DNA of 20,000 bases from the IMG/VR virus record IMGVR_UViG_3300033146_001398; one strand, 5' to 3'. Below the pieces are notes generated by a model, which saw only the letters and a program-made list of their open reading frames with translations, was not told the DNA's origin and searched no databases. Numbering within the stretch: the first letter of the stretch is position 1; each line of letters starts with the position of its first letter. The DNA is from an uncultured virus (IMG/VR IMGVR_UViG_3300033146_001398). Its lineage: Duplodnaviria > Heunggongvirae > Uroviricota > Caudoviricetes. Below are positions 1-20,000 of the stretch, piece after piece. A program made the translations under genes and the position numbers.

Positions 1-594
1 TAAGGTTGCTGTAGTTCCAGTTTCTGTTAAATCACTGAGTATTCCGACTGGTAGCCAATTCCAACCCACAATTAACTCACTCGCTTCATAAGTTTTTGAA
101 TAGTAATTTGACGTTACATCATCACCATATCTAAATTCAAGACAAGTTCCAGTAGTTTCAAATTTAAGTAACGCAACTGAATCTTTAATATAAAACCATT
201 GACCTGCGTATTCAGCAGAATCTAAATTATTCGTTAAAGTAGTTATAGCCCAGCTTGCAGTAACTGAACTACTATCTTTAATTAAATTTTGTGCTGTATT
301 GTCAGTAGTTCCAGCACCAGTTTTAAAAATTAATATATTATTAGTAGTATTAGTTCCGGCTCCAGACCCAGTCATAGTATTACTGCCATCGTCATTTACT
401 GTTCCATCTGCGAGTGGAATTGGTGTAGTGAGTCCAGTATTAGTTAAACTTAGGCTATTATTGTTAATACCAAAGCCAACATATTTACCTACAGTGTAAA
501 GTGTCGAACTCAGACTAGCATTCTCAGTATACATACGATTAAGCATAATCTTTTTATTTGTATTCGGTTTTATTGTTGTAGTGCTCAAAGCCAT
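1..594 (-). CDS. Tail/baseplate-associated structural protein, 3'-truncated by window edge
   Basis: Not in ORF track. Manually translated from ATG at 594: MALSTTTIKPNTNKKIMLNRMYTENASLSSTLYTVGKYVGFGINNNSL..., open for 198 codons to position 1. Thr/Asn/Gly-rich, follows RBP gene, preceded by the conserved 16-bp motif. Confidence 0.8.
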   Translation of the reverse strand, partial: MALSTTTIKPNTNKKIMLNRMYTENASLSSTLYTVGKYVGFGINNNSLSLTNTGLTTPIPLADGTVNDDGSNTMTGSGAGTNTTNNILIFKTGAGTTDNTAQNLIKDSSSVTASWAITTLTNNLDSAEYAGQWFYIKDSVALLKFETTGTCLEFRYGDDVTSNYYSKTYEASELIVGWNWLPVGILSDLTETGTTATL

Positions 595-616
595 AGTATT
601 TATTCCTTATTATTTA

Positions 617-632
617 TATTTAAAAATAATTA
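617..632 (-). promoter_or_regulatory. Conserved intergenic motif TAATTATTTTTAAATA, copy 1 (TATA-box-like promoter)
   Basis: Exact 16-mer; first 3 nt are the stop codon of 630..2975; ends 23 nt before ATG at 594. Confidence 0.7.
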
Positions 633-2975
633 TTCAAATTTTATATTAATTGCTGGTTTTACCAGTTTATCTTCATCATTATACGTGTTTTTAATCAGTA
701 TGTTATCTGAACTTGAGCCAGACCAAGTTTGTAATTTAACACCGAAACCGTTCGAAATTCCAGTTAGCGTAGTCTTTTGACCATCTTCAAATTCTTGCCA
801 AGTAGTACCACCGTCAAATGATAAATTTGCACTATTTTTATCTACAGAATCAATATTTAATATCTTATTTGTCTCATCATCATCTAATATTTTATTAAAT
901 ATCATTGGTTTTGTTACAACACCATTAAACATTGTATTAACACCATGATTTGACTTACTAATTCTTAGGTTTTGTGTACCATATGCAGTGTATATAATAT
1001 CACTACCAATACTAACTGTTTCGTCTTTCACTAATATGTTATTAGAATATATTAATAATCTCATATAACCATTGCCACCAGAAGCGTCTGGATGATAATA
1101 TCCAATTGTTTTATATATAGTATTTATCACCGGTGCTGACATAGTTAATGTATATGTTGGTCCGGATGCGTCATTCATTCTCCCACAACTAAAAACTAAA
1201 GCACTATTTGTATGATAAAAGTTCCAATTATAATGGTTCATACTAAATGAAGAATTACTTGGTAAATGGTTCAAAAGAACTTCTTGATAAAATGTCATAT
1301 CACCAGAGTCAAATTCATTTACTGTACTGTTAACATCTAAATATGTTCCATTATCTTCTGACCCTGTAGATTGTCCCCAGAACTCATACCCAGTTATTGT
1401 GTTACTGTTAACATCTGTTTTTGTTACTAATGGATTATCTAACTTATGTTCGCTAGTTGCATTATATAAATTTAACATATCATCGTCTGTTAATGCAACA
1501 TTATTTAATATAATAATTTCATCATCTGTTTCTGGTTTACCTGTTTGATACAAATTCTTTGTTGTAAACGTATCAATATTTCCTGATGAAATTGTATTAC
1601 TTGCAGTTTGTACTCCATCAACATATCTCTTAACTGTCGTGCCGTCCCATACAACACCTAATGTATGATACACGTCATATTCATCTAATATATCTGTACC
1701 ACTATATTTTGTAACTCCTGATTTCTTTATCGCCCACTGGTATGCATTCTTATTACCTGGAGACCAAGTTGGTTCATTATAACTATATAATAAAGAACTT
1801 CCTATAGAAGATGATAATTTTGATATTGCACTATCTGTTGCCCCTTTATTCATTTTTGTAATAATTACTACAGTTAATTTATCACTTCCACCTAATGTCA
1901 TTGGAAAATCTATTTCTTGCCCAGCAGTATCTCCAGTGTAAGCACTATCTTCATTACCAAATCTATCAGTTGTTAATGTTGCACCAGTTACAACACCATC
2001 ATTGCTATTTACACTTCCATCTGCTGCAGGATTACTAATATCTGCTGTAGTTAAATTTCTTATTTGTGATATATTATATAAATTTAAAAACCCATTATCA
2101 GTTATTGTATTATCAGTAATTAACGCGTCGTCCATCGAGCCTTTAAGTGGAAGAGACGATGTCCCACCCGCACCAAATTGTAGTTTTGTTCTAACTGTCG
2201 TCGACGTTCCCGTTGATGTCATCGCGCAAGTTTCTTTAATTCCATCAATAAAAATATCTACATCACCTAATACTCTGGCAGTGCCAGGTGTTATTGTGTT
2301 ATTTATTCTAAATCCAACTTGATGATATTCGCCCGATGTTAAAGATGTAGTTGAATCCCAAAATGCACCAGGTGTACCACCTATAAGAAAACGTAATGTG
2401 CCGTCAGACATAATATAAAAATATGAAAATGTTTCATAAATACTTAATGTTTGCGGTGATGTATGAGGCACATATCTAATAGTAAACAACTGGGACTTAG
2501 TATCAAAATTATCAAGCGAAAAAACATTTTTATGAAGATTACCAGACGTAAACTCACATGCATTATTACTATTCCCGAATCTATCATCAACTAAAGTTAT
2601 TGTGCCTGTTGCCATAAGGTCATTATTATTCTCACTTAAATCAGTATAATCACCAACAAATGGATAATACGCTTCAGTATTACTTGCGATAGCAGGTGTT
2701 TCGCCACTATAATTAAACGGATAATATGCAGTTGTATTTATATAATATTGTCCGCCAAAAGAACTTTCACTATAGTCGGATACGGTGCCTAAGTTAGGTT
2801 GCTCGTCTAAATTTAAATATAACTCGCAATTTTCAAAAAACCAATTAATAGCCGACACAAAACCATTTTCTACAACACCAAAATCTAATGTTGCAAAAGA
2901 ATAATCGTTATATCCATATGCCACGTAAGTAGTTTGTAATTTTGCTCCTATTTTTGTAAATTCTATTTCTCCCAT
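630..2975 (-). CDS. Receptor-binding/tail protein with three LamG (concanavalin A-like) domains
   Basis: 781 aa; AYYPF x2, DRFGN x2, YHTLGVVWDGTTVKRYVDG, domain-closing LNLYN x2 and IFNKILDDDE; C-terminal LSFDGGTTWQE; directly downstream of hub gene. Confidence 0.85.
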   Translation of the reverse strand: MGEIEFTKIGAKLQTTYVAYGYNDYSFATLDFGVVENGFVSAINWFFENCELYLNLDEQPNLGTVSDYSESSFGGQYYINTTAYYPFNYSGETPAIASNTEAYYPFVGDYTDLSENNNDLMATGTITLVDDRFGNSNNACEFTSGNLHKNVFSLDNFDTKSQLFTIRYVPHTSPQTLSIYETFSYFYIMSDGTLRFLIGGTPGAFWDSTTSLTSGEYHQVGFRINNTITPGTARVLGDVDIFIDGIKETCAMTSTGTSTTVRTKLQFGAGGTSSLPLKGSMDDALITDNTITDNGFLNLYNISQIRNLTTADISNPAADGSVNSNDGVVTGATLTTDRFGNEDSAYTGDTAGQEIDFPMTLGGSDKLTVVIITKMNKGATDSAISKLSSSIGSSLLYSYNEPTWSPGNKNAYQWAIKKSGVTKYSGTDILDEYDVYHTLGVVWDGTTVKRYVDGVQTASNTISSGNIDTFTTKNLYQTGKPETDDEIIILNNVALTDDDMLNLYNATSEHKLDNPLVTKTDVNSNTITGYEFWGQSTGSEDNGTYLDVNSTVNEFDSGDMTFYQEVLLNHLPSNSSFSMNHYNWNFYHTNSALVFSCGRMNDASGPTYTLTMSAPVINTIYKTIGYYHPDASGGNGYMRLLIYSNNILVKDETVSIGSDIIYTAYGTQNLRISKSNHGVNTMFNGVVTKPMIFNKILDDDETNKILNIDSVDKNSANLSFDGGTTWQEFEDGQKTTLTGISNGFGVKLQTWSGSSSDNILIKNTYNDEDKLVKPAINIKFE

Positions 2976-2976
2976 T

Positions 2977-4692
2977 TTATACCGTCCAAGTTATTCCGTC
3001 ACTTTCTACACTGTCATAAAATTCATCATCATATAATATTTCTTTAAAAATATTATCGCCAGGTACTAAAAATAATAATAATTCAGTAGAAGCGGGTTGT
3101 CCTAGAGCATTAGTTCCAAGAACACCTGCAACAGGAGACCCCAATACAAATCCAGCTGAAACAGTCTCACCAATTTTTGTATCACCAATAGTATCTCTAC
3201 CTATTACAAAACCATTATTCATTAATCGTTTATAACCAGCAACATATCTATTTTCCATATTAAATTCAAAATCTAAATTAAATATATTAATTAATAAATC
3301 TGTAGTTCTAGATTCTTTTTCTTCTAATCTTTTTATTCTATCTGCTGCGTTAGTCTCAAAATCATATGTTCTAGAAATTTCATCACCTAACGTAACTTCA
3401 TCGGGTTTATAAGGGTAAAACCATTTAAGTGTAGATATTAACATTGTTTCATCTATATTATTAACACTATCAACTACTCTATACTTCCTACCAACTATAA
3501 CTTCACTTGCACCTGTTATTTCTACAGTTGAACTTTTAAATGGCGTAGAATATCTATCTAAATAATTGTTCATAAAAACTTCTGCATCTTGAGCTGTTTT
3601 AATATCATCTTTTTTAATTGTAGTTTCATGTAAACCGTATGAATCAATAGAGTCTAATCGTGTCCCGCTAACAGCAGAAGGTAAGTTATATGTATATTTT
3701 ATTTCAATATTATTTGTGCCTACAAGAGGCTTAAAACTTGGTTCAGTTCCTTTGCTTGTATCTTCAAAAAATATAGATTTAACTCTAAAATCTGGATCGT
3801 AAGTATAGTCGAAAGAACCAGAACTTGAGCCTGTTTTTCCACCTGTTTTTAAATTAGTGCTCGTGTTAGATGGTTTGACACCACTTGCAGGTGTATACGA
3901 ACCAACACCAACATAAATTTCCATAGATATAGGAGTAAATGCTAATTGTATAGTTTGCGCGTCTGTATTATCTCCGTCGTGATATATAGTTTCTTCTACA
4001 GCTTGCATCGCAGCATCTACAAATAATTTGTTTACTATCTTATTGTAATCAATATCCCATTCTGGTTGGTTAACAATATTTGTTCCTACTTCTAAAACTG
4101 TTGTTTCTTCTATAAAGCCCACTGGTTCAAAATAAATTTTATCAGTATTAGGTTCATAATAAGTTTGCCAATCCATAGAAACAGTTAAATCGTCACAACG
4201 TTCAAAAACCATATTATGATTACAAATAAATTTATCTAAAGTGTACACGTCACCAGTTGGTTGAATGGTTGAAGAATCACAATCTAACTCAGCATATCTA
4301 GTAATTAGTGTAGTAAATATATCACTAATAATTCCAGCTTCGTCATCTATATTTTTATCGAAAGATGTCGTGGCTTCTCTAGTTTGAGCTTGATAATATT
4401 TATCTTTGCAACTTAAAATAACACCATGCGGAGCAATTGTATAATTAACTGCAAAGCCTCTGAACTTATAATTTTCTGTAGCAGAAGAAACACCGCGCTG
4501 TACTGTAATAATAGCGTTACCTAATTCACTTTCCAAATCTATAATATTGAATATAGAAGAGTTAAGAACAATCATGCAGTCTGCAACGACTCCTTTATAC
4601 TCTCCTTCGCCGTCCGCTTCTACAACATAGGAAGTTATGTCAGTAGAGTTAAGCATAAATTTATACTTATCAGGACTATTTTCTAATACCAT
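2977..4692 (-). CDS. Baseplate hub / Tal-like tail tip protein (571 aa; start moved from 4794 to 4692)
   Basis: Second gene after tape measure; hub-like motifs FRGFAVNY, YYEPNTDKIYF, IVNKLFV, DSIDSYGLHE. ATG at 4692 lies 1 nt after the upstream stop (TAA-A-ATG) and removes a 100-nt overlap. Confidence 0.75.
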   Translation of the reverse strand: MVLENSPDKYKFMLNSTDITSYVVEADGEGEYKGVVADCMIVLNSSIFNIIDLESELGNAIITVQRGVSSATENYKFRGFAVNYTIAPHGVILSCKDKYYQAQTREATTSFDKNIDDEAGIISDIFTTLITRYAELDCDSSTIQPTGDVYTLDKFICNHNMVFERCDDLTVSMDWQTYYEPNTDKIYFEPVGFIEETTVLEVGTNIVNQPEWDIDYNKIVNKLFVDAAMQAVEETIYHDGDNTDAQTIQLAFTPISMEIYVGVGSYTPASGVKPSNTSTNLKTGGKTGSSSGSFDYTYDPDFRVKSIFFEDTSKGTEPSFKPLVGTNNIEIKYTYNLPSAVSGTRLDSIDSYGLHETTIKKDDIKTAQDAEVFMNNYLDRYSTPFKSSTVEITGASEVIVGRKYRVVDSVNNIDETMLISTLKWFYPYKPDEVTLGDEISRTYDFETNAADRIKRLEEKESRTTDLLINIFNLDFEFNMENRYVAGYKRLMNNGFVIGRDTIGDTKIGETVSAGFVLGSPVAGVLGTNALGQPASTELLLFLVPGDNIFKEILYDDEFYDSVESDGITWTV

Positions 4693-4693
4693 T

Positions 4694-5197
4694 TTATATA
4701 TAAGCAACATACAAAGATAAACTAAAAGGTTGTTTATCGGGGCTTGCTTCTTCTTCTGTAAAACTAAAATTTGTAACATAAATTTTTGTAACATTAAGTG
4801 TTGCAGGAATTATCGCACCTTCAACATTTGCTGCTGTAGGAATAGATGAAGATTCAACACTTAAATCTTCATAATTACTAGTAAATGCTTTAGCAGTTTG
4901 TAAGCCGTTTTGTAGCGCTTCTAGCCAGTATTTCATTTGTTTTATAGAAGTTATTTGCGGCGCGTTAGTACCTGTAACAACAGTTGTTTCAGATGAATAT
5001 AAAATACCAGTGATACTAATCATTTTATTAGACCCGTTAAAATCATTACCTATATTAGCTGCTGGTCCTGAGCCAGGCATTACTGTTTGTGTAACATCTG
5101 AAGTAATTGTAGAACTAATAGAATCTATCATCGCTGTTTCAAAAGTAAAAGTATGGTCATTCGCGCCCACTTCAATAGTTATAGTTACATCTGTCAT
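4694..5197 (-). CDS. Distal tail protein (Dit)-like
   Basis: 167 aa immediately after tape measure; beta-rich with ISITGIL and IYVTNFSFTEE...FSLSL patterns typical of tube-fold Dit/initiator proteins. Confidence 0.65.
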   Translation of the reverse strand: MTDVTITIEVGANDHTFTFETAMIDSISSTITSDVTQTVMPGSGPAANIGNDFNGSNKMISITGILYSSETTVVTGTNAPQITSIKQMKYWLEALQNGLQTAKAFTSNYEDLSVESSSIPTAANVEGAIIPATLNVTKIYVTNFSFTEEEASPDKQPFSLSLYVAYI

Positions 5198-5200
5198 TTA

Positions 5201-7177
5201 TTATGCTCTCCCTGTCTTACTAGACCTTTTCATTCGTTCTATTCTGTTTAAAGCTGAATAGTATTTACCAGCCCAACTTTCTACTCGTTTAGCAGCGTCT
5301 TTAGCTATATCAGCTACTTCATTCATACCTGTAGCGAAGTTTTTAGACGAATCTATCATATTTGTCATCCCATTTTTATACGACGTTACAACAGTTCCTT
5401 CTGTACCTAACGCTTTTGTAGTAATAATATTCATATTGTCAGTCATATTTAAAAAACCATCTTTTGTATTTGTGTTAAGTATACTCATAGCTTTTAGTGT
5501 TGTATCACCTACATTACTAGTCATATCAACAAAATTATCAGATACTGTTGCATTAAATAATTCCATTTGTTTTGACGCAGTAGCATTTATAGTGTCGAAC
5601 GAACTGTCCATTACGTTTATATTGGTAGTCTTTGTATCACCAGCTGCACCATCATCAGAAAAACTAGCACTAGTATTAGTACCTAATATTTTCATTTGTT
5701 CAGTAACAATTGTATTCATATGTTCAAGACCTTTTTCAAAATTATCTGGAATTATTGAGTTACCATAATAATTAGTCATCAAAGTATTTTCATGTTCAAG
5801 ACCACTTTTTCTGCTATTATAATCTTTTAATGCAGCTTTACTTATTTCTTCACTCCATCTATCTTGAAATATTCGCACTTCTTTTAATTTAGCTGCGTTT
5901 TCATCTGTATACAACTTAGCTAATTCAGCTTTACTTGATTTAAAAGATGCAATAATTGACATAACAGGATTTATAGACTCTAATAGCGATCTATCTTCAA
6001 AATTAAAAAATCCTTTTATCATTGCTTTAAATCTATCTCCAGTAGTAACATCAGAAGTAGTAACTGTTTTAATTAATGTTTTTCGTTCTTGTGCCATTAA
6101 TGCATCTCGAGATGATAAATCAAGTGCTAGCAATGCATCATTAACTTCTCTAATTCCTGCAGCGTATTCAGCCAGAGGTTCTTTAGCTTCTTTTGCTGCT
6201 TTAATAAAATCATCAGTTGCACTAATAATAGAATCGTCATCTCCTGTTAGTACAGCAGCAACAAGTTTTACACCATCTTGTGTTTCTTTTCTAACTGTAT
6301 TCCATATTTTTTCTAATTCAACAATATCAAAACCTTCACCAAATAACTCAGAAATGTTTTTCATTTTCTGACTAACAATACTTTCAGATTTAGTTATAGC
6401 CTCATCAATAGTATCATAAGAATCTTTTAAAATTCTAAATGAATTTGCAAATAATACAGTTTCTGTAACGCCTTCAGCGGCAGCAGATTGCCATTTAGTC
6501 ATCGCAGTAGCAAACTGTTCTCCTAAACCAAGCATATCTGCGATTGGCGATATTAAAAAATCAGTAAACCCACTAAACATTAGTCCAGCAGTGTCTAAAC
6601 TTCCTTTCATACCTTTAGTTATTAACGTATTTCCAGCTTCGTCATTACCTTCAAGCTTTTCTTTCATACCTTGTGCAACTAATGAGTTAGCTGCAGCCAT
6701 TCCTTGAATCGCTATTTTTCTAAACGGCATCATAAAAGCATTCATTGCTTGAAGAATTGGTCTCATCATTGCAAAAATTGGCACTATTAAAAACATAAAT
6801 GCTTCACTAATAGGTTTTAAGAACGTTTTTAAAAAGCCGCCTATTTGACTCAACATTTCCATAACAGGAGAAAATAAAGAAACAGCGCCAACTACAGCTA
6901 TTAAAGATAGTGATACAGTTTTAAGAAAACTTAAACCACTTTTAAGCATCTTCATTGCACCTCCTAACATATTTCCTAAACCACCTGACTTTCCGCCAGA
7001 ATTTGTAGAACTTGATTTAGAATCTGGAATAACTGATTCAGCTGTTTTTAAAGAATCTGAAACCATATCAACGACTCCTTTACCGATTCCACTCATTAAA
7101 GACTCTAGTTGTTTAACTAACTTATCATCTTGTAATTCCACAGGAATTTTCATTGACATTGATATATTTTCAGCCAT
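5201..7177 (-). CDS. Tail tape measure protein
   Basis: 658 aa, Ala/Met/Lys-rich and helical-looking, hydrophobic stretch near aa 80-140, located after tube and chaperone genes. Confidence 0.88.
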   Translation of the reverse strand: MAENISMSMKIPVELQDDKLVKQLESLMSGIGKGVVDMVSDSLKTAESVIPDSKSSSTNSGGKSGGLGNMLGGAMKMLKSGLSFLKTVSLSLIAVVGAVSLFSPVMEMLSQIGGFLKTFLKPISEAFMFLIVPIFAMMRPILQAMNAFMMPFRKIAIQGMAAANSLVAQGMKEKLEGNDEAGNTLITKGMKGSLDTAGLMFSGFTDFLISPIADMLGLGEQFATAMTKWQSAAAEGVTETVLFANSFRILKDSYDTIDEAITKSESIVSQKMKNISELFGEGFDIVELEKIWNTVRKETQDGVKLVAAVLTGDDDSIISATDDFIKAAKEAKEPLAEYAAGIREVNDALLALDLSSRDALMAQERKTLIKTVTTSDVTTGDRFKAMIKGFFNFEDRSLLESINPVMSIIASFKSSKAELAKLYTDENAAKLKEVRIFQDRWSEEISKAALKDYNSRKSGLEHENTLMTNYYGNSIIPDNFEKGLEHMNTIVTEQMKILGTNTSASFSDDGAAGDTKTTNINVMDSSFDTINATASKQMELFNATVSDNFVDMTSNVGDTTLKAMSILNTNTKDGFLNMTDNMNIITTKALGTEGTVVTSYKNGMTNMIDSSKNFATGMNEVADIAKDAAKRVESWAGKYYSALNRIERMKRSSKTGRA

Positions 7178-7183
7178 TTTATT

Positions 7184-7387
7184 TTATTTACTAAACATTT
7201 GATAAACTGTATCAAACTTTTTCTCCCATTCTAATATCCCATGAGCAACTAATTCTAGTTCTAACGGGTCTTCTTTACGTAATTGCGACGGTAAGCAATT
7301 AAAAGCTTTACATAAATATGAAATACCTTTAATTTCTCTTGCAATCCCACTAACAGGATTACCTTTACTTATCGACGCAGTTAATCG
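7184..7387 (-). CDS. -1 frameshift extension of tail assembly chaperone (gpT-like part of a gpGT-type fusion)
   Basis: Open -1 frame RLTASISKGNPVSGIAREIKGISYLCKAFNCLPSQLRKEDPLELELVAHGILEWEKKFDTVYQMFSK* (67 aa) fills the gap before the tape measure; no usable own start codon; begins at slippery heptamer. Confidence 0.85.
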   Translation of the reverse strand, partial: RLTASISKGNPVSGIAREIKGISYLCKAFNCLPSQLRKEDPLELELVAHGILEWEKKFDTVYQMFSK

Positions 7388-7764
7388 TTTTTTATTGCAT
7401 TAACTTCTTTTTCTTCTTCAGGTGTGTTTAATTTTTGAATCTCGTCATAAATCGCTTCAATTAAAATATGGTCTGTTCCTCGTATTGCTCTAGTTCTAAA
7501 CTTAGTTTCTGCTTCACTTAAACCACCTGCAACGTCAGTAATTGTTTTCAAGCCTAAAGACTCTGCTTCTAATATACCATATATTAACCAAGCTAATTTA
7601 GCTTTTGCTGGATTCATTGTTGCTTTCTTTTTACCTGTTGAATCAATTTCAATAGTAAGTGATTCAGCAGTCATGTCGTTTTTAAATCCGAAATTCATTT
7701 TCCAGATTGTAATTACGTCATTTTCGCCCATACCGGGTAGTCCTTTTAATTCTTTTGTGTCCAT
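7381..7764 (-). CDS. Tail assembly chaperone (gpG-like)
   Basis: 127 aa between tail tube and tape measure, acidic C-terminus, ends in slippery sequence. Confidence 0.85.
   Translation of the reverse strand: MDTKELKGLPGMGENDVITIWKMNFGFKNDMTAESLTIEIDSTGKKKATMNPAKAKLAWLIYGILEAESLGLKTITDVAGGLSEAETKFRTRAIRGTDHILIEAIYDEIQKLNTPEEEKEVNAIKND
7387..7393 (-). other. Programmed -1 ribosomal frameshift slippery site A AAA AAC
   Basis: ...GCA ATA AAA AAC GAT TAA: X XXY YYZ heptamer in the correct phase, one codon before the chaperone stop. Confidence 0.85.
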
Positions 7765-7778
7765 TATTATTTTATACC

Positions 7779-8789
7779 TTATACATCTACTTCAGTTATA
7801 TAAACTAACTTAGGTGTGATTACTATATTTTCTTTACTAACATTTGGATAATCTTCTTGTAAAGGATTTTCTCCAATTTTACATTGTAGACAAATAATAT
7901 TAATTATTCTGTCAGCATCTTTTTGTAATTTTACAGTTATGCTAGCAATTTCTGTAGGAATTCCTAAAGTTGTTGCATCACCCATAAAGTCGTCCATAAA
8001 AGCTGTTCCTTCTCTAGTCATATTTAATTTTAGTGAGAAGTCTCTACCTTTTTCTTTACTTTCTTTAGCAATATCAGAGCCCATTCCCCATAACAATTCT
8101 AATTCATTAGTTACAGATAATTCAAATGATTCTGTAATATTATTAATTGGTGAACCAGTTGGGTACTCAAATGACGCGTCTATAAAATGATAAGGGTCTT
8201 CAGTTGGTAAAGCAATTGGGTCGTCTAAAGTAGTGCTACCTTTTAAATCTGCAAATGCACCATCTAAAGCAACAGTACACGGTTCTCCAACACTTCCTGA
8301 TACTGTACAACTGCCAACTTTCCAGCCAAGCATTTTCCATACTTTATCTACAGCATCCCCACTACCATCAAAGTAATAGTTAGTTGATATAGATAGTGAC
8401 GGAATTTTTAAATAATTTCTTTTATCACTATCTGTAGCTGCAGTAGCTTGTGGATAATTAAACGGTGAAGCCACACTTCCTGCGCCTGAAACAGTTCCAA
8501 GAACATATTTCATAAAATCAAATGTTACTGGATTAAATGATACATTAACAGAACCTTCAAATTTTCCTCGAACAATTCGTTGCGTATCTCTTGATGTTAA
8601 CTCTGTATTTGCAGACGGCAAATTACCACTAATACCTTTAATTTTAATTAAGCTTCTAGATAAGTTTGAGCCGAAACTTTGTAAAAAATTAAAAGACTTA
8701 TTTAATGCTGCAGGTTCTGTTGCAAATGTAGTTTCTTCTCCAAATACTACATATTGATCGATTCCAGTTCTAATTGTATTTTGTGCCAT
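7779..8789 (-). CDS. Major tail tube protein
   Basis: 336 aa; N-terminal GIDQYVVFGEETTFATEP, and ESFELSVTNEL...GRDFSLKL patterns resemble Phage_tube_2-type tube proteins; position after terminator. Confidence 0.85.
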   Translation of the reverse strand: MAQNTIRTGIDQYVVFGEETTFATEPAALNKSFNFLQSFGSNLSRSLIKIKGISGNLPSANTELTSRDTQRIVRGKFEGSVNVSFNPVTFDFMKYVLGTVSGAGSVASPFNYPQATAATDSDKRNYLKIPSLSISTNYYFDGSGDAVDKVWKMLGWKVGSCTVSGSVGEPCTVALDGAFADLKGSTTLDDPIALPTEDPYHFIDASFEYPTGSPINNITESFELSVTNELELLWGMGSDIAKESKEKGRDFSLKLNMTREGTAFMDDFMGDATTLGIPTEIASITVKLQKDADRIINIICLQCKIGENPLQEDYPNVSKENIVITPKLVYITEVDV

Positions 8790-8977
8790 TATTCTTCTTC
8801 CTCTATAATTTTTGGTGTTACTTTCTTAACTTTAGTAACAATTTCTTTAAATTTGTCGTTGTATCCCTCAGGAACGGTGTCTACTTTGTCCCCAGAATTC
8901 AGAACTTTTACTATAACGTCATTGCCGCTTTTTACTGCAACTTTCAGTTTTTCCGCTCCTGTATATTCGTATACCAT
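8789..8977 (-). CDS. Small hypothetical protein (62 aa) in neck/tail operon
   Basis: Fills the gap between terminator and tube genes; TAATG stop/start overlap with the tube gene. Confidence 0.7.
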   Translation of the reverse strand: MVYEYTGAEKLKVAVKSGNDVIVKVLNSGDKVDTVPEGYNDKFKEIVTKVKKVTPKIIEEEE

Positions 8978-8985
8978 CTTTTTAA

Positions 8986-9666
8986 TTATGCAAATTCTAT
9001 TACTTCAAATTTATCAGGTATTGCAAAACTAATAAATTTGCTAAAAGTTTTCTTTGTGTTGTCGCTAAAATTATCATATTCAGCAACACTCGTTTGAGTG
9101 ATAAAAGAGAAATTGTAAAAATTTTTACAATTTTGTCCTAAGTAATTTTTAATATAATTAATTAATACATCAATATTATATGTGTCAGAATCTACTACTT
9201 TTATTTGTAATAAACCTTCATGTTTATTAGCATAACCAGCGCCGCCCGTAGCTCCGCCAGGTGTAGTATTAAAATTAAGCATAAAACCTATTCTAGGATA
9301 TGAATTTTCTGTTAAGTCATCACGTGGAAAATCTTGATAAATAAAATTACCAGTAGTATTTTCGCCATATATTACAGTTAATGTATCACCACTAGAAGCG
9401 CCACTAATAATTTGTAATGAACCTATATTAGGTCCTTGTAGTATTACAGTCCACTCAGTCCCATATTTTAAAGATACTGCGTTAACTTTAATATCTTTAA
9501 TAAAACTTAATCTAGAGCTCAAGAAATAGTATCCAGTAGCATCGTATGTAAGAGATTTAGTTACTTCTTCTATTCTGGTTTTTACATCATAAGAATTTAT
9601 ATTTGCTCTAAGACTATTAAGAATCTCTTTCTTCATATCTATTATATCTAATGTAGTGTTTACCAT
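8986..9666 (-). CDS. Tail terminator protein with inserted beta-domain
   Basis: 226 aa; FIYQDFP...SYPRIGF and LQIKVVD patterns typical of tail terminators; lies between gp10-like gene and tube. Confidence 0.7.
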   Translation of the reverse strand: MVNTTLDIIDMKKEILNSLRANINSYDVKTRIEEVTKSLTYDATGYYFLSSRLSFIKDIKVNAVSLKYGTEWTVILQGPNIGSLQIISGASSGDTLTVIYGENTTGNFIYQDFPRDDLTENSYPRIGFMLNFNTTPGGATGGAGYANKHEGLLQIKVVDSDTYNIDVLINYIKNYLGQNCKNFYNFSFITQTSVAEYDNFSDNTKKTFSKFISFAIPDKFEVIEFA

Positions 9667-9675
9667 AATTAACCA

Positions 9676-9700
9676 GCTCTTGCTAATACTAGGCTCTTGC
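9676..9700 (-). repeat. Tandem GCAAGAGC direct repeat, each forming a hairpin apex (GC-AAGA-GC)
   Basis: + strand gctcttgc at 9676-9683 and 9693-9700; minus strand reads AGGC-AAGA-GCCT and TTAGC-AAGA-GCTGG. Confidence 0.7.
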
Positions 9701-9731
9701 CTTAATAATATATTAAATTTACATATATCTA

Positions 9732-9747
9732 TATTTAAAAATAATTA
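9732..9747 (-). promoter_or_regulatory. Conserved intergenic motif TAATTATTTTTAAATA, copy 2
   Basis: Exact 16-mer in the 116-nt spacer, 66 nt upstream of ATG at 9666. Confidence 0.7.
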
Positions 9748-9782
9748 AACGGAGTAGAAAGGACCAGAAACTACCCGCTTAA

Positions 9783-10241
9783 TTACCGTCTCCCTTCTAG
9801 GATTTCTTTGACTGTGTTTTTTGTCATAAATGACGCCAAATGGAACCAAGGTCTGCTGTCGAAACCAGGATGATGAACTTCTTGAGTCATTATAGTATCA
9901 CCGATTTCATATTTGCTTCCGTTCTTTCTAGTACCACCTGTGTTAGACGTGAAAGCTAAACTTTTTCCTGGTTTAGCTCGTATTATATGAGGTTTAGTTC
10001 CTTTTTCTAAATATTTACCAATATCACTTGTACAAAAAACGATAATATTATTTTTATCTATTTCATATCCAACACTTTCTACTAATTTTGTGTACCCACC
10101 AACATTAGCTTTTAATAACTCTCGTGCTTTATCAACAACAGTTTGTCCTGCTTTATCCATTCTACTTGCAAGTTTACTATCGATATTTTTAAGTATTACT
10201 GCACTTAAAGCTTTTGAATTAGATATCGCCACTATAGCCAC
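9783..10241 (-). CDS. HK97 gp10-like tail completion/neck protein
   Basis: 152 aa basic; YLEKGTKPHIIRAKPGKSLAF and VHHPGFDSRPWF are characteristic of this family. Confidence 0.85.
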   Translation of the reverse strand: MAIVAISNSKALSAVILKNIDSKLASRMDKAGQTVVDKARELLKANVGGYTKLVESVGYEIDKNNIIVFCTSDIGKYLEKGTKPHIIRAKPGKSLAFTSNTGGTRKNGSKYEIGDTIMTQEVHHPGFDSRPWFHLASFMTKNTVKEILEGRR

Positions 10242-10626
10242 CTGTAAAATCCCAAGCGATTATTCCAGAGTCTTCTGATGTCGCAGGAGTACAACTTTTT
10301 ATTACGTATATTTTATCATTAAAAATTATAGAATCTTGCATCTTGGGTACAAGAATGGGCGATATAATATTACCGTTAGCATCTTCGTCATATTCAAATC
10401 TAAATAAACCAACTAAATCTCCAACTTGAACGCGTCCGTCGCTAACAAAATCACTATCAAAATTTTGGACAGTAACTTGAGCTTTTATAGAAAATGATTC
10501 ACTAGGCTTTCGTTCTATAGTGTCATATTGTAAATTAGTAATTTCTGCAGAATATCTTCTATATATTATAGTTTTTGTTAATAAAACGTTATCAACGTCC
10601 TCTCTTGCTTCAGTTGAACTTACCAT
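10219..10626 (-). CDS. Head closure (stopper) protein
   Basis: 135 aa beta-rich, between adaptor and gp10-like genes; IKAQV...GRVQVGD...DSIIFNDKIYVI pattern. Confidence 0.7.
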   Translation of the reverse strand: MVSSTEAREDVDNVLLTKTIIYRRYSAEITNLQYDTIERKPSESFSIKAQVTVQNFDSDFVSDGRVQVGDLVGLFRFEYDEDANGNIISPILVPKMQDSIIFNDKIYVIKSCTPATSEDSGIIAWDFTGGYSGDI

Positions 10627-11813
10627 CTACGTTGTCTCGCTGAAGGTAACATCAAATTATTTGACGCACCCAAATAATGATTTAATGAACTGTATGTAGT
10701 TCTTAATTTAGTTTTTTTACTGTATATTTTAGAAAGAACTTCAGAAATGATGCTTCTCGCCTCCTTATCATTAGTCTCAATCACAGCCTGAATTGTTACA
10801 GGGTCTTTACTAATATTCGTACCACCAGCAGTCCAGTTAAGTACAGCTGTTTTAACGTTAGCATTATTGTTATTTATTAACAAATAGTTAGTTGCAATTA
10901 ATCTATTAACTATTAATAAATTATGTCGTATGCTATTAAATGCTTTAAATGTAACAGGTATTTTAAATATTAAATTTCTATCACTTGAACTTGGCATATT
11001 TTCTTTAAATATTAATTTATACCCGGCATCATTTGAAATTAATTTTACTATTTTATGATGCTTAAATATTCTAACAGCTCTTGTAGCATCATATTCATAA
11101 ACAACTATATCTTCTTTGCTAATTTCTCTATCAGCATTTTTATCAGCAATATGCATTCGACCTATATCAATGTCATATATGCTTTCATTCACTTGTCCTG
11201 TTTGTGTAAATATATTATAAATTGCGTCATCTATATATTCGACACCACTTACTAAAGCATCATATAAAGAAGAATCAGAAAGTAACGAACTTGTTATTTT
11301 AGATTCAGCTCTAAATTGTGTCGCGCTAATATATGAATAATTATCTTCATTATTAATTGTATCTTGCACTGTTTCAGTAGATGTATGACTATTTACATAA
11401 TATATTTTATAAAATAAACCATCACTTGCTTCGTATCTATCATCAACATACTCTATTTTAAAATTTTCTTGTCCATAATATAGTAATTGAGTAACTACTT
11501 CTGTGTACGTTCCATCCAATGTTGTAGAACTAGTAATTTTAAATTTATCATAATTTATTTTTGTTATTTTTGATGTTGATATATGTTCTATTGTTACACC
11601 ACTTGATAACGTTATTTGTGTTGCTGAATCAATTGATACAATCTTAACTATTTCTGTAATCTCACTACCAATTTCTTCTAAAACTATAAAATCATTTGCA
11701 GAGAATGAAGAACTATCTGCAACCGCAAGTATAGTATCACCATATGCTATATCAGACGTTAATGTAGTTTCTGTTGTAGTTGGCTCAGGAAGAGCATATT
11801 TTATAATTTTCAT
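10620..11813 (-). CDS. Head-tail adaptor with N-terminal accessory domains
   Basis: 397 aa; YSYISATQFRA starts a helical adaptor-like region at about aa 158; N-terminal TTLTSDIAYGDTILAVADSSSF...EIVKIVSI beta-domain common in virion proteins; first gene of neck module; AGGTGA 8 nt upstream of ATG. Confidence 0.65.
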   Translation of the reverse strand: MKIIKYALPEPTTTETTLTSDIAYGDTILAVADSSSFSANDFIVLEEIGSEITEIVKIVSIDSATQITLSSGVTIEHISTSKITKINYDKFKITSSTTLDGTYTEVVTQLLYYGQENFKIEYVDDRYEASDGLFYKIYYVNSHTSTETVQDTINNEDNYSYISATQFRAESKITSSLLSDSSLYDALVSGVEYIDDAIYNIFTQTGQVNESIYDIDIGRMHIADKNADREISKEDIVVYEYDATRAVRIFKHHKIVKLISNDAGYKLIFKENMPSSSDRNLIFKIPVTFKAFNSIRHNLLIVNRLIATNYLLINNNNANVKTAVLNWTAGGTNISKDPVTIQAVIETNDKEARSIISEVLSKIYSKKTKLRTTYSSLNHYLGASNNLMLPSARQRRW

Positions 11814-11834
11814 AATTTATTTCACCTTTTTGTA

Positions 11835-11850
11835 TATTTAAAAATAATTA
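11835..11850 (-). promoter_or_regulatory. Conserved intergenic motif TAATTATTTTTAAATA, copy 3
   Basis: Exact 16-mer immediately after stop of 11851..12144 and 22 nt before ATG at 11813. Confidence 0.7.
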
Positions 11851-12144
11851 TTACTTTAATGCCCAGTACATAGCAGTTAAATGGTGAGTAGAGTCTCCTT
11901 TATTCCATTCATCTGCATATTTTTTAGCATAGCCATCAGTAACCCATTTTTCCATTGCACCATCAAACCCAATATCGTACCCTAATTCTTCAGACCATTC
12001 GTACTTAAACTTATCAAGTATTTTCATCTGCATAAATTGTCTATCACTTAAAGGGTTATGCAATACCATAAATTTAAGAAAACAATTTTGTTTAGTACAA
12101 CCGTCTTCTTTACAAATCTCTTCCAACACTATTTTCGATTTCAT
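11851..12144 (-). CDS. DUF4032-like protein with N-terminal Cys cluster
   Basis: 97 aa; ILDKFKYEWSEELGYDIGFDGAMEKWV resembles the DUF4032 pattern (H/FKxxxSExxGxDxGxxxAxxxW); CKEDGCTKQNC at N-terminus; ATGA overlap with phosphoesterase. Confidence 0.65.
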   Translation of the reverse strand: MKSKIVLEEICKEDGCTKQNCFLKFMVLHNPLSDRQFMQMKILDKFKYEWSEELGYDIGFDGAMEKWVTDGYAKKYADEWNKGDSTHHLTAMYWALK

Positions 12145-12965
12145 GCAAAACTAACTCTTATATCGTTTTCTTGTCCGTTAAAGTTTATTTGTGCATTACC
12201 TTTATTAGTAGGACTGTATGCTTTTACTTGGCCATAACTACCCCAATAATCTAAGTACGCACCATTACAAACAAAATGCTTTTTCTTCATAATTAATCGC
12301 TTTCCACTTTTATTGAAGTCAAAAAATTGTCTCGCTTGGTATAAAGTGTCATGCACATGTCCTTGTAAATAAACATCTGTATTAACTATCTTCTCAAGTC
12401 TTAACATTGCGTTTAATTTTCCAGCAGGAGTAGTTGAACCACCACCACCATGAGTCGAATAAAGAGTGTACCTTTGATTTCCAACCATAATATAATGCAC
12501 TATTCCAACACCACCATAAGGGACATCTAACATTTTTGCCATTATTTTTGTTAAGTTAACTCCGCTAGAGTTATGTGTTCTAAGTTCATGATTACCAGGT
12601 TGCATAGATTTAAGTAAACCAGCTTCAGCAAGAGGAGTATATAATTCAACAGCGTTCTCTATCTGTTCTTGCGCAATATCTTCTTGTTCATAAACACCAG
12701 CACCAACTGAATCTCTCGTAGAATTCTCTATTAAATCACCAACATCAATACAAGGCATCTGTTTATCTACAACCCTTTTGATATTCTTTTTAAATAATTC
12801 TGTATCACATTGTTTATGTCCTAAATGTACATCAGAAAAAAAGAATGTTTTCAGTTCATCTCTGTCTCGGTAATCCCAAGTAATAATCTTTGGTGGTTGT
12901 CTTCCAGAAACATTTATTTCTTTTGACCAGTCTGCTTTGTGTTTCACATTAGATTCATAACTCAT
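12141..12965 (-). CDS. Calcineurin-like metallophosphoesterase (start 12965 or 12986)
   Basis: All five motifs present: SDVHLG, GDLIE, GNHE, THG, GHVH. Met at 12965 forms an ATGA overlap with an upstream small ORF. Confidence 0.92.
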   Translation of the reverse strand: MSYESNVKHKADWSKEINVSGRQPPKIITWDYRDRDELKTFFFSDVHLGHKQCDTELFKKNIKRVVDKQMPCIDVGDLIENSTRDSVGAGVYEQEDIAQEQIENAVELYTPLAEAGLLKSMQPGNHELRTHNSSGVNLTKIMAKMLDVPYGGVGIVHYIMVGNQRYTLYSTHGGGGSTTPAGKLNAMLRLEKIVNTDVYLQGHVHDTLYQARQFFDFNKSGKRLIMKKKHFVCNGAYLDYWGSYGQVKAYSPTNKGNAQINFNGQENDIRVSFA

Positions 12966-13078
12966 TTTTTCCTCATAAACAAACATTTTAACGCATTTTT
13001 AATATGTGCAAAAAAGTAATAAAAACGACTTCTGTCGCAGTCGTAAACTTCTACTCGTAAAGAACGATGTAAGTCCAT
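12962..13078 (-). CDS. Small hypothetical protein (38 aa), not in ORF track
   Basis: MDLHRSLRVEVYDCDRSRFYYFFAHIKNALKCLFMRKK*; AAAATG start context 8 nt after the holin stop; ATGA overlap with phosphoesterase. Confidence 0.45.
   Translation of the reverse strand: MDLHRSLRVEVYDCDRSRFYYFFAHIKNALKCLFMRKK
13010..13044 (-). terminator. Possible hairpin plus T-tract downstream of lysis cassette
   Basis: Minus strand ACGACT-GCGACAGA-AGTCGT (6-bp stem) followed by TTTTATTACTTTTTT. Confidence 0.35.
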
Positions 13079-13086
13079 TTTAAAAC

Positions 13087-13275
13087 TTACTTTTTCTTTT
13101 TAGTAGGTATCTTAACTTTGTCAGGTAAACCTAAAGTACCAATAAATTCTAAGCCTTTCCTTATCTTTTCAATTAACGTGTTATCTTTATTTGTTGGCGT
13201 TCTTCTTGCAATTATATTTGCTAAAATAACTATTGCCGCACAAATTTCTAAAACTAAATTTATATCTATTTCCAT
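13087..13275 (-). CDS. Putative holin-like membrane protein
   Basis: 62 aa; N-terminal hydrophobic helix, TPTNKDN motif (TPTxKDD-type small phage membrane proteins), basic C-terminus KKKK; GAGGT upstream. Confidence 0.65.
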   Translation of the reverse strand: MEIDINLVLEICAAIVILANIIARRTPTNKDNTLIEKIRKGLEFIGTLGLPDKVKIPTKKKK

Positions 13276-13282
13276 TTTTACC

Positions 13283-14017
13283 TCATTTATCTAACTTACC
13301 AAAATGTTGCTTATTTGCTGAACATCTGAAAGTTTTGTTTTGTGTGAATATATATCTTAATTTATATTTTTTTTGTCCTGAATACTTAAAGACTCTCGCA
13401 CATCTATTATTATCATAAACACTGTTTGTTTCTAAGCACCATAGTTCATTGTCATAAATAAAAACATTCCATGCGTGACCACCTTTACCACAAAAACCAA
13501 ATGCGATTCCCATTGTTGGTTCAATACTAGAAACGAGACCTGAGTGTGTTTCACAATCTTGTTTGCTATCTAAAATAGTCGCATAAATATCTTGATAAAT
13601 ATCAGGATAACCATCAGTATCATTATCACTTGTCCATTTTAGTTTTTTGTCAACATACTTGCCAACTTTTAAACACCAAGATTTAACATCATTAGATTTT
13701 ACTCCAACTTCCTTTCTACATTTTTCAGTTAAACGTGTTTCAGGTTGTATAAGTTCATTGGGATACATTGGATATCTTATTGTTTTAAATATACCTTTAT
13801 CTTTATATGCAAACTTTGGTACTTCTTTAAAGGCTGTAACACAATATTTTTCTAGAACATTTAATGGTTCTATTTCTTTCTCAACTATCTTTTCTATCTC
13901 TACTATTTTTTCAACTATTTTTTCTTTTATAATAATAGTTTTTATTGGTTTTATACATAATATATCACCTATTTTATAGTACAGTTTTTCCCATAATTTT
14001 TTTTCGGTCGTCATCAT
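13283..14017 (-). CDS. Transglutaminase-like cysteine peptidase, candidate endolysin
   Basis: 244 aa; WTSD...YQDIYAT...QDCETH (C155), GHAWNV (H181), WCLETN (E196) match a transglutaminase-like catalytic core; flanked by two small membrane proteins. Confidence 0.75.
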   Translation of the reverse strand: MMTTEKKLWEKLYYKIGDILCIKPIKTIIIKEKIVEKIVEIEKIVEKEIEPLNVLEKYCVTAFKEVPKFAYKDKGIFKTIRYPMYPNELIQPETRLTEKCRKEVGVKSNDVKSWCLKVGKYVDKKLKWTSDNDTDGYPDIYQDIYATILDSKQDCETHSGLVSSIEPTMGIAFGFCGKGGHAWNVFIYDNELWCLETNSVYDNNRCARVFKYSGQKKYKLRYIFTQNKTFRCSANKQHFGKLDK

Positions 14018-14286
14018 ATAAGTGTGTTAATTAAGAAACCCAAAATTGGCTTTCTAAAATCAGAAATAATTAATAGCGTAACAAGAACAGCAAAACAAAT
14101 CGCTTTAAATGGGTTTGAATAAATCCATAAAGACACACTTCGTTTTTTTATATCATTAATTTGTTTAATGTTTTCTGCTACCTTACCATTTGTATATTTC
14201 TGATGTGCTATAATTTCGTCTAATTTCCCGAACAAATCTTTAACGGAGTGTTCTTCAATAATTATGCCTGCTTTGTTCGGAGTCAT
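14014..14286 (-). CDS. Small membrane protein (coiled coil plus C-terminal TM; holin/XhlA-like architecture)
   Basis: 90 aa; LDEIIAHQKYTNGKV coiled segment then AICFAVLVTLLII hydrophobic helix; ATGA overlap with peptidase. Confidence 0.6.
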   Translation of the reverse strand: MTPNKAGIIIEEHSVKDLFGKLDEIIAHQKYTNGKVAENIKQINDIKKRSVSLWIYSNPFKAICFAVLVTLLIISDFRKPILGFLINTLI

Positions 14287-14290
14287 TCGT

Positions 14291-14515
14291 TTATGCTAAA
14301 CTTAATTCAGATACAATTTCAGTGTAGTTTTCTTCTGTATTACCATCAAAAGGTGTTGCGTGCGCTAAAAACACTTCAACTGTCCATTCCCCACATACTG
14401 AATATTCCCCAGCAGATTCTTCATCTTCTTCATTATATGTTGCTTTAACAACACTTTCAACTTCTTCTACAACTTCTGTTTTATAATATCTGTTTCCTAT
14501 TTTTTTATAATCCAT
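14291..14515 (-). CDS. Small acidic hypothetical protein (74 aa)
   Basis: Glu-rich ORF, TAA-A-ATG junction, downstream of fibre gene. Confidence 0.7.
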   Translation of the reverse strand: MDYKKIGNRYYKTEVVEEVESVVKATYNEEDEESAGEYSVCGEWTVEVFLAHATPFDGNTEENYTEIVSELSLA

Positions 14516-14516
14516 T

Positions 14517-14675
14517 TTAATTTTCCTCTAAAGTTAATGCTACTGGTTCTCCAGTGTGTTCAGGAATAAATCCTGCTTCAAGACATTTATTGAAATGTTC
14601 TATTTCTTTTGATACATCAAGAGTAGTCCCATCTTCGAGTTCTATTGTTTTACCGTCAATAAATATGTGTACCAT
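14517..14675 (-). CDS. Small hypothetical protein (52 aa), not in ORF track
   Basis: MVHIFIDGKTIELEDGTTLDVSKEIEHFNKCLEAGFIPEHTGEPVALTLEEN*; fills the gap with TAA-A-ATG junctions at both ends. Confidence 0.8.
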   Translation of the reverse strand: MVHIFIDGKTIELEDGTTLDVSKEIEHFNKCLEAGFIPEHTGEPVALTLEEN

Positions 14676-14676
14676 T

Positions 14677-17025
14677 TTAATTTAATTTAGTTGAAACTCC
14701 GTTTCTACACCAATATAAGTCTCCACCTGATTCATATAACCCAGTTTTCCCTACTCCACCTGCTCCTCCTGTTATAGCGATTGCAGGAGTATCTGTTGAA
14801 TTACTACTAATTACAACAGGATAAATACCATCACCGCCGTCATAGTCAACATTCAACGCAGTTCCAGCACCATTTTGGTCTATGTATATACCGTTACCAG
14901 CACCGTTGTTTTGGATACTCATAACATCACCCGTTGCACTAGTGTTTGCTTGTTGAAAGTTTACTAATGCTGAGGTGGAAGTTCCTGTATGTAACGCATT
15001 TGAATACATTCTAAATGCAGACTCAGTCAGCACTCCTGAGGGGTTTATATATAAAGCAATATTATCACCAGCTTGTTCAATATAAGCAGCTCTATGACCA
15101 CCAGCACTTTGCACATGTAAACCGTAACTTGACGCACTTGTTGCTTCTGAATCTATCCTTAGCCCAACACCGTTTCCATTCTGGTCTATTAAAAGTCCGT
15201 TACCTGTTCCATCATTTTCAACTCTTAAAGTATCTTGGTCGTCTGAAGCATTGTCTTGTTTAATTTTTACAACAGGCGAGCCAGTCACAGCAGATGTTAA
15301 ATTCCTATAGAAGTAATTACTTGCAATACCAAATAAAGCAGGTCTTCCAAAATCTACATAATCTGTATTTGCTCCACCAATATCTTGATGAGCAAAAATA
15401 GTTCGCCCTACGTTATTTTGGTCTATTTCTAAACCAGCGCCAGTTCCGTCATTAGTTACCCTTATAACAGCACCTGTACTTGTTGTACTATCTTGTTGAA
15501 AATGAGCTACACCTACTGTATCTGCATTATATTTATAAAAAACAGCAGCATAATCAGTTGTTGCTGTCGAATTAACATTTAACGCTTTTCCAGCAGTGTT
15601 ATTATGGTCTATTAAAAGTCCGTTACCTGTTCCTGCGTTTTGTACCACAACTCCACTAGAACTACTTCCAGATTGAATTTCAAATTTAGCAGCACTTGTA
15701 ACACTATTTATATACATCGCTTGATTAGATGTTCCTTCATGATCGATGTTAAGTGCAGGAGCGTTTCCGTCTTGATTTATATATAATCCGTCACCAGTTC
15801 CAGCGTTATGAATTACTACTGTATCGCCAGTTGCGTTTGCACTATTTTCGTAAATGTAAAACATATTACGTGAAGTAGCTTCACTTCCACCACCTAAAGT
15901 ATAATTAACATATCCTGTTGTTGCAACAGTTTCAACTCTTACAACGTTAGCTGTTGTTGCTTCAGAATCAATATGTAAAGAACGTCCATTTCCGTCTTGA
16001 TTAATAAATATTCCCACGCCCGTTCCATCCTGTTGAATCTTCAACGCATTCTGGTCATCTCCTATATTGTCTTGTTCTATGAATACTACAGGTGTATTAG
16101 TACTTGTTGATGTATCATTTCTATACACATGCATAGAACCATTAGTGTTTGCTAAATCGTTAAATTGAGTATAAAAATTACCAGCCTGTAATTTTGCTAT
16201 ATTAGCACCATATCCTGTTACTATATTTAATCCGAAATTACTTGTACTTGTAGCTCTACTATCTATATCAAAGGCAATTCCATTACCATTTTGAGTTATC
16301 TCTAACGCATGTCCAGTCCCACCTTCTAATATTTGAAGTGCAGAATTGGAGCCAGCATTATATATTTGCATTGCGGTGTTGTTAGAACTAGCACTTCCTT
16401 GTGATACTTTAAACAACGCAGCATTACTCGCGTGAGTAACACTAGATGAAGAGTCTATTAATAGTGCATTTTGCCCGTTTGCTAATGATTCAGTCTGTCG
16501 AATACGTGAGCCGTTGGCACTATCACTATTTATTGTTAGTGGTTTTAACGCAGGATTTGTAGTATTTATAACGAGGTTTCCATCAATAATTCCACCCGTT
16601 AAAGGTAGATGCCCAATATTTCTATAAGCTGTATTTGCTGTTATAGTTGCGCTATTTAACACATGAGTGTGACTTGTCGCACTTACAGAGTTAGTTGTAT
16701 CATCAGTAATTTCAGAAGGAGTTCCTAATATAATATCACCAGTACTAGTAATAGTTGTAAAATTTAAACCCGCTCCAGCAGCAACAGAGCTAACACCAAG
16801 AAGTTCTGTATCATCTACATATTTTTTAGTAGCTAAATCTAAATCAGCTATAGGTGCAATACCTGAAATAGGAGAAGTAAATCCACGACTGCCATCAACT
16901 AATATATATTGTGAATGGTCATCTGAGTCTAAACCAAGTAAACCACTGTGTATTCCAGTACTTTCTGTAATTATAAAAGACACATCTTCTGATTCTGTTA
17001 TACTTAAATTAATATCTTCATCCAT
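14677..17025 (-). CDS. Fibre protein with repetitive beta-solenoid body
   Basis: 782 aa; N-terminal HSGLLGLDSDDHSQY and DLATKKYVD fibre motifs; repeated GxGxGLxIxQxGxG units; C-terminal GLYESGGDLYW. Confidence 0.8.
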   Translation of the reverse strand: MDEDINLSITESEDVSFIITESTGIHSGLLGLDSDDHSQYILVDGSRGFTSPISGIAPIADLDLATKKYVDDTELLGVSSVAAGAGLNFTTITSTGDIILGTPSEITDDTTNSVSATSHTHVLNSATITANTAYRNIGHLPLTGGIIDGNLVINTTNPALKPLTINSDSANGSRIRQTESLANGQNALLIDSSSSVTHASNAALFKVSQGSASSNNTAMQIYNAGSNSALQILEGGTGHALEITQNGNGIAFDIDSRATSTSNFGLNIVTGYGANIAKLQAGNFYTQFNDLANTNGSMHVYRNDTSTSTNTPVVFIEQDNIGDDQNALKIQQDGTGVGIFINQDGNGRSLHIDSEATTANVVRVETVATTGYVNYTLGGGSEATSRNMFYIYENSANATGDTVVIHNAGTGDGLYINQDGNAPALNIDHEGTSNQAMYINSVTSAAKFEIQSGSSSSGVVVQNAGTGNGLLIDHNNTAGKALNVNSTATTDYAAVFYKYNADTVGVAHFQQDSTTSTGAVIRVTNDGTGAGLEIDQNNVGRTIFAHQDIGGANTDYVDFGRPALFGIASNYFYRNLTSAVTGSPVVKIKQDNASDDQDTLRVENDGTGNGLLIDQNGNGVGLRIDSEATSASSYGLHVQSAGGHRAAYIEQAGDNIALYINPSGVLTESAFRMYSNALHTGTSTSALVNFQQANTSATGDVMSIQNNGAGNGIYIDQNGAGTALNVDYDGGDGIYPVVISSNSTDTPAIAITGGAGGVGKTGLYESGGDLYWCRNGVSTKLN
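15182..15633. repeat. 29-bp exact direct repeat inside fibre gene (15182-15210 and 15605-15633)
   Basis: tggtctattaaaagtccgttacctgttcc twice, 423 nt apart (in frame), encoding GTGNGLLID. Confidence 0.9.
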
Positions 17026-17379
17026 TTATGTACTCCGTGTAATATCTGCTTTTACTATGTAATTATATGCTCCACTGCTATATATGCTATCATCTGGTTT
17101 TTTATATTGGATGTCATAAAAATACGAGCCAACGTCAATATTAGTATCATCACTCGTAACACTAACTGTAGCAACACCTAATGCTGGACTAGTAAGTACA
17201 GCTTGCTTAGAAATTATCGCATCGGTATCATCTGTAATAGTAGTAGCTGGAATAGTGCTTCTAACAGTAAACCAAATAGTGTAGCCAGTAATATTTATTG
17301 GCGTACCGTTCCTAGTCGCAAATGTAATAGAAAACGTATCAGTGTCTTCTCTAACAACTTCTCTATCTTTTAGTGTCAT
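17026..17379 (-). CDS. Stand-alone BppU N-terminal-like (fibre attachment) domain protein
   Basis: 117 aa; REDTDTFSITF...PINITGYTIWFTV...GVATVSVTSDDT...GSYFYDIQ matches the BppU_N-type Ig-like pattern; TAA-ATG abuts fibre gene. Confidence 0.75.
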   Translation of the reverse strand: MTLKDREVVREDTDTFSITFATRNGTPINITGYTIWFTVRSTIPATTITDDTDAIISKQAVLTSPALGVATVSVTSDDTNIDVGSYFYDIQYKKPDDSIYSSGAYNYIVKADITRST

Positions 17380-17403
17380 TTTATATAATTTTTAATAATT
17401 TGT

Positions 17404-17419
17404 TATTTAAAAATAATTA
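17404..17419 (-). promoter_or_regulatory. Conserved intergenic motif TAATTATTTTTAAATA, copy 4
   Basis: Exact 16-mer 1 nt after stop at 17421 and 25 nt before ATG at 17379. Confidence 0.7.
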
Positions 17420-17420
17420 T

Positions 17421-20000
17421 TTATGCTCCAAATATGTTATTATTGGTCTCTTGTCTCCTTGTTGTTAAAGCTGATATATCCACAGTACAACCAACTGCAC
17501 TGTTGTCTACAACACTTGCGTTACCTGCGACCATTATCGTACCAGCAGTGCAAGAAGATTCTACATTCACTCTACCGGCTATTAAATCTATTACTAACGC
17601 TTCTGCGCCAGTCTTACCAAGAAGATTAATCCCCATTCGTCCTTTGATAATGTTTAAGTTACCAGAACCAACGTTAATATTAATATTAGTAGATGAAGTT
17701 ATATAAGTATCACATTCAGTTAAATAGTTTGAACCAGTACCACTTATAGTTATATCTCCAACAATTAGTGAGTTCTTAGCACCACCGTCAAAATTAGTAA
17801 CACCCGTTATAACACAAGTTGTATATCTAACAGACCCATTCATAACACCGCCAACAGTAACATTTTCAAAATATGTCCCATCAGTAATTGCACCAGTTTC
17901 AACAGTAACAGTATTACCCAAACTATTTTCAGCTATTATTGTTTTATTACTTATATCTTGACCAGTAGTAACAGTTAAAGCACCATCTAATTCAATAATA
18001 TTACATTTAAATTCCTCAGCTAATAATAAAGCATTTGCTAAAGTTTTACAAGCTTCAGAACCATGGGATAAACCAACAGGATATGAAGAACTATTTGTAC
18101 CATTAACTGTATCAAGATGTATTACTCCACCATATTCTTCAACACGGTTAGTAGAAACTGAACCAGTATATCTTACATTAGCAGTAGCAGTTAAATCGAT
18201 ACTAGAAGTATCAACAACTCCTCTTACACTAAAATCTCCGGCAGTATTACTATTATCAAAATTAAATTTACCAGCAATAAATTCATAAGTTGAAACATTA
18301 TTTGCATTTGTGGAATTTATTATTTTAATACCACCCGAATAAGCCCTCATAGATAAATCAATACCACCATTAGAATAATCAAATACAGGAGAGTTATTAC
18401 CCGCTATAGCCGAAGCACAGTTAAACATAAGTATAGTACCATTAGCTTTCATTACTAAAGGAGTTTCTTCTAAGAAAAGACACTCTTCTAAATATCCTTG
18501 GATATTTTGTAAATTTCCAATTCTACACCCATAAGCCATAATTATCCCATTCATAGTCCCTTCCAAATATATTTTTCTAAAAAGAGTCCCATAACTTAAT
18601 TGGCTATTTAAATCAACTTGACCGTTTTTCCAACTTATAAATTCCATTCCACTTATACTTTGGTCAAGAGTTAAATCACCCGCAAGTTGAATCTTTTTGA
18701 AACGTTGTGTAGAAGCAATACTCATAGCTTTAGTTAAAGTCTTGCAAGGTGTTTTTTGTACACCACATAATTCATCATCAGTATCAACACCATCATCAAC
18801 ATCTAACCAAACAGCACCTTCAAAAGAAAGGTAAACAGAAGTGTTTACAACCTCGGGAGCAATATAAGCTCGTAATGGGTCTAACTGTATTGGTCCAGTA
18901 CCAGTTGCAAGGATTGTAGTAATATCATCACGGTATATTCTTGAGCCATATATCTGAACAGCAGCAGCGTTAGTGTTTTGTAAATGTAAATCTACAACAG
19001 CAGTAACATTCTTATAATTAACAGAATCTTCTGCAACCATACCGCCAAACCAATTAGTAATACCATCACTAGTAGTTAAATTGTTCATCCACCAAGCATA
19101 TAATCTTGGACCAGTTGTTGCACCATCTGAATCAGCGACATCAACTTGATTATTAACATAATCTGCACTAAACTCAGTAACAGTTGAACCATCAATACCG
19201 TTCAAATTATATACTGTATCCACATCTTGTGAACCAGGGACTATCCATGGAGCAGAACCGGCAACAGCAACAATCTTCTTTTCTAAATAACCAGTTTTAG
19301 TTAGATAGAAAGTTACAGTATCACCAGCAGTGAAATCTGAACCTTCAGCATAAGTTGTTGTCCATGTTGTAGTTGGTTCAATAACATTAGCAATTTCAGT
19401 GCTTGTTGTTTCATTATAAACTCTAACACGAGTTCCAGCTATGATAGGTGTTAATGTAGCTGACAAACTTGTAGTAGCAATAACAACAGTAGCACCAGCA
19501 GTATCATAAGTTGGAACAATGTCACCAAAAGGAATAGTTATTGTAACAGTTCCAGCTGTTGCAGTAATATTTAAATTCTTAGTTGTAGTATTTGAATAAG
19601 TTACACCAGCTAAAGTTATTGCACCAGTACCAGCTAATTCTATATCATAATTATTATGGTCAAAAGTTGTATCAGTTAATGTTCCAGTATTAGCAATATC
19701 TACTTTCAATGCGCCGTTAGAATCAGTTGAATTACTAAAAACACAATTAGATATTATTGCAGAACCTTTATCAATTTGATTGCATTCAATAAAAGAAACA
19801 GTGTCATAAGTTTTACCAGATTGTAATGTTGCTTCAGTTTTAATAAAAGTTAAATTTGAATATACTATACTGTTATCTGTTTCAGTTAAAACAAACCCAT
19901 TATCAGAAGAAATAATTGAGTTACTGAAATTCCCATCACTAAGATTAAATGTTAAATCTAAATCATAACCATCAACATTATAATATAAATTATCTGAACT
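17421..20000 (-). CDS. Large virion surface protein with tandem beta-helix-like modules, 5'-truncated
   Basis: Frame stays open from the track's TTG at 19709 to position 20000 (checked codon by codon), so at least 859 aa. Thr/Gly/Asn-rich, two xxGxxxLDxxxG...CKTLxxA motifs. Confidence 0.8.
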   Translation of the reverse strand, partial: SSDNLYYNVDGYDLDLTFNLSDGNFSNSIISSDNGFVLTETDNSIVYSNLTFIKTEATLQSGKTYDTVSFIECNQIDKGSAIISNCVFSNSTDSNGALKVDIANTGTLTDTTFDHNNYDIELAGTGAITLAGVTYSNTTTKNLNITATAGTVTITIPFGDIVPTYDTAGATVVIATTSLSATLTPIIAGTRVRVYNETTSTEIANVIEPTTTWTTTYAEGSDFTAGDTVTFYLTKTGYLEKKIVAVAGSAPWIVPGSQDVDTVYNLNGIDGSTVTEFSADYVNNQVDVADSDGATTGPRLYAWWMNNLTTSDGITNWFGGMVAEDSVNYKNVTAVVDLHLQNTNAAAVQIYGSRIYRDDITTILATGTGPIQLDPLRAYIAPEVVNTSVYLSFEGAVWLDVDDGVDTDDELCGVQKTPCKTLTKAMSIASTQRFKKIQLAGDLTLDQSISGMEFISWKNGQVDLNSQLSYGTLFRKIYLEGTMNGIIMAYGCRIGNLQNIQGYLEECLFLEETPLVMKANGTILMFNCASAIAGNNSPVFDYSNGGIDLSMRAYSGGIKIINSTNANNVSTYEFIAGKFNFDNSNTAGDFSVRGVVDTSSIDLTATANVRYTGSVSTNRVEEYGGVIHLDTVNGTNSSSYPVGLSHGSEACKTLANALLLAEEFKCNIIELDGALTVTTGQDISNKTIIAENSLGNTVTVETGAITDGTYFENVTVGGVMNGSVRYTTCVITGVTNFDGGAKNSLIVGDITISGTGSNYLTECDTYITSSTNININVGSGNLNIIKGRMGINLLGKTGAEALVIDLIAGRVNVESSCTAGTIMVAGNASVVDNSAVGCTVDISALTTRRQETNNNIFGA

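Follow-up and report, generated by a model that had tools for sequence, protein, structure and literature searches.

A transglutaminase-like cysteine protease gene between two small membrane-protein genes, a candidate lysis cassette in the late region of an uncultured tailed virus

LapG and DvhG, two related members of the BTLCP family (MEROPS C93, PF06035; PDB 4FGO and 4U65), provide the nearest described counterparts of the viral enzyme reported here. LapG sets surface adhesins free by site-specific proteolysis that depends on calcium (excerpts of PMC13090378 and PMC4359373). In DvhG, the residues D316, C317 and E318 are needed for activity, the cleavage being calcium-dependent (excerpt of PMC13090378). 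A transglutaminase-like Cys-His-acid core is also found in the viral proteins PeiW and PeiP (C71; PDB 8JX4 and 8Z4F), for which a role in lysis has been proposed. The fungal chimerolectins MOA and PSL (PF18021, Agglutinin_C; PDB 2IHO and 3PHZ) carry a calcium-type, papain-like Cys-His-Glu protease domain, and the His of MOA is anchored by Glu274 (excerpt of PMC8244254). As for lysis cassettes, xhlA-xhlB-xlyA of PBSX combines two small membrane genes with a signal-less hydrolase gene after the tail genes, and XhlA is the essential holin of this cassette (excerpt of PMC6834076). Holins can be recognised as small proteins with at least one transmembrane (TM) segment and a charged tail that are encoded beside a lysin gene (excerpt of PMC10791045). 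In Poseidoniales viruses, an amidase and a phosphoesterase are neighbours of putative holins (excerpt of PMC11706807). We found no description of the cassette presented below in the literature searched, which was largely outside subscription journals, and neither transglutaminase nor C93 is mentioned in the excerpt of PMC12596118.

Gene layout of the window

The window, meaning the whole stretch of 20,000 nucleotides that was analysed, comes from the uncultured virus IMGVR_UViG_3300033146_001398. It represents 20 kb of a 74,256-bp contig and covers late genes of a tailed virus, on the minus strand. The window encodes a tail tube (PF18906, E 4e-10), proteins of the neck and head closure and fibre-like proteins, and the tail is of the non-contractile type. 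The features of the locus are as follows.

14677..17025, minus strand: 782-aa repeat-rich fibre-like protein (context; no Pfam match, label from repeats and position)
14014..14286, minus strand: 90-aa membrane-protein gene, holin-like candidate 1 (ORF with one C-terminal hydrophobic segment)
13283..14017, minus strand: gene of the 244-aa transglutaminase-like (LapG/BTLCP-like) cysteine protease (model and profile comparisons)
13553..13555, minus strand: Cys155 codon, predicted nucleophile in D154-C155-E156 and intein site of relatives (alignment)
13475..13477, minus strand: His181 codon, predicted catalytic base (alignment; model strand 179-188)
13430..13432, minus strand: Glu196 codon, predicted third triad residue (alignment)
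13087..13275, minus strand: 62-aa TPTxKD-family membrane-protein gene, holin-like candidate 2 (phrog_9685 match)
13025..13044, minus strand: hairpin and T-run, possible end of a transcription unit (weak; position suggestive, frequency that of chance)
12141..12986, minus strand: calcineurin-like metallophosphoesterase (context; phrog_7339, E 1e-37)

The three central genes are tightly packed: the stop of the 90-aa gene shares 4 nt with the start of the protease gene, and the gap between the protease gene and the 62-aa gene is 7 nt. These coordinates confirm the three closely linked genes of the initial annotation, and its two small membrane proteins indeed have one hydrophobic segment each. In the direction of transcription, the fibre-like genes are followed by two small acidic ORFs and then by the 90-aa, 244-aa and 62-aa genes. 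After a 100-bp gap with the hairpin come the metallophosphoesterase gene and the neck and tail genes. One hairpin with a T-run was found between 11700 and 15000, against 0.9 expected by chance, and promoter-like sites are likewise at chance level (15 against 15.9 expected). The metallophosphoesterase gene follows the cassette in the window and in the related locus L005 and lies two genes later in L001. A metallophosphoesterase gene recurs beside the membrane-gene cluster in the window, L005, L001 and L026. Positions 630-2975 of the window encode a tail-end protein of 781 aa that carries LamG/concanavalin domains and is likely to be a glycan-binding adhesin.

In Pfam and PHROGs, none of the 22 window ORFs matched an amidase, a muramidase, a spanin, a holin, PMBR or C71, in agreement with the earlier observation that muramidase, amidase and spanin genes are not recognisable here. 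This absence of an endolysin is limited to the window, because only 20 kb of the 74,256-bp contig was examined.

The 244-aa enzyme

The 244-aa protein consists of a variable N-terminal helical extension and a catalytic domain at about residues 50-242. The best Foldseek match of its AlphaFold2 model (pLDDT 81.9) is LapG (E 2.4e-4), with PeiW and PeiP at ranks 31 and 36. In VIA-align, LapG and the model superimpose with Z 11.3 and an rmsd of 3.4 Å over 136 residues, and axonemal transglutaminase-like domains tie with LapG. Z values of 9-11.8 to LapG, TglA, factor XIII and TG2/3 place the model in the transglutaminase core fold, and a TM of 0.63 was obtained against a DUF553/Transglut_core cluster of the Atlas. 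The window protease has no significant Pfam match, PF06035, PMBR and C71 all being absent at E ≤ 1, and PF06035 is matched only by distant relatives outside the core of the protease family. The family profile (A2) matches LapG (E 4e-6) with the aligned stretch D...DY..P.E.L...GDCED. The Z values to PeiW and PeiP are 7.8 and 7.5; with this value for PeiW against 11.3 for LapG, and with C71 and PMBR absent, we rejected membership in the PeiW group. The transglutaminase-like fold originally suggested for this gene, with PeiW/PeiP as known counterparts, stands, whereas the nearest relatives are LapG/BTLCP and, through the short form described below, MOA.

A profile search gave 478 representatives at E ≤ 0.001, 132 of them at E ≤ 1e-10. 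We aligned 112 near-full-length members (99 from the profile search and 13 further ones); fragments, proteins with an intein, four close relatives and hits with E values above about 1e-20 were excluded. C155, H181 and E196 are invariant in 17/17 close relatives. Across the alignment, C155 and H181 are each present in 112/112 proteins, with Glu at position 196 in 65 of them and Asp in the other 47. The Cys-His-Glu residues pointed out previously are thus present and are kept as C, H and E/D in all 112 relatives. In the model, helix 155-165 begins with C155, strand 179-188 contains H181 and strand 191-196 ends with E196. Glu196 aligns with the E of an EPQ motif in the short form, and this EPQ aligns with the EPQ of MOA. 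Among acidic positions, D139 and D154 are invariant, position 131 is D or E in 112/112 and position 156 is E in 98 and D in 14 relatives. D131, D139, D154 and E/D156 align with the calcium-motif region of LapG and may form a Ca2+ site, as predicted from the alignment. Taken together, the structural model and the sequence comparisons support a transglutaminase-like fold with an intact predicted triad.

Inteins favour essential conserved sites. Among seven longer relatives examined (P0062, P0080, P0101, P0107, P0118, P0129 and P0135), six have Hint or intein matches, and a LAGLIDADG match is found in four. The intein is inserted between D154 and C155 and ends before C-E-D, as placed by script in five proteins and by eye in one. 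The seventh protein, P0135, has the first junction only, followed by an unrelated zinc-ribbon-like sequence, and duplicates the N-terminus of another relative. The intein site and the 112/112 conservation of the triad both count for an enzyme that is probably active and under selection.

No export signal, either a signal peptide or an N-terminal TM segment, was found in the protease family by hydropathy. A hydrophobic 19-residue Kyte-Doolittle window above 1.6 occurs in only 2/112 relatives, and the peak of the window protease is 1.11; therefore, the protease family looks cytoplasmic. The helical or coiled-coil extension at the N-terminus has a median length of 74 residues. The peptidase had already been described as having no signal peptide or pseudomurein-binding repeats, and hydropathy and Pfam, respectively, bear this out.

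Membrane-protein partners and gene neighbourhoods

The 90-aa protein has a soluble helical N-terminal part and a hydrophobic peak of 1.96 at residue 59 (19-residue Kyte-Doolittle window). In the 62-aa protein, a hydrophobic peak of 2.42 at residue 5 is followed by TPTNKD, an amphipathic segment and a basic tail. Pfam and PHROGs link neither protein to a named holin family, and the Atlas matches are unnamed or under the bar. The 90-aa protein has no family match of its own in Pfam or PHROGs. Its architecture is XhlA-like, and its positional equivalent in L001 matches phrog_1193 'hemolysin' (E 7e-5), which we take to be XhlA-like. Two further homologues of the 90-aa protein were found beyond that of G008 (see below). 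The 62-aa protein matches phrog_9685, a PHROG of unknown function (E 7.4e-10), and also phrog_402, likewise without an assigned function. Both small proteins have the architecture and the neighbour gene that are used to recognise holins, and they may act by forming a timed membrane lesion.

We found TPTxKD homologues at 12 IMG/VR loci out of 219 pattern matches, one of them being the L005 virus. At the other TPTxKD loci (L014-L024, with the match at about 4001 in most), an endolysin gene (PF00959/PF01832) is a neighbour in 11/11 cases. In the complete phage G003, the TPTxKD gene lies 10 nt behind a phage lysozyme gene. A GH73 glucosaminidase gene adjoins the TPTxKD gene in ten loci of one phage group (six by Pfam, four by motif only), as the converging gene in nine and as the second gene in one. 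TPTxKD proteins are thus encoded beside endolysins in two independent bacteriophage lineages, and the protease takes that place in a third, which argues for a lysis slot. The placing of the three genes in a lysis module by the initial annotation is strengthened by these neighbours of the TPTxKD family. We regard phrog_9685 as a candidate for an unannotated holin family, one that is open to immediate testing with a laboratory phage. A tblastn search of the phage collection with the 62-aa protein gave two matches, both at E 2.

We then counted membrane genes around the long form of the protease, using crude gene calls and partly non-independent loci. A hydrophobic ORF of 40-110 aa lies directly downstream of the protease gene in 8/10 loci, compared with 3/81 other genes in the same loci. 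The count is 7/9 without the window, and 4/10 against 3/81 at a stricter cut-off. Before counting, we dropped L009 (likely chimeric, repeating L005), L013 and L025 (the same virus as L005), the duplicates L011 and L149, and L094 (motif in an unrelated 369-aa frame), and L010 was counted as a short form. The protease fragment at L009:1-285 repeats L005 and is joined to an unrelated sequence, probably as an assembly chimera. Upstream of the protease gene, the link with a membrane gene is weak (3/7 against 8/80). Of 7 loci, 3 have the full triplet, namely those of the window, L001 and L005, and on this count we rejected the idea that the three genes are strictly conserved together. L003 and G007 are long-form loci without a hydrophobic downstream gene. 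In G007 and G014, a coiled-coil/TM gene stands before the head-tail adaptor gene and the protease gene is found at the tail end. The triplet frequency and this separation indicate that the tight unit is the protease gene and its downstream membrane gene; of the three-gene linkage first proposed, this pair holds, while the triplet as a whole does not recur regularly. The downstream partners fall in at least three sequence groups, indicating that the slot is conserved and not one partner. The cassette occurs with a contractile tail (L001, with a sheath) as well as with the non-contractile tail of the window. In L007, L008, G007, G008, G014 and G009, the protease gene comes immediately after genes for tail or fibre proteins.

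Two other genes were observed in this region. In G007, a small EF-hand-like ORF directly behind the protease gene (L150:14275-14490, Pfam E about 0.003) would fit calcium control. An acidic protein of about 190 aa with an N-terminal hydrophobic segment is encoded after the protease region in L007:2587-3180, L008:10793-11386 and L164:13840-14400. It had no Pfam or PHROG match in the two copies scanned, and none was found in GTDB genomes.

A short sister form of the protease was also found. An IMG/VR motif scan gave at least 118 stretches, from which the short-form sample was taken. Among the matches listed there are at least 11 short-form viral ORFs of 131-170 aa, and L010 makes at least 12 (L010, L043, L050, L062, L085, L092, L102, L107, L114, L133, L138 and L146). 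The short form has about 150 aa and the long form about 260 aa. The short-form profile matches the long form with a probability of 97.7 and the protease domain of MOA/PSL (PF18021) with E 3e-13. These short ORFs are stand-alone viral homologues of the fungal MOA/PSL domain, a possible link between prokaryotic viruses and a mushroom-lectin domain. A downstream membrane gene is found in 5/12 short-form loci against 25/243 other genes, among the matches listed. G008, a short-form virus, has behind its protease gene a weak homologue of the 90-aa protein of the window (13/24 identical residues, phmmer E 6e-4). A clear homologue of the downstream membrane protein of L001 (E 1e-12) is also encoded in G008. 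In G017, another short-form virus, a homologue of the downstream membrane protein of L008 is found (E 2e-5). The homologies in G008 and G017 indicate that the short and long forms share membrane partners. G014 has six tail-module proteins in common with the window, and a short protease gene and a 75-aa membrane ORF are found at its tail end.

We also noted an 89-aa ORF directly behind the short protease gene of G009 (L164:14492-14761), with a PF09056 phospholipase A2 match (E 6e-6) below the cut-off; it is a possible membrane-attacking partner. The 39-kb G008 (L153) contains genes for a group II chaperonin, an ATP-dependent ligase and Ku, and has its portal gene inside the tail module (noted ORFs L153:9270-10694, 3100-3795 and 4548-5276).

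Host signals, lysis and known systems

The host signals in the relatives are mixed, as judged from sequence matches. The capsid protein of L005/L013 matches only haloarchaeal tailed viruses (6/6 records from 3 viruses, 22-25% identity), and this virus has the gene order of the window. The best 60 PDB matches of the L001 ATPase are p97/Cdc48/VAT/AFG2/proteasome types. Archaeal marks of the short form are a thermosome in G008 and a prefoldin in G016, and the capsid protein of the short-form G010 has 11/11 matches to archaeal viruses. On the other hand, the G007 capsid protein matches 90 records, all of bacterial phages (21-27% identity in the best 20 of 90). The tail tube of the window matches 3 bacterial phages (23% identity), and its phosphoesterase matches 26 records, 3 with an archaeal host and 23 from bacterial phages. 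These bacterial-phage matches have 21-33% identity in the matches listed.

No archaeal marker gene was found within the 20-kb window. GTDB genomes gave no cellular relative or provirus: none of the 36 pattern matches was confirmed with profile A1, and none of 315 with A9, the profile of a neighbour gene. Four sub-family scans of IMG/VR found nothing. By tblastn, the protease-family members P0001 and P0047 have no match in 50,697 phage records, and neither the G008 short form, the G014 capsid protein nor the hub protein of the window has one in the phage collection. P0140 gave one weak 38-residue match to an archaeal pleomorphic virus (E 0.04). The methanogen virus vir520 has a phosphoesterase in common with the window and two coiled-coil/TM genes, but the protease is absent. 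HFTV1 gave no convincing match (E 0.023), and PDB contained no match to a primase-like protein encoded by L008. On balance, the host of the window virus is probably archaeal: the marks in L005/L013, L001, G008 and G010 make this the likelier assignment, as had been supposed before, within a mixed set of signals. The style of the genes gives an impression of a DPANN host.

We searched for another lysin in relatives. G007, a long-form sequence of 40,488 bp with terminal repeats, has no wall-hydrolase or lysis-category match in Pfam or PHROGs (74 ORFs and 5 gap ORFs). G008, a short-form sequence with terminal repeats, has no wall hydrolase in Pfam (58 and 3 ORFs). CheckV gives 55% completeness for G007 and 52% for G008 despite these repeats. 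Neither PF00959 nor PF01510 was detected in six-frame searches of G007, G008, G014 and G001, and the control, G003, gave a PF00959 match. The short-form viruses G012 and G013 have no Pfam wall-hydrolase match; by eye, ORFs in them (L156:6995-7711 and L159:6694-7263, both without a Pfam match) resemble permuted NlpC/P60.

The locus can be read as a late lysis cassette, with the 244-aa LapG/MOA-like cysteine protease in the endolysin slot; the tailed virus probably infects a host without peptidoglycan, most likely an archaeon. Lacking an export signal, the protease would build up inside the cell and stay inactive at the low free Ca2+ of the cytoplasm. The membrane would be opened by the two small membrane proteins, as holin-type components. 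The protease would then reach the outer face, bind Ca2+ at D131/D139/D154/E156 and cut an envelope protein, for example the S-layer protein or its membrane anchor, leading to virion release. We assign a probability of roughly 55% to this reading, in which a holin-gated, calcium-activated protease takes the place of the endolysin and cleaves a proteinaceous envelope. It is favoured by the conservation of the triad and the intein site, the downstream linkage, the exchange of genes in the TPTxKD slot, the occurrence with both tail types, the lack of a recognised wall hydrolase in G007 and G008, and the archaeal marks in relatives. It is weakened by the mixed host signals, the lack of a named-holin match, the weak upstream link, the 5/12 count of the short form, the exceptions L003 and G007, the CheckV values, the endolysin absence that covers the window only, and a transglutaminase gene annotated in non-lytic archaeal pleomorphic viruses (excerpt of PMC10919331).

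Alternatively, the protein might be a virion or assembly enzyme that matures or cross-links fibre or tail proteins, or breaches the S-layer from the tail at entry; the membrane genes would then be adjacent since lysis genes also end late operons. The position directly behind tail or fibre genes in the six loci named above, the N-terminal helical or coiled-coil extension and a fold common to true transglutaminases (Z about 10) are consistent with such a role. However, the protease accompanies both contractile and non-contractile tails, and a membrane gene goes along with it in its shifts between two genomic positions. The enrichment of the downstream membrane gene and the endolysin neighbours of TPTxKD proteins also make a virion enzyme unlikely. 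The pleomorphic viruses just mentioned would fit a non-lytic, LapG-like sheddase, which would remove a viral receptor or surface protein, serving superinfection exclusion or the detachment of a symbiotic host, or would process the small membrane proteins to time lysis. The adhesin-releasing activity of LapG and the EF-hand-like gene after the G007 protease gene point in the same direction. LapG and DvhG are, however, exported by a signal peptide or TM helix (excerpt of PMC13090378), neither of which the viral family has, and with the late structural operon setting and no other lysin recognised in G007 or G008, we consider a sheddase rather improbable.

Bacterial phages are matched by the tail tube and phosphoesterase of the window and by the capsid protein of G007. 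Together with the TPTxKD homologues in bacteriophages, these matches could also mean that the virus is a bacterial phage. Its protease would then be an accessory to a conventional endolysin elsewhere in the contig, or a PeiW-like endo(iso)peptidase of peptidoglycan or pseudomurein, for which the fold shared with PeiW/PeiP (Z 7.5-7.8) can be cited. Against this stand the lack of a recognised wall hydrolase in G007/G008, a protease without PMBR or another wall-binding domain, the two family members without a tblastn match in the phage records and the archaeal marks in relatives, so that a bacterial phage is the least probable of these explanations.

We suggest only tentatively, at somewhat less than even odds, a widespread and undescribed lysis route in tailed viruses of peptidoglycan-free hosts (S-layer archaea and perhaps wall-less bacteria). 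In this route, a LapG/MOA-type protease under calcium control would be set free by interchangeable holin-like proteins and would cleave the S-layer or the anchor of the S-layer, the long and short forms would fill one slot, and TPTxKD proteins would be a holin family shared with bacteriophages. The cassette is a testable candidate for viral escape from cells with a protein coat instead of a peptidoglycan wall. The small genes and the C155A and D154A/E156A mutants make the question of archaeal-virus egress testable. If true, this would be the first viral lysin to cut an S-layer, and it might serve as a tool to open the cells of archaea.

Compared with known systems, the window protease has the same fold as LapG/DvhG and the same D-C-E calcium motif at the nucleophile. 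It differs from LapG in having no signal peptide or TM anchor, in its N-terminal helical extension, in falling below the PF06035 threshold and in its third triad residue, which is Glu in 65/112 viral relatives. Moreover, its gene lies in a viral late operon with small membrane genes, and no LapD or LapA-type partner was seen. Like PeiW/PeiP, it is viral and signal-less, with a transglutaminase-like Cys-His-acid core and a proposed role in lysis. It is more distant from them than from LapG, and no pseudomurein-binding repeats, C71 match or link to a pseudomurein host was found. MOA/PSL is also a calcium-type, papain-like Cys-His-Glu protease, but the window protein has neither a lectin domain nor a PF18021 match, and its Z values are only 6.2-6.5. 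Finally, the arrangement of two small membrane genes and a signal-less hydrolase gene after tail genes is likewise found in PBSX xhlA-xhlB-xlyA (excerpt of PMC6834076). In contrast to the amidase or muramidase of holin-endolysin cassettes, the hydrolase here is a cysteine protease, and the small proteins match no named holin family.
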